This document shows, one piece after another, positions 1-64,000 of a stretch of DNA of 64,000 nucleotides. How positions within the stretch are numbered: the stretch's first letter is position 1; the number at the start of each line of letters is the position of its first letter. Made by a program: the position numbers and the translations under genes. The DNA is taken from assembly GCF_003334355.1 (NCBI RefSeq), contig NZ_QOWP01000009.1, one strand, 5' to 3'. The notes beneath the pieces were generated by a model that worked only from the letters and a program-made list of their open reading frames with translations, searched no databases and was not told where the DNA came from. Source of the stretch: Escherichia coli (GTDB taxonomy: Bacteria; Pseudomonadota; Gammaproteobacteria; Enterobacterales; Enterobacteriaceae).

Positions 1-585
1 CCGTCGCGTGATCTGGCGTACTTTATGGAAAGTACGGAATACTTTGATGATTACCTGAAAGCCGTGGCCTGGGCGCAGCTTTTTGCCAGCCTTAACCGCG
101 ATGCGATGATGGAAAACGTGGTAACGGCATTGCAGAGCATTACGCAGAAAACGGTCAGACAGCCACAAACGCTGGCGATGGAAGAGATCAACTGTCACCA
201 CAACTATGTGCAAAAAGAACAGCACTTTGGTGAAGAGATCTACGTGACGCGTAAAGGCGCGGTGTCTGCGCGTGCTGGTCAATATGGAATTATTCCCGGT
301 TCGATGGGAGCGAAAAGCTTTATCGTCCGTGGGTTGGGAAATGAAGAGTCGTTCTGTTCGTGCAGCCACGGTGCCGGGCGGGTAATGAGCCGTACTAAAG
401 CGAAAAAACTGTTCAGCGTGGAAGATCAAATTCGTGCCACCGCGCATGTGGAATGCCGTAAAGATGCCGAAGTGATCGACGAAATCCCGATGGCGTATAA
501 AGATATTGATGCGGTGATGGCGGCACAAAGCGATCTGGTGGAAGTTATCTACACCCTGCGTCAGGTGGTGTGCGTAAAAGGATAA
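1..585 (+). CDS. rtcB: RNA-splicing ligase RtcB, C-terminal part (5' end lies outside the window)
   Basis: Frame 1 is open from base 1 to the TAA at 583-585; the ORF-track fragment 25-585 is the same frame. Followed directly by rtcA as in the rtcBA operon. Confidence 0.85.
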   Translation, partial: PSRDLAYFMESTEYFDDYLKAVAWAQLFASLNRDAMMENVVTALQSITQKTVRQPQTLAMEEINCHHNYVQKEQHFGEEIYVTRKGAVSARAGQYGIIPGSMGAKSFIVRGLGNEESFCSCSHGAGRVMSRTKAKKLFSVEDQIRATAHVECRKDAEVIDEIPMAYKDIDAVMAAQSDLVEVIYTLRQVVCVKG

Positions 586-1605
<1,020 letters not shown>

Positions 1606-1618
1606 TGCAGAGATGTAA

Positions 1619-1642
1619 GCCGGATCTGGCGCGTTATCCGGC
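1619..1642. repeat. REP-like palindrome between rtcA and malT
   Basis: GCCGGATCTGGCGCGTTATCCGGC. Confidence 0.5.
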
Positions 1643-1647
1643 TAAAC

Positions 1648-4359
<2,712 letters not shown>

Positions 4360-4850
4360 TCACTTCACTGTGGAAAATGAGGAAATATTATTTTTTTTGC
4401 GCTTCGTAATTAATGGTTATAAGGTCGGCCAGAAACCTTTCTAATGCAAGCGATGACGTTTTTTTATGTGTCTGAATTTGCACTGTGTCACAATTCCAAA
4501 TCTTTATTAACAACTCACCTAAAACGACGCTGATCCAGCGTGAATACTGGTTTCCCTTATGTTCATCAGATTCATTTAAGCAAGGGTTTCTTCTTCATTC
4601 CTGATGAAAGTGCCATCTAAAAAGATGATCTTAATAAATCTATTAAGAATGAGATGGAGCACACTGGATATTTTACTTATGAAACTGTTTCACTCCTTTA
4701 CTTAATTTATAGAGTTACCTTTCGCTTTTTGAAAATACGCAACGGCCATTTTTTGCACTTAGATACAGATTTTCTGCGCTGTATTGCATTGATTTGCTGC
4801 TAATCCTGTGGTTTGCACTAGCTTTAAGTGGTTGAGATCACATTTCCTTG

Positions 4851-4897
4851 CTCATCCCCGCAACTCCTCCCTGCCTAATCCCCCGCAGGATGAGGAA
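4851..4897 (+). promoter_or_regulatory. malPQ promoter region with three MalT-box-like motifs
   Basis: CTCATCCCC (4851-4859, reverse of GGGGATGAG), CTCCTCCC (4865-4872), GGATGAGGA (4888-4896), about 70-110 bp upstream of the malP ATG; matches the MalT box consensus GGGGA(T/G)GAGG. Confidence 0.7.
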
Positions 4898-4940
4898 GGT
4901 CAACATCGAGCCTGGCAAACTAGCGATAACGTTGTGTTGA

Positions 4941-7358
<2,418 letters not shown>

Positions 7359-7367
7359 GGAAGCTCG

Positions 7368-9452
7368 ATGGAAAGCAAACGTCTGGATAATGCCGCGCTG
7401 GCGGCGGGGATTAGCCCCAATTACATCAATGCCCACGGTAAACCGCAGTCGATTAGCGCCGAAACCAAACGGCGTTTGCTTGACGCGATGCATCAACGTA
7501 CCGCCACGAAAGTGGCGGTAACGCCAGTCCCGAATGTCATGGTTTATACCAGCGGCAAAAAAATGCCGATGGTGGTGGAGGGCAGCGGCGAATATAGCTG
7601 GCTGCTGACCACCGAAGAAGGAACACAGTACAAAGGCCATGTAACGGGGGGCAAAGCGTTCAATCTACCGACGAAGCTGCCGGAAGGTTATCACACGCTG
7701 ACACTCACCCAGGACGACCAGCGCGCGCATTGCCGGGTGATTGTCGCCCCGAAGCGCTGTTACGAACCGCAGGCGTTGCTGAATAAACAAAAGCTGTGGG
7801 GTGCCTGCGTCCAGCTTTATACGCTGCGATCGGAAAAAAACTGGGGTATTGGGGATTTTGGCGATCTCAAAGCGATGCTGGTGGATGTGGCAAAACGTGG
7901 CGGGTCGTTCATCGGCCTGAACCCGATTCATGCGCTCTATCCGGCAAATCCGGAGAGTGCCAGCCCATACAGCCCGTCTTCTCGCCGTTGGCTGAATGTG
8001 ATTTATATCGACGTTAACGCCGTTGAAGATTTCCATCTTAGCGAAGAGGCTCAGGCCTGGTGGCAGTTGCCGACCACGCAACAGACGCTGCAACAGGCGC
8101 GCGATGCCGACTGGGTCGATTACTCCACGGTTACCGCCCTAAAAATGACAGCATTACGAATGGCGTGGAAAGGTTTCGCGCAACGTGATGATGAGCAGAT
8201 GACCGCGTTTCGCCAGTTTGTTGCAGATCAAGGCGACAGCCTGTTCTGGCAGGCAGCCTTTGATGCGCTACATGCCCAGCAAGTGAAAGAGGACGAAATG
8301 CGCTGGGGCTGGCCTGCATGGCCAGAGATGTATCAGAACGTGGATTCACCAGAAGTGCGTCAGTTCTGCGAAGAACATCGTGATGACGTCGATTTTTATC
8401 TCTGGTTGCAGTGGCTGGCTTACAGCCAGTTTGCCGCCTGCTGGGAGATAAGCCAGGGCTATGAAATGCCGATTGGCTTGTATCGTGATCTGGCGGTTGG
8501 CGTAGCGGAAGGTGGGGCGGAAACCTGGTGCGACCGTGAACTGTATTGCCTGAAAGCGTCGGTTGGCGCGCCGCCGGATATCCTCGGCCCGTTGGGGCAG
8601 AACTGGGGATTACCGCCAATGGACCCGCATATCATCACCGCGCGTGCCTATGAACCGTTTATCGAGCTGTTGCGTGCCAATATGCAAAACTGCGGCGCAT
8701 TACGAATTGACCATGTGATGTCGATGCTGCGTTTGTGGTGGATACCGTATGGCGAGACGGCAGATCAGGGCGCGTATGTTCACTATCCGGTGGATGATCT
8801 GCTCTCGATTCTGGCACTCGAAAGTAAACGTCATCGCTGTATGGTGATTGGTGAAGATCTCGGTACCGTACCGGTAGAGATTGTCGGTAAGCTGCGCAGC
8901 AGCGGTGTGTACTCCTACAAAGTGCTCTATTTCGAAAACGACCACGAGAAGACGTTCCGTGCACCGAAAGCGTATCCGGAGCAGTCGATGGCGGTTGCGG
9001 CGACACATGACCTGCCTACGCTACGCGGTTACTGGGAGAGCGGGGATCTAACGCTGGGCAAAACCCTGGGGCTGTATCCGGATGAAGTGGTACTGCGCGG
9101 TCTGTATCAGGATCGCGAACTGGCGAAGCAAGGGCTGCTGGATGCACTGCATAAATATGGTTGTCTGCCAAAACGTGCCGGGCATAAGGCATCGTTGATG
9201 TCGATGACGCCGACGCTGAACCGTGGTTTGCAGCGCTACATTGCCGACAGTAACAGTGCTCTGTTAGGACTACAGCCGGAAGACTGGCTGGATATGGCCG
9301 AACCGGTGAATATTCCTGGCACCAGTTACCAGTATAAAAACTGGCGACGCAAGCTTTCCGCAACGCTTGAGACGATGTTTGCCGATGATGGCGTGAACAA
9401 GTTGCTGAAGGATTTGGACAGACGGCGCAGAGCTGCAGCGAAGAAGAAGTAG
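7368..9452 (+). CDS. malQ: 4-alpha-glucanotransferase (amylomaltase)
   Basis: 694 aa ORF 9 bp after malP; classic malPQ arrangement. Confidence 0.95.
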   Translation: MESKRLDNAALAAGISPNYINAHGKPQSISAETKRRLLDAMHQRTATKVAVTPVPNVMVYTSGKKMPMVVEGSGEYSWLLTTEEGTQYKGHVTGGKAFNLPTKLPEGYHTLTLTQDDQRAHCRVIVAPKRCYEPQALLNKQKLWGACVQLYTLRSEKNWGIGDFGDLKAMLVDVAKRGGSFIGLNPIHALYPANPESASPYSPSSRRWLNVIYIDVNAVEDFHLSEEAQAWWQLPTTQQTLQQARDADWVDYSTVTALKMTALRMAWKGFAQRDDEQMTAFRQFVADQGDSLFWQAAFDALHAQQVKEDEMRWGWPAWPEMYQNVDSPEVRQFCEEHRDDVDFYLWLQWLAYSQFAACWEISQGYEMPIGLYRDLAVGVAEGGAETWCDRELYCLKASVGAPPDILGPLGQNWGLPPMDPHIITARAYEPFIELLRANMQNCGALRIDHVMSMLRLWWIPYGETADQGAYVHYPVDDLLSILALESKRHRCMVIGEDLGTVPVEIVGKLRSSGVYSYKVLYFENDHEKTFRAPKAYPEQSMAVAATHDLPTLRGYWESGDLTLGKTLGLYPDEVVLRGLYQDRELAKQGLLDALHKYGCLPKRAGHKASLMSMTPTLNRGLQRYIADSNSALLGLQPEDWLDMAEPVNIPGTSYQYKNWRRKLSATLETMFADDGVNKLLKDLDRRRRAAAKKK

Positions 9453-9463
9453 AGTGCGGTTGA

Positions 9464-9486
9464 TGCCGGATGCGATGCATCCGGCA
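9464..9486. repeat. REP-like palindrome / bidirectional terminator between malQ and gntT
   Basis: TGCCGGATGCGATGCATCCGGCA, a perfect palindrome. Confidence 0.6.
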
Positions 9487-9496
9487 GTCAGTGTTA

Positions 9497-10813
9497 TCAA
9501 ATCACCATATTCAGCAGCAGACAGCCTACCAGACCGCACACCGAGATAATGGTTTCCAGCATCGACCAGGATTTGATGGTCTCGCCGATAGTCAGGTTAA
9601 AGTACTCTTTGAACAGCCAGAAGCCCGGATCGTTCACATGAGAGAAAATCACACTACCGGAACCAACCGCAATAACCATCAGCTCCGGGCTAACACCCGT
9701 CGTTGCAATCAGCGGTGCCGCGATACCACCCGCAGTGATTGCCGCAACGGTTGCGGAACCCAGCGCGATACGCAGTACGGCAGCAATCGACCAGGCCATC
9801 AGCAGCGGAGAAATGTTGGTTTCGTGCATCATGGAAGCAATGTATTTGTCCACGCCGCTGTCTACCAGCACCTGCTTGAACGCACCGCCACCACCGATGA
9901 TCAACAGCATCATCGCAATGATTTTGATGGAAGAAACCAGCGTGTCGTTAATCTGATCCATTGAACGACCACGGTTTAGACCAAAGGTGAACATCGCAAT
10001 CAGCACGGCAATCAGCGTAGCCATTACCGGGTCACCGAGGAACTCCGCTACCGGCAGGAAAGCGTGACCTTTCGGCAGGATCATTTCGGCAATCGCACGC
10101 ATCGCCATCAGTACTACCGGCACCAGAGAGGTCCAGACGCTGACGCCAAAGCTCGGCATCTCTTCTTCGCTGAAGGTTTTCGCGCTGTAGAGACCTTCCG
10201 GGATTGGCTTATCGATACCTTTCAACACGCGAGCGTAAACCGGACCGGCGAGAATCACGGTCGGGATTGCCAGAATAGTACCGTACAGCAGGGTTTTACC
10301 CATGTCGGCATTGAAAATGGTGGCAATCGCAGTCGGGCCCGGATGCGGTGGCAGGAAGCCGTGGGTCACAGACAGTGCAGCCGCCATTGGTACACCAACA
10401 TACAGCAGTGGAATATTCGCAGAAGCCGCGATGGTAAACACCAGCGGCAGCATCAGCACAAAGCCCACTTCATAGAACAGGGCAAAACCAACGGTAAAAC
10501 CGGTCAGTACCACCGCCCACTGGATGTGTTTTTTACCAAATTTGGCAATCAGCGTGGTGGCGATACGTTGTGCGCCACCGCAGTCTGCCAGCATTTTGCC
10601 CAGCATTGCGCCAAAACCCATGATCAGGGCAAGGCTACCGAGCGTCCCGCCGACACCGGCTTTGATGGAGCCAATAACTTTATCCAGCGGCATTCCTTGC
10701 ATTAATCCAACAGCAAGCGCCACGAGGACGAGAGCGATGAAGCCGTTCATTTTGAAGCGGATCATCAGGAGCAACAACAAGATTACACCGATAGCAACAA
10801 TGACTAATGGCAT
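9497..10813 (-). CDS. gntT: High-affinity gluconate permease (GntP family)
   Basis: 438 aa, strongly hydrophobic polytopic membrane protein; convergent with malQ. Confidence 0.93.
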   Translation of the reverse strand: MPLVIVAIGVILLLLLMIRFKMNGFIALVLVALAVGLMQGMPLDKVIGSIKAGVGGTLGSLALIMGFGAMLGKMLADCGGAQRIATTLIAKFGKKHIQWAVVLTGFTVGFALFYEVGFVLMLPLVFTIAASANIPLLYVGVPMAAALSVTHGFLPPHPGPTAIATIFNADMGKTLLYGTILAIPTVILAGPVYARVLKGIDKPIPEGLYSAKTFSEEEMPSFGVSVWTSLVPVVLMAMRAIAEMILPKGHAFLPVAEFLGDPVMATLIAVLIAMFTFGLNRGRSMDQINDTLVSSIKIIAMMLLIIGGGGAFKQVLVDSGVDKYIASMMHETNISPLLMAWSIAAVLRIALGSATVAAITAGGIAAPLIATTGVSPELMVIAVGSGSVIFSHVNDPGFWLFKEYFNLTIGETIKSWSMLETIISVCGLVGCLLLNMVI

Positions 10814-10975
10814 GATTTACCTGGCCTTTCATTTGTTATGGGTAACGTCAATTTTCTGACGACAAACTCTAATTATCCCAATCGGGAACAGAGATATTGC
10901 GGCACCACGACTGATACCCACTAAAACTAATTATTGTAGTCAGATGTCAGGAGTATGTTTGGTACCCATGTGAAT

Positions 10976-10989
10976 GATACGGGTAACAT
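10976..10989 (-). promoter_or_regulatory. GntR-operator-like palindrome upstream of gntT
   Basis: Reads ATGTTACCCGTATC on the gntT strand, about 165 bp upstream of the gntT start. Confidence 0.4.
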
Positions 10990-11117
10990 CTGGCGTTTGA
11001 GAATCACCAGAGCGGGGTAAATTTAAATTATGAGAGGTTGGTCATATTATCGCGGGGAAACGAAGGGAGGGATTTGCCAAAGCAATGCTGCGCCAACGTC
11101 TGGCACATGTTCAATGT

Positions 11118-11173
<56 letters not shown>

Positions 11174-11749
11174 TTAGTAGTAGGAGTGTTCGCCGCGCTG
11201 GTGTTCGGTGAGATCGCGCACACCTTTCAGCTCCGGGAATTCGTTTAGCAGCTGCTTCTCGATCCCTTCTTTCAGCGTCACATCCACCATGGAACAACCG
11301 TTACAGCCGCCGCCAAATTGCAGAATGGCGTAACCGTCTTCGGTGATTTCCATCAGCGAAACGCGACCACCGTGACCAGCAAGTTGCGGGTTGATCTGCG
11401 ACTGTAGCATATACTCCACGCGCTCCATCAGCGGTGCATCGTCTGCCACTTTACGCATTTTGGCGTTCGGGGCTTTCAGCGTTAACTGGGAACCCAACTG
11501 GTCGGTAACAAAATCGATCTCTGCATCTTCCAGGTATGGTGCGCTTAACTCATCAACATACGCGGTCAGCAGGTCAAATTTCAGGGCGGTGTCGGTGGCT
11601 TCCACGGCATCCGGCGGACAATAAGAAACACCACATTCAGCGTTAGGCGTGCCAGGGTTAATCACAAATACGCGGATTTGTGTCCCTTCTTCCTGATTTG
11701 CCAGCAGTTTGGCAAAGTGCGCTTGTGCAGCATCGGAAATACGGATCAT
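11174..11749 (-). CDS. nfuA: Fe-S cluster carrier protein NfuA
   Basis: 191 aa; C-terminal Nfu domain with 'CNGC' motif. Confidence 0.95.
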
Positions 11750-11807
11750 AGTAATGGCCTAATAGTTGACTATTTTAGTTGGTTATAATACGCCCATCAT
11801 CGAGGCT

Positions 11808-13299
<1,492 letters not shown>

Positions 13300-13325
13300 G
13301 CACTTTTGAATGGCGAGACAGAACT

Positions 13326-14204
13326 TTACTGACTCGCCGCAGCCAACTCTTCTTCTGACAGCCCGGTAAAGCGCATGATGTCTGCAAGAGGGACTCCGGA
13401 TTCAAGCATTATTTTGGCTATATGCAAGGCTTTGGATTGTTCCCCCTCCTGCCGCAATCTTTCCGCAATAGTCATTAAACTCTCCTTGTGTTTCGGTGAA
13501 CGTTCGGCAACGCCGTCGATAAAATCGTTAAAACGTACCGCATCGCCGGTTTGCAAGATGTAATTAAACAGCCCTTTGATTTGTCTGTCATTAGCGTATC
13601 CACTACTTAATAAGCAGGCCATTTGTTCTACCAGCCCCATCAGATCGCGTTGACGAATATGTTTTTGAATTAACTCCAGCAGCGCCATACGTCGGTGCTG
13701 CATGATTTCATCATCAGGCATGACGGTGACATCAATCAGCGGAAATGCGGAGGCATAAAGCTGCCTTGCCAGTTTGGGATCGGCGAAACAATCCAGCCAA
13801 CACAGCGAATAGGGATAGGGGCTTTCAATACCGTGGTAAAACAACAATGGCACCACCATCGGCAACGTTTTGTATCCGGCATCAAGGTGATTTTGCATTG
13901 CGGCAATAGCGTAACGCATCATGCGAAATGCGATCAGTTTGTTTGAGGTGCTTTGATGTTCAATCAGACAATAGATGTATCCTGGTCCTTGTTCTGTTTT
14001 CACCGACCACAGCACATCGGAATAGCTTTCACGCAGATCGTCATCAATAAAGCTGCTCGACTCCAGCTTGAGGGTTTTCATATCACAGAGCGCGTGAATG
14101 GGTGCCGGTAAATGAAACGCAAGAAAATCGCGTGCCGTCTCCGGTTGGCGTAAAAAGAGTTTGAACAGCGCATCGTGTGGGGTGGAACTCTGCTTTTTGC
14201 TCAT
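13326..14204 (-). CDS. rpnA: Recombination-promoting nuclease RpnA (YhgA-like, transposase-related PD-(D/E)XK family)
   Basis: 292 aa; translation matches the YhgA/Rpn family as I recall it; stands alone between bioH and feoC. Confidence 0.85.
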
Positions 14205-14349
14205 GGCGTTCCTTCACCTGTTGTTTGAATGCCGCGACTCTACGCGCCACTCCACACCTGTGCATTAGCCAGTTTTCATCCCTGCGAGACGCTTTCAGAG
14301 GAACTTACGTCGCGCTGCAAGAATTGCATTTTTATGGAAAGCCGCACGC

Positions 14350-14380
14350 AAAAAAGCCCGGATGCAGACGCATACCGGGC
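14350..14380 (-). terminator. Intrinsic terminator downstream of feoC
   Basis: Hairpin AGCCCGG-(13 nt loop)-CCGGGCT followed on the minus strand by TTTTTT. Confidence 0.7.
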
Positions 14381-14406
14381 TTTTCAAAACAGGCGATGGA
14401 GTATGG

Positions 14407-14643
14407 TTAACGCAGCGCCCACCACTCGCGCAGACAGGCTTTTCCTTCCGGGCAGCTTTTACAACTGCCGGAGAGGCAGCCGTCAGGTTCTTCCTGAATC
14501 CGCACGGCTTTGCCCATACTTTCCAGTTGTTGCAGCATGGCGTTAATCATTGGCTGCGGAGTGTGCAATGTCTGGCTTATCTGGGCCGCTTCCATACGGC
14601 CCCGTAACGCCAGCAAATCACGCACCTGAATAAGTGAAGCCAT
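14407..14643 (-). CDS. feoC: Ferrous iron transport protein C
   Basis: 78 aa from the ATG at 14641-14643 (ORF track starts 3 codons earlier); Cys cluster '[15 protein letters not shown]'; start overlaps the feoB stop (TAATG). Confidence 0.9.
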
Positions 14644-16964
14644 TAATGGCAATCACCGGTGGTGCTGGCTGCGCAGCAACTACTTACCGACTTGCGGGTT
14701 GCCAGCAGTTCGATATCCACCCGGCTACGCGCGCGGCGCAGCAGACCGATAACCACGATGTTAAACAGGATAACCGCCAGAATGCACACCAGGCTGTAAG
14801 TTGGGTGCTGACTGTAGCTGGCGACCTGATAGAACAATGTTGCCAGCGAGTAAGCGATATTCAGCCCCCACAGGATGGAGAAGCCCATCCAGCCACGGCT
14901 TGATTCACGGGCGATGGCTCCCATCACCGAGATACATGGTACATACAGCAGGACGAAAATCAGGTAGCTGTAAGCTGCTGCTGCGCTACCGAATTTCTGA
15001 TCCATCACGCCCATCGCCCCGGTACCCATTTCGCCGTCGCCTTTGCTGGCTTCAATGGGGTTCATCAGTACGCTAAGGCTGAAGGTGTCTTTCAGGCTCT
15101 GCCAGGTTTCATCTATCGCACTGAACAGCTCTTCACCGAGGTTAAACTCTGCCGGATTGAACTCTTCGTCCTGAATATTTTCTGCGGTGTAGAGGGTGTT
15201 GAGCGTACCCACTACCACTTCTTTCGCCATGGCACCTGTAAACAGGCCAACCGTTGCCTGCCAGTTATCTTCATGCACGCCAATTGGCTTGAAGACCGGG
15301 GTGATCACCCGGCTGACGGACGCCAGCGCCGAGTCGTTGATGTTATCGACGATTTTCCCGCTCAGCGAGAAGCTGTTGAAAGCGCTCAGGAAAATGCTGA
15401 CGATGATGATCACTTTACCAGCACGCAGAACGAAGCCTTTCAGACGCTGCCAGGTCTGGATAATCAGGCTTTTAACGTGTGGTACATGATAGACCGGCAA
15501 CTCCATGACAAACGGCGTCGCTTCACCGCGCATGATGGTGTACTTGAGCATCAGGCCAGTCAGCACCGCCATCACAATACCCAGCATATACAGCGAGAAG
15601 ACCGCCAGCGCACCGTTCTGCCCGAAGAAGGCAGCCGCGAATACTGCGAAGATAGCCAGACGCGCGCCGCAGGACATAAACGGTGCCATCATGATGGTCA
15701 TCAGACGTTCACGCGGTGCATCAAGCGTACGTGCACCCATTACCGACGGTACGTTACAACCGAAACCGACGATCAGCGGCACAAAGGATTTCCCCGGCAA
15801 GCCCAGCGCCTGCATCAGACGGTCCATCACAAACGCCGCACGCGCCATATACCCGGAGTCCTCAAGGAAGGAGAGGAACAGGTACATCATGCCAATCTGC
15901 GGCACCAGTGGCAGCACGGTGTTAATGCCGCCACCCAGGCCCTGGGCGAGGAAGATAGTCAGCCAGTCCGGGAAGTGGAGCGTGTAGCCAATCCATTGAA
16001 TACCATGCACAAATAGCGCCACGGAGCCGACGTCAAACAGCGGCTGTAACGCCCCGCCGATGTTGATAGCCAGCAGGAACATCAGGTACATCACAAAGAG
16101 GAAAATCGGCAGACCGAGGAAACGGTTGAGCACGATTTTATCTACCGCAGTGGTGAAACGGCTGGGTTCTGCCGTCAGGGTGTTGCTTACCACATCACAG
16201 ATGGCAGCAATGCACTGGTAACGCGCATCGGCAATGTGCAGCGCCGGATCGTCCATCTCATTACGCAGACGGGCGAGGGCGGCATCCAGATGCTGCGACG
16301 CTTCACCGGCGTAGGCGCGGCTGTAGATATCGCCTTCCAGCATTTGCAGGCCCAGCCAGCGACGTTGTTTCAGCGGGATGTCGGAAGGCATCACTTTTGC
16401 CAGTGAATCTGCTTCGTTGAGCAGCGGCTGTGCGTAATGCACCAGTTCCACATTCTCGTTAGCTTTATAGCGATCAATCGCCAGCTTGAGCGCTTCAATA
16501 CCGCGACCACGGGTTGAAACCAGCGGGATCACCGGACAGCCCAGACGCGCCGACAGAGCATCAATTTCAATACGAATATTTTGCTTCTCGGCAATGTCGA
16601 GCATGTTCAGTGCCACAATGCAGGGAATGCCGAGTTCCAGCAGTTGTAGCGTCAGGTACAGGTTACGCTCAAGGTTAGACGCATCCACCACGTTAATCAG
16701 CAGGTCGGCGTCGCCACTCAAAATGTAGTGACAGGCGATTTGCTCATCGAGCGAGGTCTGCGATGAGATGGTGGTCAGAGAATAGGTGCCGGGCAGGTCC
16801 ACCAGCGTGACCTGATGATCGGTGGTGGAGAATTGCCCTTCTTTACGTTCGACGGTAACGCCAGCCCAGTTACCTACACGCTGACGTGCGCCAGTGAGCT
16901 GGTTAAATAAGGTTGTCTTGCCAGAATTTGGATTACCAATTAAGCCTATGGTTAATTTTTTCAT
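14643..16964 (-). CDS. feoB: Ferrous iron transporter FeoB (GTPase plus permease)
   Basis: 773 aa from [18 protein letters not shown] (G1 motif); ATG confirmed at 16962-16964; long hydrophobic C-terminal domain. Confidence 0.97.
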
Positions 16965-16980
16965 TGTTGTTATCACCGTA

Positions 16981-17208
16981 TTAACAGGAAACCGCTTCCA
17001 CTTCTAATAAGGCCAGATCTTTTTTGCGTAATACCAGGCTCACACGACGGGTTTCGATATGAATGGGGTCGCCGAGTGGAGCGACGCGCACCACATTAAA
17101 AGAGGAGCCAGGTAACATGCCAAGAGAAAGCAGTTTTTGGCGATATGCCGGGCTGATTTCACGGGAAAAGCCAGTGATTTTCCACGCAGTATCTGGAGTG
17201 TATTGCAT
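16981..17208 (-). CDS. feoA: Ferrous iron transport protein A
   Basis: 75 aa small ORF immediately upstream of feoB. Confidence 0.93.
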
Positions 17209-17318
17209 AGGTGCCTACTTGTTTCTCATTAACTGGATAACTACCTCATGGGGCGTTTGACAGCGACATGAGACCAGATGATTTGCCAACAAAGGAGAGA
17301 TTAAATAATCAACAACAC

Positions 17319-17337
17319 AATGATAATGAGAATGGTT
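17319..17337. promoter_or_regulatory. Fur-box-like AT-rich motif upstream of feoA
   Basis: AATGATAATGAGAATGGTT, partial match to the Fur box consensus GATAATGATAATCATTATC, about 110 bp upstream of feoA. Confidence 0.45.
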
Positions 17338-17397
17338 TCTATCAGCAATACTTAAAATGTGTGCGAATGTTGGTTTGAATAATAATCTGACTCAATG

Positions 17398-17411
17398 TTG
17401 ATGTGGCTCAA
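17398..17411. promoter_or_regulatory. FNR-like site upstream of feoA
   Basis: TTGATgtggCTCAA, one mismatch to TTGAT-N4-ATCAA. Confidence 0.4.
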
Positions 17412-17536
17412 GGTTATATCGCAGCGAAAATATAATTCGAATAGTGAATTACCCGGACTGGCTAATGTTTAATTAAGGTTTCAGTTGTTAATGAAGTGAT
17501 AAATATTGCCGGAATATATTATGAGTTTGGTTGTGG

Positions 17537-17564
17537 AATAAAAAGGCCGGAGATATTCTCCGGC
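17537..17564 (-). terminator. Intrinsic terminator downstream of tex
   Basis: GCCGGAGATATTCTCCGGC hairpin followed on the minus strand by CTTTTTATT. Confidence 0.7.
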
Positions 17565-17590
17565 ACTTTTATGTCAGGCAAAGCGTTCGT

Positions 17591-17625
17591 TGCCAGATGC
17601 GGCGTGAACGCCTTATCGCGCAGGT
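17591..17625. repeat. REP-like element downstream of tex
   Basis: TGCCAGATGCGGCGTGAACGCCTTATCGCGCAGG resembles the REP consensus. Confidence 0.5.
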
Positions 17626-17645
17626 TTAGGGGCCAGTCCGGGCGT

Positions 17646-19967
17646 TTAACGTTTTTTGCCCATTGCCGCCGCCAGCGCATCCATCATCGCGCTATTACCG
17701 GCAGGCTGCGCTTCACGACCGCGTGGTTTGGCTGCCGGGCGGTTGTTTTGCGGGCGTTCATTACCGCCGCCGCGACGGGCGTTGGTTTCGCCAGGCTGCT
17801 CGTCCAGACGCATAGTCAGGGCGATACGTTTACGCTGAAGATCCACTTCCAGCACTTTCACCTTCACAATGTCGCCCGCTTTCACCACGGTATGCGGATC
17901 TTCCACAAACTTGTTCGACAATGAAGAGATGTGAACCAGGCCGTCCTGATGCACGCCGATATCGACAAACGCGCCAAAGTTGGTGACGTTGGTCACCGCA
18001 CCTTCGAGGATCATACCCGGTTGCAGGTCGTTCATTGTCTCGACGCCATCGGCAAACTGAGCGGTTTTAAATTCCGGACGCGGATCGCGACCCGGTTTTT
18101 CCAGCTCTTTGATGATGTCAGTTACTGTCGGCACACCGAATTTTTCATCAGTAAAGTCAGACGCTTTCAGGTTACGCAGTTCGCTGCTGTTACCCATCAG
18201 ATCTTTCAGTGCCTGCTGTGTTGCTGCCAGAATGCGTTCCACCACCGGATAGGCTTCCGGGTGGACGGTAGAAGCATCCAGCGGGTTATCACCGTGGTTA
18301 ATGCGCAAGAAGCCCGCGCACTGCTCGAAGGCTTTCGGCCCCAGACGGCTGACTTTCAGCAGTTGCTGACGGTTCTGGAACTGGCCGTTCTCATCGCGCC
18401 AGGCCACGATGTTTTGCGCCATCATGCGCGTCAGGCCCGCCACGCGGGTTAACAGCGGAACAGAAGCAGTGTTGAGATCGACGCCAACGGCGTTTACGCA
18501 GTCTTCTACTACTGCGTCCAGTTTGCGGGCCAGTTGCGTCTGGCTGACGTCATGCTGATACTGACCTACGCCGATAGATTTCGGATCGATTTTCACCAGC
18601 TCCGCCAGCGGATCCTGCAAACGGCGGGCGATAGACACCGCGCCACGCAGCGAAACGTCGAGATCCGGGAACTCCTGCGCTGCCAGCTCGGAAGCTGAGT
18701 AAACCGACGCGCCAGCTTCGCTGACGATCACTTTCTGTGCGGTCACTTTCGGGAACTGCTTCTGCACGTCGAGATAGAAACGTTCAGTTTCGCGGGAAGC
18801 TGTACCGTTGCCGATCGCCACCAGTTCAACGTTATGTTTTTCACACAAGGCAGCAACGGTCATCGCTGCTTTTGCGGCTTGTCCGGTGTGCGGGTAAATG
18901 GTATCGGTCGCTACCAGTTTGCCAGTGGCATCGACCACCGCCACTTTTACCCCAGTACGCAGACCCGGATCGAGGCCCATCGTTGCACGCAGTCCGGCAG
19001 GGGCCGCCATCAGCAGATCGTGCAGGTTACGGGCAAAGACGTTGATTGCTTCATCTTCCGCGCGTTCGCGCACGGTACCCATCAGTTCGGTTTCCAGATG
19101 CATCAGCACCTTGATGCGCCAGGTCCAGCTCACTACGCCTTTGCGCCAGCTATCCGCCGGGGCATTGTTCAGGCGCAGGCCAAGGTGATCCATGATGATT
19201 TGCTCGCAATAGCTCTCTTTGGGCGGCTCATCGAACTGCGGATCGGCATTCAGCGAAAGCTGGAGTACGCCTTCGTTACGCCCACGGAACATCGCCAGCG
19301 CGCGGTGAGAAGGCACCGTGGACAACGGTTCGTGATGATCGAAATAGTCGCGGAATTTCGCCCCTTCCTCTTCTTTACCGCTCACCACCGTAGAAACCAA
19401 ATGCGCGTTCTTCCACAGATAATCACGCACTTTCGCCAGCAGCGCGGCATCTTCGGCAAACCGTTCCATCAGGATATAGCGCGCGCCATCCAGCGCGGCT
19501 TTGGTATCTGCCACGCCTTTATCGGCATCAACATATTGTGCAGCGGCGACTTCTGGCGTGTGTGACGGATCGCTCCACAGCAGGTCAGCCAACGGCTCAA
19601 GCCCTGCTTCAATGGCGATTTGCCCGCGGGTGCGGCGTTTAGGTTTGTAGGGCAGGTAGAGGTCTTCGAGTTCGGTTTTGCTTAGGGTGGCGTTGATGGC
19701 CTTCGCCAGATCATCGGTGAGTTTGCCTTGCTCGGAAATGGACTTGAGGATCGCCTGACGTCTCTCTTCCAGCTCGCGCAGATAGCTCAGACGCGTTTCC
19801 AGATTACGCAGCTGCGTGTCATCCAGACCGCCGGTGATTTCCTTACGATAACGTGCGATAAACGGCACGGTATTCCCTTCGTCAAGCAGGCGAACGGCAG
19901 CGTCAACCTGTTCCGGGCGCGCCTGAATTTCACCCGCAATAATGCGGCAGAACGAATCATTCATCAT
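17646..19967 (-). CDS. tex: Transcription accessory protein Tex (YhgF)
   Basis: 773 aa; C-terminal S1 RNA-binding domain region; followed by a hairpin terminator. Confidence 0.93.
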
Positions 19968-20063
19968 GGTTTGAGTTCATCTTTTCGGATCAAAAATCAG
20001 GGGATAGTTATACGGACTGGCTGGCAAAAATGCCAGCCATCGGCAGGAGGTTAAGACTCTTCC

Positions 20064-20540
20064 TTACGGTTTCACGTACTCGATAGCATTAACATACCAG
20101 CTCGCTTCCCCGGCAGGGGTATTCACCACCGCCAGATCGCCGACTTCTTTTTTCAGCAATGCGCGGGCCATCGGGGAATCGATAGAGATGTAATCTTTAC
20201 GGCCAAAAATTTCATCGTAGCCGACAATACGGAAACGGTGAGTCACGCCATCGTCGTTTTCAATCTCCACCCACGCGCCAAAAAAGACTTTGCCTTCCTG
20301 CTGAGGGGAGTAATCGACGATTTTGAGATTTTCCAGGCATTTAGTGAGATAGCGCACGCGACGGTCGATTTCACGCAGACGCTTTTTATTATACTGATAG
20401 TCAGCATTTTCGCTGCGGTCGCCCAGACTTGCGGCCCAGGTCACCTTTTTTGTGACCTCCGGGCGTTCTTCACGCCAGAGATAATTAAGCTCTTGTTTGA
20501 GTTTTTCATACCCTTCCCGGGTAACCAGGGGCGTTTTCAT
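20064..20540 (-). CDS. greB: Transcript cleavage factor GreB
   Basis: 158 aa from the ATG at 20538-20540 (MKTPLVTREGYEKL...); ORF track starts 12 codons upstream. Confidence 0.93.
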   Translation of the reverse strand: MKTPLVTREGYEKLKQELNYLWREERPEVTKKVTWAASLGDRSENADYQYNKKRLREIDRRVRYLTKCLENLKIVDYSPQQEGKVFFGAWVEIENDDGVTHRFRIVGYDEIFGRKDYISIDSPMARALLKKEVGDLAVVNTPAGEASWYVNAIEYVKP

Positions 20541-20767
20541 CTCGTTGATTCCCTTTGTCTGTTTGATAATGCGCACATTGGGTATAACGTGATCATATCA
20601 ACAGAATCAATAATGTTTCGCCGAATAAATTGTATACTTAAGCTGCTGTTTAATATGCTTTGTAACAATTTAGGCTGAAATTCATACCAGATTTAGCTGG
20701 TGACGAACGTGAGCTTTTTTAAGAATACACGCTTACAAATTGTTGCGAACCTTTGGGAGTACAAACA

Positions 20768-22836
<2,069 letters not shown>

Positions 22837-22841
22837 ATAAA

Positions 22842-22870
22842 CGGGAGGCGAAGGTGCCTCCCGTTTTGCT
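22842..22870 (+). terminator. Terminator between convergent envZ and pck
   Basis: CGGGAGGCGAAGGTGCCTCCCG hairpin followed by TTTTGCTTT; AT-rich on the opposite side as well. Confidence 0.7.
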
Positions 22871-22911
22871 TTCTATAAGATACTGGATAGATATTCTCCA
22901 GCTTCAAATCA

Positions 22912-24534
22912 TTACAGTTTCGGACCAGCCGCTACCAGCGCGGCACCCGCAGGGGTGTCGGTGTATTTATCGAAGTTGTCGATAAACAGTTTCGCCAGGG
23001 TTTCGGCTTTTTCCTGCCACTGTTCCGGAGAAGCGTAGGTGTTACGCGGATCGAGAATCTTCGTGTCTACGCCCGGCAGTTCGGTTGGGATCGCCAGGTT
23101 AAACATCGGCAGAGTGAAGGTTTCTGCATTATCCAGCGAACCGTTGAGGATGGCGTCGATAATGGCGCGGGTATCTTTAATCGAGATACGTTTGCCAGTG
23201 CCGTTCCAGCCAGTGTTAACCAGATAAGCCTGCGCGCCCGCCGCCTGCATACGTTTCACCAGCACTTCTGCGTACTGAGTCGGGTGCAGCGACAGGAATG
23301 CCGCGCCGAAGCAAGCGGAGAAGGTTGGCGTCGGTTCGGTGATGCCACGCTCAGTACCGGCCAGTTTGGCGGTGAAGCCAGAGAGGAAGTGATACTGGGT
23401 TTGATCGGCAGTCAGGCGAGAAACCGGCGGCAACACGCCGAAAGCATCAGCAGTCAGGAAGATAACCTTAGTCGCGTGGCCCGCTTTGGAAACCGGCTTA
23501 ACAATGTTATCGATGTGATAGATCGGATAAGAAACGCGGGTGTTCTCGGTTTTTGAACCATCATCAAAGTCGATAGTGCCATCTTCACGCACGGTGACGT
23601 TTTCCAGCAACGCATCACGACGGATAGCGTTGTAGATTTCAGGTTCCGCTTCTTTCGACAGCTTGATAGTTTTTGCGTAGCAGCCGCCTTCGAAGTTAAA
23701 CACGCCGTCATCGTCCCAGCCGTGTTCGTCATCGCCAATCAGGCGACGTTTCGGGTCGGTGGAAAGGGTGGTTTTACCGGTGCCGGAAAGGCCGAAGAAC
23801 ACCGCAACATCGCCTTTCTCACCAACGTTGGCGGAGCAGTGCATAGAAGCGATACCTTTCAGCGGCAGCAGGTAGTTCATCATCGAGAACATCCCTTTCT
23901 TCATTTCGCCGCCGTACCAGGTGCCGCCAATCAGCTGCATGCGCTCGGTCAGGTTAAACGCCACGAAGTTTTCGGAGTTGAGACCCTGTTCTTTCCACTG
24001 CGGGTTAGTGCACTTCGCGCCGTTCATAACGATAAAGTCTGGTTTGAAACCTGCCAGTTCTTCATCGCTCGGGCGAATAAACATGTTTTTGACAAAATGC
24101 GCCTGCCAGGCCACTTCGGTGATGAAACGGACGGAAAGACGAGTATCCGGGTTCGCACCACAGAAAGCGTCGACAACGAACAGACGTTTGCCGGAAAGCT
24201 GCCTGGTCACCAGGCCTTTCAGATGCTGCCAGGTTTCCGGAGAGAGAGGTTTGTTGTCGTTCTTACCTTTGCCTTTGTCTGCCCACCAGAAAGTATCGCG
24301 AGTGGTATCGTCACGGACGATATACTTATCTTTTGGTGAACGACCGGTGAAGATCCCGGTATCGACGGCAACGGCACCCAGATTAGTTAACACCCCGCGC
24401 TCATAACCTGTCAGGCTCGGATCGAGCTCTTCCTGATACAGCAGGTCGTAGCTTGGGTTGTAAACGATATCATGTACGTCACTGATACCATAAGCCTCGA
24501 GTTCTTGCGGGGTCAAACCATTGTTAACGCGCAT
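22912..24534 (-). CDS. pck: Phosphoenolpyruvate carboxykinase (ATP)
   Basis: 540 aa from the ATG at 24532-24534 ([16 protein letters not shown]...); kinase motif 'GLSGTGKTT'. Confidence 0.96.
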
Positions 24535-24912
24535 TTCACTGCTCCTTAGCCAATATGTATTGCCTGAATAGTAAAGTCTTTTTGGGGGTGTTAACCGCGA
24601 CAAGGCTCATAGATTTACGTATCTGGAGAAATTCATATTTGACAAAAAACTCCGTGATTCCTGTCACGAAACGGTTGCTATTATCGCAGAAATAGCATTT
24701 TAGGTGTGGAAAATGTTCTCAAAAGGTTAAATCTTGGTTTATATGGCGGGAATATTGTGAGTGGAATCGCATTCCTGAATGAAATTGATGCAAATTCAAC
24801 CGGTAAAGTATCGATTCACCACGCTAACTTTTTTTGATTATTTTCTGAAAAAAGCAAAATACTACTGCCCGGATGCGATAATTAACCCACCTTTTGATTC
24901 TGGATAACCAAC

Positions 24913-26637
24913 ATGGATAACGTTGAACTTTCACCCGCAACACGCTGGGGGATGATTGCTACCGGATTACTTCAGGGTCTGGTTTGCTACCTGCTGATCG
25001 CCTGGCTTTCCGGAAAAAATCACAGTTGGATTGTTTATGGCGTGCCTGCGACCGTCGCGTTTTCATCCGTTTTACTCTTCTCCGTGATCTCTTTTAAACA
25101 GAAGCGCCTTTGGGGATGGCTGGCGCTAGTGTTTATTGCCACGCTGGGGATGAGCGGCTGGCTGAAGTGGCAAACTGATGGCATGAACCCCTGGAGAGCT
25201 GAAAAGGCGCTTTGGGATTTTGGTTGCTATCTGCTGTTGATGGCAATGTTGTTGCTACCGTGGATACAACAAAGCCTTCGCATCCGCAATGACAGTAGCC
25301 GCTATCGCTATTTTTACCAGTCAGTATGGCATAACGTACTTATATTACTGGTGATTTTTCTCGCCAATGGCTTGACGTGGCTGGTGCTTTTACTGTGGAG
25401 TGAGTTGTTTAAACTTGTTGGCATCACGTTTTTCAATACGCTCTTTTTTGCAACCGACTGGTTTATTTATCTCACGTTAGGTCTGGTTACCGCGCTGGCG
25501 GTGATCCTCGCGCGAACACAGTCACGTTTAATCGACTCTATTCAAAAGTTGTTCACGTTAATCGCCACGGGGTTGCTGCCGTTAGTATCATTGCTAACCC
25601 TGATGTTTATCATCACCCTGCCGTTTACGGGCCTGAGCGCGATTTCTCGCCACATCTCCGCCGCCGGGTTGCTGTTGACGCTGGCCTTTTTGCAATTGAT
25701 CTTAATGGCTATTGTCCGCGATCCGCAAAAAGCGTCACTTCCCTGGACAGGGCCGTTGCGTTGCCTGATTAAAACCGCTTTGCTGGTTGCTCCGCTGTAT
25801 GTGTTCGTCGCCGCCTGGGCGTTATGGCTGCGGGTCGCTCAGTACGGCTGGACTGTCGACCGCTTGCAGGGCGTGCTGGCGGTGCTGGTGTTACTGGTGT
25901 GGTCGCTGGGGTATTTTGTCAGCATCGTCTGGCGTAAAGGGCAAAATCCCGTTGTTCTTCAGGGCAAAGTGAACCTTGCGGTTTCGTTATTGGTGTTGGT
26001 GATACTGGTGCTTCTTAATTCGCCGGTGCTGGACAGTATGCGCATTAGCGTGAACAGCCATATGGCGCGTTATCAGAGCGGCAAAAACACGTCAGACCAG
26101 GTAACTATCTACATGCTCGAGCAGAGCGGTCGCTATGGACGTGCTGCGCTTGAGTCGCTGAAAAGCGATGCCGGGTTTATGAAAGACCCGAAACGCGCGC
26201 GGGATCTGCTGATGGCGTTAGATGGAGAGCAACATCTTCAGCAACAGGTATCGGAAAAAGTATTAGCCGATAATGTGTTAATTGCCCCTGGTTCTGTTAA
26301 ACCTGATGCGACATTCTGGTCGGCCTTAATCCAGGATCGCTATAACGTGATGACCTGTATTGAAAAAGACGCCTGCGTCCTGGTCGAGCAAGATCTGAAT
26401 AGTGATGGTCAGGCGGAGCGGATCCTGTTTGCTTTTAATGATGACAGAGTCATTGTCTATGGCTTTGACTCAGACAGAAAAGAATGGGACGCGCTTGATA
26501 TGAGTTTACTTCCGAACGAAATAACGAAAGAAAAATTACTCACAGCTGCGAAGGATGGAAAACTGGGGACGAAGCCTAAAGCGTGGCGCGATCTTGTAGT
26601 GGATGGTGAAAGGCTGAATGTGAATCTGAATGAGTGA
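24913..26637 (+). CDS. yhgE: Uncharacterized polytopic inner-membrane protein YhgE
   Basis: 574 aa; about 430 aa of repeated hydrophobic helices, then a hydrophilic C-terminal domain of about 140 aa; no catalytic motif recognised. Confidence 0.8.
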
Positions 26638-26663
26638 CAAAGCGCATCAGGTGTATTAGTCGT

Positions 26664-26690
26664 AAAATCCGGCAGAGCCCTCTCTGCCGG
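26664..26690 (-). terminator. Hairpin between convergent yhgE and hslO
   Basis: CCGGCAGAGCCCTCTCTGCCGG hairpin; minus strand continues ATTTTACG. Confidence 0.5.
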
Positions 26691-26699
26691 ACATACTCA

Positions 26700-27578
26700 T
26701 TAATGAACTTGCGGATCTGCCGGAGACGCGTTGTTGCGGATTTCAGCAATATCCATCGCATTGAACAGATAGTGGTTACCGCAGTAATCACAATGCATGT
26801 CAATTTCGCCATCTTCCGCCAGGATGCTATCAACTTCTTCATCAGGCAGCGTTTTCAGCGCATCGGCGCAACGTTCACGCGAGCAGGTGCATTTGAACTC
26901 CACATCCTGCGGATCGTAAACCGTCACCTCTTCTTCGTGATACAAACGCCACAACACTTCGTTTGCCGGTAAGGTCAGCAGTTCTTCGGTTTTGATGGTT
27001 TCGGTTAGCGTCGCCAGGTGGTCAAAGTCGTCCTGCTGGGCATTTTGCGCAGGCATTACCTGCAACAACATACCGCCTGCAGCCGGTTTGCCGTCTACGT
27101 CGCCGGTGCGAATAAACAGGCGCGTCGGCAGCTGTTCAGAACGCATAAAGTAATCTTCCAGGCAGGCCGCCAGGGTATCACCTTCCAGACCAACTACGCC
27201 CTGATAGCGTTCGCCTTCGCTCGGGGTAATGGTGATCACCACGTAACCATTGCCGACCAGCGTTTTCAGGTCGGCATTTTCTGGAATTTCGCCCTGCACG
27301 CGCGCCACACCGCGCATCTGCTGGTTATTGTTACCGTTAATAACCGCCAGATTCATCGGACCGTCGCCCTGCAGCTGTACGGTGATATCACCATCAAACT
27401 TCAGCGTAGCGGTTAACAGGCTGGTCGCAACCAGCAGTTCTGCCAGCACGTTTTTAACGGGCTGCGGATAATCGTGGTTCTCAAGGATCTGTTGCAGGGT
27501 TTCCGAAACGGTTACCAGTTCGCCGCGCACGGCAAAGTTTTCAAACAGATAGCGATGTAATTGGTCATGTTGCGGCAT
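26700..27578 (-). CDS. hslO: Redox-regulated chaperone Hsp33
   Basis: 292 aa from the ATG at 27576-27578; C-terminal zinc centre CxC...CxxC ('CTCSRERC', 'CDYCGNHY'). Confidence 0.95.
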
Positions 27579-27602
27579 AATCATCTCTCTTGCAGGTGAC
27601 AG

Positions 27603-28004
27603 TTATTCACTGTCGCCGTGTTTAAATCGTAACAGGTCGCGGCGCTCTTTTTTGTCCGGGCGTCGGTCCGGGTGCGGCATGGTTAAGGCATTAAGTTTAC
27701 GTGCCAGCGCCATTTTTTCGCGTTTCTCTACACTTTCCGCAGTCTCTTCATACAGCAAGGCTGCCTCGCTGGCGGGGCGACGCTGTTCAGTAATCGCCTT
27801 TACAATCACCGTGCGTTCGTCATTTCCCTGGCGCAGAGTGAGCGTGGCATTCAGCTCGACGATTTTGCTCGGCTTGCTGCGCTGCCCGTTGTAATGCACC
27901 TTACCGCCTTCAATCATTTCACGGGCCAGCGCGCGGGTTTTATAAAAACGGGCAGCCCATAGCCATTTATCCAGTCGAACCTCAACAGCAGGTTTTTCTT
28001 TCAT
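27603..28004 (-). CDS. hslR: Heat shock protein Hsp15 (S4-domain ribosome-associated protein)
   Basis: 133 aa, basic; immediately upstream of hslO. Confidence 0.93.
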   Translation of the reverse strand: MKEKPAVEVRLDKWLWAARFYKTRALAREMIEGGKVHYNGQRSKPSKIVELNATLTLRQGNDERTVIVKAITEQRRPASEAALLYEETAESVEKREKMALARKLNALTMPHPDRRPDKKERRDLLRFKHGDSE

Positions 28005-28014
28005 GGCGTCTCCT

Positions 28015-28683
28015 TCACATTAGCGAGGGGATCAGGCGGCGGTAGTCATTCAGTGACGGATGGCGTTGATACTGTTTCTCGGCAATCCCGGAATCAGGAT
28101 TAGTCACGCCGAGGCAGTAACGAATACCAAATTGCGCGGCAGCATCGAGAATCGCTTCGCTGTCATCAATAAACAGCGTTCTTTCAGCTTTCAGACCCGT
28201 AGCTTCGGCCACTGCATGCCATAACCGCTGATCCTCTTTCGGATAACCAAATGTGTGGGTGGAAAGTAATAAATCAAGGTGTGCGTCCAGACCCGTATGC
28301 TCAAGTTTTACCGACAGGTTGTGCGGATGCGCATTGGTGAGCAAAATTCGCTGCTTACCGCTGGCTTTCAGTGCCTCAAGAAACGGAATGGTATCTTCAC
28401 GCAGTACGGCACGCGGTCCCATCTCGGTGGTCATCGCACAGATATCCAGACCCAGTTGCTCACTCCAGTAATCAAGACAGTACCAGTTTAGCGTATGCTG
28501 TACGTCGTGATATTGCTGGCGCATATATTCCATCGCTTCCTGTGGCGTAACCCCGTTTTTCGCGCCCCATGTTTCAGGCACCAGCTTTTGCCAGAAATAG
28601 TTATCGAAGGCGAGGTCGAGCAACGTGCCGTCCATATCCAGCAGAACGGTATCTACGTCCTGCCAGGCAATGTTGATATGCAT
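28015..28683 (-). CDS. yrfG: HAD-superfamily nucleotidase YrfG
   Basis: 222 aa from the ATG at 28681-28683; HAD motif I 'DMDGTLLD'. Confidence 0.88.
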   Translation of the reverse strand: MHINIAWQDVDTVLLDMDGTLLDLAFDNYFWQKLVPETWGAKNGVTPQEAMEYMRQQYHDVQHTLNWYCLDYWSEQLGLDICAMTTEMGPRAVLREDTIPFLEALKASGKQRILLTNAHPHNLSVKLEHTGLDAHLDLLLSTHTFGYPKEDQRLWHAVAEATGLKAERTLFIDDSEAILDAAAQFGIRYCLGVTNPDSGIAEKQYQRHPSLNDYRRLIPSLM

Positions 28684-28747
28684 GAGGGAAATCTCCAGAG
28701 TGAAGCAATTTGCGCGACAGGGTAGCATAACCTGCCGCGCAAACGTG

Positions 28748-30883
28748 TTATTCGATAAGGCTTTCTGAAGGGGTGATCAGTTGCGGGTTCAGGCAGCTTT
28801 CATAATAGGCCTGAATCTCCATCATGCGAGTGCGATGACGCTGGTAACGACGCCAGGCCTGTACGCCATTGTAAATGGCGCTACCCAGCATCGTCAGTAG
28901 CAGCAATGTGGTGCTGAGATAGCGCCACAGGCCGGAACGATCCGGGATCGGATGAAGGCCAATATGCTGCGTACCATTGGCGTCAGTGAAGATTTTTGTG
29001 ACGATACCCTCGGCGTTAAACGGCGTATGCATCAGCATTTGTGCCAGTTTCTGGAAAGCGTTCCACTGTTCTTGCGGCGGGTAGTCGTAAAGTGATGCCG
29101 AAGGCCAGGGCTGATCAACAAAATCGCTGCCTTCGTCGCTGACAATCAGGAATCCGCCGGGGGCCGGACTGTTTAGTGATTGTGCCGCTCGCGCCGTTTC
29201 ATGCGTGATAAACGGCGCGGTGGAGGTTGCCACCAGGTTATCCAGCGATTCCGCACTCACCGGGCGTAATAACACATTCACGCCATCGAGCTTCCCGGCG
29301 TTGGCGCGTTTTACCAGCGCGTCCCAGTCTTTACTGTTGCCGAGATTGACCAGCGCATTTTTCAGTCGCACACAGTCATCTTTGGCAGAACATAAATCCG
29401 CTGTCTTCAGTACAATGTCGCCAAAATCATCAAGCAATACCATGCCGGATTTTTGAATTGCTGAACGTAATGAGGCACTGACGCGAGATTCATCTTCCGG
29501 TTTAGGGTGCAGCTGGCGATTAACTGCTTCAGTCAATGCCGTCGCTTTGTTGACCAGTTCAGATTCTGGTAATGGCAATGAGCGGGCGTCGTTCCAGATG
29601 ATCTGCGAGCAGTCAAACGGTAAAAAAGGTGAATTGGTTTTCGCGCTCCAGGTTCCGGAAGTTCGAATATTACACATTCCCGTACCGCTAATACGCAATG
29701 TATCGCCTACCCGCACGCCAGCGTCAGCCAGTTGTTTTACGCTGGTGGCTTCAATGGTCTGCGCGCCTTTCATCCATGAGAGAGTGAATTTCAGCGGCAT
29801 ATCCAGCGGGATCCAGAATAACAGCATAAACAGCACCAGCAGCGAGCCCGCAGCGATAATCGTACTGCGCAGCCAGTGCTGTAACGGAAAGTTTTTTACT
29901 TCATCATGCAGCGAAAGATATCGTCCCTGACGCACTACATGGCGGTCGAGATAGATATCGATATCGGTTTGTTGACCGAGATCCTGAGCAATGTATGGCT
30001 GCCAGTGTGCGGGATAGACCAAGTCGATAATACCGAGTGAAATATTGTTGATCTGTTCCTGATCGTTTTCGCCAAACAATCCCCAACGACGGGGTGTACC
30101 GCGCAGACAATGAATTTCCCGCAGGGAGGATTTTGCCGGGGGCGCGAATAGCCCCCACAGACCTGCGCCCAGCAGCAGTAACGCGCCGCCTGCCAGCCAC
30201 GGAACAAATACATCCGGGGTAATCAGGCAGAAAAAGAACATCAGGAAGGAGGCGACGATCAGCAACGCTTCACGCAGCCCGCGCGGACGACTCAGCGCAT
30301 ATTCTTCATGCGTTTCTTTGCGAATATTGAGTAGCTCGATTTGCTCACTCTCTTCCCCGCGAATCGACGCCTGCGTTGACGGAACAGGTTGCAAGGCATA
30401 GCTGCGAGTTTCCTGCATGTACTCCTGCAGCGTATGACCGTTGAGTGAAATAACCAGCGGCAGCGAATCGGTATGAATCAGTTCAACGGTATTCTCATCG
30501 TTGATGTACTGTTCCCAGAAAGGGGGCAGGTGGACTTCTACCGAATCGAGGTAGTAACGCCATTTATTCGGATCGTCGGTAGAGATGCCGTAACGCGTGA
30601 TAGCGTGTGTCAGCATCATGACGTTGTTGCTTTCGGCATTCAGCGCCAGAGAGATCGGTGCCGCGCTGGCTCCCGTTGGGCCAGGCACCTGTAATACCTG
30701 CGTCAGGCTCTCAAGATAATTTTCAACGGCGCTACGTTCTTCAGGTGTGAGTTTACGCGTTTGCGCATCCGCGAAGGCGTTGGTCCAGGGCAGCTGACGC
30801 CGTCTGGATCGCACTTTTATCAGCCATCCCGCAAGTAGTGAGCAGGCCAGCAAAGCAGCTAAAAAAATCACAATGGTGCTCAT
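28748..30883 (-). CDS. igaA: Inner-membrane regulator of the Rcs phosphorelay, IgaA (YrfF)
   Basis: 711 aa; N-terminal TM segment, large cytoplasmic and periplasmic domains. Confidence 0.92.
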   Translation of the reverse strand: MSTIVIFLAALLACSLLAGWLIKVRSRRRQLPWTNAFADAQTRKLTPEERSAVENYLESLTQVLQVPGPTGASAAPISLALNAESNNVMMLTHAITRYGISTDDPNKWRYYLDSVEVHLPPFWEQYINDENTVELIHTDSLPLVISLNGHTLQEYMQETRSYALQPVPSTQASIRGEESEQIELLNIRKETHEEYALSRPRGLREALLIVASFLMFFFCLITPDVFVPWLAGGALLLLGAGLWGLFAPPAKSSLREIHCLRGTPRRWGLFGENDQEQINNISLGIIDLVYPAHWQPYIAQDLGQQTDIDIYLDRHVVRQGRYLSLHDEVKNFPLQHWLRSTIIAAGSLLVLFMLLFWIPLDMPLKFTLSWMKGAQTIEATSVKQLADAGVRVGDTLRISGTGMCNIRTSGTWSAKTNSPFLPFDCSQIIWNDARSLPLPESELVNKATALTEAVNRQLHPKPEDESRVSASLRSAIQKSGMVLLDDFGDIVLKTADLCSAKDDCVRLKNALVNLGNSKDWDALVKRANAGKLDGVNVLLRPVSAESLDNLVATSTAPFITHETARAAQSLNSPAPGGFLIVSDEGSDFVDQPWPSASLYDYPPQEQWNAFQKLAQMLMHTPFNAEGIVTKIFTDANGTQHIGLHPIPDRSGLWRYLSTTLLLLTMLGSAIYNGVQAWRRYQRHRTRMMEIQAYYESCLNPQLITPSESLIE

Positions 30884-31202
30884 GCTTTCCCCATCTTACT
30901 TAGTCTGTCAGGCGTGGTCAGTCGCACCGGACACAATACATGATTCTGCGGTTGGCTATCGGCAAGCGTGGAGTTTAACTTGAGCATCATTAAGCACATC
31001 ACAGTAACCGCTGATCATAGCAAACCCTCTGAAGGCGGAATATCAGCAAATTCCTGGAGTTATTTCAACCTATTGACTTTTAATTTGATTTGAGGACGAT
31101 TATTTATTAAGTTACATAAATGTAAATAACATGCAATTCACATTGCCGAAAGCGTGTCCGATATCGCACAATAACCGCTGATTTCACAGCATAGATCCCA
31201 CG

Positions 31203-31763
31203 ATGAGCAAATCATTACAAAAACCCACCATTCTGAATGTTGAAACTGTAGCCCGTTCCCGACTGTTTACCGTCGAGAGCGTGGATCTGGAGTTCAGCAA
31301 TGGCGTGCGGCGTGTTTATGAACGAATGCGTCCAACCAACCGGGAAGCAGTGATGATTGTGCCGATTGTGGACGATCACCTGATCCTGATCCGCGAATAC
31401 GCAGTGGGAACTGAATCCTACGAATTAGGTTTTTCGAAAGGATTAATTGATCCGGGTGAAAGCGTCTACGAAGCCGCTAACCGCGAGCTAAAAGAAGAGG
31501 TTGGATTTGGAGCGAACGATCTGACTTTTTTGAAGAAGCTCAGCATGGCACCGTCTTACTTTTCCAGCAAAATGAATATCGTGGTAGCGCAAGATCTCTA
31601 CCCGGAATCACTGGAAGGCGATGAGCCAGAGCCGCTACCACAGGTGCGCTGGCCGCTGGCGCATATGATGGATTTGCTGGAAGACCCTGACTTCAATGAA
31701 GCGCGCAATGTCAGTGCGCTGTTCCTCGTGCGCGAATGGTTGAAAGGGCAGGGGCGAGTGTAA
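31203..31763 (+). CDS. nudE: ADP-compounds hydrolase NudE (Nudix)
   Basis: 186 aa; Nudix box 'GLIDPGESVYEAANRELKEEVG'. Confidence 0.93.
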   Translation: MSKSLQKPTILNVETVARSRLFTVESVDLEFSNGVRRVYERMRPTNREAVMIVPIVDDHLILIREYAVGTESYELGFSKGLIDPGESVYEAANRELKEEVGFGANDLTFLKKLSMAPSYFSSKMNIVVAQDLYPESLEGDEPEPLPQVRWPLAHMMDLLEDPDFNEARNVSALFLVREWLKGQGRV

Positions 31764-31844
31764 ATGCGTGAAGTTTGCCTGATGCACAATGTTTATCAGG
31801 CTTATGGGGTTTCTGCAATTTATTGAGTTTTCACGATTTTGTTA

Positions 31845-31874
31845 GCCGGATAACGCGTTCACGCCGTATCCGGC
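31845..31874. repeat. REP element between nudE and mrcA
   Basis: GCCGGATAACGCGTTCACGCCGTATCCGGC. Confidence 0.65.
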
Positions 31875-31902
31875 ATAAACAAGTGCACTTTGTCAGCAAA
31901 CT

Positions 31903-31927
31903 GAAAAGGCGCCGAAGCGCCTTTTTA
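31903..31927. terminator. Bidirectional terminator between nudE and mrcA
   Basis: AGGCGCCGAAGCGCCT hairpin flanked by AAAA on one side and TTTTT on the other. Confidence 0.7.
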
Positions 31928-31928
31928 A

Positions 31929-34481
31929 TCAGAACAATTCCTGTGCCTCGCCATTATCGATAATGGTCGTTCCCACCTCGTGCACTGCCTGTTGTGTCGG
32001 CTGCGTACCTTCGATGAAATACTCTTCGCGGCTGTTGCCACCATTAGCTAACTGCCCGGTGCTGCGATCGATATTCACCGTCACAATACCCGGTGGCGGC
32101 GTCAGCGGCTGCTCCGGCACACCTTCAAGAACGGCTTTCATATAAGCGTCCCATGCAGGCTGGGCACTCTTGGCACCGCCTTCGTAACCTGAGATCTGAT
32201 CTTTAATCGCTCCGGAAGCCGTTGTATGACCGAGATTACGACGGTGATCATCAAAGCCAATCCAGACCGAGGTCACAACGCCCGGACCGTAACCCGAGAA
32301 CCACGCATCTTTCGAACTGTTAGTGGTCCCGGTTTTCCCGCCGATATCGCGACGCTGCAAATCACGACCTGCACGCCAGCCAGTACCCTGCCAGCCTGGC
32401 TCACCAAAGATATTGGTGTTCAAAGCACTCTTAATCAGGAATGCCAGCGGAGTGTTGATGACGTGCGGTGCGTACTCCTGCGCGCCAGTCTTCGCCACTA
32501 ACGCCTGATTTGCCTGCTCCAGCTGCGGCATTGGTACAGAAACATTCTGCTGCTCGCGGGAGATAGCGACATCTTCAACATCGTTATTTTCCAGCACGTT
32601 CGATTTCTGCGTATCACCGTAAATCACCGGAATATCGCATTCCGGGCAGGCTACTTTCGGTTTCGCTTCGAAAATCACGCCGCCCTGATCGTTTTCAATT
32701 TTGCTGATAAACCACGGGTCCACCAGGAAGCCGCCGTTCGCCATGACCGCGTAGCCGCGCGCCACCTGCATTGGGGTGAAGGACGCTGAACCCAGCGCCA
32801 GCGATTCGGTGTGGACAATGTTTTGTGCCGGGAAGCCGAAGCGTTGCAGATATTCTGCAGCGTAGTCGACGCCCATCGCCCGCATTGCGCGTACCATCAC
32901 CACGTTTTTCGACTGACCCAGCCCCTGACGTAAGCGAATTGGACCGGCATATTGTGGCGGCGAGTTCTTCGGCTGCCAGTCAGAACCGGCACCTGCATCC
33001 CAGCGGGAAATTGGCACATCGTTCAACATACTTGCCAGCGTCAGACCTTTATCCATCGCCGCGGTGTAGAGGAACGGTTTGATGTTGGAACCCACCTGAC
33101 GCAGTGCCTGGGTGGCGCGGTTAAACTTGCTCTGATTGAAATCAAAGCCACCGACCAGCGCCATAACGGCACCATTTTGCGGATTGATCGACACCAGCGC
33201 CGAGTTCACTTCCGGCACTTGTGCCAGCCACCATGCATCGCCGACCTGACGAACCCAGATTTGCTGTCCCGTTTGCAGAACATCGGTCACTTTACGCGGC
33301 GTCGGTCCCTGCTGAGTATCCGAACGGTAAGGACGCGCCCAGCGAACGCCGTCCATACTCAATGCGACAGTCGACCCGTCCGCCAGCATTGCCGTCGCTT
33401 CCTGAGGATTGGCGCTGGTGACTGCGGCAGGCAGCAGCGGACCATAGGTCGGCAGCGCCTTCAGCGTATCGGTAATCTTGTTGTTATCCCACGCCGACTC
33501 GCCCACTTTCCACAGCACATTTGCCGGGCCGCGATAGCCGTGGCGCATGTCGTAGTCCAGCACGTTATTACGTACCGCCTGCTGCGCGGCCTGCTGCACT
33601 TTGCGGGTGATGGTGGTGTAAATGCGATAACCGTCTTCATAGGCACTTTCGCCATAACGGTTATACATCTCCTGGCGCACCATTTCGCTCAGGTACGGCG
33701 CAGAGAAAGCAATCTCCGGCGCGTGATAGTTAGCGTTAATCGCCTCAGTGCGTGTCTGATCGAACTGTTGTTGGGTGATATACCCTTCATCCAGCATCCG
33801 CGACAGCACGACGTTACGCCGCGCGACGGCACGATCCATCGAGTAGAGCGGGTTGAAGGTGGAAGGCGCTTTCGGCAGCCCGGCTATCACCGCCATTTCG
33901 TTCAGCGTCAGTTGGTCGACCGTTTTTCCGAAATAGACTTGTGCCGCAGCACCGACACCATAGGCGCGGTAACCAAGGTAAATCTTGTTCAGATAAAGCT
34001 CGAGGATCTCGTCTTTCGTCAGCAGCTGTTCAATGCGAATCGCGAGGAAGACTTCCTTAATCTTACGCATCAGCGTGCGTTCTGGACTGAGGAAGAAGTT
34101 TCTCGCCAGCTGCTGGGTAATGGTACTTGCCCCTTGTGACGCGTGACCGGAGAACAGCGCCACGCTTGCTGCACGGAAGATCCCCACCGGGTCAACGCCG
34201 TGATGCTCGTAGAAGCGGCTGTCTTCTGTCGCGATAAAGGCTTTCACCATCTCCGGTGGGATTTGATCCAACGTAACCGGAATACGACGTTTCTCACCGT
34301 ATTGAGCAATCAGCTCGCCATCGGCGCTGTAAATCTGCATCGGAATTTGCAGGCGAACATCTTTTAATGTCGCCACATCCGGCAGTTGTGGCTCGATGTA
34401 GCGGTATAGGCCATAAATCGAGCCTGCTCCCAGCAGAATGCAACAGACTGCAAGGATCAAAAAATACTTTACGAACTTCAC
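31929..34481 (-). CDS. mrcA: Penicillin-binding protein 1A (bifunctional transglycosylase/transpeptidase)
   Basis: Glycosyltransferase motif 'EDSRFYEHHGVD', transpeptidase 'KTGT'. The 850-aa form as I recall it starts at the GTG at 34479-34481; an in-frame ATG lies 8 codons upstream at 34505. Confidence 0.93.
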   Translation of the reverse strand: MKFVKYFLILAVCCILLGAGSIYGLYRYIEPQLPDVATLKDVRLQIPMQIYSADGELIAQYGEKRRIPVTLDQIPPEMVKAFIATEDSRFYEHHGVDPVGIFRAASVALFSGHASQGASTITQQLARNFFLSPERTLMRKIKEVFLAIRIEQLLTKDEILELYLNKIYLGYRAYGVGAAAQVYFGKTVDQLTLNEMAVIAGLPKAPSTFNPLYSMDRAVARRNVVLSRMLDEGYITQQQFDQTRTEAINANYHAPEIAFSAPYLSEMVRQEMYNRYGESAYEDGYRIYTTITRKVQQAAQQAVRNNVLDYDMRHGYRGPANVLWKVGESAWDNNKITDTLKALPTYGPLLPAAVTSANPQEATAMLADGSTVALSMDGVRWARPYRSDTQQGPTPRKVTDVLQTGQQIWVRQVGDAWWLAQVPEVNSALVSINPQNGAVMALVGGFDFNQSKFNRATQALRQVGSNIKPFLYTAAMDKGLTLASMLNDVPISRWDAGAGSDWQPKNSPPQYAGPIRLRQGLGQSKNVVMVRAMRAMGVDYAAEYLQRFGFPAQNIVHTESLALGSASFTPMQVARGYAVMANGGFLVDPWFISKIENDQGGVIFEAKPKVACPECDIPVIYGDTQKSNVLENNDVEDVAISREQQNVSVPMPQLEQANQALVAKTGAQEYAPHVINTPLAFLIKSALNTNIFGEPGWQGTGWRAGRDLQRRDIGGKTGTTNSSKDAWFSGYGPGVVTSVWIGFDDHRRNLGHTTASGAIKDQISGYEGGAKSAQPAWDAYMKAVLEGVPEQPLTPPPGIVTVNIDRSTGQLANGGNSREEYFIEGTQPTQQAVHEVGTTIIDNGEAQELF

Positions 34482-34600
34482 TGGAAATTTCCCATTTAGT
34501 TTCATTTGGGCAGTTTATAAACAAACGCGCGGTAGTATAAAGGCAAGCCAGACGCATTGATATACCCGTCAGAGTGACGGGTGATAAGGAGATCATCACA

Positions 34601-35380
34601 ATGGCATTTAAGATCTGGCAAATTGGTTTGCATTTACAACAGCAAGAAGCGGTAGCGGTTGCGATCGTGCGGGGCGCAAAAGAATGCTTTTTGCAACGCT
34701 GGTGGCGGTTGCCGCTGGAGAACGACATTATCAAAGATGGGCGGATTGTTGATGCGCAGCAGCTGGCTAAAACGTTGTTACCGTGGAGTCGCGAACTGCC
34801 GCAGCGTCATCACATTATGTTGGCGTTTCCCGCCAGTCGCACATTACAGCGGTCATTTCCGCGCCCGTCGATGTCCCTTGGTGAGCGGGAGCAAACGGCC
34901 TGGCTGTCAGGGACGATGGCCCGCGAGCTGGATATGGATCCGGACTCCCTGCGCTTCGATTACAGCGAAGACTCACTCAGTCCCGCCTATAACGTGACTG
35001 CCGCGCAAAGCAAAGAGCTGGCAACGCTGCTTACTCTGGCAGAAAGGTTGCGTGTTCATGTGAGCGCGATCACCCCGGATGCCAGTGCATTACAGCGATT
35101 CCTGCCTTTTTTACCTTCTCATCAGCAATGTCTGGCCTGGCGTGATAACGAACAGTGGCTGTGGGCGACGCGCTATAGCTGGGGGCGCAAACTGGCGGTG
35201 GGGATGACTAGCGCGAAGGAGCTGGCGGCAGCGTTATCCGTTGATCCCGAAAGCGTCGCGATATGTGGCGAAGGCGGATTTGATCCCTGGGAGGCCGTTT
35301 CTGTTCGTCAGCCGCCGCTACCGCCGCCAGGTGGAGACTTTGCCATCGCGCTGGGGCTGGCGCTTGGGAAGGCGTACTGA
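34601..35380 (+). CDS. hofM: Type IV pilus / DNA-uptake assembly protein HofM (PilM-like)
   Basis: 259 aa from the ATG at 34601 (MAFKIWQIGLHL...); stop overlaps the hofN start (TGATG). Confidence 0.88.
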   Translation: MAFKIWQIGLHLQQQEAVAVAIVRGAKECFLQRWWRLPLENDIIKDGRIVDAQQLAKTLLPWSRELPQRHHIMLAFPASRTLQRSFPRPSMSLGEREQTAWLSGTMARELDMDPDSLRFDYSEDSLSPAYNVTAAQSKELATLLTLAERLRVHVSAITPDASALQRFLPFLPSHQQCLAWRDNEQWLWATRYSWGRKLAVGMTSAKELAAALSVDPESVAICGEGGFDPWEAVSVRQPPLPPPGGDFAIALGLALGKAY

Positions 35381-35919
35381 TGAACCCGCCAATTAATTTT
35401 TTGCCCTGGCGACAGCAACGCCGGACCGCTTTTCTGCGTTTCTGGTTGCTGATGTTCGTTGCGCCTCTGCTGCTGGCCGTCGGGATAACGCTAATACTGC
35501 GTCTGACAGGCAGCGCCGAAGCGCGCATAGACGCCGTTTTGCTTCAGGCGGAACAACAACTCGCCCGCAGCTTACAGATAACGAAGCCACGTTTGCTGGA
35601 GCAACAGCAGTTACGCGAACAGCGTTCGCAACGGCAGCGCCAGCGACAATTTACCCGCGACTGGCAATCTGCGCTGGAAGCACTGGCGGCGCTTTTACCC
35701 GAGCACGCCTGGCTGACAACGATAAGCTGGCAGCAGGGAACGCTGGAGATCAAGGGGCTGACAACAAGCATTACCGCGTTAAACGCACTAGAAACGTCAC
35801 TCCGCCAGGATGCATCTTTTCATCTCAATCAGCGGGGAGCCACGCAGCAGGATGCGCAGGGACGCTGGCAATTTGAGTATCAGTTAACAAGGAAGGTTAG
35901 CGATGAACATGTTCTTTGA
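35380..35919 (+). CDS. hofN: HofN (PilN-like)
   Basis: 179 aa; N-terminal TM helix; overlaps hofO by 17 nt. Confidence 0.85.
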   Translation: MNPPINFLPWRQQRRTAFLRFWLLMFVAPLLLAVGITLILRLTGSAEARIDAVLLQAEQQLARSLQITKPRLLEQQQLREQRSQRQRQRQFTRDWQSALEALAALLPEHAWLTTISWQQGTLEIKGLTTSITALNALETSLRQDASFHLNQRGATQQDAQGRWQFEYQLTRKVSDEHVL

Positions 35920-36343
35920 CTGGTGGTTCGCCACATCACCCCGCCTCCGCCAGCTTTGCTGGGCATTCTGGTTGCTGATGTTAGTTACGCTCATTTTTCT
36001 GTCATCGACACACCATGAAGAGCGCGACGCATTAATTCGACTACGGGCAAGTCATCACCAGCAGTGGGCCGCACTGTATCGCCTGGTAGACACCACTCCC
36101 TTCAGCGAGGAAAAAACGCTGCCCTTTTCGCCACTGGATTTTCAGTTATCCGGCGCGCAACTGGTTTCCTGGCATCCATCCGCGCAGGGAGGCGAGTTGG
36201 CGTTGAAAACGCTGTGGGAAGCAGTGCCGTCGGCATTTACACGGCTGGCAGAGCGCAACGTCAGCGTGAGCCGTTTTTCGTTAAGCGTGGAAGGTGATGA
36301 TCTTTTGTTCACGCTACAACTGGAGACGCCGCATGAGGGTTAA
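35903..36343 (+). CDS. hofO: HofO (PilO-like)
   Basis: 146 aa; N-terminal TM helix. Confidence 0.85.
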   Translation: MNMFFDWWFATSPRLRQLCWAFWLLMLVTLIFLSSTHHEERDALIRLRASHHQQWAALYRLVDTTPFSEEKTLPFSPLDFQLSGAQLVSWHPSAQGGELALKTLWEAVPSAFTRLAERNVSVSRFSLSVEGDDLLFTLQLETPHEG

Positions 36344-36737
36344 ACGCTGGTTGTTGGCAGGTATTGCATTGTGCCTTTTAACCGGTATGCGTGACCCTTT
36401 TAAACCGCCGGAAGATCTATGCCGGATTAGCGAACTTAGCCAGTGGCGCTATCAGGGGATGGTAGGGCGAGGCGAGCGCATCATCGGTGTAATAAAAGAC
36501 GGGCAAAAGAAATGGCGACGGGTGCAGCAAAACGATGTGCTGGAAAACGGCTGGACAATTTTACAGCTGACGCCAGACGTACTAACGCTGGGTACCGGGA
36601 CAAACTGCGAACCGCCACAATGGTTGTGGCAACGGCAAGGAGATACAAATGAAGCAATGGATAGCCGCACTACTGTTGATGCTGATACCCGGCGTACAGG
36701 CGGCAAAGCCGCAAAAAGTGACGCTGATGGTGGATGA
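36333..36737 (+). CDS. hofP: HofP (PilP-like lipoprotein)
   Basis: 134 aa from the ATG at 36333 (MRVKRWLLAGIALCLLTGM...); 3' end overlaps hofQ by 89 nt in another frame. Confidence 0.8.
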   Translation: MRVKRWLLAGIALCLLTGMRDPFKPPEDLCRISELSQWRYQGMVGRGERIIGVIKDGQKKWRRVQQNDVLENGWTILQLTPDVLTLGTGTNCEPPQWLWQRQGDTNEAMDSRTTVDADTRRTGGKAAKSDADGG

Positions 36738-37887
36738 CGTTCCGGTAGCTCAGGTGTTGCAGGCGCTGGCTGAACAGGAGAAGTTGAACCTGGTCGTGTC
36801 GCCAGACGTCAGCGGTACGGTGTCGTTACATCTAACAGATGTTCCCTGGAAGCAGGCACTACAAACTGTAGTGAAAAGCGCCGGACTGATAACGCGGCAG
36901 GAAGGCAACATTCTCTCAGTGCATTCCATTGCCTGGCAGAATAACAATATCGCCCGCCAGGAGGCGGAGCAGGCGCGGGCGCAGGCAAATCTGCCGCTGG
37001 AAAATCGCAGTATAACCCTGCAATACGCCGACGCGGGAGAACTGGCGAAAGCGGGGGAGAAGCTACTGAGTGCCAAAGGGAGTATGACCGTCGATAAACG
37101 CACCAATCGCCTTTTGCTACGAGATAACAAAACGGCGTTAAGCGCGCTTGAACAGTGGGTAGCGCAAATGGATCTGCCGGTCGGGCAGGTTGAGCTGTCG
37201 GCGCATATTGTCACCATTAATGAAAAAAGTTTGCGTGAGTTAGGCGTGAAATGGACGCTGGCCGATGCGCAACACGCTGGTGGCGTTGGGCAAGTCACCA
37301 CGCTTGGTAGCGACCTCTCCGTAGCGACGGCGACAACGCATGTCGGTTTTAACATTGGGCGCATCAACGGACGCTTGCTGGATCTTGAGCTTTCCGCGCT
37401 CGAACAAAAACAGCAGCTGGATATTATCGCCAGTCCGCGTCTGCTGGCCTCACATCTTCAGCCTGCCAGCATTAAACAGGGGAGCGAAATTCCATATCAG
37501 GTTTCCAGCGGGGAAAGTGGCGCGACGTCGGTGGAATTTAAAGAGGCCGTCCTGGGGATGGAGGTCACGCCCACGGTGTTACAAAAAGGTCGCATCCGGC
37601 TGAAATTACACATCAGCCAGAACGTTCCGGGGCAGGTGCTACAGCAGGCCGATGGCGAAGTGCTGGCGATTGATAAGCAGGAGATCGAAACGCAGGTCGA
37701 GGTCAAAAGCGGAGAAACGTTGGCGCTGGGCGGCATTTTTACCCGTAAAAATAAATCGGGTCAGGATAGCGTACCGTTGCTTGGCGACATTCCCTGGTTC
37801 GGGCAATTATTTCGTCATGACGGAAAAGAAGATGAACGACGCGAGTTAGTGGTGTTTATCACGCCACGACTGGTTTCCAGTGAGTAA
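36649..37887 (+). CDS. hofQ: Secretin HofQ (PilQ/ComE-like outer-membrane channel)
   Basis: 412 aa; signal peptide 'MKQWIAALLLMLIPGVQA'; secretin C-terminal domain. Confidence 0.9.
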   Translation: MKQWIAALLLMLIPGVQAAKPQKVTLMVDDVPVAQVLQALAEQEKLNLVVSPDVSGTVSLHLTDVPWKQALQTVVKSAGLITRQEGNILSVHSIAWQNNNIARQEAEQARAQANLPLENRSITLQYADAGELAKAGEKLLSAKGSMTVDKRTNRLLLRDNKTALSALEQWVAQMDLPVGQVELSAHIVTINEKSLRELGVKWTLADAQHAGGVGQVTTLGSDLSVATATTHVGFNIGRINGRLLDLELSALEQKQQLDIIASPRLLASHLQPASIKQGSEIPYQVSSGESGATSVEFKEAVLGMEVTPTVLQKGRIRLKLHISQNVPGQVLQQADGEVLAIDKQEIETQVEVKSGETLALGGIFTRKNKSGQDSVPLLGDIPWFGQLFRHDGKEDERRELVVFITPRLVSSE

Positions 37888-38287
37888 ACAGCCGTAAAAG
37901 CGGTAATGTTTTTACGCTGAACGTGTTTCATCTATTTGACGCGCGCAGGTATTTAGCATACAAGGAGTACCGATTTGAGAGTTGGTGCTCTTCGCTGCCT
38001 GCGTTCCATGATGATGATTTATCATTCAGGCGGCATTTTGCTGTCTTTTTTACGCTAATCTTACCCGGTGATTTATCGCCAGAGCGGTGGTAGCAAGGCA
38101 GCGCGCTTGCAGCGACCAGATATGCAGAGGGATGGGTGATTTATTCAGTTGCCAAACCCGCTGGAGTATTGAGATAATTTTCAGTCTGACTCTCGCAATA
38201 TCTTATGAGGTTTCAGTTCATGTCCTGCGGCGCTCTCTGAGCGAAGCGGGTTTATCATTAACGAATAGTCTTAGTAGTACCGAAAAA

Positions 38288-38809
38288 ATGGCAGAGAAAC
38301 GCAATATCTTTCTGGTTGGGCCTATGGGTGCCGGAAAAAGCACTATTGGGCGCCAGTTAGCTCAACAACTCAATATGGAATTTTACGATTCCGATCAAGA
38401 GATTGAGAAACGAACCGGAGCTGATGTGGGCTGGGTTTTCGATTTAGAAGGCGAAGAAGGCTTCCGCGATCGCGAAGAAAAGGTCATCAATGAGTTGACC
38501 GAGAAACAGGGTATTGTGCTGGCTACTGGCGGCGGCTCTGTGAAATCCCGTGAAACGCGTAACCGTCTTTCCGCTCGTGGCGTTGTCGTTTATCTTGAAA
38601 CGACCATCGAAAAGCAACTTGCACGCACGCAGCGTGATAAAAAACGCCCGTTGCTGCACGTTGAAACACCGCCGCGTGAAGTTCTGGAAGCGTTGGCCAA
38701 TGAACGCAATCCGCTGTATGAAGAGATTGCCGACGTGACCATTCGTACTGATGATCAAAGCGCTAAAGTGGTTGCAAACCAGATTATTCACATGCTGGAA
38801 AGCAACTAA
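38288..38809 (+). CDS. aroK: Shikimate kinase I
   Basis: 173 aa from the ATG at 38288 ([22 protein letters not shown], Walker A); the ORF track extends 67 codons upstream in frame. Confidence 0.96.
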
Positions 38810-38865
38810 TTCTGGCTTTATATACACTCGTCTGCGGGTACAGTAATTAAGGTGGATGTCGCGTT

Positions 38866-39954
38866 ATGGAGAGGATTGTCGTTACTCTCGGGGAACGTAG
38901 TTACCCAATTACCATCGCATCTGGTTTGTTTAATGAACCAGCTTCATTCTTACCGCTGAAATCGGGCGAGCAGGTCATGTTGGTCACCAACGAAACCCTG
39001 GCTCCTCTGTATCTCGATAAGGTCCGCGGCGTACTTGAACAGGCGGGTGTTAACGTCGATAGCGTTATCCTCCCTGACGGCGAGCAGTATAAAAGCCTGG
39101 CTGTACTCGATACCGTCTTTACGGCGTTGTTACAAAAACCGCATGGTCGCGATACTACGCTGGTGGCGCTTGGCGGCGGCGTAGTGGGCGATCTGACCGG
39201 CTTCGCGGCGGCGAGTTATCAGCGCGGTGTCCGTTTCATTCAAGTCCCGACGACATTACTGTCGCAGGTCGATTCCTCCGTTGGCGGCAAAACTGCGGTC
39301 AACCATCCCCTCGGTAAAAACATGATTGGCGCGTTCTACCAACCTGCTTCAGTGGTGGTGGATCTCGACTGTCTGAAAACGCTTCCCCCGCGTGAGTTAG
39401 CGTCGGGGCTGGCAGAAGTCATCAAATACGGCATTATTCTTGACGGTGCGTTTTTCAACTGGCTGGAAGAGAATCTGGATGCGTTGTTGCGTCTGGACGG
39501 TCCGGCAATGGCGTACTGTATTCGCCGTTGTTGTGAACTGAAGGCAGAAGTTGTCGCCGCCGACGAGCGCGAAACCGGGTTACGTGCTTTACTGAATCTG
39601 GGACACACCTTTGGTCATGCCATTGAAGCTGAAATGGGGTATGGCAATTGGTTACATGGTGAAGCGGTCGCTGCGGGTATGGTGATGGCGGCGCGGACGT
39701 CGGAACGTCTCGGGCAGTTTAGTTCTGCCGAAACGCAGCGTATTATAACCCTGCTCACGCGGGCTGGGTTACCGGTCAATGGGCCGCGCGAAATGTCCGC
39801 GCAGGCGTATTTACCGCATATGCTGCGTGACAAGAAAGTCCTTGCGGGAGAGATGCGCTTAATTCTTCCGTTGGCAATTGGTAAGAGTGAAGTTCGCAGC
39901 GGCGTTTCGCACGAGCTTGTTCTTAACGCCATTGCCGATTGTCAATCAGCGTAA
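38866..39954 (+). CDS. aroB: 3-dehydroquinate synthase
   Basis: 362 aa; downstream of aroK in the aroKB operon. Confidence 0.96.
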
Positions 39955-40045
39955 CAACAAGAAAGGTCAGGCCGCTTATCAAGCGGTCTATTAGCTTCAG
40001 GTTAATTGCAACGTGGTAAGCATTAACCTTTTAGTGGGGTGTTAA

Positions 40046-41332
40046 ATGGATGAATTCAAACCAGAAGACGAGCTGAAACCCGATCCCAGCGATCGTCGTA
40101 CTGGTCGTTCTCGTCAATCTTCTGAACGTTCTGAGCGTACTGAACGTGGCGAACCGCAGATCAATTTTGATGATATTGAACTTGATGACACTGACGATCG
40201 CCGTCCGACTCGTGCGCAAAAAGAGCGCAATGAGGAACCGGAAATCGAAGAAGAAATTGACGAATCCGAAGATGAAACCGTGGATGAAGAGCGCGTAGAG
40301 CGTCGTCCGCGTAAGCGCAAAAAAGCAGCCAGTAAACCCGCTTCTCGTCAGTATATGATGATGGGCGTCGGCATTCTGGTTCTACTGCTGTTGATCATCG
40401 GTATCGGTTCTGCGCTAAAAGCCCCCTCGACCTCTTCCAGCGATCAAACCGCGTCTGGCGAGAAGAGTATTGATCTTGCAGGCAATGCGACCGATCAGGC
40501 GAATGGGGTGCAGCCAGCGCCGGGAACCACGTCTGCGGAAAATACTCAGCAGGATGTTTCTCTGCCACCGATCTCTTCTACGCCGACTCAAGGGCAAACC
40601 CCGGCGGCAACGGATGGTCAACAACGTGTTGAAGTGCAGGGTGACCTGAACAATGCGCTGACCCAGCCACAAAATCAGCAACAGTTGAACAATGTGGCGG
40701 TCAATTCCACATTGCCGACCGAACCCGCGACTGTCGCGCCTGTTCGCAATGGCAATGCATCGCGTGACACGGCGAAAACGCAAACCGCTGAACGTCCGGC
40801 CACTACGCGCCCAGCTCGTCAGCAGGCGGTGATTGAACCGAAAAAACCGCAAGCAACCGTGAAAACGGAGCCGAAGCCGGTAGCACAGACGCCGAAGCGT
40901 ACTGAACCAGCTGCCCCTGTGGCGAGCACGAAGGCACCGGCTGCGACTTCTACGCCAGCACCAAAAGAGACGGCGACTACGGCTCCAGTACAGACGGCAT
41001 CCCCGGCGCAAACCACGGCAACACCAGCCGCTGGAGGGAAGACCGCAGGTAATGTTGGTTCGTTGAAATCGGCACCGTCCAGCCATTACACTCTGCAGCT
41101 GAGCAGTTCCTCTAACTACGACAACCTGAACGGTTGGGCGAAGAAAGAGAATCTGAAAAACTACGTTGTCTATGAAACGACGCGTAATGGTCAGCCGTGG
41201 TATGTCCTGGTTTCTGGCGTGTACGCTTCGAAAGAAGAGGCGAAAAAAGCGGTATCTACATTGCCAGCAGATGTTCAGGCCAAAAACCCGTGGGCGAAAC
41301 CGCTGCGTCAGGTACAGGCCGATCTGAAGTAA
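40046..41332 (+). CDS. damX: Cell division protein DamX (SPOR domain)
   Basis: 428 aa; acidic N-terminus, one TM helix, long Pro/Thr/Ala/Gln-rich low-complexity linker, C-terminal SPOR-like domain. Confidence 0.93.
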
Positions 41333-41438
41333 TCAAGGTTATCTCCCGCAATGGTTTATCGTTGCGGGAGCTGCCTGAAGCGCTGGATGCTGTCGGAGCT
41401 TTCTCCACAGCCGGAGAAGGTGTAATTAGTTAGTCAGC

Positions 41439-42275
41439 ATGAAGAAAAATCGCGCTTTTTTGAAGTGGGCAGGGGGCAAGTATCCCCTGCTTGATGATAT
41501 TAAACGGCATTTGCCCAAGGGCGAATGTCTGGTTGAGCCTTTTGTAGGTGCCGGGTCGGTGTTTCTCAACACCGACTTTTCTCGTTATATCCTTGCCGAT
41601 ATCAATAGCGACCTGATCAGTCTCTATAACATTGTGAAGATGCGTACTGATGAGTACGTACAGGCCGCACGCGAGCTGTTTGTTCCCGAAACAAATTGCG
41701 CCGAGGTTTACTATCAGTTCCGCGAAGAGTTCAACAAAAGCCAGGATCCGTTCCGTCGGGCGGTACTGTTTTTATATTTGAACCGCTACGGTTACAACGG
41801 CCTGTGTCGTTACAATCTGCGCGGTGAGTTTAATGTGCCGTTTGGCCGCTACAAAAAACCCTATTTCCCGGAAGCAGAGTTGTATCACTTCGCTGAAAAA
41901 GCGCAGAATGCCTTTTTCTATTGTGAGTCTTACGCTGATAGCATGGCGCGCGCAGATGATGCATCTGTCGTCTATTGCGATCCGCCTTATGCACCGCTGT
42001 CTGCGACCGCCAACTTTACGGCGTATCACACAAACAGTTTTACGCTTGAACAACAAGCGCATCTGGCGGAGATCGCCGAAGGTCTGGTTGATCGCCATAT
42101 TCCAGTGCTGATCTCCAATCACGATACGATGTTAACGCGTGAGTGGTATCAGCGCGCAAAATTGCATGTCGTCAAAGTTCGACGCAGTATAAGCAGCAAC
42201 GGCGGCACACGTAAAAAGGTGGACGAACTGCTGGCTTTGTACAAACCAGGAGTCGTTTCACCCGCGAAAAAATAA
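41439..42275 (+). CDS. dam: DNA adenine methyltransferase (GATC)
   Basis: 278 aa; catalytic 'DPPY' motif ('CDPPYAPL'). Confidence 0.97.
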
Positions 42276-42292
42276 TTCTCAAGGAGAAGCGG

Positions 42293-53399: not shown

Positions 53400-54185
53400 C
53401 TACCAGGCACCGTGGTACTGAATGGTTTTCGCCGCGCACGCCGTTCCCTGCGCTATCGCCTGCGGTAATGTCATCCCCGCAGACCAGCCGCAAAGGAATC
53501 TGGCAATGAACGAATCTCCGGCACCCATGGTGTCGATAACCGTCACCGGTTCAGGAGCCTGACGCCAGAACTGCGCGCCATCCCAGGCAATGCTGCCGTT
53601 TTCACCCAGCGTGACAATCACTGTTCCTGCGCCACGGGCAACAATCGCTTTCATCTTCAGACGCAGCGTTTCGTCTTCTTGCGGTGCGGAGGCAAAGGCA
53701 AAATCGAGATGCGGCACCAGTGTCTGCCAGAGCGGGCTGTCCCACTTGTCGGAGAAGTCGAAAGCGGTAAGTTTGCCCGCAGCGTGCAGCTGTGGGAATG
53801 CGTCTTCCGCATGTCCCCAGATTGCCGCGTGCACAATGTCATACTGCGCCAGCCAGGCGTAATCCTCTTCACTCAGGGCAAAGTCGGCCATCACGCCTTC
53901 GGTGTAGTCGCCAAAAACGCGATCATTGTCGTGCAGTTCCACCTGAGTTTGTGCGGTAACGCCGTGTTTCGTATGGACATGGCTGATATCGACGCCCATG
54001 CGGGCGAGATCCTGCTTCAGCTTTGTGCCGTAGTCATCGTCACCCACCCAGGTAATGCATCCCGGCTGTATGCCGTAGCGAGTGCAGTACACCGCCACAT
54101 TGACCGCATTACCGCCAGAAAACGCTTTATTCAGTTGCGGGTAGATATCGACGCAGTTATCGCCGATTGTCGCCAGGGTTTTCAT
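53400..54185 (-). CDS. frlD: Fructoselysine 6-kinase (PfkB family)
   Basis: 261 aa; PfkB 'DTMGAGDSF' motif; start overlaps the frlC stop. Confidence 0.93.
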
Positions 54186-55012
54186 CTCTCATCCTCCGGC
54201 AGCAGCGCGCGAAAGCGTTCCAGCGCCTGGCGGGCATAGAGTCTGGGCTCGTTCATATACATCGTCACCAGCTCCACCGTACAGTAACCCTCATAGCCCC
54301 GCTCAATAATATCGCGCATCAGTTCCCGCAGCGGCATTTTGCCTTCTCCAGGAATGTAATGCGTGTCGCTGGCCCCGTCGCTGTCGACAATATGCAGATG
54401 ACGTAATTTATCGCCCAGTTTGTCGAAATAACTCATCACCGGTTCCGCCTGGACATACGGCGCGCAAATGTCGACCATGCTGAACAGGCGCGGCGAAGGC
54501 ACCAGCGCCAGCGCATGAAGCACATCATTAGCATTACACACGACGTTCGATTCATACGGCGTTAACGGTTCGAGGATTAGATCCATGCCGATGTTTTCCG
54601 CGTACTCACACAGTTCGCTTAGGTTCTCTGCCAGCCGTCCCCAGATAACATTAGGTGGCGTGAGATAGCCCGCGTGGGCCGCGGAAATCAGCGTATAACC
54701 CGCGTTCATCTCTTTTGCCATATCCATCGCCAGCTTGATCATGTCGAGGCTTTCGCGACGCATATGTTCATCGCCCAGCATCATGTTATACGGATAGCCG
54801 TTGGTTTCTGGCGTATAGCCGATAATCGGCATCTGATACGTCTGCGCCAGCGCCTTGATTTGTTTGATGCCGCCCGCTTTTAAGTCCGGCGCGAACGCGT
54901 GCGGGCGACCGCCCCAAATTTCGATGCCGTCGTAACCCAGCTCGCTTGCATCACGAAATGCGTGTTCAATAGGCAGCCGCTGGTGGCCGCAGGTAAACAT
55001 ACCTGTTTTCAT
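54182..55012 (-). CDS. frlC: Fructoselysine 3-epimerase (TIM-barrel sugar isomerase-like)
   Basis: 276 aa from the ATG at 55010-55012 ([13 protein letters not shown]...). Confidence 0.9.
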
Positions 55013-55061
55013 CGGGTAACTCCTTGCGTAAATCCGGCACGTTGCCGGGCCGGGAGAGGGA

Positions 55062-56084
55062 TTAATATTCCACCAGACCACCGTAATAGCGGCGTTCATC
55101 CGGGTTGTGATCTTTGTAAATAGACAGGTAGTAGCAGAGCCACTCCATTGGCACGAACATCAGGAACGGTGCCAGCCACGGGTGCAGCCCTTGCGAAATT
55201 TCGGCGTAATCGATGACGATCACGTTGTCAGTACGCTGTTTAACAAAGTTAATGGCGCGTTCGGTGGTGTGGCGACTTTCATCATTGCCGAGCAGGAACA
55301 GGAACGGAACGCCCGGTTCGACAATCTCCAGCGGGCCATGGCGGAACTCTCCGCTCTCAATCACGCAGCCGTGCGTCCAGGTAAATTCCATCAGCGTTAC
55401 AATGCCTTCTTTGTAACCCAGCGGACGCAGCGGACCCGCAGCAACGGTATAAATCATCGGCCACTGGCTGGCCAGTTCACCAAGCTGGCGGCCTTTTTCT
55501 TCCCAGGTGCGTACCAGATGACCGAGCGCATTCGGCAACTGCTTGAGATCGTTTTTGATCTTGCCGATTTCCGCGTTCGGCGCGAGGCGGGTGATCATCT
55601 CCAGCACCACGCTGTAGCAGAGCAGCAGGTGAATTTCCCAGATACAGTCGGCCTGATAATCAATGCTAAATTCCGCCGCCGAGGTAATCGGGCTATCCGC
55701 GCGTTTGGTGAACGCCGCAGTGAGTGCGCCGCAGGCCCGGCCCAGCTCCAGCGCTTTGATTACCTCTTCGGTTTTACCGTAGTCAGAAACGCCAATTACT
55801 GCGCAACGATCGTCGAGGCGATACGGGGTGTTATCGCAGAACTCCCAGCCGGAAATGGCGTAGACCTGAAGATCGGAAAAGCGATCCGCCAGATGTTTCG
55901 CCGTTTGCGCCGCGTTGAGTGGCGATCCGCAGGCAACGAAATAAATACGATCAATGTCGCGCTTCACCATCTCTTCCACGATGGCGTGCACCAGCGGAAC
56001 GTCATGGCTGAGAACTTTTTCCACTTCCTGAACCATATTTTCGGTGACCAGAAAGTCCACGGTGCTTTTATCAATATCCAACAT
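55062..56084 (-). CDS. frlB: Fructoselysine-6-phosphate deglycase (SIS domains)
   Basis: 340 aa from the ATG at 56082-56084 ([11 protein letters not shown]...). Confidence 0.9.
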
Positions 56085-56104
56085 TTTATTTTCTCCAGAT
56101 AACA

Positions 56105-57493
<1,389 letters not shown>

Positions 57494-57660
57494 TTAAAAG
57501 GTAACATGACAATGCATGATGAATATAACAACATATGATGTTATGTAATGTGGAGGAAGATCACAAAATTTCGCACAGGATCGCGCTGTGGCTAATGGAT
57601 GTAGTTATCAAATTGAATTTAAAGTGAAAATATTTTTACGGGCGGGGGCAAGAAGGACAT

Positions 57661-57696
57661 AGAAACAAATACGCCCTCGGAAAATCCAGAGGGCGT
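57661..57696 (-). terminator. Candidate terminator downstream of yhfL
   Basis: ACGCCCTC-(loop)-GAGGGCGT hairpin followed on the minus strand by ATTTGTTTCT. Confidence 0.5.
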
Positions 57697-57736
57697 CGGG
57701 CAATTAAACCGGTGTTAGCCGATTTCTGTCAGAGAC

Positions 57737-57904
57737 TTACTGTGCAGTAGGACCGCAACCGCCAATGATTTTAGAAATAGAAATTGCCGGGTGCAGCAGG
57801 TAGTCGTAAGAGCAGTTCTTATCACGGTTTTCAATATGACCAGTACATGCAGTTAACGTAGCCAGTACTGCACCTACCAGTGCAACTTTAATAAATTTGT
57901 TCAT
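57737..57904 (-). CDS. yhfL: Small putative lipoprotein YhfL
   Basis: 55-aa ORF below the ORF-track cutoff, translated by hand: MNKFIKVALVGAVLATLTACTGHIENRDKNCSYDYLLHPAISISKIIGGCGPTAQ; signal peptide with lipobox 'LTAC'. Confidence 0.7.
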   Translation of the reverse strand: MNKFIKVALVGAVLATLTACTGHIENRDKNCSYDYLLHPAISISKIIGGCGPTAQ

Positions 57905-58150
57905 TTACATTCCCTATGTATTATATATTAATTAATATTCATTGATTATATGAATATAAGCAGACTGCTCGTTAAGAACGATACAGGAATATTTAATTGG
58001 CGTCAGTGAGCGAATGACTTAATTTTGTAAGTCGCTGTAACGGTGAATATAACCCATTAGCAGATAATATTTATTAAGGGGCTATGTTTTATTTGCTGAA
58101 TATATAAAAAGAGTCATTAAGAAGGCCAGAATTCTCTGGCCCGGGTTAAA

Positions 58151-59524
58151 TTAATGGTTGGAGAACCAGTTCAGTTTATCGCGCAGGCCAACAACCCGAC
58201 CAATAATAATTAGCGATGGACTGTTCATTTGCTGCGCCAGTTCTCCCAGCTGTGTGAGCGTACCGTCAATCACGCGCTGCGTGACTGCCGTACCGTTTTC
58301 GACAATTGCCACCGGCATTTCGCCTGGCATTCCGTGTTCAATCAGCTTTTGCTGAATAGTCGCGGCCTGATTCAACCCCATATAGAACACCAGCGTCTGT
58401 TTTTCTGCCGCCAGGTTTTCCCAGTCCAGCTCGCCACCGGTTTTTAAGTGTCCGGTAATTAAGCGTACGCTCTGGGCATAATCGCGATGCGTGAGTGGAA
58501 TACCCGAATAGGCAGAGCAACCAGAAGCTGCGGTAATACCCGGAACCACCGAGAACGGAATACCCGCGTTGCACAGTGTTTCCAGCTCTTCGCCACCACG
58601 GCCAAAAATAAACGGATCGCCACCTTTCAGCCGCACCACGCGTTTGCCTTTTTGCGCTTCCCGCAGCAGGATCTGGTTAATCTCTTCCTGGGGTACGCAG
58701 TGGTATCCCGCGCGTTTGCCGACGAAAACACGGTCCGCATCGCGGCGTACCAGATTCATAATATCGTCAGAAACCAGACGGTCGTAGACCACCACATCTG
58801 CCTGCTGAATTTGTTGCAGTCCTTTCAGTGTCAGCAGCCCGGCATCGCCCGGACCTGCACCAACCAGCACCACTTCACCGCGATGGTCGAGCGGTTCGTT
58901 GATTAACTGTTCGGTCGTTTCAGTAATGGCTTTCTGATCGTTGTTTGCCAGCGACTGCGCCAGGCGGTCGTTAACGAACAATTTCTCCCAGAAACGGCGA
59001 CGCTCACCCATCGTGGCGAACTGTTGTTTCACTCGCCCGCGTAATTGCCCGGCGTATTTCGCTACCTGGCCCAGATGTAACGGCAGCAGTGATTCAAGTT
59101 TTTCGCGCAACAGGCGTGCCAGAACCGGAGAGGTGCCGCCAGAGGAGACCGCTACCATGAGCGGTGAGCGGTCAATAATCGACGGCATAATAAAGCTGGC
59201 GGCTTTCGGCGCATCGACCACGTTACAGAAGATGCGACGAGCTTCAGCGGCTTCGCTGACGCGCTGGTTAAGCGCGTCATCATCCGTCGCTGCAATCGCC
59301 AGCCAGCAGGTGTCGAGAAGGCTTTCATCAAATGGCCCTTCGACGAGGGTTAACATGCCTGCATCTGCCCATGCGGTGAACTGTGGAATAAACGCTAATG
59401 CATTCACCGTTAAGCGAGCGCCTGCGTCTAACAGCAACCTTGCTTTGCGTTCCGCGACATCACCACCGCCGACAATCAGACAGTCGCGATCGCGTAATTG
59501 GCAAAATATAGGCAAATGATCCAC
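58151..59524 (-). CDS. cysG: Siroheme synthase (multifunctional)
   Basis: 457 aa; methyltransferase motif '[15 protein letters not shown]' in the C-terminal half. Confidence 0.96.
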
Positions 59525-59542
59525 GTAAAAACCCCTTAGTAA

Positions 59543-60349
59543 TTAACCGGCAGCCGTTTCAGTTTGATTAAATTTGTCCGCAACCGGACGATTCGCTTTC
59601 GGCGTAGCATACCAATAACCCAATCCCATGAATACGGCACCTGATAAAGTATTACCCAGCGTCACCCACAGCAGGTTATGACCAATACCCGCCAGCGTGT
59701 AGGCTTCGCTGTGGTTGCCGAACCAGGAGAGCGCGAACAGCGTCATGTTAGCGATAGAGTGCTCGTAGCCGGACGCGATAAATGCCAGCAGACACCACCA
59801 GATAGCGATAAATTTCGCCGCCCCTTCAGTGCGCAGCGCCATCCAGATTGCCAGGCAAACCAGCCAGTTACACAATGCACCTTTGAAGAAGAGTACCATT
59901 GCCGGTGCAGTGGTTTTAGCCAGCGCGACGGAGTGAACGATGCTGGTATCTACCGGCAGCAGGCTACCGCCGCCCCAGCTATAGAGCATGGCAACGAAGA
60001 CGGAACCGACCAGGTTACCCAGCCAGGTTTGCGGCAGGATTGCCCACATTTGCCCGTGGCTGATGCTGCCCGCTTTTACCCCAAAGGTGAGGAACATGGT
60101 GTGTCCGGTGAACAGTTCAGAACCGGCGATAATCACCAGCGTTAAGGCGATACCAAAGGTCGCGCCCATCACCAAAGGGCGTACGGATGGATCGAGCAAA
60201 TTACCGAGCGTGAAAATCAGGATGATCCCAAGACCCACATACGCGCCCGCCATGGCGGAGCTGACCCAAAAGCCGAGCGGGTTATTTGCCGACAGGCGTG
60301 CAATGCGCGCAGCGTTAGCCGCACACTTATTAATAGTGTCTGTAAACAT
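59543..60349 (-). CDS. nirC: Nitrite transporter (formate/nitrite transporter family)
   Basis: 268 aa polytopic membrane protein between nirD and cysG. Confidence 0.95.
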   Translation of the reverse strand: MFTDTINKCAANAARIARLSANNPLGFWVSSAMAGAYVGLGIILIFTLGNLLDPSVRPLVMGATFGIALTLVIIAGSELFTGHTMFLTFGVKAGSISHGQMWAILPQTWLGNLVGSVFVAMLYSWGGGSLLPVDTSIVHSVALAKTTAPAMVLFFKGALCNWLVCLAIWMALRTEGAAKFIAIWWCLLAFIASGYEHSIANMTLFALSWFGNHSEAYTLAGIGHNLLWVTLGNTLSGAVFMGLGYWYATPKANRPVADKFNQTETAAG

Positions 60350-60435
60350 TTGATTATCCTTTAAAAAATAAAAACAAAAAATAAAACAAAAAGTTTAAAA
60401 AATGTCCTGCAATATACCGAAGATTATTACAGGAC

Positions 60436-60466
60436 CATGCAAAAAGGGGAGGCATTGCGCCTCCCG
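60436..60466 (-). terminator. Intra-operon hairpin with T-tract between nirD and nirC
   Basis: GGGAGGC-(5 nt)-GCCTCCC hairpin followed on the minus strand by TTTTTGC. Confidence 0.5.
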
Positions 60467-60474
60467 TTAAAACA

Positions 60475-60801
60475 TTAACCGCGCAGCTGCACCACGCCGT
60501 CTTTCACTCGCGCTTCGTAATGTTTGACGGAAAACTGTTCGTCTTCCATGCACAAGCCGTCGCTTAAGCGAAAACGCTGTTTTTTCAGCGGGCTGGCGAC
60601 CCACAGCTCGCCCTGGTGTTCCGCAATCAGTCCGCGTGACAGCACGCTGGACTCGAAGAACGGGTCGATGTTGCTGATCGCAAACACCTGATCGCTGTGA
60701 TACGGGCGGAAAATCGCGACCTGCTCGTCACCTAACAGCGCGCAGACGCCGGTTTCAGGCAGGATGTCATCGATTTTGCAGATGTCTTTCCACTGGCTCA
60801 T
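60475..60801 (-). CDS. nirD: Nitrite reductase (NADH) small subunit
   Basis: 108 aa; start overlaps the nirB stop (ATGA at 60798-60801). Confidence 0.95.
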   Translation of the reverse strand: MSQWKDICKIDDILPETGVCALLGDEQVAIFRPYHSDQVFAISNIDPFFESSVLSRGLIAEHQGELWVASPLKKQRFRLSDGLCMEDEQFSVKHYEARVKDGVVQLRG

Positions 60802-63341
60802 GCGTTGTCCTCCACCAGAGTTACTGGGATACGTTCATACGGCGTTGCCGGACGGTGCTGTTCGCGCTCTGGCACCATCTGCACGTTCGGGTCACGCTTG
60901 TCGCTGTTGATGAAGTGTTTGAAGCGAGTCTGCGCAGACGGCGTATTGACCGTTTCAGTCCACTCACACAGTACCGCTTCACGCAGGCGCGCCATCTCTT
61001 CTTCCAGATGTGCGTTCAGCCCCAGTTTGTCGTCAATGATCACTGCTTTCAGGTAATCGATGCCGCCTTCGAGGTTTTCTAACCACGGTGCGGTACGCGT
61101 CAGTTTGTCGGCAGTACGGATGTAGAACATCATGAAGCGGTCGAGATATTTGATCAGCGTTTCGCGATCGATATCCGCCGCCAGCAGATCCGCATGACGC
61201 GGTTTCATGCCGCCGTTACCGCAAACATACAGGTTCCAGCCTTTTTCAGTGGCGATAATACCCACGTCTTTACCCTGAGCTTCTGAACATTCACGGGTAC
61301 AGCCGGAGACACCGAACTTCATTTTGTGCGGCGTACGGATGCCTTTGTAGCGGTTTTCCAGTTCCACGCCGAGGCCGACGCTGTCGCCAACGCCGTAGCG
61401 GCACCAGGTGCTACCCACGCAGGTTTTCGCCATACGCAGTGCTTTCGCATAGGCATGACCGGTTTCGAAGCCGGCTTCAATCAGCTGACGCCAGATCTCC
61501 GGCAGATCGTCTTTCTGTGCGCCAAACATCGCCAGACGCTGGGAGCCAGTGATCTTGGTGTAGAGATTAAATTCACGCGCGATACGACCTACCGCCATCA
61601 GCCCTTCCGGGGTGATTTCACCGCCCGGAGAACGCGGGATCACCGAGTAGGTGCCGTCTTTCTGGATGTTAGCGAGGAAGTTGTCGTTAGAATCCTGCAG
61701 CGGAGTATGTTCCGGCTTCAGAATGTATTCGTTCCAGCAGGAGGCCAGCAGCGAACCGACGGTTGGTTTACAAACTTCACAACCGTAGCCTTTGCCGTGT
61801 TTCGCCAGCAGTTCTTCGAAGGTTTTAATGCCTTCAACGCGGATCAAATGGAACAGTTCCTGACGCGAATAAGCAAAGTGTTCGCACAGGTTGTTGTTAA
61901 CTTCGATGCCCTGTTTCGCCAGTTCCGCGTTCAGTACCTGAGTGACCAGCGGGATACAGCCACCGCAGCCAGTACCCGCTTTGGTTTCAGCTTTCAGCGC
62001 CGCAACTGTGTGGCAGCCTTTGTTGATGGCAGCAATCAGATCACCTTTGGTGACGTCGAAGCAGGAGCAGATTTGCGCGCTGTCCGGCAGTTTATCAACA
62101 CCGATAGACGGCTTGCCGCTACCCGAGTGTGCTGGCAGGATCAGGGAATCCGGGTTTTCCGGCAGTTCGATAGCGTTCAGCACCAGTTGCAGCAGGTTAC
62201 CGTAGTCGCTGGTATCGCCCACCAGTACCGCACCGAGCAGGGTTTTGTTGTCTTCGCTGACAATCAGGCGTTTGTAGATCTCTTTACTTTCGTCGAGGTA
62301 AACGTAGCTACGTGCGCCAGGCGTGCGACCGTGCGCATCACCAATACCGCCTACGTCTACGCCCAGCAGTTTCAGCTTGGCGCTAAGGTCAGCACCTTCA
62401 AAGGCGTTTTCGCTACCGAGAATATGGTCAACGGCGACCTGCGCCATTTTGTAGCCAGGTGCTACCAGACCAAATACACGGTTGTTCCAGCTTGCGCATT
62501 CACCGATGGCGTAGATATCCGGATCGGAAGTCTGGCAGGAATCATTAATGACAATACCCCCACGCGGAGCAACGTCCAGACCACACTGGGTTGCCAGCTT
62601 ATCGCGCGGACGGATACCGGTAGAGAAGACGATAAAGTCGACTTCCAGTTCGCTGCCGTCGGCAAAACGCATGGTTTTACGCGCTTCAACACCTTCCTGC
62701 ACAATCTCAAGGGTGTTTTTGCTGGTGTGAACGCGCACGCCCATACTTTCGATTTTGCGACGCAGCTGCTCGCCGCCCATCTGATCAAGCTGTTCTGCCA
62801 TCAGCATAGGGGCAAATTCGATAACGTGGGTTTCAATACCTAAGTTTTTCAGCGCGCCTGCGGCTTCCAGACCTAACAGGCCGCCACCAACAACGGCACC
62901 GCGTTTGCTGCGACGGGCGCAGGATTCAATGGCGTTGAGGTCTTCAATAGTGCGATAGACAAAGCAGTCCTGAGTATCAGAACCTTTGATTGGCGGGATC
63001 CACGGGTAGGAACCGGTTGCCATGATCAGCTTGTCATAAAAAACGGTACGTCCGGCGCTGGAGTGAATCACCTTCTCCTGACGGTTGATGGTGATAGCGC
63101 GTTCGCCGACCAGAACTTTGATGCCGTGTTTCTCGTAGAAGCCTTCGCGCACCAGCGACAGCTCTTCGGCGGTGTGGTGAGAGAAGTAAGACGAGAGGTG
63201 TACGCGGTCATAAGCGATGCGCGGTTCTTCACAGAAAACGGTAATATCAAAGTTGGCCGCATCAGATTTATCAAGAAGATCTTCGATAAAGCGATGGCCG
63301 ACCATACCGTTACCGATAATTGCGAGTCTGACTTTGCTCAT
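60798..63341 (-). CDS. nirB: Nitrite reductase (NADH) large subunit
   Basis: 847 aa; N-terminal dinucleotide-binding 'IIGNGMVG'; FNR site upstream. Confidence 0.97.
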   Translation of the reverse strand: MSKVRLAIIGNGMVGHRFIEDLLDKSDAANFDITVFCEEPRIAYDRVHLSSYFSHHTAEELSLVREGFYEKHGIKVLVGERAITINRQEKVIHSSAGRTVFYDKLIMATGSYPWIPPIKGSDTQDCFVYRTIEDLNAIESCARRSKRGAVVGGGLLGLEAAGALKNLGIETHVIEFAPMLMAEQLDQMGGEQLRRKIESMGVRVHTSKNTLEIVQEGVEARKTMRFADGSELEVDFIVFSTGIRPRDKLATQCGLDVAPRGGIVINDSCQTSDPDIYAIGECASWNNRVFGLVAPGYKMAQVAVDHILGSENAFEGADLSAKLKLLGVDVGGIGDAHGRTPGARSYVYLDESKEIYKRLIVSEDNKTLLGAVLVGDTSDYGNLLQLVLNAIELPENPDSLILPAHSGSGKPSIGVDKLPDSAQICSCFDVTKGDLIAAINKGCHTVAALKAETKAGTGCGGCIPLVTQVLNAELAKQGIEVNNNLCEHFAYSRQELFHLIRVEGIKTFEELLAKHGKGYGCEVCKPTVGSLLASCWNEYILKPEHTPLQDSNDNFLANIQKDGTYSVIPRSPGGEITPEGLMAVGRIAREFNLYTKITGSQRLAMFGAQKDDLPEIWRQLIEAGFETGHAYAKALRMAKTCVGSTWCRYGVGDSVGLGVELENRYKGIRTPHKMKFGVSGCTRECSEAQGKDVGIIATEKGWNLYVCGNGGMKPRHADLLAADIDRETLIKYLDRFMMFYIRTADKLTRTAPWLENLEGGIDYLKAVIIDDKLGLNAHLEEEMARLREAVLCEWTETVNTPSAQTRFKHFINSDKRDPNVQMVPEREQHRPATPYERIPVTLVEDNA

Positions 63342-63399
63342 TTTTGCCTCGATTTCTTTTCTATTACCGCCTACCTTAACGATTCAGCAACCCCGCTTA

Positions 63400-63413
63400 T
63401 TGATGTAAATCAA
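63400..63413 (-). promoter_or_regulatory. FNR binding site of the nirB promoter
   Basis: Perfect TTGATgtaaATCAA centred about 65 bp upstream of the nirB ATG. Confidence 0.8.
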
Positions 63414-63602
63414 ATTCACCTTTATATACTCCTTAAGGGGTATATTGCTGATTTGTATAAATTTTCTTAAGTCACGGAATTGTCTGATATTTCATGTTTG
63501 TGCAAAAAATAGACAAAATGAGCGGGTTTATAGAAATAGATGCACGTAGCGGGGGAAGAGAGGAAAAGGCCGGACGACGATAGTGCCGTCCGGCATGAGC
63601 AA

Positions 63603-64000
63603 TTAATGAGAGGTCAGGGTGTTATGCTGACGGTGACGGCTGACGAAACCTAACAGGAAGCACATCACAAAGACGACAGCGTACAGACCGTTTGCTGTAA
63701 GCAGTGCCGCCTGCGGACCGCTATGTTCAACGATCGGGCCGGTAACCACAAAGGTCAACATAGTACCGATGGTTCCGCAGGTCAGGACAAAGTTAACCAG
63801 TTTTGGCGACGGTACTTTGGTCTGCTGTGAACCCAGGGTGATGATGGTGGTATAGATCGCGCTGGAGAAGAAGCCCAGAGCGAGAATTGACCACGCCATA
63901 TGTGCTGGTGTTCCGGTGTTAAAGACGTACATCAGAATCGCAGCCAGACCAGCCAGTACGGTCAGAATGCGTTGCAAATCAAAGAAGCGAAGAATAAAGC
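63603..64000 (-). CDS. tsgA: MFS-type transporter TsgA, C-terminal part (5' end lies beyond the window end)
   Basis: Reading frame stays open from the stop at 63603-63605 to base 64000; hydrophobic MFS-like C-terminus; the ORF-track start at 63977 is a TTG, not the real start. Confidence 0.8.

Follow-up and report, generated by a model that had tools for sequence, protein, structure and literature searches.

The closest described system is the RpnA nuclease of Escherichia coli K-12, whose nuclease activity and need for residues D11, D63, E82 and Q84 were reported by Kingston et al. 2017 (PMC5350276). Zhong et al. (PNAS 2023, PMC10400941; commentary by Koonin, PMC10400984) described two products of the same reading frame: the full-length protein, RpnAL, and a small C-terminal protein, RpnAS, made from an internal start. 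Translation from the internal start was observed by Onc112 and retapamulin ribosome profiling and by SPA-tag immunoblot; chromosomal SPA tags reveal RpnS proteins, and SPA-tagged RpnAS was detected from its native locus. At this locus RpnAS, which has a transcript of its own, exceeds RpnAL in abundance, and RpnAL was not detected under the conditions of that paper. The chromosomal substitutions K240R+E241D+M244L led to the loss of RpnAS. RpnAL without RpnAS inhibits growth and RpnAS relieves the inhibition, for which its supply in trans is sufficient; RpnAS also blocks SOS induction and the cleavage of DNA by RpnAL in vitro. [quoted passage not shown] The structure of RpnAS, at 1.9 Å resolution, is a dimer of three-helix bundles that dimerise via the first helix, and RpnS–RpnL specificity is determined by how many four-residue repeats this helix contains. 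The same paper reports that the RpnL:RpnS ratio varies with the promoter used, which it leaves unexplained. For the site that is the subject of this work, the literature has thus established initiation at Met244, the antitoxin activity, the complex and the RpnAS structure.

The other members of the family, RpnB–E, the plasmid protein RpnP2 and the stand-alone RpnSs proteins (such as ypaA, which is rpnESs; DUF4351/PF14261), share a start unit composed of GGAG, a short spacer and ATGAC, and their small C-terminal helical domain begins with MT(I/L)A, like that of the RpnAS analysed here. These paralogues contain from one to several four-residue repeats and are 53–77 aa long, whereas the RpnAS of our window, by which we mean the whole 64,000-nucleotide stretch of E. 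coli DNA analysed, has none and is 49 aa long. In addition, ypaA follows rpnE as a gene of its own, while rpnAS is nested. Outside this family, McrB-S (in mcrB) and Cas11d (in cas10d) are likewise C-terminal fragments produced by in-frame internal initiation, which modulate or complement the full-length protein. They belong to different families and their short form is not the antitoxin of a toxic nuclease, so the analogy is one of mechanism only.

The internal start described below is the already published RpnAS start, and the main finding was already known (Zhong et al. 2023). It adds nothing beyond that paper, and its value is that of a positive control for the recognition of nested genes in raw sequence. 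What is added, in the form of hypotheses rather than discoveries, is the location of a candidate promoter, a census of the start site, the toxin-deleted rpnAS remnants and a downstream copy in a second allele family.

The rpnA locus and its internal start

The rpnA (yhgA) gene occupies positions 13326–14204 of the window on the minus strand and, according to its open reading frame and profile matches, encodes the 292-aa RpnAL, a toxin of the PD-(D/E)XK DNA endonuclease type. Against the NCBIfam RpnA equivalog NF007361 (cut-off 583) the product reaches 694.8 bits and against the Rpn subfamily TIGR01784 161.6 bits, and the Pfam family PF04754 (Transposase_31, YhgA-like) spans residues 8–209 with E = 1.8e-91. 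Residues D11, D63, E82 and Q84 are all retained in the translation. The order feoC–rpnA–bioH is that of RefSeq E. coli genomes, where the gene at this place is annotated as rpnA. The window comes from another strain than K-12, and its rpnA presents a few base differences with respect to MG1655; residue 22 is E in the window and D in K-12. RpnAS is unchanged. Gene, position, Shine-Dalgarno sequence, spacer and ATG are therefore the same as in the K-12 RpnAL–RpnAS system, with an identical 49-residue small protein.

Regarding the surroundings, the neighbours feoABC, bioH and gntX are housekeeping genes and do not form a defence island. The genes rpnA (minus strand) and bioH (plus strand) are convergent, with 26 nt between their stop codons (13300–13325), where no terminator-like hairpin was reported; a terminator-like site lies at 14369–14356 (minus strand), between feoC and rpnA. 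No model of PADLOC-DB 2.0 matched RpnA or RpnAS, and searches of the whole window with Rfam (gathering thresholds) and ARAGORN gave no matches. The RefSeq K-12 record (NC_000913.3) contains only the full-length rpnA CDS, without an rpnAS feature, while mcrB-S is annotated in the same record. A nested gene that lacks annotation in RefSeq K-12 was thus recovered from the raw sequence alone.

Codons 240–244 of rpnA read AAG GAG AGT TTA ATG (K E S L M). The first two of them, K240 and E241, form the Shine-Dalgarno sequence AAGGAG at 13482–13487 on the minus strand, which precedes by 6 nt an ATG (13473–13475, minus strand) corresponding to Met244 and in frame with rpnA. The nested coding sequence, rpnAS, extends from Met244 to the shared stop codon (13326–13475, minus strand), and its assignment as the 49-aa antitoxin RpnAS is based on its translation and on identity with PDB entry 7TH0. 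The first-pass annotation, made from the letters of the DNA, had proposed this arrangement, and the hexamer, the 6-nt spacer, the in-frame ATG and Met244 lie, to the base, where it had placed them; the sequence that it quoted for the 49-aa product is also the one obtained. Its statement that Rpn genes encode small intragenic antitoxins is accurate and applies to exactly this site (PMC10400941). The published K240R+E241D+M244L mutant hits precisely the AAG GAG codons and the ATG, and it addresses therefore the same site. The calculated masses of 33.28 kDa for RpnAL and 5.37 kDa for RpnAS agree with the 33.3 and 5.4 kDa given in PMC10400941. In a PDB sequence search, chain A of 7TH0 (“Recombination-promoting nuclease RpnA”) was identical to the predicted product in 49 of 49 residues, which means that the three-helix bundle dimerising through its first helix is the structure of this very polypeptide.

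The first-pass annotation had also held that so strong a site was unlikely to be accidental. The frequency of comparable sites was surveyed in 46 long, non-overlapping open reading frames of the window, comprising 18,598 codons and 438 internal in-frame ATGs. Only three of these ATGs have AAGGAG or AGGAGG 4–9 nt upstream. Two of the three, located at codons 24 and 30 of reading frames that had been called too long, are where pck and frlC truly begin, the resulting products of 540 and 276 aa matching their family profiles from end to end; the rpnA site is consequently the sole deep-internal pair of Shine-Dalgarno sequence and ATG in the reading frames surveyed. AAGGAG occurs five times in 55.8 kb of open reading frame sequence, and a rough estimate from these counts gives about 0.1–0.5 chance occurrences of a deep-internal site for each window. 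RNA accessibility around the start is predicted to be only moderately high, at the 82nd percentile within the gene, which is too weak to serve as evidence. The motif taken alone is thus suggestive, not decisive, and it is conservation, together with the published experiments, that settles its non-accidental nature. All three AAGGAG- or AGGAGG-plus-ATG pairs within the long reading frames of the window are genuine starts, which supports the use of strong internal Shine-Dalgarno–ATG pairs, together with synonymous-site conservation, for finding genes within genes.

Conservation of the start site and a candidate internal promoter

An AAGGAG that failed to be conserved in orthologues had been named beforehand as an observation that would speak against the internal start. 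This was assessed in three ways, among paralogues, among species and among E. coli genomes, and the outcome does not refute the interpretation. In an alignment of seven paralogous sequences (the window rpnA, K-12 rpnA–E and the stand-alone ypaA), GGAG and ATGAC are invariant in 7/7, compared with a mean column identity of 64%. The amino acid at codon 240 varies (K, G or R) with the G at the third position always kept, and Glu241 is always encoded by GAG. This pattern points to a constraint acting at the nucleotide level.

For the comparison among species, a collection of species-representative genomes was scanned with a single DNA pattern for RpnS residues 2–11, so that neither the ATG nor the Shine-Dalgarno sequence was selected for. 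The scan yielded 52 loci, from Citrobacter, Escherichia, Salmonella, Klebsiella, Kluyvera and Superficieibacter, plus five MAG loci (Deltaproteobacteria, Spirochaetales). An ATG is found directly upstream of the pattern in 49 of the 52 and one codon further up in the other three. The Shine-Dalgarno sequence is AAGGAG in 37 loci and AAGGA in 12, and the sole locus without one is a remnant in S. enterica arizonae, which has just 20 in-frame codons upstream. The in-frame upstream reading frame is of at least 244 codons in 34 of the 52 loci (exactly 247 in 28), and the internal start is therefore intragenic in these 34.

The third comparison covered 5426 complete E. coli genomes, searched by megablast with 41-nt queries centred on the 15-nt block of Shine-Dalgarno sequence, spacer and ATG, under conditions in which any change inside the block gives no match. 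The exact block of the window (AAGGAG-AGTTTA-ATG) was found in 4738 genomes, AAGGAG-AACTTA-ATG in 273 and AAGGAG-AGCTTA-ATG in 280; a broken Shine-Dalgarno sequence, AAGGTG, was found in 121, and 14 genomes were unaccounted for. Both elements are thus intact in at least 5291 of the 5426 genomes, 553 of which differ in the spacer only, counts that mirror a few clonal lineages and not many independent events. Apart from AAGGTG, no recurrent variant disrupts the Shine-Dalgarno sequence. By blastn, the region is present at 95% identity or more in every one of the 5426 genomes.

A candidate promoter for the small gene lies inside rpnA, on the minus strand. It consists of a putative -35 element, ATGACA (13586–13591), matching five of six consensus positions, and, at a distance of 17 nt, a putative -10 element, TTTAAT (13563–13568), formed by the Phe-Asn codons of the LFNY stretch. 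The pair matches the sigma-70 consensus at 10 of 12 positions with a 17-nt spacer, and it is one of two such sites in the 128 kb made up by both strands of the 64-kb window. The second one, TTGGCA ... TTTAAT (17095–17123, minus strand), is, by K-12 coordinates, inside feoA and upstream of feoB. Among 46 enterobacterial loci, the codon pair TTT-AAT of the -10 element is used in all 46, against a background in the same genes of 79% TTT and 60% AAT, and the -35 element ATGACA is kept in 44. The distance from the candidate promoter to the internal ATG is fixed at 93 nt across loci. Transcription is predicted to start near window position 13555, which would give a 5′ UTR of ~80 nt. Similar internal promoter-like sequences, ATGACA-17 nt-TT(T/A)AAT, are carried by rpnB, rpnD and rpnE.

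An internal transcription start has been described 650 bp into rpnB of E. coli O157:H7 EDL933 (PMC10469882), and dRNA-seq internal starts in all rpn genes are among the data cited in PMC10400941. The rpnA candidate is at the position equivalent to +650 of rpnB, and it fits the published internal starts; it was found only after the published rpnB start had directed attention to the region. We consider ATGACA-17 nt-TTTAAT the likely promoter of the short rpnAS mRNA, as judged from its sequence, its spacing and its conservation at synonymous positions. A strict sigma-70 scan of positions 13200–14450 gave no promoter. It misses TTTAAT because it demands an A at position 2 of the -10 element, where the candidate has T. 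A relaxed scan that maintained the same rule for this position gave only poor sites ~220 nt upstream.

Nuclease-deleted remnants and the role of RpnAS

Two deletions that remove nuclease sequence were found in E. coli. The ST131-type (JJ1886, L001:1501-2245; strain 23753, L009) is a frameshifting deletion of 437 nt, covering rpnA nt 78–514 (window 13691–14127), in which the nuclease core is lost. The remnant keeps the candidate promoter, AAGGAG, the ATG and an intact 49-aa rpnAS frame with one change (L39V). Coverage of the locus is below 80% in 764 of the 5426 genomes, most of which probably carry the ST131-type deletion. A megablast search with a junction-spanning query returned 595 records at 99% identity or more, a number that is indicative only, given that separate pieces were joined into one place. 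The ST73-type (Nissle 1917, CFT073, ATCC 25922; L007:550-1403) is a deletion of 254 nt, rpnA nt 31–284 (window 13921–14174); here the Shine-Dalgarno sequence is AAGGTG (changed at window 13484), the -35 element is ATGGCA (window 13588) and the rpnAS frame is still open. The two deletions are independent, both are frameshifting and both spare rpnAS.

The ST73-type pattern, seen in a single lineage, fits a decay of the expression signals after the loss of the toxin. With regard to the 121 AAGGTG genomes, which are the ST73-type ones and include the three strains just named, a nuclease-deleted rpnA pseudogene is present in all 40 records listed; among these the Shine-Dalgarno sequence is lost only where the toxin is gone, an anecdotal observation from one lineage, in the expected direction. 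That the ST131-type remnant, present in several hundred of the 5426 genomes, is not a recent relic but is maintained, as an orphan antitoxin against cognate Rpn nucleases that enter the cell or for some other function, is an unlikely reading. A further remnant was observed in Escherichia whittamii (L052:5700-6000), where 50 in-frame codons of rpnA precede an intact 49-aa rpnAS with AAGGAG-AGTTTA-ATG and alignment with rpnA ceases farther upstream, so that once again the small gene outlives the nuclease.

The explanation that we favour, with a probability of roughly 0.93 for the whole of it, is that of a gene within a gene, in which a toxic RpnAL and, by initiation at Met244 in the same frame, its antitoxin RpnAS are both encoded by rpnA. 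RpnAL (292 aa) is a non-specific PD-(D/E)XK DNA endonuclease, toxic if made alone. RpnAS (49 aa) initiates at Met244 using the AAGGAG six bases upstream, and most likely it is translated mainly from a separate short mRNA whose promoter is inside rpnA. The small protein, a three-helix bundle dimerising through its long first helix, binds the identical C-terminal domain of RpnAL, and DNA cleavage is prevented in the resulting 2:2 complex, RpnAS thus acting as a dominant-negative antitoxin. The specificity of RpnAS for its cognate RpnL depends on how many four-residue repeats the first helix carries. The sequence identity with the published protein and the conservation of the Shine-Dalgarno sequence and ATG among the paralogues, between species and within E. 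coli are contributed by the present work, and nothing in the analysis contradicts this explanation. Antiphage protection has been demonstrated for the plasmid homologue RpnP2 only, not for RpnA (PMC10400941), and a similar role for chromosomal rpnA may be inferred solely by analogy with RpnP2.

Among the alternatives, the one that survives best accepts that RpnAS is made and places its main chromosomal role elsewhere than in the neutralisation of its own toxin, either as a DNA-binding regulator of the helix-turn-helix type or as a stand-alone protein that shields against cognate Rpn nucleases entering the cell. In HHpred, RpnS is related to helix-turn-helix motifs (PMC10400941), PGAP names some of the remnants “Rpn/YhgA-type helix-turn-helix domain-containing protein”, RpnAL is undetectable under laboratory conditions (PMC10400941), and the ST131-type genomes retain promoter candidate, Shine-Dalgarno sequence, ATG and the intact 49-aa frame after having lost the nuclease. 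Against these points, direct binding and inhibition of RpnAL by RpnAS have been demonstrated (PMC10400941), the retention in ST131 is a single clonal event that may simply be recent, and the ST73-type remnant has both its -35 element and its Shine-Dalgarno sequence mutated, as expected if the small gene were dispensable after the loss of the toxin. We regard such a different main role as quite unlikely, and own-toxin neutralisation by the nested antitoxin as the preferred reading.

Internal Shine-Dalgarno-like hexamers have been proposed to slow elongating ribosomes. Applied to rpnA, this general proposal would make the internal AAGGAG mainly a pause site for ribosomes elongating RpnAL, tuning the synthesis or folding of the toxin, with the small product as a minor by-product; the unexplained promoter-dependent RpnL:RpnS ratio (PMC10400941) would be in line with it. 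A minor by-product is, however, at odds with the excess of RpnAS over RpnAL at the native locus, with its own transcript and with the sufficiency of RpnAS in trans for inhibition (PMC10400941). Furthermore, the downstream ATG is conserved as well as the Shine-Dalgarno sequence, and stand-alone copies such as ypaA keep the unit of both without an upstream reading frame. Pausing as the main function is even less probable than a different role of the small protein.

That AAGGAG and ATG are a mere by-product of the coding of Lys-Glu-Ser-Leu-Met, unused for initiation, is scarcely credible: finding one deep-internal site in a 64-kb window would be no great surprise and the predicted accessibility is only moderate, but synonymous positions are conserved across paralogues and species, the small protein disappears in the published K240R+E241D+M244L mutant and a crystal structure of the 49-residue product exists (PMC10400941, 7TH0). 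Proteolytic processing as the source of RpnAS was rejected, since mutation of the ribosome-binding site and ATG abolishes RpnAS (PMC10400941).

Repeat variation and a downstream rpnAS-like copy

The part of the first helix of RpnAS that harbours insertions of four-residue repeats in other alleles and in the paralogues corresponds to codons G254–H261 (13422–13445, minus strand), the published insertion point being H261 of RpnAL (PMC10400941). In the 52 loci of the species scan, most of the complete small products have lengths on a four-residue ladder of 49, 53, 57, 61, 65, 69, 73 and 77, which reproduces the published tetrad-repeat variation. The 49-aa RpnAS of the window and of K-12 is the minimal, repeat-free form.

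A second family of rpnAS alleles exists in E. coli (L062:914-1090, L066:970-1134, L068). Its product is 54 aa long, with an extra FQKG after G254 and a diverged sequence, and the N-terminal nuclease domain that precedes it is nearly identical. The two spacer variants of the sequenced 54-aa examples occur in at least 553 genomes. In these loci, an extra ~205 nt between rpnA and bioH (L062:1090-1290) contains a further rpnAS-like copy, provided with an AAAGGA and an ATG of its own and consisting of a 35-aa open reading frame ended by a GAA→TAA change. Downstream rpnSs copies have been described for rpnC and rpnE, not for rpnA (PMC10400941).

The downstream copy and the window rpnAS are almost identical in their 3′ halves, and for this reason the window allele, which is of the K-12 type, may have arisen by fusion of the nuclease domain to such a copy. 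The resemblance suggests a fusion of the kind mentioned in general terms in PMC10400941, a separate reading to which we give odds as low as those of a maintained orphan gene in the ST131-type genomes.

A split member of the family is found on the E. coli plasmid pKTa005_5 (47.9 kb; L008:1520-2758), where a 333-nt CDS and a pseudogene without its N-terminus are located beside parM. The internal-start region of this plasmid gene is 91% identical to that of the window over 35 nt.

Follow-up and report, generated by a model that had tools for sequence, protein, structure and literature searches.

The gene at positions 13326 to 14204 of the window, by which we mean the whole 64,000-nucleotide stretch of Escherichia coli DNA analyzed here, carries a transposase name in Pfam and raises the question of whether it is a mobile element or a resident nuclease, and what such a nuclease would do for its host. 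We conclude that the locus is very probably chromosomal rpnA, a two-in-one toxin-antitoxin module and not an autonomous mobile element. This reading of rpnA is already in the literature (Kingston 2017, Zhong 2023). The features of the gene are as follows.

13326-14204, minus strand: full-length rpnA open reading frame (RpnA_L), ATG start, 292 amino acids; toxic Mg2+-dependent DNA endonuclease, an activity published for the K-12 protein.
13578-14183, minus strand: Transposase_31 / YhgA-like domain including the PD-(D/E)XK core (Pfam PF04754, residues 8-209, E = 1.8e-91).
13953-14018, minus strand: core catalytic codons, D63 at 14018-14016, E82 at 13961-13959 and Q84 at 13955-13953, read in the translation.
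13326-13475, minus strand: rpnA_S antitoxin open reading frame, M244 to Q292, 49 amino acids, in frame with rpnA_L; 100% identical to PDB 7TH0 chain A.
13482-13487, minus strand: Shine-Dalgarno sequence AAGGAG for the internal start, separated by 6 nt from the M244 ATG (13475-13473), read from the sequence.

A sequence-only reading of this DNA had described the product as a YhgA-type PD-(D/E)XK protein, and the profile searches agree with that description. In addition to the PF04754 match, the open reading frame scored 694.8 bits against the NCBIfam equivalog NF007361 (cutoff 583) over residues 1-292 of 292, and 161.6 against 52.1 for the TIGR01784 subfamily. The experimentally defined residues D11, D63, E82, Q84, R94 and D165 (PMC5350276) are all present in the translation, and in K-12 RpnA the substitutions D63A, E82A and Q84K abolish all phenotypes (PMC5350276). 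K-12 MG1655 RpnA (YhgA, b3411) is the same gene at the same locus, feoC-rpnA-bioH: the two proteins are identical at 291/292 amino acids, the sole difference being E22D, and the genes at 864/879 nucleotides. The catalytic residues, the internal start and the 49-amino-acid RpnA_S are all identical, and apart from E22D and a bioH-rpnA spacer that is 2 nt shorter in the window, we found nothing functionally notable to separate them. With this protein identity, Mg2+-dependent endonuclease activity, toxicity and SOS induction would be expected to carry over from K-12 RpnA.

The sequence-only reading overlooked what defines rpnA, namely the intragenic antitoxin RpnA_S, a gene within a gene. Since 2023, rpnA has served as the type case of antitoxins that lie within their toxin genes. 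The rpnA of the window contains an internal start, in frame and preceded by a ribosome-binding site of its own, and translation from it is predicted. The AAGGAG motif spans codons K240 and E241, and mutation of these codons along with M244L was found to abolish RpnA_S (PMC10400941). In K-12, RpnA_S is the cognate antitoxin of RpnA_L, and the two form a 2:2 complex in which cleavage is blocked (PMC10400941). The RpnS sequence being identical, RpnA_S from the window is predicted to inhibit its RpnA_L in the same way. The variable C-terminal helical tail (HTH_Rpn_C, the RpnS region) is present, with residues 244-292 matching 7TH0_A. The tail family PF27070 was not among the matches reported by a Pfam search of the RpnA protein; it is precomputed on close homologs of RpnA.

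From the K-12 work, a scheme for the module can be proposed, and its first part was demonstrated for the K-12 protein. RpnA_L (14204-13326) is a PD-(D/E)XK DNA endonuclease that depends on Mg2+, responds to Ca2+ with stimulation and cuts with little sequence specificity, and its excess damages the cell's own DNA, induces the SOS response and promotes RecA-independent recombination. An internal promoter and the internal start (AAGGAG, ATG 13475-13473, M244) yield the 49-amino-acid RpnA_S, which dimerises and binds RpnA_L 2:2 so that cleavage is blocked. A phage factor, alkaline conditions or a similar trigger might then free RpnA_L from RpnA_S, and the module would serve as phage defence of the abortive-infection type. 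Transcription of rpnA_L may come from a weak conserved promoter with the -10 element TAGAGT at 14242-14237, within a leader of ~190 nt, and the hairpin at the 5' end of this leader may end feoABC transcription and so insulate the toxin gene. Chromosomal RpnA_L was below detection under the conditions tested (PMC10400941). The features that bound the unit are as follows.

14205-14392, minus strand: rpn leader, ~190 nt, homologous among rpn paralogs at different loci.
14237-14265, minus strand: putative promoter, -35 ATGCAC at 14265-14260 and -10 TAGAGT at 14242-14237, proposed from conservation only.
14350-14385, minus strand: hairpin with a U-run after it, at the leader's 5' boundary; folding energy -29.3 kcal/mol, z = -4.8, not equalled by any shuffle.
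13300-13325, no strand: bioH/rpnA spacer, 26 nt, the 3' edge of the rpn unit, between convergent stop codons and with no terminator hairpin.

The gene had been credited with an upstream region of its own at 14205-14345. Such a region exists, but it reaches to about 14392 and includes the strong hairpin. The hairpin is also a terminator-like match in a terminator scan, and we conclude that it probably serves to terminate feoABC and to insulate rpnA. Together with its loop start, GCCCGGTAnGC, the hairpin recurs upstream of rpnE, of the Salmonella rpn gene that lies between bioH and feoC, and of a Citrobacter copy at another locus. A consensus promoter scan found no site upstream of rpnA_L or of the internal start. 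At the other edge, the terminator scan of the 26-nt bioH-rpnA spacer found no terminator-like site, and among rpn paralogs we observed no sequence conservation 3' of the stop codon. The rpnA-bioH pair of MG1655 is listed as a convergent excludon (PMC12288877).

That a leader of ~190 nt is common to all enterobacterial rpn paralogs compared is new here. An alignment of 10 rpn copies from seven loci had 20 invariant columns and a mean column identity of 62%, and identity to the rpnA leader was 64-72%, as against 58 +/- 2% for shuffled sequence. The conserved blocks are the hairpin, TTTTGCGT, AAATGCAATTCTTGCA and TTCCTCTGAAAGCGTCTCGCA. All five rpn genes of K-12 have the leader upstream, and blastn with a leader consensus gave hits at 3 places in the median E. 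coli genome. In the more distant Erwinia and Photorhabdus rpn groups the leaders differ.

Three candidates within the leader were set aside. For a conserved RNA structure, RNAalifold predicted no more than 10 weak pairs, at -2 kcal/mol and with a single compensatory change, and a stem that would sequester the ribosome-binding site (CGUCAUC...GGUGACG) is disrupted in rpnA itself; we keep such a structure as an idea and make no claim of it. A match to Rfam RF02424, a Burkholderia sRNA candidate, at 14276-14385 scored 25 bits against a gathering score of 70 in what is essentially a hairpin-only alignment. The RF02424 match does not recur in the other paralog leaders, and we treated it as noise. 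Dispersed repeats offer a further comparison. RSA elements are intergenic, about 150 bp long and present in a handful of copies in K-12. The rpn leader (about 165-190 nt) may possibly be the same as the RSA / BEE95 dispersed enterobacterial repeats, a comparison made by description only. These repeats are named in the title of reference B6 in PMC3751351.

We then considered the locus across E. coli. In the annotation of a 100% identical genome, rpnA lies between bioH (12529-13299, plus strand) and feoC/feoB/feoA (14407-17208, minus strand), within the wider order gntT, nfuA, gntX, bioH, feoABC, yhgF, greB, and the housekeeping flanks bioH and feoABC that had been noted before are thus as described. 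The same annotation has no mobile-element gene from the window start to ~28.6 kb and none within about 12 kb of rpnA, in keeping with the earlier statement that no second such gene is close by; the nearest mobile element, an IS1, lies over 14 kb to the left and so beyond the window. The sequence-only reading had proposed comparing the presence and flanks of the gene across E. coli genomes, and this comparison gave a fixed locus: the 3' third of rpnA was found in 5425/5426 complete genomes, between bioH and feoC. The nuclease segment occurs in 4858 genomes, each of which has it at a single chromosomal place (minimum, median and maximum of 1), and the whole bioH-rpnA-feoC span was matched in the same number of genomes. 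True plasmids carry rpnA homologs at 66% identity or less only.

The locus is fixed, and the toxin within it has been lost repeatedly. The nuclease core is missing and the antitoxin open reading frame is kept in 762/5426 genomes (14%), through at least two independent frameshifting core deletions, one of 437 nt in 568 genomes and one of 254 nt in about 194. Another 16.5% of E. coli genomes have an alternative tail. Both observations are new here. ST131, as sampled, is among the lineages without the nuclease core, and AAN82626.1, which we take to be from CFT073, represents a second. Because the core is lost in so many genomes, we conclude that the RpnA toxin is dispensable in large lineages. 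Synonymous and non-synonymous counts in the deletion alleles comprise too few differences to read selection from; the RpnS codons, for instance, have 3 against 1. These natural toxin-dead, antitoxin-retaining alleles are ready material for asking what RpnA_S does alone.

We tentatively put forward, as a single proposal that may well be wrong, that the leader, made up of a 5' hairpin, conserved blocks ahead of the promoter and the weak conserved promoter itself, is a common cis-regulatory module through which one factor controls the expression of all RpnL toxins, that the unit copied from locus to locus truly begins with it, and that the antitoxin-only alleles are selected. If this is true, such alleles would be kept by selection, for example as protection against incoming rpnA_L, and would not be debris. 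The shared leader would also be a concrete place to seek the signal that releases or induces the toxin. The toxin-releasing signal was named as the key open question for the Rpn family by Zhong et al. (PMC10400941) and Koonin.

The same alleles could also be explained if rpnA were a selfish, addiction-type module that brings the host no benefit, decays slowly and is tolerated because the antitoxin is co-encoded. The 437-nt and 254-nt core deletions fit such decay, as do an IS element inserted in rpnA of E. whittamii, the truncation to 218 amino acids of one Citrobacter copy at the same locus, and the undetectable RpnA_L in laboratory conditions (PMC10400941). However, 86% of E. coli genomes retain the nuclease core, and where it is intact the change is mostly synonymous: between the window and one other E. 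coli allele, a single pair, the nuclease domain differs by 20 synonymous and 2 non-synonymous changes (dN/dS 0.025), and bioH has a dN/dS of 0.088 in the same comparison. In addition, the relative RpnP2 gives measurable phage protection, and post-segregational killing brings no gain to a chromosomal single-copy gene. On this evidence we regard a purely selfish module as unlikely, and we retain the reading of rpnA as a toxin-antitoxin module of the chromosome.

The history of the locus can be followed in other genera, where synteny was located via BioH orthologs. The bioH/feoC slot holds an Rpn gene in the same orientation in Salmonella, C. amalonaticus, C. rodentium and one further Citrobacter, which was assigned to C. 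freundii/farmeri by its BioH. The presence of Rpn genes in this slot across Escherichia, Salmonella and several Citrobacter is new here. In C. koseri the slot is empty, and in Enterobacter soli it contains an unrelated gene. A scan of genome contigs found mostly ~50% identical paralogs (in Photorhabdus and others) and one syntenic locus only, that of E. whittamii. Compared with RpnA, the slot copies of other genera are 64-67% identical over the full protein and 67-71% over the N domain, while the proteins flanking the slot are 79-99% identical across genera; the Rpn genes of the slot thus diverge unusually fast.

The paralogs provide a scale for this divergence. RpnB, RpnC, RpnD and RpnE have the same domain architecture as RpnA and lie at different loci, and RpnA, RpnB and RpnC each converge with a housekeeping gene. 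Over the N domain, RpnB is 70%, RpnE 63% and RpnC 53% identical to RpnA, with RpnD left out as a pseudogene in K-12; K-12 RpnE is annotated as inactive. The paralog tails differ from that of RpnA, at 24-49% identity, and antitoxin action in the family is cognate-specific (PMC10400941). By N domain, the slot copies are no closer to RpnA than is its paralog RpnB, and in the Rpn gene tree the nodes relevant to slot-copy orthology have 41-66% bootstrap. From these comparisons the slot appears to hold an old Rpn residency, and a single ancient insertion or repeated replacement would both fit.

Taken further, repeated replacement would mean that Escherichia, Salmonella and Citrobacter each acquired the rpn unit of the slot, leader hairpin through stop codon, in separate events of nuclease-assisted insertion or replacement with a preference for the site. 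A homing-like insertion was proposed for rpnC by Kingston et al., who inferred two independent rpnC insertions at one site. The low identity of the slot copies beside well-conserved flanks, the equal nearness of RpnB, the low bootstrap of the tree, and the empty or otherwise occupied slots of C. koseri and Enterobacter soli would all be expected under this history. So would the arrangement of the paralogs, which share the same 5' edge at seven loci, with the hairpin 150-165 nt upstream of the ATG, and often directly follow a gene of the same orientation and converge with the next one. Yet one ancient insertion, followed by losses and by the fast divergence typical of defence and toxin genes, fits equally, and bootstrap is too low to favour either history. 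We saw neither insertion scars nor target duplications, the 3' ends are not conserved, and there is no sign of turnover within E. coli. Independent entry in the three genera is in our view quite unlikely.

We next weighed what RpnA does. Phage protection in the Rpn family has been demonstrated only for plasmid-borne RpnP2 (PMC10400941), and RpnP2_LS from a plasmid of E. coli ECOR13 protects against T2, T4 and T-even phages of the BASEL collection (PMC10400941). RpnP2_LS and RpnA belong to the same family and, by published description, have the same gene-within-gene toxin/antitoxin layout. They differ in setting: RpnP2 is plasmid-borne, with a native promoter and higher RpnL levels, whereas RpnA is chromosomal and sits among housekeeping genes, not in a defence island. 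A literature search found no report of phage protection by RpnA itself, and the PADLOC v2.0 models gave no match to RpnA, in a database that may predate the Rpn report. By analogy with RpnP2, RpnA possibly has a role in phage defence.

The original proposal of a recombination-promoting nuclease leads to a different function, in which RpnA would be a housekeeping recombination or DNA-processing enzyme for RecA-independent DNA acquisition. The sequence-only reading had called the protein recombination-promoting, which is supported by the finding that over-expression raises RecA-independent recombination in conjugal crosses (PMC5350276). Cleavage also leaves 3'-OH ends able to prime synthesis (PMC5350276), and the locus is fixed and conserved in E. 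coli. However, the phenotype requires over-expression, RpnA_S was unknowingly co-expressed in those experiments and native RpnA_L levels are undetectable (PMC10400941), and the nuclease has been lost in 14% of genomes. A housekeeping role of this kind is very unlikely, and we continue with the toxin-antitoxin reading.

The last question is that of mobility. Inverted repeats between two flank regions of 350 nt reached 9 nt at best, a length matched by 59% of dinucleotide shuffles (p = 0.59), and within the intergenic parts only the best was 7 nt (p = 0.23). The claim that rpnA is without terminal inverted repeats therefore holds. The 9-nt pair, AGCCCGGTA (13360-13368) and TACCGGGCT (14373-14381), was rejected as the ends of the unit (p = 0.59 in the wide search, p = 0.09 head to tail); it has no counterpart in nine other rpn units, and head-to-tail repeats in 10 rpn units gave none that was consistent (p = 0.09-0.71).

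An imperfect direct repeat, TTTGAATGGCGAGAC at 13305-13319 and TTTGAATGCCGCGAC at 14224-14238, with 13/15 matches, brackets rpnA. How significant it is varies with the sequence searched: p = 0.20 when the search is wide and p = 0.01 when it is confined to intergenic DNA. The left copy has 2 extra bases, which spoil the repeat, in K-12 and in the four further E. coli alleles that we examined. It is absent in Salmonella and Citrobacter, where the bioH-rpn spacer is unrelated, and the empty C. koseri site has no single copy of it. Because the repeat is spoiled in other E. coli alleles and the spacer is unrelated in the other genera, we read it as chance and rejected it as a target-site duplication. 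Thus, the earlier statement that there is no target-site duplication stands insofar as the sole candidate is read as chance, although that candidate had been overlooked.

Published analyses likewise describe Rpn genes as lacking inverted repeats and target duplications and as not being transposases (Kingston 2017, Zhong 2023; PMC5350276, PMC10400941). That rpnA is a present or recent autonomous insertion sequence with a transposase as its product, as might be argued from the Pfam name Transposase_31, a second-best NCBIfam match named 'ISNCY family transposase', a GC dip to about 47% against about 55% in the flanks that suggests foreign origin, the 13/15 direct repeat, and a patchily distributed family found on 4812 plasmids, is scarcely credible given inverted repeats not beyond chance, a direct repeat that is degraded in further E. 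coli alleles and that other genera lack, a gene that occupies one fixed site, once per genome, no known autonomous transposase with a PD-(D/E)XK fold, as Zhong et al. argued, and no observed transposition of an rpn gene (PMC10400941).

With no inverted repeats, a single copy, a fixed locus and no mobile-element gene nearby, the view of rpnA as a fixed nuclease holds. The term 'domesticated' that had been applied to it is apt for a fixed nuclease that is not an active mobile element, but the transposase ancestry that it implies is without evidence. The main value of confirming rpnA is to guard against the misleading 'transposase' annotation. With insertion sequences ('ISNCY'/Transposase_31), rpnA has an annotation name in common; unlike these and Tn7, it lacks inverted repeats, a target-site duplication and a partner transposase gene, and is present as a single fixed copy. 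TnsA of Tn7 acts solely with TnsB, as a heteromeric transposase. The PD-(D/E)XK fold is common to TnsA and Rpn (PMC10400941).

The rpnA gene occupies exactly the interval that the sequence-only reading had assigned to it, 13326-14204, as an ORF of 292 aa with an ATG start on the minus strand. Pfam PF04754 (Transposase_31, YhgA-like) covers residues 8-209 of the product (E=1.8e-91), the NCBIfam RpnA equivalog matches over the full length with 694.8 bits (cutoff 583), and all six residues defined by mutagenesis as needed for activity (D11, D63, E82, Q84, R94 and D165) are present, which bears out the earlier assignment to the YhgA-related, PD-(D/E)XK-type proteins. Every sequence-level feature that defines the Rpn family and its RpnL/RpnS module was found in the gene and, judged by its sequence, the gene is RpnA itself. 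Because the protein differs from E. coli K-12 RpnA (b3411) by a single residue, E22D, and the gene by 15 of 879 nt, experiments on K-12 RpnA apply directly to it; the biochemical features that we predict for it rest on this near-identity.

RpnA is a Mg2+-dependent, Ca2+-stimulated DNA endonuclease with little sequence specificity, and its over-production lowers viability, induces the SOS response and increases RecA-independent recombination, effects that are each time abolished by D63A, E82A or Q84K (Kingston et al. 2017, PMC5350276). Each E. coli rpn gene also has a promoter and a translation start within its coding sequence, from which the C-terminal tail is made as a small protein of its own, RpnS (Zhong et al. 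2023, PMC10400941). The full-length product, RpnA_L, is toxic alone and cleaves DNA strongly; with the C-terminal antitoxin, RpnA_S, it forms a 2:2 complex in which cleavage is blocked and which dissociates at high pH, and RpnA_S is lost in the triple mutant K240R/E241D/M244L (PMC10400941). The corresponding elements in the window are:

13475-13473, minus strand: ATG of the internal start at M244, located in the sequence
13487-13482, minus strand: Shine-Dalgarno AAGGAG of the internal start, overlapping codons 240-241
13475-13326, minus strand: rpnA_S, 49 aa, identical to the crystallised RpnA_S (PDB 7TH0)

We conclude that rpnA encodes a toxin and, in frame within the same gene, the antitoxin that counters it. 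The sequence-only reading, which described a nuclease standing alone, therefore lacked the key feature of the locus.

The 3' end of the gene, where the antitoxin lies, faces bioH, and the immediate neighbours are arranged as follows:

12529-13299, plus strand: bioH, convergent with rpnA
13300-13325: spacer of 26 nt between the convergent stop codons
upstream of rpnA, minus strand (as rpnA): feoC-feoB-feoA

We found no terminator in the 26-nt spacer, and rpnA-bioH is listed, together with rpnB-yfcH and rpnC-panC, among the convergent transcriptional overlaps (excludons) of MG1655 (PMC12288877). Read-through from bioH would, from this arrangement, be antisense to the message of the antitoxin. 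In a genome 100% identical over the region, annotation of the first 28.6 kb or so of the window lists housekeeping genes only (rtcBA, malT, malPQ, gntT, nfuA, gntX, bioH, feoABC, yhgF, greB, ompR-envZ and pckA), and the closest mobile-element gene, an IS1, lies more than 14 kb off, beyond the window. This agrees with the housekeeping flanks (bioH, feoABC) and the lack of a nearby mobile-element gene that had been noted by eye.

The gene had been called a domesticated transposase-like nuclease, with neither inverted repeats nor target-site duplications around it. We carried out the proposed repeat search on two flank regions, each with 300 nt outside and 50 nt inside rpnA, using dinucleotide-preserving shuffles. 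Inverted repeats were no better than in shuffled sequence: the best in these flanks was 9 nt and was equalled in 59% of shuffles, and the best in the intergenic parts alone was 7 nt (p=0.23). One direct repeat with 13/15 matches brackets the gene (13305-13319, TTTGAATGGCGAGAC, and 14224-14238, TTTGAATGCCGCGAC), with p=0.20 in a wide search and p=0.01 when the two intergenic pieces alone were searched. Comparison argues against this lone candidate as a target duplication, in keeping with the earlier remark that none was seen by eye. In K-12, and likewise in four further E. coli alleles that we examined, two extra bases in the left copy break the match. Salmonella and Citrobacter have a bioH-rpn spacer of unrelated sequence, and a single copy of the motif is absent from the empty C. 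koseri site; because of these differences the repeat is probably due to chance.

Comparison of presence and flanks across complete E. coli genomes placed rpnA at a fixed, single chromosomal position. The 2.1-kb bioH-rpnA-feoC span was found in 5425 of 5426 genomes, and 5425 also carry the 3' third of rpnA. The nuclease-coding segment is present in 4858 genomes, in exactly one copy per genome and on the chromosome in every case; a match to 80% or more of the complete span was likewise found in 4858 genomes. Rpn homologs occur in 4812 plasmid records, where the matches of at least 90% identity are only records of 4.8-4.9 Mb, clearly chromosomes, and true plasmid Rpn copies are at most 66% identical to RpnA. 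Since there are no repeats beyond chance, the locus is fixed and single, and plasmid copies do not exceed 66% identity, we conclude that rpnA shows no sign of recent mobility, which agrees with Zhong et al. 2023 (PMC10400941). None of the defining features of an insertion sequence that we tested was found. The repeat and population tests uphold a non-mobile nuclease, and the transposase ancestry in the same label had been presumed. With a GC content of about 46-49%, rpnA lies below bioH and feoB, which have 54-57% (window 13200-14200), and this low value despite the fixed position is consistent with a gene of foreign origin.

A defence role of RpnA would be by analogy within its family, as plasmid-borne RpnP2 is the only member shown to protect against T-even phages (PMC10400941). 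We found no report of phage defence by RpnA in the literature that was searched, no PADLOC v2 model matches the protein, and the housekeeping neighbours are not a defence-island setting. Taken together, the earlier observation is confirmed and its interpretation supported, with reservations about ancestry, the anti-phage role and the overlooked antitoxin. The finding as it was stated was already known; our small additions, an allele census, the cross-genus occupancy of the slot and a shared leader, could aid the question of how RpnL toxins are controlled.

The slot, the interval between bioH and feoC, is occupied differently among related bacteria:

Salmonella enterica: Rpn gene of 308 aa, oriented as rpnA
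Citrobacter amalonaticus: Rpn gene of 320 aa
C. rodentium: Rpn gene of 313 aa
Citrobacter sp. (BioH assigned to C. freundii/farmeri): Rpn gene truncated to 218 aa
C. koseri (L089 4272-4354): empty, 83 nt with a REP-like palindrome
Enterobacter soli (L091 4381-4656): unrelated YdgH/BhsA-like gene
Escherichia whittamii (L005, about 4480-5760): rpnA split by an IS after about residue 215

By eye, the E. whittamii insertion carries a 376-aa ORF that is TnpB-like, of the IS200/IS605 type. The simplest reading of this occupancy is one ancient insertion followed by fast divergence and losses. Identity of the slot copies to RpnA is only 64-67% for the whole protein and 67-71% in the N-terminal domain, against 79-99% for the proteins flanking the slot. 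Rpn genes may instead have replaced one another repeatedly at the slot, as Kingston et al. proposed for rpnC (PMC5350276). The E. coli paralog RpnB has 70% N-domain identity to RpnA and the slot copies are no closer, and a neighbour-joining tree gave low support (41-66% bootstrap) to the nodes that bear on the slot copies.

The sequence-only reading had given rpnA its own upstream region, 14205-14345. Such a region exists and reaches farther, to about 14392: over some 190 nt before the ATG, homologous sequence is shared by the rpn copies of seven loci, namely rpnA after feoC, rpnE after glpC, rpnB after hisP, rpnC, rpnD, a Citrobacter copy after a KDGP-aldolase gene, and the slot copies. In the window the leader comprises:

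14205-14392, minus strand: rpnA leader, homologous to paralogs at six other loci
14385-14350, minus strand: hairpin (-29.3 kcal/mol, z=-4.8) that opens the conserved blocks, then TTTTTGCGT
14265-14260, minus strand: promoter-like -35, ATGCAC, with a 17-nt spacer to the -10
14242-14237, minus strand: promoter-like -10, TAGAGT, 17 nt after the -35

The alignment has 20 invariant columns, and the leaders are 64-72% identical to that of rpnA, where shuffled sequence gives 58 +/- 2%. The best-conserved letters of the promoter-like pair fall at canonical positions, and the conserved blocks close with GGTGA(C/A)GGAACGCC-ATG. Conservation was absent 3' of the rpn stop codons, and heads and tails of the units showed no consistent inverted repeats. 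Because the leader is homologous and the sequence past the stop is not conserved, the copied unit runs from hairpin to stop codon, 13326 to about 14392, and the hairpin that resembles a feoABC terminator belongs to it. A consensus leader search of all 5426 E. coli genomes gave a median of three places per genome. The unit is possibly the long-known 'RSA/BEE95' family of repeats. A search for RNA structure in the rpn leader found none convincing. Rfam RF02424 (Burkholderia sRNA candidate Bp2_287) matched 14276-14385 on the minus strand below threshold (25 bits, gathering score 70), mainly at the hairpin and with a strikingly similar loop, and the match did not recur in other paralog leaders. 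The main texts of Kingston et al. 2017 and Zhong et al. 2023 do not mention an upstream rpn element.

Within E. coli, two segments of rpnA vary in presence:

13691-13912: present in 4858 of 5426 genomes, missing from 568
13913-14127 (codons of D63, E82 and Q84): present in 4664 of 5426, missing from 762 (14%)

Sampled alleles showed two independent internal deletions, one of 437 nt (13691-14127) carried by ST131 and others and one of 254 nt (13913-14166) carried by strain M-17, which remove or frameshift the nuclease core in the 762 genomes. RpnA_L is frameshifted after residue 25 or 13. Leader and start codon are retained in both alleles, and so is all of the RpnA_S ORF, along with its Shine-Dalgarno, which reads AAGGAG except in M-17 (AAGGTG). 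Substitutions counted in the deletion alleles to gauge selection on the orphan antitoxin were few (3 against 1 in the RpnS codons, for example). The 254-nt deletion leaves a 197-aa ORF, AAN82626.1, which we take to be from E. coli CFT073, and each shortened ORF occurs without a single difference on at least 1000 contigs. The tail varies as well. An extra 206-nt segment between 13441 and 13442 (L003 2300-2600), in 896 genomes (16.5%), gives a 297-aa rpnA with a different tail, ...EGFQKGIRTNALNIAKTMLDAGVSLEDVLRFTSLTVEDLAEINHQ, five residues longer, and an RpnS of 54 aa; 3' of this gene follows a copy of the K-12-type tail that is degenerate and interrupted by a stop codon, and mosaic tails between the two types occur. 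This fits the published four-residue repeat variation, downstream RpnS copies and fusions (PMC10400941). For the nuclease domain a single pair of E. coli alleles was compared, and most differences were synonymous (20 synonymous versus 2 non-synonymous, dN/dS 0.025; bioH 0.088). In the ST131 allele (L001, one sampled genome), an extra 14-nt deletion removes a conserved near-palindromic leader block, AAATGCAATTCTT, at 14319-14332.

Follow-up and report, generated by a model that had tools for sequence, protein, structure and literature searches.

Promoter, leader and distal end signals in the DNA upstream of feoABC in Escherichia coli

Feo-mediated uptake of ferrous iron matters for anaerobic growth and for gut colonisation, and the feo promoter is a textbook case of signals for iron, oxygen, redox state and envelope or osmotic stress converging on one operon. 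Within the 64-kb stretch of E. coli DNA analysed here (the window, to which all positions refer unless stated otherwise), a sequence-only reading had proposed that the 437 bp preceding feoA are its control region, and had pointed to a Fur-box-like and an FNR-like motif within them. The question raised by this locus is whether those motifs are the operators that act on feoABC, and what the remainder of the interval contains. We hold it very probable that the interval comprises the sigma-70 promoter and leader of E. coli feoABC together with the 3' end signals of tex. The literature already documents the feoABC promoter and its inputs from Fur, FNR, ArcA and OmpR, and to confirm the sites brings no new knowledge of E. 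coli; the comparative data do, however, lead to two small, testable points, namely, the strictly conserved far-upstream position of FNR and a strongly conserved leader that is unexplained.

The interval and its distal end

The gene order given by the open reading frames and RefSeq annotation is bioH, rpnA, feoC, feoB, feoA, tex (yhgF), greB, ompR, which is that of the annotated E. coli locus, and the 437-bp query (17209-17645) has a match in every one of the 5426 complete E. coli genomes, at up to 99.8% identity. The interval is intergenic, lying between the tex/yhgF stop codon (17646-17648) and the feoA ATG (17208). The three feo genes and tex are all on the minus strand, with feo downstream of tex. 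The strand of the motifs was absent from the sequence-only reading; the motif letters given there are plus-strand readings of minus-strand sites. The coding features are as follows:

16981-17208, minus strand: feoA coding sequence, 75 amino acids
14643-16964, minus strand: feoB coding sequence, ATG at 16964
14643-14407, minus strand: feoC coding sequence
14641-14645, minus strand: UAAUG overlap of the feoB stop and feoC start codons, in which TAA and ATG share one base

The feoA stop codon is separated from the feoB ATG by 16 nt. The TAATG in which the feoB stop and the feoC start had been said to overlap is indeed present, reading from 14645 to 14641 on the minus strand, and in MG1655 RefSeq likewise annotates an overlap of 1 nt; from the overlapping codons, translation of feoB and feoC would be coupled via UAAUG. 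The description of the region upstream of feoA as AT-rich was also correct, its GC content being 0.32-0.385 across 17200-17600 vs about 0.5-0.65 in the flanks.

The promoter-proximal ~330 bp next to feoA are 100% identical to K-12 MG1655, and published MG1655 maps can therefore be transferred directly to the window. Coordinates were converted by window = 17208 + (3540163 - x), where x is the U00096.3 coordinate and U00096.3 = U00096.2 + 1978. Overall, the intergenic region is 456 bp in MG1655 vs 437 bp in the window; the two differ by one 19-bp indel, by base differences around that indel, and by a few SNPs distal to the promoter. Two features belonging to tex lie at this distal end:

17536-17572, minus strand: intrinsic terminator of tex/yhgF, GCCGGAGAatatCTCCGGC then CTTTTTATT, from a terminator scan and its inverted repeat
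17591-17617, minus strand: core of a REP (repetitive extragenic palindrome), just 3' of the tex/yhgF stop codon, in a REP element 19 bp shorter than that of MG1655

The terminator hairpin (17564-17546) consists of eight pairs, six of them GC, and is followed by the T-run of CTTTTTATT; the inverted repeat is 88% complementary with a 3-nt loop, and, with an A-run and a T-run on opposite sides, the terminator looks bidirectional. Two further copies of the REP core, at 31849-31875 and 44751-44777, occur in the window with three or fewer mismatches, where none is expected. Because the terminator and the REP occupy the distal ~105 bp (about 17536-17645), this part is not feo control DNA. The view that the 437 bp upstream of feoA are its control DNA thus holds for the part that contains the promoter and leader, but not for the approximately one-quarter that is the 3' end of tex. 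Several Rfam matches were discarded. The STnc390 match over the tex terminator (26.9 bits vs a gathering score of 50) was judged to be a terminator look-alike; the orthologous loci of Salmonella, Citrobacter and E. albertii lack it, and a literature search found no paper that mentions STnc390. A weak, sub-threshold match to naRNA4 reflects the REP element, and one to HrrF (E = 0.16) was considered noise.

Core promoter and Fur operators

The following features make up the promoter and the Fur-binding DNA around it:

17313, minus strand: feoABC transcription start site, 105 nt upstream of the ATG, by high-throughput 5' end mapping (Mendoza-Vargas 2009)
17320-17325, minus strand: -10 hexamer TATCAT, assigned by Mendoza-Vargas 2009 and conserved in orthologues
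17343-17348, minus strand: -35 hexamer TTGCTG, from the Mendoza-Vargas 2009 promoter assignment with a spacer of 17
17313-17346, minus strand: main Fur operator, the hexamer array CTGATA GAAACC ATTCTC ATTATC ATTGTG, from ChIP-exo, predictions and conservation
17369-17399, minus strand: second, weaker predicted Fur cluster of three in-phase 11/19 matches, abutting the FNR site

Mendoza-Vargas 2009 placed the feoA 5' end at -105, with the -35 element within GTATTGCTG and the -10 element within ATTATCAT across a 17-bp spacer, an assignment that comes from one high-throughput 5' end read class and aerobic-type cultures. The ArcA-site offsets given by Park 2013 imply a start at 17314, within 1 nt of that position, and a single feoA start site is listed by Myers 2013; the start-site tables of Kim 2012 do not list feoA. 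A generic sigma-70 promoter scan reported no promoter in the region, but the feo promoter has only eight of 12 consensus matches, which is below threshold, and the scan is thus uninformative. It had been anticipated, from the distance between the motifs and the start codon, that there would be either a long leader or additional elements. Both are found: the published start site yields a 105-nt leader, and ArcA, OmpR, RstA-like and second-Fur elements lie upstream.

A FeoA search of species-representative genomes yielded 80 enterobacterial loci, from which a block alignment was made for 27 species and the FNR spacing was counted in the 77 Enterobacteriaceae species having the -10 block. The alignment shows discrete conserved blocks with unconserved DNA between them; the blocks are the ArcA/OmpR motif, the GAAACCTTAATTAAACATTAG block, the FNR site, part of the second Fur cluster, the RstA-like box and the Fur/-10 block. 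In the last of these, ATTGnTGATArAAACCATTCTCATTATCAT is nearly invariant over the 27 species and includes the -35 TTG (itself nearly invariant among the orthologues), the Fur array and the -10 hexamer; AACCATTCTCATTATCAT, in the same block, is likewise nearly invariant.

The Fur motif originally proposed, AATGATAATGAGAATGG as read on the plus strand at 17319-17335, is centred 119 bp upstream of the ATG and lies inside a Fur ChIP-exo footprint determined in MG1655, where the sequence is identical. In the supplement to Gao 2023 this footprint is peak P104, 3538047-3538080, found in iron-replete cells only and corresponding to window positions 17346-17313. Overlapping Fur sites at 3538059 and 3538065 (window 17334 and 17328) had been predicted by information theory (Chen 2007), and Fur was shown to repress a feoA-lacZ fusion anaerobically (Beauchene 2015). 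Relative to the start site at 17313, the array at 17316-17346 spans -3 to -33 and includes the -10 TATCAT; covering as it does the -35/-10 spacer and the -10 element, it has the classic arrangement for occlusion. Fe2+-Fur bound over the spacer, the -10 hexamer and the start site would thereby repress by occluding RNA polymerase.

Neither the second Fur cluster nor the ArcA/OmpR site described below appears in the sequence-only reading. The core of the second cluster, CAGATTAT, is partly conserved in the 27-species alignment, and Chen 2007 predicted a 10.5-bit Fur site at 3538006, which is window position 17387; according to the same paper, two Fur boxes were already marked by Kammler 1993. The cluster is outside the Gao 2023 ChIP-exo footprint. 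As it abuts the FNR site, this predicted cluster may allow Fur to interfere with FNR.

The FNR site and elements farther upstream

Upstream of the core promoter are the FNR site and further elements:

17398-17411, minus strand: FNR site TTGAGCCACATCAA, matching nine of 10 consensus positions (TTGAT-N4-ATCAA) and centred at -91.5
17358-17373, minus strand: RstA/OmpR-like box CCAACAttcgCACACA, about -45 to -60, noted in Gerken 2020
17462-17482, minus strand: conserved block GAAACCTTAATTAAACATTAG, 70-80% identical to E. coli in 27 Enterobacteriaceae species and with unconserved DNA on both sides
17485-17505, plus strand: ArcA direct-repeat site TTGTTAATGAAGTGATAAATA, about -172 to -192, a Park 2013 ChIP site that is conserved in orthologues
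17502-17486, minus strand: OmpR motif TTATCAnnnnnTTAACA, overlapping the ArcA repeat (Gerken 2020)

On the plus strand the FNR site reads TTGATGTGGCTCAA, and its centre is 196.5 bp upstream of the ATG. The TTGAT-N4-CTCAA sequence originally picked out at 17398-17411 is the exact 14-mer, TTGAGCCACATCAA, listed in the supplement to Myers 2013 at 3537982 as the site in the MG1655 feoA FNR ChIP-seq peak, the summit of which is at 3537996. Myers 2013 also reported that feoABC is activated by FNR, an effect masked by Fur in iron-replete medium, and anaerobic feo induction was attributed to ArcA and FNR by Beauchene 2015. A comparison with Fur and FNR ChIP maps had been suggested as a check, and the published in vivo footprint and peak, from MG1655 with its identical sequence, coincide with both motifs. 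The proposal that the two motifs fit the established regulation of feo by iron and anaerobiosis is thereby supported. The sequence-only reader had, in short, found true operators amid AT-rich DNA.

Farther upstream, the Park 2013 supplement gives an ArcA ChIP site at 3537888-3537908, stated as -191 to -171 and equivalent to window 17505-17485, and the same study found feoABC to be activated by ArcA, its expression being 3.7-fold lower when ArcA was absent. According to Gerken 2020, purified OmpR shifted, in EMSA, only the feo fragment carrying TTATCAtttcaTTAACA (window 17502-17486), a result obtained at the level of fragments and with unphosphorylated protein, and overexpression of OmpR had a 2-fold effect on feo. 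That report also describes a smaller feo fragment with one predicted OmpR motif that unphosphorylated OmpR did not shift; that single motif is presumably the RstA/OmpR-like box. At the position of this box, Salmonella and Citrobacter have TACATTCCGTCACA, which is close to the RstA box consensus, TACATNTNGTTACA. The conserved GAAACCTTAATTAAACATTAG block contains tandem GAAAC/TAAAC elements ~10 bp apart, which look OmpR-like. ArcA and OmpR would add further input from upstream of the FNR site.

The FNR site is positioned with little freedom. In 74 of the 77 species, the centre of the best FNR-like site (zero to three mismatches) is 84-85 bp from the final base of the -10 hexamer, despite leader lengths that range from 38 to 240 nt in the same species set, which ties the FNR site to the mapped promoter. 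This geometry is that of class I activation, with the helical phase kept: the FNR centre is at -91.5, and the 84-85 bp to the -10 hexamer is maintained across genera. It is not that of class II, in which the centre would be near -41.5, and there is no -10-like hexamer ~32 bp downstream of the FNR centre. Judged from the spacing, FNR would activate anaerobically from a far-upstream position of the class I type, on the helix face occupied by the polymerase. As an activating position for FNR, -91.5 is unusual.

Most natural FNR-activated promoters are class II (-41.5), and it is therefore reasonable to ask whether the FNR site might instead serve a separate upstream promoter, with FNR at -41.5, a start near 17363, a leader of ~155 nt, and the Fur array acting as a downstream roadblock. 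Two promoters have been proposed for Yersinia pestis feo, and the start-site data used here come from one high-throughput study under non-anaerobic conditions; both points leave some room for this arrangement. However, the hexamer that it requires, AACCAA (17375-17370), is not -10-like, the closest TATTAT (17384-17379) lies no more than ~20 bp from the centre of the FNR site, the promoter scan is empty there, and the DNA at the expected class II -10 position is poorly conserved. The single start site in Myers 2013 and the fixed distance between FNR and the downstream -10 hexamer also speak against it. We consider such a promoter very unlikely, and it was rejected on sequence and spacing.

A further doubt is that the motifs have no function and match by chance in AT-rich intergenic DNA. 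Judged by sequence statistics, the Fur and FNR motifs are no more than suggestive. No 19-mer with three or fewer mismatches to the Fur consensus was found in the region, and mismatch profiles and in-phase arrays were used instead. When the 437 bp were dinucleotide-shuffled 2000 times, a single 13/19 Fur match arose in 340 cases (17%), and 14 positions in the 64 kb score 13 or more; a lone match of this quality is mediocre and not significant. An FNR match with at most one mismatch was obtained in 75 of 2000 local shuffles (3.75%), and the window holds seven such sites vs 2.3 expected, several of the six others (at least 9/10) being inside genes. The three Fur 19-mers at 17316, 17322 and 17328, with scores of 13, 13 and 12 of 19, are nevertheless in phase at 6-bp intervals, a triple that appeared in 11 of 2000 local dinucleotide shuffles and is unique within the window, and the Fur triple and FNR match occurred jointly in none of 2000. 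With published occupancy by Fur and FNR in vivo at these coordinates in MG1655, and near-invariance across the Enterobacteriaceae, chance is practically refuted as an explanation. The reading retained is the mapped sigma-70 promoter, with the Fur array over it and the FNR site in a class I type position.

The feoA leader and comparison with known systems

If the region holds anything new, it would be in the leader, the features of which are:

17209-17312, minus strand: 5' untranslated leader, 105 nt by the published start site
17218-17214, minus strand: Shine-Dalgarno-like GUAGG in the feoA leader

When E. coli is compared with E. albertii or E. whittamii, the leader carries only one or two substitutions in 106 nt, whereas the feoA coding sequence has 9-10 in 228 nt and the spacer from -275 to -206 has 19-21 in 70 nt. 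The feoA substitutions are synonymous, because both FeoA proteins are 100% identical to the query. On these counts, the Escherichia leader is far more conserved than the neutral expectation, and the cause is unexplained. Small open reading frames in the leader (MSLSNAP and an ATG-AGG-TAG mini-ORF) were rejected, having no Shine-Dalgarno sequence and not being conserved in Salmonella.

The conservation invites the suggestion that the leader is itself regulatory, in addition to the promoter, whether as an RNA hairpin, as the target of a protein or sRNA that affects translation or stability, or as a DNA operator, e.g., for the winged-helix protein FeoC. An extended hairpin can be drawn for the E. 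coli leader, pairing CUGG (17277-17274) with CCAG (17236-17233) and UCUCAUG (17273-17267) with CAUGAGG (17250-17244), and in most genera the corresponding place holds a GC-rich hairpin or inverted repeat, the stem sequences of which are unrelated. Within Escherichia, Citrobacter and Salmonella, however, the observed stem changes affect one side and disrupt pairing, with none that compensates. The predicted fold of the E. coli leader is no more stable than those of its shuffles (z = -0.18), folding z-scores of individual species average only -0.49 over 34 species, RNAalifold predicted zero pairs on 45 leaders, and an Rfam search of the leader found no family match even at E values up to 10. Moreover, ~70 nt of the leader are missing in the lineage of Enterobacter, Leclercia, Lelliottia, Huaxiibacter and Silvania, leaving only ~34 nt in the Enterobacter clade. 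Two transcriptome-wide CsrA studies include feoABC only as changed in expression, with no CsrA site on the feoA leader, and the E. coli CsrA study records many such effects on iron genes without CLIP-seq peaks. A text search of the literature for feoA with UTR, sRNA or Hfq returned no paper in which an sRNA or Hfq is reported to act on it. A regulatory role for the leader, which would add to the promoter and not replace it, is rated unlikely.

The promoter can be set beside its closest described counterparts. The Salmonella enterica feoA promoter has the same Fur/-10 block and FNR spacing, and its RstA-box-like element likewise lies between the FNR site and the -35 hexamer; the difference is that Salmonella carries TACATTCCGTCACA where the window has the degenerate AACATTCGCACACA. 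The RstA box of the Salmonella promoter was described by Jeon 2008, as related in papers citing it. In Yersinia pestis, too, feoA is preceded by a long intergenic region (~396 bp), which holds a Fur site as well as putative motifs for FNR and ArcA. According to published work, however, its DNA is not significantly similar to that of the E. coli region, FNR, ArcA and RstA have no effect in Y. pestis, and the two promoters proposed there contrast with the one documented start site in the window.

The K-12 feoABC promoter (feoAp), described by Kammler 1993 and since mapped genome-wide for Fur, FNR and ArcA, is of course the same locus, sharing the FNR 14-mer, the Fur array, the -35 and -10 hexamers, the start site, the ArcA/OmpR site and the operon structure. 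It differs in the REP 3' of tex, which is 19 bp shorter in the window, and in a few distal SNPs. One of these SNPs is at position 17496 within the ArcA/OmpR motif, where the window has C and K-12 has T; C is also present in the other three E. coli strains that were compared.

At class I promoters, activators of the CRP/FNR type reportedly bind at upstream sites centred at -61.5, -71.5, -82.5 and -92.5. The feo FNR centre at -91.5 is in helical phase with this series, and the family keeps its spacing constant, but at feo the polymerase and the FNR site are separated by the RstA/OmpR-like box and the second Fur cluster. To our knowledge, how FNR activates feo from -91.5 has yet to be dissected; the rigid 84-85 bp between FNR and promoter would make feo a natural model for FNR activation from so far upstream.

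Polymorphism in the feoA promoter and its conserved block

The mapped feoA start and the few bases directly 5' of it (17313-17316, minus strand) are polymorphic in E. coli: these positions read GTTG in the window and in K-12, ACTA in O157, and ACTG in both LF82 and EcPF5. The flanking -10 and early leader were invariant over the E. coli strains compared. A further polymorphism falls at 17496, within the ArcA/OmpR motif, where the window, O157, LF82, and EcPF5 have C and K-12 MG1655 has T; among these strains it is K-12 that carries the unusual allele. Between that motif and the feoA FNR site lies a conserved block.

17496, ArcA/OmpR motif: alleles TTATCAcTTCATTAACA versus TTATCAtTTCATTAACA
17462-17482, minus strand, conserved block: GAAACCTTAATTAAACATTAG

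Conservation of this block is 70-80% over 27 species, and the feo promoter literature examined assigns no factor to it. Judged by its bases, the block looks OmpR-like, in that GAAAC and TAAAC occur in tandem ~10 bp apart.

The feoA leader and apparent losses of feo genes

The feoA leader (17209-17312, minus strand) is near-invariant across Escherichia species, with 1-2 substitutions in 106 nt, whereas feoA synonymous sites and the upstream spacer have diverged. Folding and Rfam searches of the leader for an RNA structure or RNA family gave no support for either. In other genera the equivalent place holds a GC-rich hairpin whose sequence is unrelated, and ~70 nt of the leader is absent from the Enterobacter clade. 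In Klebsiella indica, the -10 and the ATG are 240 nt apart, as opposed to about 105-110 nt in its relatives, and this spacing implies a putative insertion of ~130 nt in the leader.

Coverage of at least 80% of the tex-feoA intergenic region was missing in 28 of the 5426 complete E. coli genomes. In the urine isolate EC488 (NZ_CP109874.1; locus L083, 3001-3900), 123 bp of the intergenic region remain and then give way to an IS1 element, and the next gene beyond it is rtcB; feoABC and neighbouring genes therefore appear to have been lost through an IS1-associated deletion. The LF82 assembly (NZ_CP082771.1; locus L085, 538-637) carries a feoA pseudogene, annotated as truncated, and inside it begins a shortened feoB; this suggests an internal feoA-feoB deletion in that assembly.

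The REP element and tex terminator

The REP element directly 3' of the tex stop shows a 19-bp length polymorphism (window 17618-17645 versus MG1655 locus L002, 2708-2770). The short form is present in the window, O157, and LF82; the long form, found in MG1655 and EcPF5, has an additional hairpin arm. Two further copies of the REP core lie in the window.

31849-31875 and 44751-44777, REP core: GATAAGGCGTTCACGCCGCATCyGGCA

An Rfam match to the Salmonella sRNA STnc390 (17529-17578, plus strand; 26.9 bits, below the gathering score of 50) overlies the bidirectional tex terminator. The orthologous loci of Salmonella, Citrobacter, and E. albertii lack the match, and it was thus rejected as a terminator look-alike.

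FNR sites at other positions

Cedecea davisae and C. neteri retain the Fur/-10 block. Neither has an FNR-like site at the conserved distance of 84-85 bp; perfect FNR sites, TTGATCTAAATCAA and TTGATTTAAATCAA, instead precede the ATG by about 370-380 bp. The window itself contains a perfect FNR consensus far from feoA.

63400-63413, perfect FNR consensus: TTGATGTAAATCAA

This sequence is the reverse complement of TTGATTTACATCAA, the nirB FNR site in the list of Myers 2013, and it lies ~46 kb from the feoA FNR site; the two published sites are separated by a matching distance in the genome.

Follow-up and report, generated by a model that had tools for sequence, protein, structure and literature searches.

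yhgE, an ordinary y-gene of Escherichia coli divergent from pck, very probably encodes a core DUF4153 inner-membrane protein with a periplasmic C-terminal domain

Our analysis indicates, with high confidence, that yhgE is a real core gene of Escherichia coli, passed on by vertical inheritance, and that its product is a DUF4153-family protein of the inner membrane. Its coding sequence lies at 24913..26637 on the plus strand of the window, the whole 64,000-nucleotide stretch of DNA analysed here, and is identified by the ORF list, the RefSeq annotation of an identical sequence and the Pfam DUF4153 match. The open reading frame begins with ATG and specifies 574 amino acids followed by a stop, and at the same coordinates of the identical E. 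coli sequence RefSeq gives the label “yhgE: DUF4153 domain-containing protein”. A preliminary description of this locus, which spoke of a large conserved membrane protein divergent from pck and of a function not known, is borne out in its coordinates as well as in its wording. The gene had been annotated previously and is publicly catalogued as uncharacterised, and in that sense it is an ordinary y-gene. Around it in the window are found ompR-envZ, pck (minus strand), hslO, hslR, yrfG and igaA, and its GC content is 50.1%, compared with 52.9% for the window. The ATGGA at its start is kept in 10 Enterobacteriaceae, and the coding sequence is present at a coverage of at least 80% in every complete E. 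coli genome (5426/5426). A decaying pseudogene is ruled out by this conservation taken together with the dN/dS values given below.

The protein was modelled with AlphaFold2 (AF2) from an alignment of 130 sequences. The model has a mean pLDDT of 93.4 and a pTM of 0.88, and shows 11 transmembrane (TM) helices between residues 8 and 368, with TM1 to TM6 at residues 8-31, 38-57, 64-87, 93-122, 130-168 and 182-202, and TM7 to TM11 at 204-239, 250-268, 281-311, 315-340 and 346-368. This membrane domain (residues 8-368; 24934..26016, plus strand), recognized from the AF2 model, hydropathy and counts of Lys and Arg in the loops, is followed by a C-terminal domain (residues 375-574; 26035..26634, plus strand), predicted to be periplasmic, in which a helical subdomain precedes a four-stranded beta-sheet module. 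In the model, the helical part covers residues 375-483 and the four strands 488-532, with a helix at 539-547 and a last hairpin thereafter, such that the sheet with its flanking helices spans 488-568. When modelled alone, the C-terminal domain reaches a pLDDT of 94.5, a confidence equal to that of the full model. The loops predicted to face inwards carry a mean of 7.1 Lys and Arg residues, versus 2.5 in those predicted to face outwards, and the inner loops are the richer ones in 125 of the 130 homologues; this positive-inside bias argues for a cytoplasmic N-terminus and a periplasmic C-terminal domain. Thus, we consider it highly probable, on the strength of the model, that YhgE has 11 TM helices, an N-terminus in the cytoplasm and a periplasmic domain of ~200 residues comprising a helical stalk and a small beta-sheet module. 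The preliminary description, which had proposed topology and structure prediction with a fold search as checks, had counted “about ten” helices, where AF2 and hydropathy agree on 11, and had correctly placed a soluble domain at the C-terminus but put its length at ~140 residues rather than ~200. The checks themselves yielded the N-in/C-out topology just described, by AF2, hydropathy and Lys and Arg bias, and a confident model whose search against AFDB50 returned only DUF4153 and DUF7057 proteins.

Two features of the C-terminal domain stand close together at 26356..26418 (plus strand): a C482-x5-C488 pair and a D494-x-N496-x-D498-G499-x-x-E502 loop, which may form a disulfide and a Ca2+ site, respectively. 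Both cysteines occur in 120 of the 130 sequences, neither of them varies in the domain alignment, and the number of cysteines in the C-terminal domain is even and non-zero in 112 of the 130 homologues. This is the pattern expected of periplasmic disulfides and fits a periplasmic location of the domain, and judging by this pattern the family-wide Cys482/Cys488 pair probably forms a disulfide. The loop is conserved to varying degrees across its positions (of 130 sequences, D494 in 109, N or D at 496 in 101, D498 in 111, G499 in 77, and E or D at 502 in 113). It follows the acidic D-x-D/N-x-D-G-x-x-D/E pattern of the FG-GAP or “DxDxDG” calcium loops known from integrin alpha, ITFG2 and a periplasmic Ca-binding protein (3u1w), and as part of the structural description, which we hold with great confidence as a whole, we take the DxNxDGxxE loop to be of this type and to constitute a putative Ca2+ site. 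FG-GAP propellers are, however, seven-bladed, whereas YhgE has a single blade-like unit that scores under the family thresholds, and its Ca2+ site is putative. YhgE itself has no match to the FG-GAP profiles; weak hits in its homologues are in line with a calcium loop, as at E<=0.1 eight of them match FG-GAP_3 and two match FG-GAP, with a best E of 3.7e-3.

YhgE is a direct member of DUF4153 (PF13687), a family without an assigned function. This is its single Pfam match, covering residues 52-415 at an E of 2.6e-31 and positions 3-372 of the 373 in the model, and the same profile is matched by 120 of the 130 homologues. An exhaustive homologue search of 1.84 billion cluster representatives gave 2043 clusters (at 50% identity) with E<=1e-3, most of them with lengths of 570-620 residues and aligned end to end including the C-terminal domain; the membrane and C-terminal domains therefore constitute one conserved architecture. 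When genomes were scanned for the motif LR[VI]xQYGWT, 394 relatives came to light, from Gamma-, Beta- and Alphaproteobacteria. The DUF4153 models in AFDB50 superpose on the AF2 model of YhgE with TM-scores of 0.7-0.88, and the name DUF7057 (PF23167), again a family without an assigned function, is borne by structural neighbours of YhgE and would correspond to its C-terminal domain. The DUF7057 profile does not match E. coli YhgE, and matches four of the 130 homologues at E<=1e-3 and 16 at E<=0.1. DUF4153 was at one time put in the Cache clan and was afterwards judged to be unrelated to it (PMC4822843).

Searches beyond these families gave little. The only NCBIfam hit of YhgE is a chance match (E 0.079; it scores 11.8 bits where the cut-off is 550), PADLOC found no match, and sequence searches of the PDB, run with YhgE alone as well as with profiles A1 and A3, returned nothing under an E of 0.3. 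The claim of the preliminary description that the protein has no recognisable catalytic or transporter signature thus holds, given that DUF4153 is the only Pfam match and the NCBIfam, PADLOC and PDB sequence searches were empty. With high confidence, we regard the fold as one without a solved relative. A caution on nomenclature is due here, as the literature under the name yhgE mostly concerns either the unrelated Gram-positive YhgE/Pip family or a Lactococcus pilin called “YhgE”, while a literature search by locus tag returned nothing on yhgE. The Gram-positive YhgE/Pip “phage infection protein” resembles E. coli YhgE in the gene name and in being a membrane protein, and we reject an identity between the two as a homonym: NCBIfam includes N- and C-terminal pip_yhgE models, and E. 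coli YhgE matches neither these nor the ABC-2 membrane domain.

Conservation within the family is concentrated in three motifs: LPFTGL between TM7 and TM8, R307-x2-QYGWT-x2-R317 between TM9 and TM10, and LDPxRIS-x3-Q383-x2-R386 after TM11. The best conserved of all, in alignments A1 and A2, is L-R307-V-x-Q-Y-G-W-T-x-x-R317 (25828..25863, plus strand), in the TM9-TM10 hairpin predicted to be periplasmic, within which not one of 130 sequences departs from R307. The residues that reach a conservation of at least 90% are mostly aromatic, Gly, Pro and Leu, joined by R307, Q310, R317, N141, N354, Q383 and R386, and no Asp, Glu or His reaches this level in the alignment of the YhgE family. Judged by their positions in the loops, the best-conserved residues are very probably all situated at the mouth of the bundle on its periplasmic side, beneath the C-terminal domain. 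These residues could be a mere packing interface between the bundle and the C-terminal domain.

The genomic surroundings were surveyed at 80 loci taken from a 36-sequence alignment, with the neighbouring genes clustered. The order pck (leftward), yhgE (rightward) and hslO (leftward) is kept in Enterobacteriaceae even where the identity of YhgE falls to 35-57%; outside this family, yhgE homologues are not adjacent to pck. Across the 80 loci, no partner gene was conserved beyond lineage-specific synteny, and context therefore offers no functional lead for YhgE. Several local arrangements were seen in the course of the survey. Xanthomonadales carry tandem DUF4153 paralogues followed by tag with a 4-bp overlap, in one genome DUF1176 genes flank the yhgE homologue on both sides, and in Rahnella a cytochrome b561-like gene stands beside it. 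The tag overlap and the DUF1176 flanks were set aside as functional clues, being restricted to their lineages. On the hslO side in E. coli, the 62-bp convergent spacer contains a GC-rich hairpin with a 9-bp stem and a 4-nt loop (26669..26690, no strand assigned), read from the sequence, which is likely a terminator. Its T-run is found only on the hslO (minus) side, and a consensus scanner did not report the hairpin. An Rfam search over 22000-29000 gave only a spurious match to a eukaryotic snoRNA, far under threshold.

What YhgE might do has to be read from this conserved set of aromatics with Arg, Gln and Asn. Our best explanation of the protein as a whole, in which our confidence falls somewhat short of even, is that YhgE would be a non-enzymatic, periplasm-facing module that binds a ligand or else hands it over or translocates it. 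The ligand would be an anionic, amphipathic molecule of the envelope, such as a phospholipid or another lipid-linked or phosphorylated molecule, and it might be held between the Arg-rich mouth of the bundle and a Ca2+-stabilised C-terminal domain. Taken by itself, the specific proposal that the module faces the periplasm and binds or hands over a ligand of this kind is tentative, and we would put it well on the improbable side. A classical enzyme, an ion-coupled transporter and a signal transducer are tentatively set apart from this explanation because there is no invariant Asp, Glu or His, no ATPase, no partner genes and no cytoplasmic output domain. A bolder extension, which we regard as unlikely, would make DUF4153/YhgE the founder of a new structural class among the inner-membrane machines of proteobacteria. 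An envelope lipid or lipid-linked molecule would then be bound or moved by the Arg/aromatic periplasmic mouth together with an FG-GAP-like domain that is stabilised by Ca2+ and locked by a disulfide, and the periplasmic tip would have been diversified by its use as an entry receptor for phages or toxins. The main rivals to our best explanation are a transporter, an enzyme and a receptor caught in an arms race; positive evidence was found for none of them, and we leave some weight to each.

The first of these would have YhgE as a secondary transporter or exporter that moves a lipid or small solute through the inner membrane and uses the C-terminal domain as a periplasmic gate or adaptor, in keeping with its legacy label of “putative transport protein”. 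The protein is indeed polytopic, some database entries of homologues are titled “Transport” or “Transport protein”, and two conserved polar residues, N141 and N354, lie inside TM helices. We found no profile or fold match to known transporter superfamilies (MFS, APC, RND, ABC-2, DMT and others) and no internal repeat, the hhalign search for repeats within YhgE being negative. We consider a transporter improbable.

We view in much the same doubtful light the proposal that YhgE is a membrane enzyme that faces the periplasm and modifies a substrate of the envelope or one linked to a lipid. Acyltransferase-3 proteins with SGNH domains such as OafA and OafB, as well as ArnT and EptA, combine many TM helices with a non-cytoplasmic C-terminus and a periplasmic domain of 150-300 residues. 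The overall layout of YhgE, with 11 TM helices followed by a periplasmic domain, is shared with these proteins, and the invariant R307 together with R317 and R386, each kept in at least 90% of sequences, could bind (pyro)phosphate at the predicted periplasmic edge of the membrane. YhgE differs from them, however, in having neither sequence nor fold similarity, neither conserved catalytic Asp, Glu, His or Ser nor neighbours for envelope biosynthesis. An enzyme of this kind is at odds with the lack of any invariant or near-invariant Asp, Glu or His. Profiles of GT-C, Wzy_C, acyltransferase_3, sulfatase and PAP2 were not hit, nor did any solved GT-C enzyme, ligase or SEDS protein match in structure; for the GT-C glycosyltransferases, O-antigen ligases or polymerases and SEDS proteins, profile and fold comparisons were both negative. 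Genes for LPS, capsule or ECA were likewise not conserved nearby in the 80 loci.

The third rival concerns the selection acting on the gene and not its native role, and draws on its rate of evolution. yhgE is under purifying selection, and yet it is fast-evolving. When the same genomes are compared, its non-synonymous divergence exceeds that of the neighbouring pck, hslO and envZ ~10-fold: dN against an Escherichia clade is 0.050 for yhgE and 0.003-0.007 for the neighbours, amino acid identity to Citrobacter is 56% versus 93-96%, and dN/dS is ~0.2 versus ~0.02. The most variable segment is the last ~80 residues (493-574), the predicted periplasmic tip, where the local dN/dS peaks at 0.34-0.76. 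A mosaic origin is suggested for one divergent allele, whose first 164 codons have a dS of 0.86-1.0, compared with 0.23-0.27 for the genes on either side. This allele and the rapid divergence of the gene agree with the listing of YhgE among hotspots of phylogenetic incongruence by Touchon et al. (PMC2617782), and the use of yhgE as a lineage-discriminating core gene in Salmonella (PMC3575412) agrees with the pattern of rates. The rates, the mosaic allele, the listed incongruence and the fact that loss of the gene is tolerated would fit an arms race in which phages, bacteriocins or CDI toxins exploit the periplasmic domain as an inner-membrane entry receptor and so drive its diversification. 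However, dN/dS is below 1 in all windows, such that relaxed constraint and diversifying selection are not separable and the former explains the data equally well; the literature searched contained no link of YhgE to phages, colicins or CDI, and PADLOC, as noted, was silent. An arms race as the main pressure therefore appears to us a rather remote prospect.

The tolerance of loss just mentioned has several sources. yhgE is disrupted by IS1 in one natural isolate, a clinical ETEC, and cells with a transposon insertion in the gene grow, though after a long lag (PMC5996734). In a K-12 line evolved under ampicillin, the start codon of yhgE was lost (PMC7394356). This line also carries a nonsense mutation in cyaA, and we do not count it as a yhgE phenotype because its authors attribute the tolerance to cyaA (PMC7394356). 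Altogether, yhgE is almost certainly dispensable.

The divergent arrangement with pck invites a regulatory reading, and the preliminary description had raised the possibility of co-regulation with gluconeogenesis. The spacer it had called AT-rich, 378 bp at 24535..24912 (no strand assigned), does have that length and a GC content of 37.6%, and we analysed it by sequence and by a phylogenetic footprint over 10 genomes. It is bounded on one side by the ATG of pck at 24534 (minus strand; MRVNNG...), which is annotated and conserved; the start of the longest open reading frame, a TTG at 24603 located 23 codons upstream, is an artefact. The pck-proximal half of the spacer is almost invariant among the ten Enterobacteriaceae. 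A CRP site, TGTGAGTGGAATCGCA, reported in the table of an ETEC ChIP-seq study (PMC4287617), has an exact match in the spacer at 24756..24771 (no strand assigned), and both its half-sites are invariant in 10/10 Enterobacteriaceae. Promoter elements were read by eye and from conservation. For pck, an invariant ATTAT..CAG block over the 10 genomes points to an extended -10 (cTGcGATAAT; 24680..24689, minus strand), from which we infer a transcription start near 24673. This start matches a pckA leader that we take to be 139 nt in length, and the whole leader folds no better than shuffled sequence (z -1.06).

Counted from the pck start inferred above, the centre of the CRP site lies at ~-90.5, which resembles a class-I position. 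For yhgE, the sole promoter-like element nearby is a candidate extended -10, TGcGATAAT (24874..24882, plus strand), read from the sequence 31-39 nt before the ATG, and the CRP site would lie at ~-125 from the start that it implies. The CRP site is therefore placed for pck. The candidate sequence ATGCGATAAT is kept in Escherichia, Pseudocitrobacter and Citrobacter (5/10 genomes) but not in Kluyvera or Siccibacter. A consensus promoter scan of the spacer reported nothing and did not flag this element, owing to its poor -35. A Cra-like box, TGAATCGATACT (24807..24818, minus strand), was found by pattern match, and its ATCGATTCACC is kept in 9/10 genomes, although the pattern occurs three times in the window against 2.2 expected, which is not above chance. 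A GalR ChIP site labelled “yhgE/pck” falls inside the pck coding sequence and was discarded.

Expression data point the same way as the placement of the CRP site. Among the iModulons of Sastry et al. 2019, two Crp-linked modules list pck, whereas neither yhgE nor b3402 was found in the accessible part of the supplementary text. In O157:H7 growing on glucose, yhgE falls 3.3-fold at the transition from exponential to stationary phase and groups with ribosomal and growth-related genes (PMC2241611), thus moving opposite to pck with growth phase. In Salmonella, yhgE has been reported in the SprB regulon (PMC6726612). As regards the CRP and Cra regulons, we found for yhgE neither a site in an activating position nor co-variation with pck. 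Hence, that yhgE is co-regulated with pck from a common control region and serves gluconeogenic growth is very improbable, despite the divergent arrangement, the shared conserved CRP site and Cra-like box of the spacer and the adjacency kept across Enterobacteriaceae, as the CRP placement, the absence of yhgE from the iModulons in the accessible material and its stationary-phase drop disfavour this, without refuting it, and homologues outside Enterobacteriaceae lie away from pck. Most likely, yhgE is transcribed from a weak promoter of its own and is not in the pck/gluconeogenic regulon.

yhgE is thus part of the E. coli “y-ome”, a core gene present in all complete genomes yet without a known function. 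Our analysis provides handles for experimental work, namely the 11-TM, N-in/C-out model, the putative disulfide and Ca2+ loop, the conserved residues of the predicted periplasmic face and the prediction that the gene lies outside the pck regulon. Should an envelope lipid prove to be handled by the YhgE family, or should the family turn out to be an entry receptor, envelope biology would gain a new fold.

A conserved element lies in the pck leader. A perfect palindrome, CGTGATTCCTGTCACG (window 24653-24668, minus strand), occupies approximately +5 to +20 relative to the inferred start of transcription, and is nearly invariant across 10 Enterobacteriaceae. In the pck mRNA the palindrome would fold into a 5-bp hairpin whose loop, CAGGAA, would give it a GGA-in-loop shape similar to that of a CsrA site; the palindrome also looks like a pair of CRP half-sites. 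In E. coli the palindrome is followed by a T-run, and a scanner scored the palindrome as terminator-like; the full pck leader folds no better than shuffled sequence (z -1.06).

The longest ORF called for pck (window 22912-24603) extends 23 codons beyond the annotated and conserved ATG (24534), to an upstream TTG. This start at 24603 comes from mechanical ORF listing and is an artefact. A GalR site, ATGATATCGTTTACA, was assigned to “yhgE/pck” by ChIP-chip. It maps to window 24459-24473, approximately 68 bp downstream of the pck ATG, which is within the pck coding sequence and outside the pck–yhgE spacer.

Beyond the Enterobacteriaceae, DUF4153 genes have other neighbors. Loci from Xanthomonas and Stenotrophomonas (L031, L050, L054, L058, L065, L077, L078, L081, and L083) carry tandem DUF4153 paralogues and, downstream, a tag-like gene for DNA-3-methyladenine glycosylase I. 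The 4-bp overlap of this gene with the DUF4153 stop suggests translational coupling of the two; this link is restricted to that lineage. In one genome only (L005 6911-10807), a DUF4153 gene whose product is 32% identical to YhgE is flanked by two DUF1176 genes; all three are encoded on one strand, 13-23 bp apart, in what looks like an operon. A locus titled Chryseobacterium sp. 18061 (L061) shows the full enterobacterial synteny tex-greB-ompR-envZ-pck-yhgE-hslO-hslR-yrfG-igaA-nudE. This assembly probably contains contaminating sequence or bears the wrong label. A similar oddity in AFDB is a 739-aa “DUF7057” protein assigned to the fungus Knufia peltigerae; its TM-score against YhgE is 0.74.

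A genome labelled Shigella flexneri has genes for a RelE-like toxin and an HTH antitoxin inserted between envZ and pck (1211-1883 in L092 and L093); the window lacks both genes. The convergent yhgE–hslO spacer differs in length among strains, from 62 bp in the window (26638-26699) to 134 bp in strain A7 (L090 2339-2472) and approximately 1.6 kb in strain AVS0193 (L088 2438-4070), where it contains an IS200/IS605-type remnant whose insQ/TnpB gene is intact. yhgE itself is split by IS1 near codon 490 in the clinical ETEC strain E. coli O6:H16 2011EL-1370-2 (L089 201-2702) and annotated there as two pseudogene fragments, and IS1414 is present in the region in another strain (hit H1). Finally, the first 164 codons of a divergent Escherichia allele (L091 4001-4492 versus window 24913-25404) show a dS of 0.86-1.02; in the same comparison, the flanking pck and envZ show 0.23-0.27. 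The 5′ part of this yhgE allele was apparently acquired from a more distant lineage.

Follow-up and report, generated by a model that had tools for sequence, protein, structure and literature searches.

The gene mrcA (ponA) of Escherichia coli, encoding penicillin-binding protein 1a (PBP1a), very probably has its functional start at a GTG codon, and an in-frame ATG eight codons upstream is then an unselected codon of the leader. Our view of which codon the ribosomes actually choose draws on sequence, annotation and conservation, and on these grounds we hold GTG to be their start with good confidence. The gene lies on the minus strand in the 31929-34505 region of the window, which is the whole stretch of 64,000 nucleotides analyzed here, and its head reads ...CCCAA ATG AAA CTA AAT GGG AAA TTT CCA GTG AAG TTC GTA AAG... 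on that strand. The upstream codon (ATG1, 34505-34503) and the GTG (34481-34479) are in the same frame, 24 nt or 8 codons apart, as the first-pass annotation had claimed, and its coordinates are exact when the sequence is read on the minus strand. The open reading frame is 858 aa long from ATG1 (31929..34505) vs. 850 aa from the GTG. That the latter gives the 850-aa PBP1a agrees with both the reading frame and RefSeq, and translation bears out the claim that initiation at ATG1 would add MKLNGKFP to the N-terminus of the short form. The frame is open over 11 codons on the 5′ side of the GTG, where it is closed by a TAA (34517-34515). The elements concerned are as follows.

34479..34481, minus strand: GTG start codon of the 850-aa PBP1a (RefSeq CDS start in three records; present in 81/81 sequences and at the equivalent position of distant orthologs; position 1 of NF008643)
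34503..34505, minus strand: ATG1, in frame, 8 codons 5′ of the GTG (read from the sequence; codon variable in relatives; without Shine-Dalgarno element)
34482..34502, minus strand: the seven codons KLNGKFP between the candidate starts, leader with the ribosome-binding region (30 peptide variants in 81 sequences)
34515..34517, minus strand: in-frame TAA closing the mrcA frame upstream (GAA in the 10 species that have TAGAAA)
31929..34481, minus strand: mrcA CDS from the GTG, 850 codons and stop (open reading frame, RefSeq annotation, NF008643 profile match)

K-12 MG1655 has the identical sequence here, with ATG1 at 3522847 and the GTG at 3522871, and 5425 of 5427 E. coli records are at least 99% identical to the window across 261 nt at the mrcA start. 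How surprising is an in-frame ATG in such a place? At the base composition of this locus, a random run of 11 codons has a 14.8% chance of containing one and a 39% chance of containing any of ATG, GTG and TTG. The arrangement, though real, is statistically nothing out of the ordinary. In the mechanism that we propose, a weak GGGA located 8 nt upstream would position the 30S subunit at the GTG in an AU-rich leader that appears to have no exceptional structure, and GUG initiation would produce a PBP1a of 850 aa whose cytoplasmic tail, MKFVKY, has six residues and is followed by the membrane anchor. ATG1 would be in frame by happenstance in the 5′ leader, not under selection, and would yield at most a minor and functionally irrelevant 858-aa form.

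Annotation of the PBP1a N-terminus

RefSeq/PGAP places the mrcA CDS start at the GTG in K-12 MG1655 (b3396; NP_417855.4, 3522871..3525423) and in two other E. coli genomes. At least 1000 contigs carry exactly the 850-aa protein of the window, which RefSeq lists as MrcA, and 28 carry exactly the 858-aa form, both being in NCBI; of the 120 closest protein clusters, the majority are 850 aa long and roughly twelve are 858 aa long. The window protein matches the NCBIfam MrcA equivalog NF008643 over its full length (1884.6 bits, cut-off 1263, positions 1-850 of 850). Position 1 of this model is residue 9 of the 858-aa form, namely the GTG-encoded Met, so that the model covers residues 9-858 and leaves residues 1-8 unmatched. 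Glycosyltransferase (PF00912), OB-like (PF17092) and transpeptidase (PF00905) domains are recorded for P0012, the representative of the cluster to which the window protein belongs. Directly after MKFVKY, the translation shows a hydrophobic stretch, FLILAVCCILLGAGSIYGLY, a putative membrane anchor; in the search of solved structures, no full-length E. coli PBP1a was found, and related entries are devoid of the N-terminal anchor. The window gene is the same gene as E. coli mrcA/ponA (PBP1a, UniProt P02918, b3396) in its 850-aa form, and its start region is identical to that of K-12. Older or alternative annotations of the locus give the 858-aa reading, and the start ambiguity is already known to annotators, who settled it for the GTG. 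In UniProt, AAA58193 is flagged as erroneously extended at its N-terminus. The PBP1a of the window strain probably carries a few substitutions relative to the K-12 protein. The mrcA case has the same features as the mis-annotated extensions that arise from “longest ORF” gene calling, namely an open leader with an upstream in-frame start that is called by some pipelines only; we see no difference between them and place mrcA in this category.

Could ATG1 nevertheless be the true main start, with PBP1a being an 858-aa protein and the 850-aa annotation wrong? As a start codon, AUG is inherently stronger than GUG, ATG1 is the first ATG of the reading frame, and it was used in older and alternative annotations. 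Against this stand the beginning of the MrcA family model at residue 9, the lack of a Shine-Dalgarno element at ATG1, the distant orthologs that begin at the codon equivalent to the GTG, and 36 of 81 relatives that have no ATG there in front of an otherwise identical PBP1a N-terminus. We therefore regard this possibility as extremely improbable. As to topology, the eight extra residues would leave it unchanged, since two more cytoplasmic lysines still fit the positive-inside rule.

Conservation of the two candidate starts among relatives

The comparison set comprised 81 sequences, namely the window and the same locus from 80 species of Enterobacteriaceae and neighboring families (Escherichia to Erwinia, Chimaeribacter). 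The GTG start is invariant in all of them (81/81). At the position of ATG1, eight codons upstream, the codon is ATG in 45 sequences, GTG in 7, TTG in 5 and a non-start codon in 24 (TGG in 10, TTC in 3, ATT in 3, and ATA, ATC, ACG, AGA, TTA, GTC, GCG and TCG in one each), and the genera with a non-start codon include Klebsiella, Raoultella, Buttiauxella, Cedecea, Leclercia, Pseudescherichia and Erwinia. Conservation of the upstream ATG in related species had been proposed as a check at the first reading; the check, once run, found ATG in only 45/81, at a local minimum of conservation. Indeed, the leader is at least 90% identical per column while ATG1 and the next two codons form this minimum, and base 34505 has the second highest entropy (1.26 bit) in the interval from -50 to +11, after 34525 (1.40 bit). 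Across the 81 sequences, 30 different versions of the would-be extension peptide occur, all three codon positions being subject to change, and in one Erwinia sequence (L031) an in-frame TAA lies between the positions of ATG1 and the GTG. As far as the alignment tells, this pattern of variation is unlike that of a selected peptide.

The same picture emerges outside this set. Three distant orthologs, obtained by a representative search together with their contigs, have 59, 54, and 52% identity and begin with GTG (VKLLKY), GTG (VKFIKP) and ATG (MKIVKI), respectively, at the homologous M/V-K-x-x-K position; no upstream in-frame start is common to the three, and no conserved extension was found among them. 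For one distant ortholog (P0136), 23 spurious residues were placed in front of the GTG by the gene caller, the same kind of annotation problem as in mrcA. It is to be noted that the invariance of the GTG is partly confounded, since constraint extends to every synonymous site in codons 1-21, and that the non-conservation of the extension shows it to be dispensable rather than never made in E. coli.

This last point leads to the possibility of dual initiation, in which the lineages bearing the ATG (Escherichia, Salmonella, Citrobacter and others) would make PBP1a mainly as an 850-aa protein and to a minor extent as an 858-aa one, the two cytoplasmic tails differing by 8 residues. A start-capable ATG, GTG or TTG is present at -8 in 57/81 sequences, 80/81 have no in-frame stop between this position and the GTG, ATG1 lies within the probable transcript in an A-rich region as accessible as that of the GTG, and the 858-aa form is called by some pipelines. 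However, ATG1 has no Shine-Dalgarno element and is freely lost in 24/81 species, so that no selected function can be ascribed to it, and PBP1a runs as a single band, unlike PBP1b. In addition, upstream in-frame starts are rare in initiation profiling of E. coli: in strain BW25113, genome-wide Ribo-RET detected only six of them (bioRxiv 10.1101/520783). Dual initiation thus seems rather unlikely to us, and a minor 858-aa product, if made, would have no conserved role.

A useful comparison is provided by genes with two functional in-frame starts, such as mrcB (PBP1b alpha/gamma), which like mrcA encodes a class A PBP and has two candidate starts in one frame, the products differing only in cytoplasmic tail length, and infB (IF2-alpha/beta). 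In the case of PBP1b and of IF2, the two isoforms are detected at the protein level, and a separate ribosome-binding site serves the internal start. Unlike these cases, the second candidate of mrcA, ATG1, has no Shine-Dalgarno element and is not conserved: a ribosome-binding determinant is found at the GTG (-4.2 kcal/mol) and not at ATG1 (+1.5 kcal/mol), and conservation is 81/81 for the GTG vs. 45/81 for ATG1.

Ribosome binding and initiation signals

The candidate ribosome-binding element in front of the GTG is a short one.

34490..34493, minus strand: Shine-Dalgarno-like GGGA, weak, 8 nt 5′ of the GTG (duplex energy; conservation)

The duplex of this GGGA with the 3′ end of 16S rRNA has an energy of -4.2 kcal/mol, with a mean of -4.16 over 81 species, vs. 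+1.5 kcal/mol for ATG1. It is a weak element, since 22% of positions within the mrcA gene score as well. Bases 34494-34489 are essentially invariant in the 81 sequences, and the G-rich core is retained in the distant orthologs L084 (AGG) and L085 (AGGGAA). Accessibility of the mRNA turned out to be uninformative as a discriminator between starts: the computed cost of opening is 7.2-8.1 kcal/mol and similar at all three candidate starts, that is, the GTG, ATG1 and the out-of-frame ATG2 described below. Since this cost is alike for the three, biophysics alone would permit use of ATG1. Biophysics alone favors the GTG by a modest edge, and the case for the GTG rests mainly on conservation and curated annotation. 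A conserved RNA structure in the mrcA leader was considered and rejected (fold z-scores 0.17 and -0.38), and a small hairpin covering the GGGA in E. coli is not kept in other relatives. Taken with the annotation and the 81/81 invariance, the Shine-Dalgarno-like element at the GTG does not support the initial suggestion that the two starts are comparably plausible, ATG1 being a non-start codon in 24/81 sequences.

Can the matter be settled at the level of proteins or ribosome footprints? The lysine-rich N-terminus of a long PBP1a would give, on tryptic digestion, only MK, LNGK, FPVK and FVK before a very hydrophobic anchor peptide; the diagnostic peptides have 2-4 residues, and therefore trypsin-based N-terminal proteomics is nearly blind to the choice of start. 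A search of the supplements of Nakahigashi 2016, TRAINSPOTTER 2026, Fijalkowski 2024 and Stringer 2021 gave no entry with initiation-site or N-terminomic data for mrcA.

An out-of-frame mini-ORF overlapping the GTG

The leader contains a further ATG, which is not in the mrcA frame.

34478..34495, minus strand: ATG2 mini-ORF, out of frame, 5 codons (ATG GGA AAT TTC CAG TGA, encoding MGNFQ and stop), intact in 81/81, its TGA overlapping the GTG as GTGA

At 34495, which is 3522857 in MG1655, the start codon is ATG in 79 sequences and GTG in 2. An overlap of stop and start codons is the classical arrangement of translational coupling. Thus, termination of the mini-ORF followed by reinitiation might feed the weak GTG, and the conserved AATGGGAAAT would then be the start of an upstream ORF (uORF) rather than, or besides, a Shine-Dalgarno element. 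Such a mechanism is compatible with the GTG as the PBP1a start, and the start-capable ATG2 with a 5-codon frame ending in GTGA, intact in every sequence of the set, speaks for it. Several observations are nevertheless unfavorable. ATG2 has no Shine-Dalgarno element of its own. Codons 2-3 of the uORF are invariant at every position, which indicates a constraint at the nucleotide level and not a coding one, and the whole region is constrained anyway, so that conservation of the mini-ORF is inseparable from the general constraint. No coordinate in the small-ORF supplement of Stringer et al. matches the mini-ORF. The three distant orthologs keep only the G-rich core and lose ATG2, and this pattern, as judged from their sequences, favors the Shine-Dalgarno reading of the G-rich motif over the uORF reading. 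Compared with known coupling systems, in which AUGA or GUGA follows a short uORF, mrcA likewise has a TGA overlapping the GTG in 81 close relatives; unlike them, its putative mini-ORF has no ribosome-binding site and is absent in more distant orthologs. We consider coupling doubtful, and go on with direct initiation at the GTG, guided by the weak GGGA, as the preferred explanation.

Candidate promoter and leader of mrcA

Two promoter elements can be proposed for mrcA.

34534..34539, minus strand: TATACT, candidate -10, followed by the GC-rich discriminator ACCGCGCG (predicted transcription start site at about 34527)
34557..34562, minus strand: TATCAA, weak candidate -35, 17 nt 5′ of TATACT (in the conserved block)

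TATACT is at least 90% conserved in every column of the 81 sequences, with no substitution in the region listing. In the distant ortholog of 59% identity (L084), TATACT is found at the same distance of 52 nt from the GTG, and TATCCA lies 17 nt upstream of it, at the same spacing as TATCAA. TATACT is therefore the best candidate for the -10 element of mrcA as far as sequence comparison can indicate. In MG1655 the predicted transcription start would fall near 3522825. The predicted leader is about 46 nt long, and ATG1 is probably located 22 nt from the 5′ end of the transcript. The second candidate for the -10, TATAAA (34519-34514), lacks the final T, is TAGAAA in 10/81 species and would put the transcription start about 2 nt before ATG1. 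Use of this element, which would make ATG1 nearly leaderless, seems less likely than that of TATACT. A search of the data of Kim 2012 and Ettwiller 2016 gave nothing on an mrcA transcription start site, and a text search of the literature for the mrcA promoter, transcription start site, start codon and promoter names returned nothing relevant, most hits for “MRCA” being “most recent common ancestor”. A consensus promoter scan gave a single minus-strand site (34621-34592), which was discarded as its -10 is not conserved, and a hairpin at 34565-34581 was likewise dropped, having no consensus structure across 64 sequences.

A near-invariant block and the divergent hofM promoter

Apart from the question of the start codon, the alignment reveals extreme nucleotide conservation from -85 to +63 of the mrcA start.

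34418..34565, no strand assigned: near-invariant nucleotide block that takes in the promoter and leader of mrcA together with codons 1-21 and their synonymous sites (81-sequence alignment)

Within the coding part, identity at synonymous third positions is 0.925 over codons 2-21 vs. 0.665 over codons 22-330, and all other windows of 20 codons stay at or below 0.787. What can be the cause of such a block? A known RNA family was rejected, as the only match is a sub-threshold one to asponA (13.9 bits vs. a gathering score of 113). The z-scores of the leader given above (0.17 and -0.38) likewise eliminate RNA structure. An antisense ORF of 40 aa (34438-34560, plus strand) loses its start in 9 species, acquires stops in 5, and has substitutions that change residues; it was also rejected. 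The best lead is the divergent promoter of hofM (yrfD). Cameron and Redfield used as yrfD promoter an EMSA fragment with two CRP-S sites (PMC1635313), and this fragment maps to 34325-34450 of the window, wholly within mrcA. Thus, hofM transcripts induced by Sxy would run antisense across the mrcA start. One may go further and suppose that ATG1, producing a lineage-specific 858-aa proteoform with a longer and more basic tail, and/or ATG2, acting in reinitiation, are used, and that the block is a dual-use control region shared with the Sxy/CRP-S promoter of hofM. We regard this combination as improbable; if it were true, induction of competence genes would be linked to PBP1a synthesis.

Concluding remarks

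The start ambiguity itself is of very small importance, curated annotation having settled where mrcA begins. Still, it makes a worked example: the candidate start occupies some of the few free positions in a constrained leader, which gives a clean comparative argument against ATG1. We judge the side observations, namely the conserved block and the mini-ORF, to be more interesting than the ambiguity. Strongly suppressed synonymous change in the first 21 codons, a GUG start with a weak Shine-Dalgarno element, and a divergent competence promoter within the coding sequence come together around the beginning of mrcA, and this surrounding region may merit attention.

Conserved sequences at the 5′ end of mrcA

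When the window was compared with loci from 80 species of Enterobacteriaceae and neighbouring families (81 sequences), nucleotide conservation around the mrcA (ponA) start was found to be concentrated as follows.

34418-34565: near-invariant block across many genera, covering the predicted mrcA promoter, the leader and codons 1-21
34507-34550, minus strand: invariant core, TGGCTTGCCTTTATACTACCGCGCG.TTGTTTATAAACTGCCCA
34522-34513, minus strand: 10-bp palindrome GTTTATAAAC inside the core
34478-34495, minus strand: 5-codon mini-ORF (MGNFQ*), opened by an ATG out of the mrcA frame

At synonymous third positions, identity is 0.925 over mrcA codons 2-21 compared with 0.665 over codons 22-330, and every other 20-codon window stays at 0.787 or less; on the far side of the block, the hofM coding sequence is much less conserved. 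The core also contains TATACT, a candidate −10 element, with a GC-rich discriminator, and an inverted pair, TTTATA-N16-TATAAA. The TGA stop of the mini-ORF overlaps the GTG start of mrcA as GTGA. A start-capable codon and an intact frame of this mini-ORF are kept in all 81 sequences of close relatives; it is missing from all three distant orthologs compared (59, 54 and 52% identity to E. coli PBP1a).

Start codons of mrcA and hofM

In L085, the ortholog with 54% identity, the gene caller added 23 residues (positions 1001-1069) upstream of a GTG (VKFIKP...) that is preceded by AGGGAATATCCG and aligns with the E. coli mrcA start. A GTG start here is thus widespread and has been mis-called repeatedly. 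The start ambiguity in the divergent gene hofM (yrfD) is of the same kind as in mrcA.

34574, plus strand: GTG, longest-ORF start of hofM (268 aa)
34601, plus strand: ATG, RefSeq start (259 aa)
34586-34591, plus strand: strong SD, AAGGAG, serving ATG 34601
34565-34581: perfect 7-bp inverted repeat, CCCGTCA-GAG-TGACGGG, immediately upstream of the SD

The SD is kept across the 64 sequences aligned. The Citrobacter repeat reads CCCGTT...AACGGG, an apparently compensatory change, and no consensus structure emerged over the 64 sequences.

Probable antisense transcription across the mrcA start

In Pseudomonas, where ponA is likewise divergent, from pilM instead of hofM, antisense transcription across the ponA 5′ end has been described, and asponA is an RNA antisense to ponA. 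The Rfam model of asponA (RF02812) gives only a weak match to the plus strand at 34300-34435 (13.9 bits, below the gathering score of 113), which probably reflects conserved coding sequence. The fragment published as the "yrfD (hofM) promoter" (Cameron and Redfield, 2006; PMC1635313) was used in EMSA and carries two Sxy-dependent CRP-S sites; it corresponds to 34325-34450, wholly within the mrcA coding region (codons ~11-53), and contains two weak matches.

34333-34354: candidate CRP-S site, TGCAT-N6-TTGCA
34414-34435: candidate CRP-S site

Transcription of hofM probably begins within mrcA, and its transcript would run antisense across the mrcA start.

Follow-up and report, generated by a model that had tools for sequence, protein, structure and literature searches.

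The hofMNOPQ operon of Escherichia coli and its 89-nt hofP/hofQ overlap, which looks like harmless read-through of hofP into the hofQ signal-peptide codons

The E. coli operon hofMNOPQ has the same five-gene order as pilMNOPQ of Pseudomonas aeruginosa, Neisseria meningitidis, Myxococcus xanthus and Vibrio cholerae, and its genes are orthologous to comABCDE of H. influenzae (PMC1635313). In laboratory culture the E. coli operon is hardly expressed, and it needs Sxy with cAMP-CRP; Sxy induces yrfD (hofM) 16-fold in a CRP- and cAMP-dependent manner, and CRP binding in EMSA is weak (PMC1635313). No natural inducing condition is known for E. coli sxy, and hofQ::kan abolishes Sxy-induced transformation (PMC3330819). 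Cloned hofMNOPQ together with hofBC, ppdAB-ygdB-ppdC and gspO constitutes a published design that assembles PpdD pili (bioRxiv 10.1101/856302).

We analysed a 64,000-nt stretch of E. coli DNA (NCBI RefSeq assembly GCF_003334355.1, contig NZ_QOWP01000009.1; hereafter the window), which carries the chromosomal hofMNOPQ region (formerly yrfDCBA-hofQ), the known type IV pilus/DNA-uptake operon of this species. Confirming the operon adds little, its annotation being textbook-level already; its genes, taken from the ORF list and the sequence, are as follows.

34601-35380, + strand: hofM, 259 aa
35380-35919, + strand: hofN, 179 aa
35903-36343, + strand: hofO, 146 aa
36333-36737, + strand: hofP, 134 aa
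36649-37887, + strand: hofQ, 412 aa

All five ORFs are uninterrupted in the window. The hofM/hofN junction is a TGATG at 35378-35382, where the hofM stop and the hofN ATG have one base in common (1-nt overlap); hofN and hofO overlap by 17 nt, as in 48 of 80 species loci, hofO and hofP by 11 nt (36333-36343), and hofP and hofQ by 89 nt in different frames, the offset (36649-36333) mod 3 being 1. An earlier sequence-only reading of this DNA had given the same gene order and overlaps, in agreement with the ORF list, the sequence and the RefSeq layout, and had listed the TGATG, the 17 nt and the 89 nt correctly while missing the 11-nt hofO/hofP overlap; the cryptic status that it assigned to the operon in the laboratory accords with the literature (PMC1635313). 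In K-12 XL1-Blue, the layout annotated by RefSeq/PGAP is identical to that of the window.

On its sequence, HofQ is assigned as a PilQ-type secretin with a predicted Sec signal peptide, N0/N1 and a secretin domain. It matched the NCBIfam HofQ model NF007851 over residues 1-412 of 412 (855 bits, cut-off 598) and the PilQ model TIGR02515 with 449 bits (cut-off 284), far above the 195 bits obtained with GspD models. Solved PilQ chains (V. cholerae 6w6m, E=2e-74; P. aeruginosa 6ve2, E=4e-65) align with residues 22/23-409/410, and the periplasmic domains of Aggregatibacter HofQ (2y3m) with residues 27-182. HofQ has no N-terminal AMIN domain, since only about 22 of its residues lie ahead of the aligned part, which in PilQ begins at residue 158 (Vibrio) or 322-338 (Neisseria), but this is a difference between subfamilies and does not exclude it from the PilQ/HofQ secretins.

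The earlier identification of the remaining proteins as PilM/N/O/P-like was borne out by HMMs or folds, with the qualification that HofM resembles PilM at the level of fold and its matches to PilM sequence models are sub-threshold (TIGR01175, 16 bits, cut-off 133; PF11104, i-E 0.047); HofO and HofP are likewise below threshold in the PilO and PilP sequence models. A HofM profile reached M. xanthus PilM with E=2e-4. The AF2 model of HofM (pLDDT 89.5) retrieved P. aeruginosa PilM in Foldseek (5eq6/5eou, E=3e-14, TM 0.66-0.73) as well as cyto-GspL (5e-12), and on this model HofM is predicted to be a cytoplasmic actin-like protein with a shortened PilM/GspL fold, its 259 aa, compared with about 354 aa in PilM, being equally near in size to cyto-GspL. 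HofN matched Pfam PilN (PF05137, E=3e-9); its N-terminus starts MNPPINFLPWR, and MNPPINFLPWRQQRR, then FLRFWLLMFVAPLLLAVGITLIL, read as an N-terminal cytoplasmic motif plus one transmembrane helix, by which HofN is classed as a PilN homologue. Motifs of this type presumably bind PilM, as in the PilM:PilN structures (2ych, 5eou).

The sole Pfam match of HofO, the protein in the PilO position, is PF25319 "HofO EspM-like domain" (E=2e-25), and it matched no PilO sequence model. HofP matched Pfam HofP and not Pfam PilP; a profile search of the PDB did not reach PilP (E=1.5), and the fold search used instead gave the HR beta-domain of PilP, a secretin N0-binding fold. In the HofP alignment, no conserved cysteine (lipobox) was found in the N-terminal hydrophobic segment, C16 occurring in Escherichia only, and residues 2-16 form a helix in the AF2 model; the anchoring of HofP is more GspC-like than PilP lipoprotein-like. 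From homologous systems, HofM would be cytoplasmic and actin-like, HofN and HofO bitopic inner-membrane proteins and HofP a periplasmic HR-domain protein, together an alignment sub-complex joining the inner-membrane pilus motor to the outer-membrane secretin HofQ, through which PpdD pili and incoming DNA would pass.

The elements around the hofP/hofQ junction are given below.

36333-36647, + strand: hofP core, codons 1-105, predicted N-terminal hydrophobic helix followed by a PilP/GspC-type HR beta-domain
36637-36642, + strand: putative hofQ Shine-Dalgarno AAGGAG, 6 nt 5' of the ATG and inside HofP codons Q102-G103-D104
36648-36737, + strand: hofP tail, codons 106-134 with the TGA stop (36735-36737), spanning hofQ codons 1-30
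36649-36702, + strand: predicted hofQ signal peptide, codons 1-18, MKQWIAALLLMLIPGVQA before AKPQ by inspection

The start of hofQ at 36649 is a sound prediction. It is the earliest possible start in the ORF, it is preceded by AAGGAG, at whose position an R-[EQ]-G motif is kept in the HofP alignment, and the codons that it opens encode a canonical signal peptide (MKQWIAALLLMLIPGVQA before A); the next methionines, M11 and M27, both still lie within the overlap, and starting there would destroy that signal peptide. Initiation downstream of the hofP stop, which had been named as the alternative to be checked, is thus implausible. Every hof gene has its own Shine-Dalgarno sequence, and the start codons coincide with, or fall within, the last bases of the gene before; this layout is kept across Enterobacteriaceae and would be consistent with translational coupling of subunits required in fixed ratios.

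The length of the overlap can be accounted for by the coding of hofQ. Lacking a stop before 36649, hofP would read on across the hofQ signal-peptide codons; where the second base of a hofQ codon is T or C, no stop can be completed in the hofP frame, and only three dicodons here (A19-K20, V28-D29 and D29-D30) could give one. Therefore the hofP frame would usually stay open until a TGA arises from GAT-GAY in the conserved "VDD" motif of HofQ. We recoded hofQ in simulation with the HofQ amino acids and local codon usage fixed, and the simulated and observed overlaps had the same median, 89 nt (mean P(sim>=obs)=0.57); once hofQ is fixed, the overlap is no longer than chance gives. The 29-residue HofP tail would accordingly be a tolerated by-product and no selected dual-coding segment. 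We hold with good confidence the joint explanation that this is the known hofMNOPQ operon, with hofQ starting at 36649 and the HofP tail a tolerated by-product.

The significance that the sequence-only reading had implied for the 89-nt overlap did not survive these analyses, in which the recoding null, a phantom-frame control, the alignment columns and predicted disorder all spoke against it. Were the last 29 residues of HofP functional, for example in contacting HofQ or peptidoglycan, both frames would be under selection, a reading we consider improbable. The overlap is 80-98 nt in 61 of 80 species loci and the Pfam HofP model extends over the tail, as such a function might lead one to expect, but hofQ recoding alone yields the observed length, and in other genera the tail is naturally cut or stretched (overlaps of 4, 38, 59-62 or 122-140 nt) in operons that are otherwise intact, a few of the short cases being MAGs or the result of automated hofQ start choice (e.g. 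L039, L050). Cross-genus identity of the HofP tail was 0.287 against a null of 0.207, and this excess of +0.080 is equalled by the phantom frame over the rest of hofQ (0.082 +/- 0.036), so that the protein-level signal for the tail is gone. No conserved columns were found in the tail in the HofP alignment, residues 108-134 have an AF2 pLDDT below 50 and are predicted to be disordered, and in the signal-peptide codons variation is lowest at hofQ codon position 2, i.e. hofP position 3, the entropy thus following the hofQ frame. The dual-coding test found no constraint in the hofP frame beyond that of hofQ itself, the only mild signal being a synonymous diversity of hofQ codons 2-30 at 0.84 of expectation (P about 1e-4, column resampling), in which I5 is ATA in 54 of 57 sequences and D29 is GAT in 72 of 78 (92%). 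Effects at the 5' end of the mRNA could lie behind this low diversity of the early hofQ codons, and weak selection, whether for the tail of HofP or for where hofP stops, may also contribute. Two stronger claims were rejected: a strongly reduced hofQ dS (codons 1-29, NG86) as a mark of selection on the tail, the degeneracy-matched ratio being only 0.84, and the retention of GAT at D29 as a selected hofP stop, since D29, although it heads the 17 Asp columns at 0.92, is barely ahead of D245 at 0.91. The part of HofP encoded within hofQ is unconstrained by the tests run and looks like harmless read-through.

The same mild synonymous constraint across the overlap would also fit an action at the level of RNA or translation, in which ribosomes ending hofP 89 nt inside hofQ tune hofQ initiation and the HofP:HofQ ratio, with the FimR2 sRNA over the hofP stop as a possible addition. 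The hofQ Shine-Dalgarno and ATG do sit within translated hofP sequence, FimR2 is reported to raise hofQ mRNA (PMC9723502), and in a search 300 nt to either side of the hofQ ATG the best FimR2-seed duplex (-18.1 kcal/mol) spans the hofP TGA, at 36729-36744; however, an equal or better duplex occurs in 5 of 106 background windows, which makes this predicted duplex a weak lead, and genera with 4-nt or 38-nt overlaps retain the operon, so that the long overlap is dispensable. We give this reading little credence, as we do dual coding. Still less probable, to a degree that makes it hardly tenable, is that the operon is a decaying relic whose intactness in the window is incidental. Its poor laboratory expression (PMC1635313) and true knock-outs would suit decay: a 14-bp duplication in hofP (strain PE164), W10* in hofN (strain 100117), a hofQ deletion (CNR20180903), and nonsense codons in hofO and hofP of the E. 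albertii type strain. Of 20 E. coli records picked at even spacing from the divergent half of the sample, 3 are knock-outs, which would suit decay as well. The claim that all frames are intact thus holds for the window and fails for some strains. These inactivating mutations are sporadic, however, and the common O157 "frameshift" rewrites merely the last 7 HofM residues. The locus was found in 5426 of 5426 complete E. coli genomes; gene order, overlaps and starts are kept across about 70 species, with the five ORFs near full length in 69 of 80 species loci and the locus cut off before the end of the operon in about half of the other 11. The region upstream is ultra-conserved, and hofQ has an experimental phenotype (PMC3330819). 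Finally, dN/dS is far below 1 in all five genes, at 0.02-0.09 in hofQ, the level of the neighbouring housekeeping genes mrcA, aroB and aroK (0.02-0.07), and at 0.09-0.42 (roughly 0.1-0.4) in hofM-P, and because of these low values we conclude that hofMNOPQ is maintained by selection despite sporadic knock-outs. Constraint on HofQ is at the level of housekeeping genes, and the other four proteins evolve 5-10 times faster. The PGAP label "frameshifted hofM" in the O157 lineage denotes a C-terminal rewrite and no knock-out, which is relevant to work on EHEC type IV pili.

The following elements flank the operon.

34325-34450, + strand: published yrfD (hofM) promoter fragment with two weak CRP-S sites, inside the mrcA coding region
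34333-34354 and 34414-34435: candidate CRP-S sites, our own placement within the published fragment
34421-34570, no strand assigned: ultra-conserved block, 5' coding end of mrcA plus the mrcA-hofM intergenic spacer
37891-37904, + strand: weak terminator-like hairpin with a 5-bp stem just past the hofQ stop

The CRP-S positions rest on published primer positions and not on a consensus scan: the EMSA primers of Cameron and Redfield (2006) map to 34325 and 34429-34450, and the second CRP-S site lies at -246 from the ATG (PMC1635313). A strict scan for TGCGA-N6-TCGCA with up to 2 mismatches gave 30 matches, against 50 expected by chance, with 0 near hofM, and simple half-site scoring for CRP-S was uninformative. 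The promoter/terminator scan gave nothing above shuffled expectation, the count of hairpin sites being no higher than in shuffled sequence, and an Rfam scan of the whole window returned 0 matches. Column identity in the block 34421-34570 is 0.91-0.97 across 15 genera, and third-codon-position identity in mrcA is 0.84-0.90 over codons 1-35, against 0.62-0.68 deeper in the gene. This block of about 150 bp, which covers the first ~28 codons of mrcA (ATG 34505) or ~20 (annotated GTG 34481), the spacer and one CRP-S site within invariant sequence, is probably a divergent promoter/regulatory region that mrcA and hofM share. On the basis of its unusual conservation and of the CRP-S positions in the literature, the block might also act as a bidirectional module, unlikely as we judge this to be, in which Sxy/CRP-S-driven transcription of hofM from inside mrcA would run antisense over the mrcA (PBP1a) start and so couple induction of the uptake machine to a change in peptidoglycan-synthase expression.

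Same-strand overlaps formed by 3' extension, in which a stop is lost or absent, are a general class of gene overlap. The hofP/hofQ overlap resembles them in that the upstream gene runs to the first stop that the coding of hofQ allows and the extension is unconstrained, and it differs in that the hofP extension has a long history and occurs widely in the family, where the structural inability of signal-peptide codons to make stops in that frame accounts for its persistence. The 89-nt out-of-frame overlap need therefore no longer be listed as a candidate dual-coding region, and the general lesson is that an upstream gene without a stop reads far into a downstream gene for an exported protein, since signal-peptide codons give no stops in the neighbouring frame. 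Compared with pilMNOPQ, the likeness extends to the alignment of HofQ with PilQ, the PilN Pfam domain of HofN, the PilM fold of HofM and the PilP HR-domain fold of HofP, whereas HofQ has 412 aa and no N-terminal AMIN region, and PilP is a lipoprotein while HofP has no conserved lipobox cysteine. From the Type II secretion components GspC-GspL-GspM-GspD the operon differs in the stronger match of HofQ to PilQ (449 bits) than to GspD (195 bits), in the absence of a PDZ or coiled-coil domain from HofP, and in having HofM and HofN as separate proteins like PilM and PilN, GspL being fused. As compared from papers, both hofMNOPQ and H. influenzae comABCDE are under the control of Sxy and cAMP-CRP, which act at CRP-S sites overlapping the ORF upstream (PMC1635313) and both are needed for DNA uptake (PMC1635313, PMC3330819), with two weak CRP-S sites predicted in Enterobacteriaceae against one in Pasteurellaceae (PMC1635313). 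In enterobacteria, hofMNOPQ thus corresponds to pilMNOPQ and to the comABCDE operon of Haemophilus.

We compared the ORF list and the raw sequence of the window and found five + strand ORFs without interruption, flanked by mrcA and aroK; the hof genes of K-12 XL1-Blue in RefSeq have identical starts and stops. Neighbouring genes overlap at every junction: hofM/hofN share 1 nt (TGATG), hofN/hofO 17 nt, hofO/hofP 11 nt and hofP/hofQ 89 nt. The sequence-only reading had described five intact ORFs with the TGATG junction and the 17-nt and 89-nt overlaps, all of which are exact against the ORF list, the sequence and the RefSeq layout, but it overlooked the 11-nt overlap of hofO and hofP. By sequence inspection, every hof gene is preceded by a purine-rich Shine-Dalgarno sequence. 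A perfect 7-bp inverted repeat, CCCGTCA-GAG-TGACGGG (34566-34582), stands directly 5' of that of hofM and might form a putative 5'-UTR hairpin; the CCGTCA...GACGG pattern is seen again in several genera.

Features of the hof operon and its flanks (window positions).
Ends 34505, - strand: mrcA, flank of the operon
34421-34570: ultra-conserved block, mrcA 5' coding end and mrcA-hofM spacer (column identity 0.91-0.97, 15 Enterobacteriaceae genera)
34601-35380, + strand: hofM, 259 aa
35380-35919, + strand: hofN, 179 aa
35903-36343, + strand: hofO, 146 aa
36333-36737, + strand: hofP, 134 aa
36637-36642, + strand: hofQ Shine-Dalgarno AAGGAG, 6 nt before the ATG
36649-37887, + strand: hofQ, 412 aa
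From 38288, + strand: aroK, flank of the operon

The extent of the hofP/hofQ overlap depends on where hofQ starts. Position 36649 is the earliest possible start of the ORF, its Shine-Dalgarno is well spaced, and by inspection the product opens with a typical signal peptide (MKQWIAALLLMLIPGVQA|A), which secretins require. The next in-frame Met codons, M11 and M27, still lie within the overlap, and starting there would delete the signal peptide. Moreover, the start is kept in orthologues and HofQ aligns from residue 1 with the NCBIfam HofQ model (855 bits, cut-off 598). On sequence grounds the start at 36649 is secure, in agreement with the earlier proposal that hofQ does not initiate past the hofP stop.

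The HofP tail (residues 106-134) is read from hofQ codons 1-30 in the other frame, and seven lines of evidence say that these residues do not matter. No invariant or near-invariant HofP column lies beyond G103; the conserved core closes with the motif C-E-P-x-x-W-x-W-x-R-[EQ]-G, the last codons of which encode the hofQ Shine-Dalgarno, and AF2 pLDDT is below 50 (predicted disorder) at residues 108-134, exactly the overlapped part. The overlap measures 89 nt in 34/80 loci and 80-98 nt in 61/80. Shorter overlaps occur in two loci (4 nt), three Phytobacter/Kosakonia isolates (38 nt) and six loci that include Raoultella and Pseudocitrobacter isolates (59-62 nt), and Kluyvera ascorbata and one Enterobacter have longer ones (122-140 nt). 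Two further values, 62 nt and 68 nt (comparison loci L050 and L039), may stem from automated start choice. Variability by codon position tracks the hofQ frame: across the signal-peptide codons it is lowest at hofQ position 2 (position 3 of hofP), and in codons 19-29 it is highest at hofQ position 3. Each hofP-frame codon joins the third base of a hofQ codon to positions 1 and 2 of the following one, so a stop in that frame can arise only where hofQ position 2 is A or G, which excludes L, I, V, M, F, A, P, T and most S codons. In the window, the only dicodons able to give such a stop are A19-K20, V28-D29 and D29-D30, and the hofP TGA is read across GAT-GAC (T of the first codon, GA of the second) within the conserved HofQ V-D-D motif. 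Synonymous recoding of HofQ residues 1-60 under local codon usage, with 2000 replicates for each of 77 loci, gave a median overlap of 89 nt, equal to the observed median; the mean probability that a recoded overlap matched or exceeded the observed length was 0.57.

Selection on the tail itself could be read from its cross-genus identity, 0.287 vs 0.207 under the recoding null. The same excess, +0.082 +/- 0.036 vs +0.080 for the true overlap, is found for phantom frames, i.e. hofP-type frames scored in 29-codon windows over the remaining hofQ, where no second gene overlaps. Synonymous heterozygosity in hofQ codons 2-30 is 0.84 of expectation, the low values centring on I5 (ATA in 54/57 sequences) and D29 (GAT in 72/78); the D29 GAT fraction, 0.92, is the top of 17 Asp columns, with D245 at 0.91. 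At the early codons, 5'-end mRNA effects could plausibly account for the constraint. We conclude that the HofP tail is tolerated read-through, with weak selection on the position of the hofP stop at most. The 89-nt out-of-frame overlap, the sole feature of the operon that seemed unusual, is explained as a by-product of the hofQ signal-peptide coding sequence.

Rates of evolution were estimated by the Nei-Gojobori method for the E. coli genes vs eleven relatives. The mature part of hofQ gave dN/dS of 0.02-0.09, close to the 0.02-0.07 of mrcA, aroB and aroK; values were 0.08-0.24 for hofM, 0.12-0.37 for hofN, 0.03-0.29 for the hofP core (codons 1-105) and 0.17-0.42 for hofO, the last range leaving out one noisy within-species value (1.68 at dS=0.02). 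In this per-gene comparison, which the sequence-only reading had suggested, all ranges are well under 1; judged from these sequence comparisons, the operon is under purifying selection and the secretin HofQ is far more constrained than its HofM-P partners.

All complete E. coli genomes (5426/5426) carry the 3.6-kb hof region, with identities of 97.2-100%; of 5429 matching places, one sits on a plasmid record. Evenly spaced E. coli records were sampled, and all 20 in the more divergent half were checked for integrity; 14 of these carry a fully intact operon. Three, all of the O157/STEC lineage, have a 1-bp deletion equivalent to 35353, as in O157 AR-0427 (locus L004), where PGAP calls hofM frameshifted; the last 7 HofM residues are replaced and nothing more, the 264-aa product ending 17 nt into hofN. 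With 288/5426 complete genomes carrying exactly this allele, it is an O157/STEC lineage marker. True knock-outs are found in the other three records: one has a 14-bp tandem duplication within hofP, one has hofN W10*, and one has lost most of hofQ by rearrangement. In the last of these, E. coli CNR20180903 (locus L002, 6286-6396), whose genome is reduced (4.28 Mb), hofQ breaks off after codon 49 and is fused to a truncated barA, suggesting that a large segment was rearranged or deleted. Among Enterobacteriaceae species representatives, all five ORFs are near full length in 69/80 loci, and of the other 11, about half are loci that break off before the operon is complete. Across genera HofQ is 67-98% identical, and HofM-P are 30-68% identical outside Escherichia. 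The type strain of Escherichia albertii (NBRC 107761; locus L008, 3255-4086) has stops at hofO codon 70 and hofP codon 34, and the adjoining hofQ is intact (97% identity with the E. coli protein, dN/dS 0.02); the secretin may therefore be kept when its partner proteins are lost. As regards inactivating mutations across strains, purifying selection on the operon stands, but occasional lineage-specific loss occurs (3/20 divergent-half records, E. albertii).

Two CRP-S sites have been predicted for yrfD (= hofM), to which CRP binding is weak but specific (Cameron & Redfield 2006, PMC1635313). Sxy induces yrfD 16-fold with an absolute requirement for CRP and cAMP, and transcription of the operon is otherwise poor or undetectable (PMC1635313), which bears out the poor laboratory expression that the sequence-only reading had mentioned. 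The EMSA primers of that study map to 34325-34450; this stretch lies in mrcA coding sequence, and the hofM ATG follows 150-275 nt further downstream. Besides one CRP-S candidate site of the published type (34414-34435), the 34421-34570 block contains TTTATA(34514)-17 nt-TATAAA(34537), a possible + strand promoter; the block takes in the first ~28 codons of mrcA from ATG 34505 (~20 from the annotated GTG 34481). Third positions of mrcA are 0.84-0.90 identical in codons 1-35 vs 0.62-0.68 deeper in the gene, and the block is probably shared, strongly selected regulatory DNA. Transcription of hofM starting in the CRP-S region would cross the mrcA start antisense. The start of mrcA (- strand) is itself ambiguous between ATG 34505 of the longest ORF (858 aa) and the RefSeq GTG equivalent to 34481 (850 aa).

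Once induced, the system is functional: hofQ::kan abolishes sxy-induced natural transformation (Sinha & Redfield 2012, PMC3330819), and the published design for assembling PpdD pili in E. coli uses cloned hofMNOPQ with hofBC, ppdAB-ygdB-ppdC and gspO (bioRxiv 10.1101/856302). A rise in hofQ mRNA has been reported with DNA as nitrogen source (PMC9273947) and with the stationary-phase sRNA FimR2 (PMC9723502). That the operon is cryptic in the laboratory but functional when induced is, because of these papers, established knowledge. Within +/-300 nt of the hofQ ATG, the best predicted duplex with the FimR2 seed (UUCAGGGACGUCAUUACG) is at 36729-36744 (-18.1 kcal/mol), where it covers codons 28-32 of hofQ together with the stop of hofP; it is a lead at most, because 5/106 background windows equal it.

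The products had been named PilM/N/O/P-like proteins and a secretin, and this label is right because of the model and fold matches. HofQ also scores 449 bits against TIGR02515 PilQ (cut-off 284), and solved PilQ secretins align to it from residue 22-23 onward; HofN matches the PilN Pfam domain and HofO the Pfam HofO EspM-like domain. HofM scores were sub-threshold against PilM HMMs, and its predicted model (pLDDT 89.5) matches P. aeruginosa PilM (E=3e-14) and cyto-GspL (E=5e-12). HofP is probably anchored by a helix, like GspC. Its C30 (36420-36422) and C92 (36606-36608), invariant in 37/37 aligned orthologues, probably form a putative periplasmic disulfide in the HR domain. These identities and folds, Sxy/CRP dependence, the need for hofQ, purifying selection and the conserved tight packing rest on this analysis or the cited papers. 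By homology with related systems, HofM would bind the N-terminus of HofN, HofN and HofO would pair in the periplasm as a heterodimer, the HofP HR domain would dock onto the N0 domain of HofQ, and the HofQ channel would let pili and DNA pass; overlapping starts may couple translation. Overall, the observation is confirmed, its identification is correct and the system is already known. It differs from the classical PilMNOPQ-type system in three points: HofM is shortened, PilM being ~95 residues longer than its 259 aa; the HofP orthologue alignment contains no conserved lipobox cysteine; and HofQ is without the AMIN region present in PilQ secretins.

Follow-up and report, generated by a model that had tools for sequence, protein, structure and literature searches.

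Like any long open reading frame (ORF) that lies opposite a known gene, the minus-strand ORFs in damX of Escherichia coli raise the question of whether a second gene is hidden there or whether the frame is open for some other reason. The question concerns two ORFs, of 223 and 65 aa, seen in a 64,000-nucleotide stretch of E. coli DNA (contig NZ_QOWP01000009.1 of assembly GCF_003334355.1; the whole stretch is called the window here). An earlier sequence-only reading of the window had set them down to the nucleotide bias of a repeat in the damX linker rather than to extra genes. Both ORFs lie where that reading had placed them (Table 1), and the peptide it quoted is part of the DamX translation. 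Our answer is that both are almost certainly non-coding shadow ORFs, that the frame is opened by the codon choice of damX, and that the linker varies in length through small in-frame indels. What we observed directly in the sequences compared was the geometry of the frames, the codon counts, the signatures of selection, the absence of conservation and the indel alleles.

The damX gene and its linker

The identity of the sense gene is secure. DamX of the window matches the NCBIfam equivalog NF008153 with 851.4 bits against a cutoff of 256, its residues 1-428 lying on profile positions 1-424. One E. coli genome with the very same damX as the window has the gene order aroK-aroB-damX-dam-rpe-gph-trpS, and the order is unchanged in Salmonella, Citrobacter and E. 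albertii, where damX again sits between aroB and dam. Its DNA is single-copy in 5,426 of 5,426 complete E. coli genomes and is annotated as damX in every one. DamX of E. coli K-12 is likewise a full-length equivalog at this place in the operon, and its long periplasmic linker leads to a SPOR domain at the C-terminus. The window allele shares 98.7% DNA identity with K-12-type strains, from which it departs only by allelic differences that are mostly synonymous and concentrated in the linker. Against one K-12-like strain, for instance, 16 of 17 differences fall in codons 101-338, and the cytoplasmic, anchor-plus-linker and SPOR parts hold 0, 16 and 1 differing sites, respectively.

Table 1. Positions of damX, its parts, the minus-strand ORFs and the sites of linker length variation within the window
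Feature	Position	Strand	Basis
damX CDS, cell division protein DamX, 428 aa	40046-41332	+	ORF listing, NCBIfam, synteny
Hydrophobic stretch, presumed membrane anchor, aa 103-124	40352-40417	+	Read from translation
Periplasmic low-complexity linker, aa 125-344, Ala/Thr/Pro/Gln-rich, T-poor	40418-41077	+	Composition
SPOR domain, aa 345-418	41078-41299	+	Pfam PF05036, E = 3.7e-14
Probable shadow ORF, 223 aa, ATG start, in-register antisense frame	40415-41086	-	ORF listing, frame analysis
Probable shadow ORF, 65 aa, GTG start, antisense frame with third positions facing damX third positions	40819-41016	-	
Pro/Thr/Ala-rich linker core, aa 288-331, holding most in-frame indels	40907-41038	+	Alignment
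Site of 12-nt in-frame insertion (ACGCCAGCCGCA, TPAA), 432-aa alleles	40951-40952	+	Strain GF4-3
87-nt (29-aa) in-frame deletion, 399-aa allele, between imperfect direct repeats CACCGGCTGC / CACCAGCCGC	40943-41029	+	

DamX has been described as a bitopic inner-membrane protein with a single transmembrane segment, which localizes to the septum and binds denuded glycans, and its periplasmic linker exceeds in size those of all other inner-membrane SPOR proteins (PMC7642682). The linkers of FtsN and DedD likewise form a disordered tether from the membrane anchor to the SPOR domain, with that of DamX being the longest of these (PMC7642682). In the window, residues 124-347 consist of 16.5% Ala, 15.2% Thr, 12.1% Pro and 9.8% Gln. 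The segment is best read as the disordered Pro/Thr/Ala/Gln-rich periplasmic tether that joins the presumed membrane anchor to the C-terminal SPOR domain, which binds peptidoglycan.

The sequence-only reading had called this segment a repeat linker, a description that does not apply at the DNA level to the window allele. Even at its most permissive setting, Tandem Repeats Finder reports no array within 40300-41100, and an exact-seed repeat search of the linker returns only two-copy matches of 12-18 nt, which is chance level. With both tandem and dispersed searches giving nothing beyond such pairs, the term was dropped. The sole tandem array lies upstream of the linker, at 40120-40147 on the plus strand, where a 9-nt unit (TTCTGAACG) occurs three times and supplies the residues SER-SER-TER of the cytoplasmic DamX domain. 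One SER unit of this array is missing from an E. coli allele of 425 aa, and a gap of 5 aa is seen at the same place in Salmonella and Citrobacter.

Frame geometry and the length of the open run

The 223-aa ORF runs in register with damX, the first base of each antisense codon standing opposite codon position 3 of the sense gene. In this frame, a stop is possible only opposite a sense TTA, CTA or TCA. These closing codons are scarce in damX: TCA is used for none of 35 Ser and TTA for none of 23 Leu, and CTA occurs just twice, at codons 113 and 124, both Leu codons of the hydrophobic stretch. The only in-register antisense stops inside damX are thus at 40417 and 40384, each opposite a sense CTA, and the next one upstream is at 41335. 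Because damX uses no TTA, CTA or TCA after codon 124, the antisense frame stays open for 306 codons; the open stretch begins at 41334, immediately beyond the damX stop codon, and ends at 40418. The 223-aa ORF begins at 41086 because this is the first ATG, GTG or TTG within the open frame.

How much of this openness is due to linker composition? The linker DNA is indeed biased, with GC up to 0.61, AT skew up to +0.48 and, at 40700-41050, only 39 T in 351 nt (11%). Under local codon usage, 1.15 closing codons per 100 are expected in the linker compared with 2.62 in the SPOR part. Moreover, shuffles of synonymous codons and of codon order yield long runs in several alternative frames. These points favor a reading in which biased nucleotide composition in a repetitive linker is by itself enough to produce the shadow ORFs, with no effect at the codon level, which is what had first been proposed. 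However, the open run continues for 83 codons (41087-41334) through the SPOR-coding part, whose composition is normal, therefore linker composition is not the whole cause, and there is no DNA repeat. Under local usage, the linker would lack closing codons altogether with a probability of 0.07, and the SPOR part with one of 0.08, nearly the same value. The remaining four alternative frames hold 10-27 stops inside damX and 1-5 each within 40700-41050, and their run lengths are at or below shuffle expectation. Finally, mrcA, pckA, frlB and rpe have comparable or longer runs in the same frame and no biased linker. A purely nucleotide-level cause is therefore very hard to sustain, and the proposed origin in the nucleotide bias of a repeat has to be given up. 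Linker T-poverty contributes to the open antisense frame and is not sufficient for it; what opens the frame of the main ORF is that damX, over two-thirds of its length, avoids TTA, CTA and TCA as codons. The expectation of long shadow ORFs on both strands also fails, since the alternative plus-strand frames are open for at most 76 and 52 codons, equal to or below what shuffling gives.

The run in damX is no outlier at its locus, as can be seen by looking at the surrounding genes. Nine of the 40 genes annotated in this region contain a stop-free stretch of 200 codons or more in the in-register antisense frame: mrcA (401), frlB (340), damX (304), pckA (260), frlA (244), frlD (239), envZ (234), yhfW (218) and rpe (216). 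In rpe (42293-42970), which has one closing codon, the same effect produces a 215-aa ATG ORF on the minus strand (42317-42964) that covers nearly the whole gene.

Shuffling leads to a similar view. When damX codons are permuted among synonymous sites, a run of at least 305 codons is obtained with P = 0.35, and when codon order is shuffled, with P = 0.26. If the DamX protein is instead written with codons drawn from average local usage, the median run is 162 codons and P(≥305) falls to 0.03; the chance of zero closing codons after codon 124 is then 0.007, a figure that is post hoc. This mild excess over average usage arises because damX is a gene with few rare codons, the 10th lowest of 40 on an independent rare-codon index. 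Across these 40 genes, the larger the share of TTA, CTA and TCA among Leu plus Ser codons, the higher that index tends to be (Spearman 0.55, p = 2.5e-4). In mechanistic terms, damX, by using few rare codons, keeps its in-register antisense frame open, and the linker helps by being poor in Leu and T. The length of the 223-aa ORF is explained by the amino-acid and codon usage of damX. For the 65-aa ORF, the frame has an open run of 88 codons, which shuffles reach with P = 0.6-0.93.

We also considered whether selection for an antisense gene lies behind the avoidance of TTA, CTA and TCA in damX. This was rejected, as the avoidance follows rare-codon avoidance across the locus and synonymous diversity is not lowered in the overlapped part, where it reaches its maximum for the operon. 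The geometry itself is familiar. So-called frame -1 antiparallel shadow ORFs have stops only opposite TTA, CTA or TCA and show Ka/Ks above 1 when non-coding (bioRxiv 10.1101/724807), and the damX antisense frame is alike on both counts. Between damX and these published ORFs, we see no difference of substance; it is one of many at the locus. Earlier shadow-ORF work by Merino (1994) and Mir (2012) is cited in the same preprint.

Coding signatures, conservation and signals for expression

Whether the 223-aa ORF is more than an open frame can be approached through polymorphism, between-species comparison and the signals that accompany a gene. The alternative to a shadow ORF is a genuine antisense overlapping gene that encodes a young, lineage-restricted protein. 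Antisense genes are reportedly present in EHEC and Pseudomonas, which could serve as precedents. The ORF is long and ATG-initiated, its run exceeds the expectation from average local usage at the P = 0.03 given above, and antisense overlapping genes in E. coli have been reported (PMC6294744). The EHEC gene asa described there resembles the damX case in being a long ORF opposite an annotated gene. However, asa-type genes are experimentally supported, whereas the damX ORF is known from sequence alone and has neither conservation nor a coding signature.

Selection signatures were taken from nine E. coli strains, that is, the window plus eight genomes. In the overlapped part, segregating sites fall 5, 4 and 44 times on damX codon positions 1, 2 and 3, which places 44 of the 53 polymorphic sites on the first codon position of the 223-aa ORF. 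Read in the damX frame, these strains give a piN/piS of 0.066; the in-register antisense frame gives 4.8, and there is no purifying selection in the ORF's own frame. The frame of the 65-aa ORF gives a low value, 0.085. This was rejected as coding evidence because its wobble positions are shared with those of damX, an artefact also argued for such antisense frames in bioRxiv 10.1101/724807. Codon usage points the same way. With a log-odds score built from 39 neighbouring genes, the damX frame is the sole positive one at +0.19 per codon, the other frames ranging from -0.24 to -0.72, with the 65-aa ORF at -0.44. The translation of the 223-aa ORF is also odd in composition, with 25.6% Arg, 13.5% Leu and 5.8% Cys.

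Within E. coli, the ORF is intact in eight of the nine strains, a point in favor of a gene; in the ninth, a CCA-to-TCA change places an extra antisense stop inside it. Beyond the species, the frame is broken. E. albertii has a TTA at damX codon 214, mid-way in the E. coli ORF, and Salmonella and Citrobacter have seven and four closing codons, all at different places. In E. albertii, Salmonella and Citrobacter, start-to-stop ORFs of that frame reach 137-142 aa at most and have other boundaries. The antisense ORF is not conserved between species. The earlier view that these are not extra genes is therefore upheld: coding-type constraint is found in the damX frame alone, and interspecies conservation of the antisense ORF is absent.

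Signals that might drive or identify an antisense product are likewise missing where they were sought. In a consensus scan for promoters and terminators, the minus strand has a single promoter-like site, at 40197-40170 and so downstream of both ORFs, and none upstream of 41086; the bases before the 41086 ATG contain no clear Shine-Dalgarno sequence. Neither antisense product has an NCBIfam match, nor has a +1 nested ORF (described below), and an Rfam scan of 36000-45000 is likewise empty. The exact 65-aa sequence is absent from a collection of 15 billion proteins. For the 223-aa ORF, gene finders have predicted the identical sequence as a protein in nine assemblies of metagenomes or reads, always unnamed. 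These calls can be counted for the antisense gene; they show that the ORF can pass a gene finder and are not proof of expression. Literature searches returned no report of antisense translation in damX, and a translation screen by PIRT-Seq covered only a same-strand nested candidate in this gene (PMC12350097). Taken with the inverted polymorphism pattern, the breaks in other species and in one E. coli strain, the negative codon-usage score and the presence of similar ORFs in nine of 40 neighbouring genes, these observations leave a genuine antisense gene with next to no probability. We infer that antisense translation is absent from damX.

The nested candidate deserves separate mention. Just upstream of the interval flagged in the sequence-only reading, a 50-aa GTG ORF lies in the +1 frame of damX (40146-40298, plus strand). 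It is the ‘nested gene within damX’ that was picked for SPA-tagging in the PIRT-Seq study (PMC12350097): the published tagging primer is an exact match to 40246-40295, so that the tag precedes the TAG at 40296-40298. The candidate was detected in one replicate only (PMC12350097). In strain GF4-3, a stop occurs five codons past the GTG, and in Salmonella the nested frame is open yet divergent.

The same strains reveal an uneven distribution of diversity along damX. E. coli diversity is concentrated in 40346-41059 (damX codons 101-338). Pairwise synonymous diversity is 0.088 in the linker or overlapped segment, a value that may be inflated by the choice of four of the nine strains for their insertion allele, compared with 0.016-0.020 in the cytoplasmic and SPOR parts. 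Among the neighbouring genes, aroK, aroB and dam are at about 0.022, and rpe and gph are also high, at 0.065-0.074. The peak could be a recombination mosaic or a local mutational effect. Two 421-aa damX alleles from ENA metagenome contigs (P0007 and P0008) combine a Salmonella/Citrobacter-like N-terminal cytoplasmic part with an E. coli-type linker and SPOR domain, which suggests either intergeneric recombination within damX or a chimeric assembly.

Length variation of the linker

The sequence-only reading had also marked the linker as a hotspot for length variation and had proposed an alignment of damX from multiple strains. This part of it is borne out. The alignment contains in-frame linker indels of 2-40 aa, mostly in the Pro/Thr/Ala-rich segment, and natural length alleles of DamX span 389 to 433 aa. 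In-frame deletions of 21, 23, 29, 39 and 40 aa and a 4-aa indel all fall within aa 288-331, and deletions of 13, 26 and 28 aa occur elsewhere in the linker. One 22-aa deletion removes part of the acidic cytoplasmic region. Rarer alleles carry EP and VAP duplications in the linker. All indels are multiples of three, and none lies in the membrane anchor or the SPOR domain.

The common variant is the TPAA insertion. The inserted ACGCCAGCCGCA follows 40951 and is a near-copy of the next 12 nt, ACGCCAGCACCA. Care is needed in counting it. ‘Spread’ samples from the complete-genome set, 30 genomes in one and 60 in the other, returned one length variant only and under-reported the 432-aa allele, and an insertion-bearing query was therefore needed. 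With that query, at least 226 of the 5,426 genomes carry the insertion (≥95% identity, ungapped), and another 4,740 match at 80-90%, as expected from a 12-nt gap. A damX of 1299 nt is annotated in three of the 226 (E. coli HS, strain 127 and S1-INA-02-B). The 399-aa allele is found on 11 contigs, all from draft assemblies. An exact copy of it would rank first in a search of the 5,426 complete genomes but does not appear at the top of the list; with a query across the deletion junction, the top-ranked matches all consist of two pieces over the undeleted 207 nt.

How do these alleles arise? Linker length would change when short direct repeats, imperfect in sequence, give rise to small duplications or deletions that keep the frame, probably by slippage or microhomology; such changes would be tolerated in a tether that presumably has no fixed fold. 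Two related readings were tried and rejected. The linker is not a tandem-repeat locus, in that even the 432-aa alleles hold just two imperfect 12-nt copies, and it is not a contingency locus, since every indel seen is a multiple of three and leaves damX intact.

The length polymorphism might instead be adaptive, for example by tuning the periplasmic reach of the SPOR domain or by answering phage pressure. DamX 432 aa in length is present on at least 1000 contigs and occurs in E. marmotae and E. albertii as well, and the 428/432-aa pair of Escherichia is matched by a 425/429-aa pair in Salmonella that varies at about the spot of the TPAA insertion. The low piN/piS of the linker (0.066) implies that the tether is not free of constraint, and a role of DamX in T4 infection is reported (PMC11054660). 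However, all indels sit at short direct repeats, as mutation bias predicts, and the large deletions are singletons or rare. We therefore regard an adaptive origin as unlikely, and prefer indels produced by mutation and tolerated in the linker.

A bolder proposal can be put in two forms: that the in-register antisense ORF, or a shorter piece of it, is occasionally transcribed and translated in E. coli as a very young Arg-rich protein not yet visible to selection or, more mildly, that the TPAA polymorphism affects divisome reach or phage entry. Either would be a considerable surprise on present evidence. If true, a translated antisense ORF would be a case of de novo antisense gene birth in damX. 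On the preferred reading of shadow ORFs opposite a length-variable linker, damX, its shadow ORFs and its variable low-complexity linker are all of already-known kinds, with no departure from them. The value of the result is mainly negative, in that a 223-aa ATG ORF opposite a known gene is the sort that gene finders sometimes call. In damX, the ORF can be dismissed by simple tests, which look at the geometry of the frame, at codon counts, at where in the codon polymorphisms fall and at other species. Beyond this, the catalogue of DamX tether-length alleles could serve tests of linker length in the function of SPOR proteins.

Follow-up and report, generated by a model that had tools for sequence, protein, structure and literature searches.

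The envelope of E. coli contains several small lipoproteins, among them Lpp, OsmB, the entericidins EcnA and EcnB, and LptM (YifL). These proteins have an N-terminal signal peptide with a lipobox and a mature part that is a few dozen residues long; they lack an enzymatic domain and presumably act in the envelope through binding or as structural components. The predicted YhfL protein resembles them in these respects. Unlike them, it carries a conserved pair of cysteines, which suggests a disulfide-closed loop. The closest described counterpart of the locus analyzed here is yhfL of E. coli K-12 (b3369; NC_000913.3 3499448-3499615), annotated as "DUF4223 domain-containing lipoprotein YhfL" and flanked by nirBDC-cysG and frlABCDR. 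Gene, protein (PF13978, DUF4223), and position between cysG and frlA are the same in the stretch of 64,000 nucleotides examined in this study (hereafter, the window), and only the surrounding window, at 99.5% identity to MG1655, sets the two apart. The whole window is co-linear with MG1655 positions 3,493,352-3,557,351 in reverse orientation, and identity is 99.2-99.5% across most of its length and 99.975% in the 8 kb, likewise co-linear, around yhfL. A 657-bp region around the gene was matched in all 5426 complete E. coli genomes. yhfL is thus an already catalogued E. coli gene; its recognition in an earlier note on this DNA was correct but did not constitute a new finding.

Coding status and conservation of yhfL

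The six-frame list of open reading frames, compiled with a 20-aa cutoff, contains a 55-aa ORF, MNKFIKVALVGAVLATLTACTGHIENRDKNCSYDYLLHPAISISKIIGGCGPTAQ, which begins with ATG and occupies positions 57737..57904 of the minus strand (55 codons plus a TAA stop). The default cutoff of the ORF tool is 60 aa, and the frame lies below it. The earlier note had reported precisely this, i.e., a 55-aa minus-strand ORF missed at 60 aa, and had named the gene yhfL; the ORF list agrees with the former statement, and the mapping to K-12 b3369 together with a full-length Pfam match to DUF4223 agrees with the latter. On one side of yhfL lies cysG (a 457-aa ORF with its stop at 58151-58153), and on the other lies frlA, a long permease ORF. 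The frlA ATG is at 57442 by the curated K-12 start, while the longest-ORF start is at 57493. Given the curated start, the yhfL-frlA spacer measures 294 bp (57443-57736). The features and coordinates that the earlier note assigned to its region therefore stand, except for the left edge at 57494, which had been set with the longest-ORF start of frlA instead of the curated one. Our main reading, to which we assign a probability of roughly 0.93, is that the feature is a monocistronic yhfL gene that has its own promoter and terminator and separates the end of the nirBDC-cysG operon from frlABCDR.

The Pfam match (PF13978; E = 5.4e-38, 129 bits) aligns residues 1-54 with model positions 1-54 of 54, and every homologue among the matches listed carries the same domain. 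Searches of the NCBIfam HMMs gave no match to YhfL at E-values up to 0.01, and the PGAP name is still "YhfL family protein". The missing NCBIfam match is no argument against membership of DUF4223, and the PGAP name presumably derives from another rule. Within the species, yhfL was found at a coverage of at least 80% in 5403 of the 5426 complete genomes and belongs to the E. coli core genome. The protein encoded here is identical to that of K-12 and corresponds to the species-wide accession WP_001031834.1; it was the same in all seven E. coli sequences compared, between which the DNA differs at synonymous sites only. This accession is also present in O157:H7, Nissle 1917, and other diverged E. 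coli, where the adjacent spacer shows only ~91% identity, with indels.

The manner in which the coding sequence varies is informative. Among six E. coli strains, all variable sites within the yhfL CDS were synonymous, and between this window and Nissle the count was three synonymous substitutions out of three. Between genera (E. coli, Salmonella, Xenorhabdus, Edwardsiella, and Serratia), the proportion of synonymous differences (pS) was 0.55-0.88 as compared to 0.12-0.17 for nonsynonymous differences (pN); for the mature part of the protein the values were 0.44-0.89 and 0.04-0.17, respectively. Synonymous sites are thus near saturation between genera, while amino-acid change is low. Taken together, the substitution pattern and the full-length Pfam match show that yhfL genuinely encodes a protein, evolves under strong purifying selection, and belongs to the DUF4223 family.

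An alternative would be that the 55-codon frame is a chance intergenic ORF, or part of a non-coding RNA gene, and yields no protein. The frame is short, it is not preceded by a perfect AGGAGG Shine-Dalgarno sequence, and yhfL is absent from the Ribo-seq supplement of PMC10746267. However, a chance ORF would hardly show a domain match over its full length, 269 homologues at E ≤ 1e-3, exclusively synonymous differences within E. coli, a pN far below pS between genera, and a preserved lipobox and cysteine pattern; as for an RNA gene, Rfam gave no match at all. We regard the probability of this alternative as negligible, the substitution pattern having effectively refuted it.

The YhfL family is small and centered on the Enterobacterales. 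A word-indexed search recovered the 269 relatives, of which the 120 listed span E-values from 1.6e-29 to 3e-19, and when 1.84 billion cluster representatives were searched exhaustively with a profile, only 75 clusters were recovered. The family ranges over the Enterobacteriaceae, Erwinia and Mixta, Serratia, Hafnia and Edwardsiella, and Xenorhabdus, with rare members in Aliivibrio, Carnimonas, and a Cellvibrionales MAG. As an example, yhfL is chiefly of methodological interest: with a cutoff of 60 aa, a real core gene under strong constraint goes unseen, and its substitution pattern is by itself enough to recognize it.

Predicted lipoprotein features of YhfL

The earlier note had ascribed to the ORF a lipoprotein signal peptide with an LTAC lipobox, and closer analysis upheld this description. 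Residues 1-19 (57848..57904, minus strand) read as a signal peptide with a basic n-region (K3 and K6) and an uncharged hydrophobic core, VALVGAVLATL, followed by the lipobox L17-T18-A19-C20 (57845-57856, minus strand), whose C20 is the predicted lipid-attachment residue and the first residue of the mature protein. This N-terminus fits the lipobox pattern [LVI][ASTVI][GAS]C with the cysteine located within approximately the first 35 residues, and also satisfies the PROSITE PS51257-type lipoprotein rule. Among 24 homologues from ~20 genera, T16, L17, T18, and C20 were invariant and A19 nearly so, and the lipobox was better conserved than the rest of the signal peptide. The basic n-region and the hydrophobic core are conserved as well. 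The cysteine at mature position 1 was invariant in 27 sequences, including the distant gammaproteobacterial members.

By these sequence rules, the YhfL precursor would be exported by Sec, a diacylglyceryl group would be added to Cys20 by Lgt, signal peptidase II (LspA) would cut before that residue, and Lnt would add a third acyl chain. An Asp at position +2, together with a suitable +3 residue, is the signal for Lol avoidance. Position +2 is Thr or Ser and position +3 is Gly in almost all YhfL homologues; since the protein encoded here has Thr-Gly and no Asp at +2, its expected destination via the Lol system is the inner leaflet of the outer membrane. Conceivably, YhfL could instead be exported as a soluble peptide cut by signal peptidase I, or be a lipoprotein that is kept in the inner membrane. 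An older product name, "conserved secreted peptide" (quoted in PMC5493296), is in keeping with the former, and lipoprotein sorting rules have known exceptions. The soluble form is, however, difficult to reconcile with an invariant L-T-A/G-C box that, with its cysteine at position 20, obeys the signal peptidase II rule, and with a lipobox that is more conserved than the remaining signal peptide, while Thr at +2 and Gly at +3 provide no Lol-avoidance signal that would retain the protein in the inner membrane. We therefore consider both forms unlikely and favor an outer-membrane lipoprotein.

The mature protein would be a 36-residue peptide, CTGHIENRDKNCSYDYLLHPAISISKIIGGCGPTAQ (57740..57847, minus strand), with Cys12 and Cys31 as a candidate disulfide pair. 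The residues at +2 and +3 are followed by a near-invariant core, C-S-Y-D-Y-L-L-H-P-A-I-S-I-S-K-I-I-G-G-C. When all 27 YhfL sequences are aligned, invariance in the mature part is confined to C1, G3, C12, S23, and C31. The spacing between C12 and C31 is constant in 26 of these sequences, and both cysteines are retained even in Aliivibrio, Carnimonas, and Cellvibrionales. Since two further cysteines are invariant at a constant spacing, they probably form an intramolecular disulfide, which would be made by DsbA and would close an 18-residue loop bearing the near-invariant motif SYDYLLHPAISISKIIGG. The outcome of these predicted steps would be a lipid-anchored, disulfide-stapled peptide of 36 residues. 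Such a peptide is too small for catalysis, and YhfL would thus most likely act by binding a partner in the envelope. The Cys12-Cys31 loop could conceivably serve a conserved envelope machine as a dedicated binding module, in the manner of the small accessory lipoproteins recognized in recent years. In that case, the IS1 insertions that recur 1-10 bp upstream of the yhfL start (see below) may alter expression of yhfL.

Structure prediction and database searches placed YhfL in no wider context. AlphaFold2 models reached a mean pLDDT of 62.7 (precursor) and 67.9 (mature peptide), and tentatively depict a beta-hairpin and a short helix; because confidence is low, a fold search would not be meaningful. 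A sequence search of the PDB returned no relative, a PADLOC search gave no match, and PHROG matches cover the signal peptide only, such that the NCBIfam, Pfam, PDB, PADLOC, and PHROG searches linked YhfL to no other family. The literature search found no mention of DUF4223. Most literature matches to the name "yhfL" concern an unrelated Bacillus acyl-CoA ligase gene that bears the same name. A Salmonella CRISPRi screen enriched two yhfL guides, while a clean yhfL deletion was without phenotype (PMC12070745); the remaining mentions are gene lists in expression studies. No function for YhfL emerged from the literature search, which makes it an example of the highly conserved envelope proteins of E. 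coli still lacking an assigned role; its invariant cysteine pair and near-invariant mature peptide make it a tractable target.

Expression signals and flanking spacers

The spacer between cysG and yhfL (57905-58150) is 246 bp long, and its GC content in 100-nt windows is 0.24-0.37 as compared to 0.47-0.62 in the flanking genes, in agreement with the AT-rich character noted earlier. The hairpin that had been placed just past the cysG stop was likewise recovered, both as an inverted repeat and as an RNA fold: GGCCAGA/TCTGGCC at 58124..58141 (minus strand), 9 nt after the stop, is a perfect 7-bp inverted repeat, and as RNA of the cysG strand the segment folds into eight pairs with a dG of -13.7 kcal/mol (z = -2.2 vs. 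shuffles). All six strains compared preserve the stem. The U-tract that follows reads CCUUCUUAAUGAC here and in one other strain and CCUUUUUCGUUU in the other four, and UUUUUCGUUU stands directly after the stem in four of the six. In this strain the tail is UUCUUAAUGACUCUUUUU, and a terminator scan that needs 5 T in 8 bases did not call the hairpin. Judging from the sequence, the hairpin is the probable terminator of nirBDC-cysG.

On the yhfL side of the spacer, we propose a sigma-70 promoter at 57945..57975 (minus strand), consisting of a -35 element TTAACG (57970-57975), a 19-nt spacer, and a -10 element TATAAT (57945-57950). The 19-nt spacing is non-optimal, and the promoter was not called by a consensus scan limited to spacers of 16-18 nt. 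In genomic SELEX maps, the DNA between cysG and yhfL appears among the constitutive RpoD promoters, with the hexamers TTAACG-19-TATAAT and binding of H-NS (PMC3946193), and among the sites of the RpoS holoenzyme (PMC5493296). By its presence in both the RpoD and RpoS lists and its GC content of 24-37%, the spacer resembles the AT-rich, H-NS-bound, stand-alone promoters catalogued by SELEX. Among E. coli phylogroups, the 90 bp upstream of the yhfL ATG hardly vary, in contrast to the cysG-side half, which contains indels and many substitutions. The AT-rich 246 bp would thus comprise the cysG terminator followed by the promoter region of yhfL, the latter bound by H-NS according to the published work.

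A Shine-Dalgarno-like UAGGGA lies at 57911..57916 (minus strand), 6 nt upstream of the ATG, and is invariant in six diverged E. coli strains. An exact-word Shine-Dalgarno score missed yhfL, and duplex energies were used instead; the duplex with the 3' end of 16S rRNA had an energy of -5.9 kcal/mol, within the range of the neighboring genes (-3.9 to -7.7). Downstream of the gene, an intrinsic terminator occupies 57660..57696 (minus strand), with an 11-pair stem at 57671-57696 followed by UAUUUGUUUCU, and all pairs of the stem are kept in six E. coli strains. The 3' UTR also contains an extra small hairpin at 57706..57725 (minus strand; AAAUCGG/CCGGUUU), for which RNAalifold, run on the six E. 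coli strains, gave weak covariation, i.e., one compensatory pair (GC to AU) and several one-sided changes that preserve wobble pairing.

One could also imagine that the cysG-yhfL spacer conceals something more, for example a small RNA, a very short ORF, or the remnant of a mobile element. Its 246 bp exceed what a minimal terminator and promoter require, an 8-bp perfect inverted repeat (57935-57942/57950-57957) brackets the proposed -10 element, and several lineages carry an IS1 insertion within or beside the spacer. Yet the spacer has no ORF of at least 20 aa on either strand, none of its three ORFs of at least 10 codons has a Shine-Dalgarno match, and Rfam gave no match even at E-values up to 1. 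Furthermore, the distal half of the spacer varies among E. coli strains through indels and many substitutions, the flanks of yhfL are not conserved between genera, and short inverted repeats are to be expected in DNA of 25% GC. We therefore judge a hidden element to be very unlikely and retain the reading of a terminator followed by a promoter.

The 294-bp spacer on the other side of yhfL belongs in part to the neighboring operon. The sigma-70 promoter of frlABCD and its FrlR operator occupy 57501..57549 (minus strand), with the -35 element at 57544-57549 and the -10 element at 57522-57527, and are the signals of that operon, not of yhfL. A promoter scan matched ATTACA-16-TATATT with an upstream TG (57522-57549). 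According to published work, transcription from the sigma-70 promoter begins 75 nt ahead of frlA; a class II CRP site is also described, as are a sigma-32 promoter located another 70 nt upstream and a FrlR roadblock operator, GTCATGTTAC, just downstream of the sigma-70 start (bioRxiv 10.1101/2020.01.13.904318). The scanned promoter is consistent with the published sigma-70 start, and the operator GTCATGTTAC was located at 57501-57510. Contrary to the view in the earlier note that the spacers flanking yhfL are unexplored, published data thus exist for both: RpoD, RpoS, and H-NS on the cysG side, and the frlA promoter, CRP, and FrlR on the other.

This region also varies among strains. The frl operon is missing from ~39% of E. 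coli genomes, in which yhfL abuts yhfS, and the breakpoint of this loss is at ~57661, directly after the yhfL terminator. In 6 genomes an IS1 element is inserted at 57906-57914 (9-bp duplication), between the yhfL promoter and ribosome-binding site; in 10 genomes IS1 lies at 57602-57610, in the upstream region of frlA; and in one genome an IS1-bounded deletion has removed yhfL through frlC. The yhfL/frlA spacer has been described as a parallel adaptive target during evolution in the mouse gut (bioRxiv 10.64898/2026.05.27.728231).

Beyond E. coli, yhfL is found in different surroundings. In Salmonella it lies between bigA and trpS, in Edwardsiella it adjoins an integrase, in Serratia it is near speFL-speF, and in Xenorhabdus it is located elsewhere again. 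No conserved partner gene was found among the neighbors in these four genera, and gene neighborhood was rejected as a clue to YhfL function because the neighbors differ in every genus compared. Nor was a conserved non-coding element found up- or downstream of yhfL between genera, the CDS alone being alignable. yhfL is a self-contained monocistronic gene that stands alone in many Enterobacterales.

Other intergenic spacers and the aroK leader

The earlier note had suggested that other genes of less than 60 aa could be hidden in four larger spacers, namely malP/malT (4354-4964), yhgF/feoA (17209-17645), yhgE/pck (24535-24912), and hofQ/aroK (37888-38287). These spacers are devoid of annotated features both in the curated K-12 record and in the Nissle annotation by PGAP. 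We used pairing with the 3' end of 16S rRNA to score all 135 ORFs of 8-59 codons and compared the best of them with Nissle. A 36-aa ORF in yhgF/feoA showed a premature stop and an amino-acid change, and for candidates of 24, 26, and 41 aa all changes were nonsynonymous. The hofQ/aroK spacer is at least 99% identical in 5425 of 5426 E. coli genomes, and because it is nearly invariant, a 27-aa ORF with a TTG start in this spacer could not be judged within the species; the 3' half of this ORF is absent in Klebsiella, Kosakonia, and Rouxiella, and its AAGGAG is buried in a 13-bp hairpin. Small-ORF prediction with scoring of ribosome-binding sites, which had been proposed as a check, thus gave no coding signature in the four spacers, and the suggestion of a hidden small gene is not supported by these sequence comparisons.

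As a by-product of this search, a leader of ~105 nt preceding aroK (38188-38292) was found in the hofQ-aroK spacer. It is nearly invariant across the Enterobacterales and contains a covarying hairpin. An extended -10 promoter, TTGCCA-18-TGaGATAAT, lies at 38149-38178, ahead of this 5' UTR, in the last 150 bp of the spacer. In Klebsiella this stretch is 90% similar as compared to 86% for the aroK CDS, and in Kosakonia both are 87%. A 24-nt leader motif was present in at least 120 genomes of the Enterobacteriaceae, Erwiniaceae, Yersiniaceae, and Hafniaceae. In the genomes matched, the flanks of the leader are nearly invariant, and the central GC-rich hairpin varies in sequence and length and always folds. 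A covariance model built from 11 sequences matched 100 of 100 sources (99 loci and the window), once each. Five of the ten pairs of the stem show compensatory changes, and 53 cells were changed on both sides as compared to 23.6 ± 8 in shuffles (none of 500 shuffles reached 53), with a covariation score of 0.232 vs. 0.151 in shuffles and at most 0.085 with the partners slid; the alignment is model-fitted, and these covariation counts lean somewhat towards structure as a result. An 11-residue uORF in the leader was rejected: several genera have lost its ATG, and neither its frame nor its length is kept.

No Rfam 15 family matches the leader, and a literature search whose scope did not extend to the older dam-operon literature returned nothing on a natural aroK leader. 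That the leader is both functional at the RNA level and undescribed so far seems to us possible rather than probable. Since no Shine-Dalgarno sequence is recognizable for aroK, initiation of translation or the fate of the mRNA may be controlled by the leader, which could conceivably serve as a cis-regulatory RNA for the aroK-aroB-damX-dam-rpe-gph-trpS operon, of which aroK is the first gene. As a deeply conserved, structured mRNA leader, it may deserve a study of its own.

The leader and upstream region of aroK

Upstream of aroK, we delimited a 5' leader of ~105 nt (38188-38292, plus strand), served by a promoter at 38149-38178 on the same strand. The leader is nearly invariant across Enterobacterales, being carried by at least 120 genomes, and a covariance model built on it found a match in all 100 of the sources searched. 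Its central hairpin shows compensatory changes at 5 of 10 pairs, with a covariation score of 0.232 compared to 0.151 for shuffled controls and at most 0.085 for slid ones. Rfam holds no family for the leader, and no recognizable Shine-Dalgarno sequence was found for aroK. The aroK leader may be an undescribed cis-regulatory RNA.

The 400-bp spacer between hofQ and aroK (37888-38287) is at least 99% identical in 5425 of the 5426 complete E. coli genomes compared. The region that is almost without diversity in E. coli reaches from the 3' end of hofQ through the spacer and the aroK coding sequence (37601-38800), where differences from E. coli Nissle 1917 number 0-2 per 400 bp, as opposed to 5-20 in the flanks. 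This low diversity extends to the E. coli-specific middle of the spacer and to synonymous sites of aroK. The spacer also contains a second conserved block, TTTGACG...GATTTAGCWTACAAGGRGTACCGATTTGAG (37930-37995, plus strand), common to species from E. coli through Rouxiella, which probably comprises a distal promoter and the 5' arm of a 13-bp hairpin; a terminator-like hairpin (38028-38046) comes next in E. coli.

Small elements around yhfL

The small lipoprotein gene yhfL (57737-57904, minus strand) follows the probable cysG terminator, whose tail (58095-58123, minus strand) is polymorphic. Among six diverged E. coli strains, the tail reads CCUUCUUAAUGAC, with 4 bases missing, in the window and one other strain, while the remaining four carry CCUUUUUCGUUU, which offers a better U-tract. 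Lineages may thus differ in how far transcription runs on from cysG into yhfL.

Closer to yhfL, a perfect 8-bp inverted repeat, ATATTCAT-N7-ATGAATAT (57935-57957), flanks the gene's proposed -10 element (57945-57950, minus strand) on both sides and is mostly conserved in the E. coli strain comparison. It could be an operator, or else a chance occurrence in DNA of 25% GC. A minimal start-stop ORF, AUG UAA (57905-57910, minus strand), immediately precedes the yhfL AUG in the same frame; since it abuts the yhfL Shine-Dalgarno sequence (57911-57916), its use is unlikely. At the other end of the transcript, the 3' UTR of yhfL contains a small additional hairpin upstream of the terminator (57706-57725, minus strand), which appears to be maintained among E. 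coli lineages, with a single compensatory change and several substitutions that preserve wobble pairing.

Presence of frl and IS1 insertions

The junction that separates genomes with and without frlABCDR falls at ~57661, directly 3' of the yhfL terminator. The operon is missing from ~39% of complete E. coli genomes, Nissle 1917 for example, and in these yhfL adjoins yhfS. In the window, the longest ORF of frlA (462 aa, start 57493) goes beyond the curated gene, which has 445 aa and starts at 57442; the 51-nt over-extension (57443-57493) corresponds to 5' UTR lying between the FrlR operator (57501-57510) and the curated start.

Two IS1 insertion sites, each with a 9-bp target duplication, were found near these genes. 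The first (57906-57914), occupied in 6 genomes, parts the proposed yhfL promoter from the ribosome-binding site; two sequenced IS1 copies at this site show 6 differences over 768 positions. The second (57602-57610) is situated upstream of frlA, at the position expected for the sigma-32 promoter, and is occupied in 10 genomes, most of them of pig or cattle origin. One further genome carries an IS1-bounded deletion spanning yhfL to frlC. Elsewhere, at ~9477, the window lacks 64 bp of K-12 (MG1655) sequence that, by coordinates, belong to the gntT-malQ spacer.
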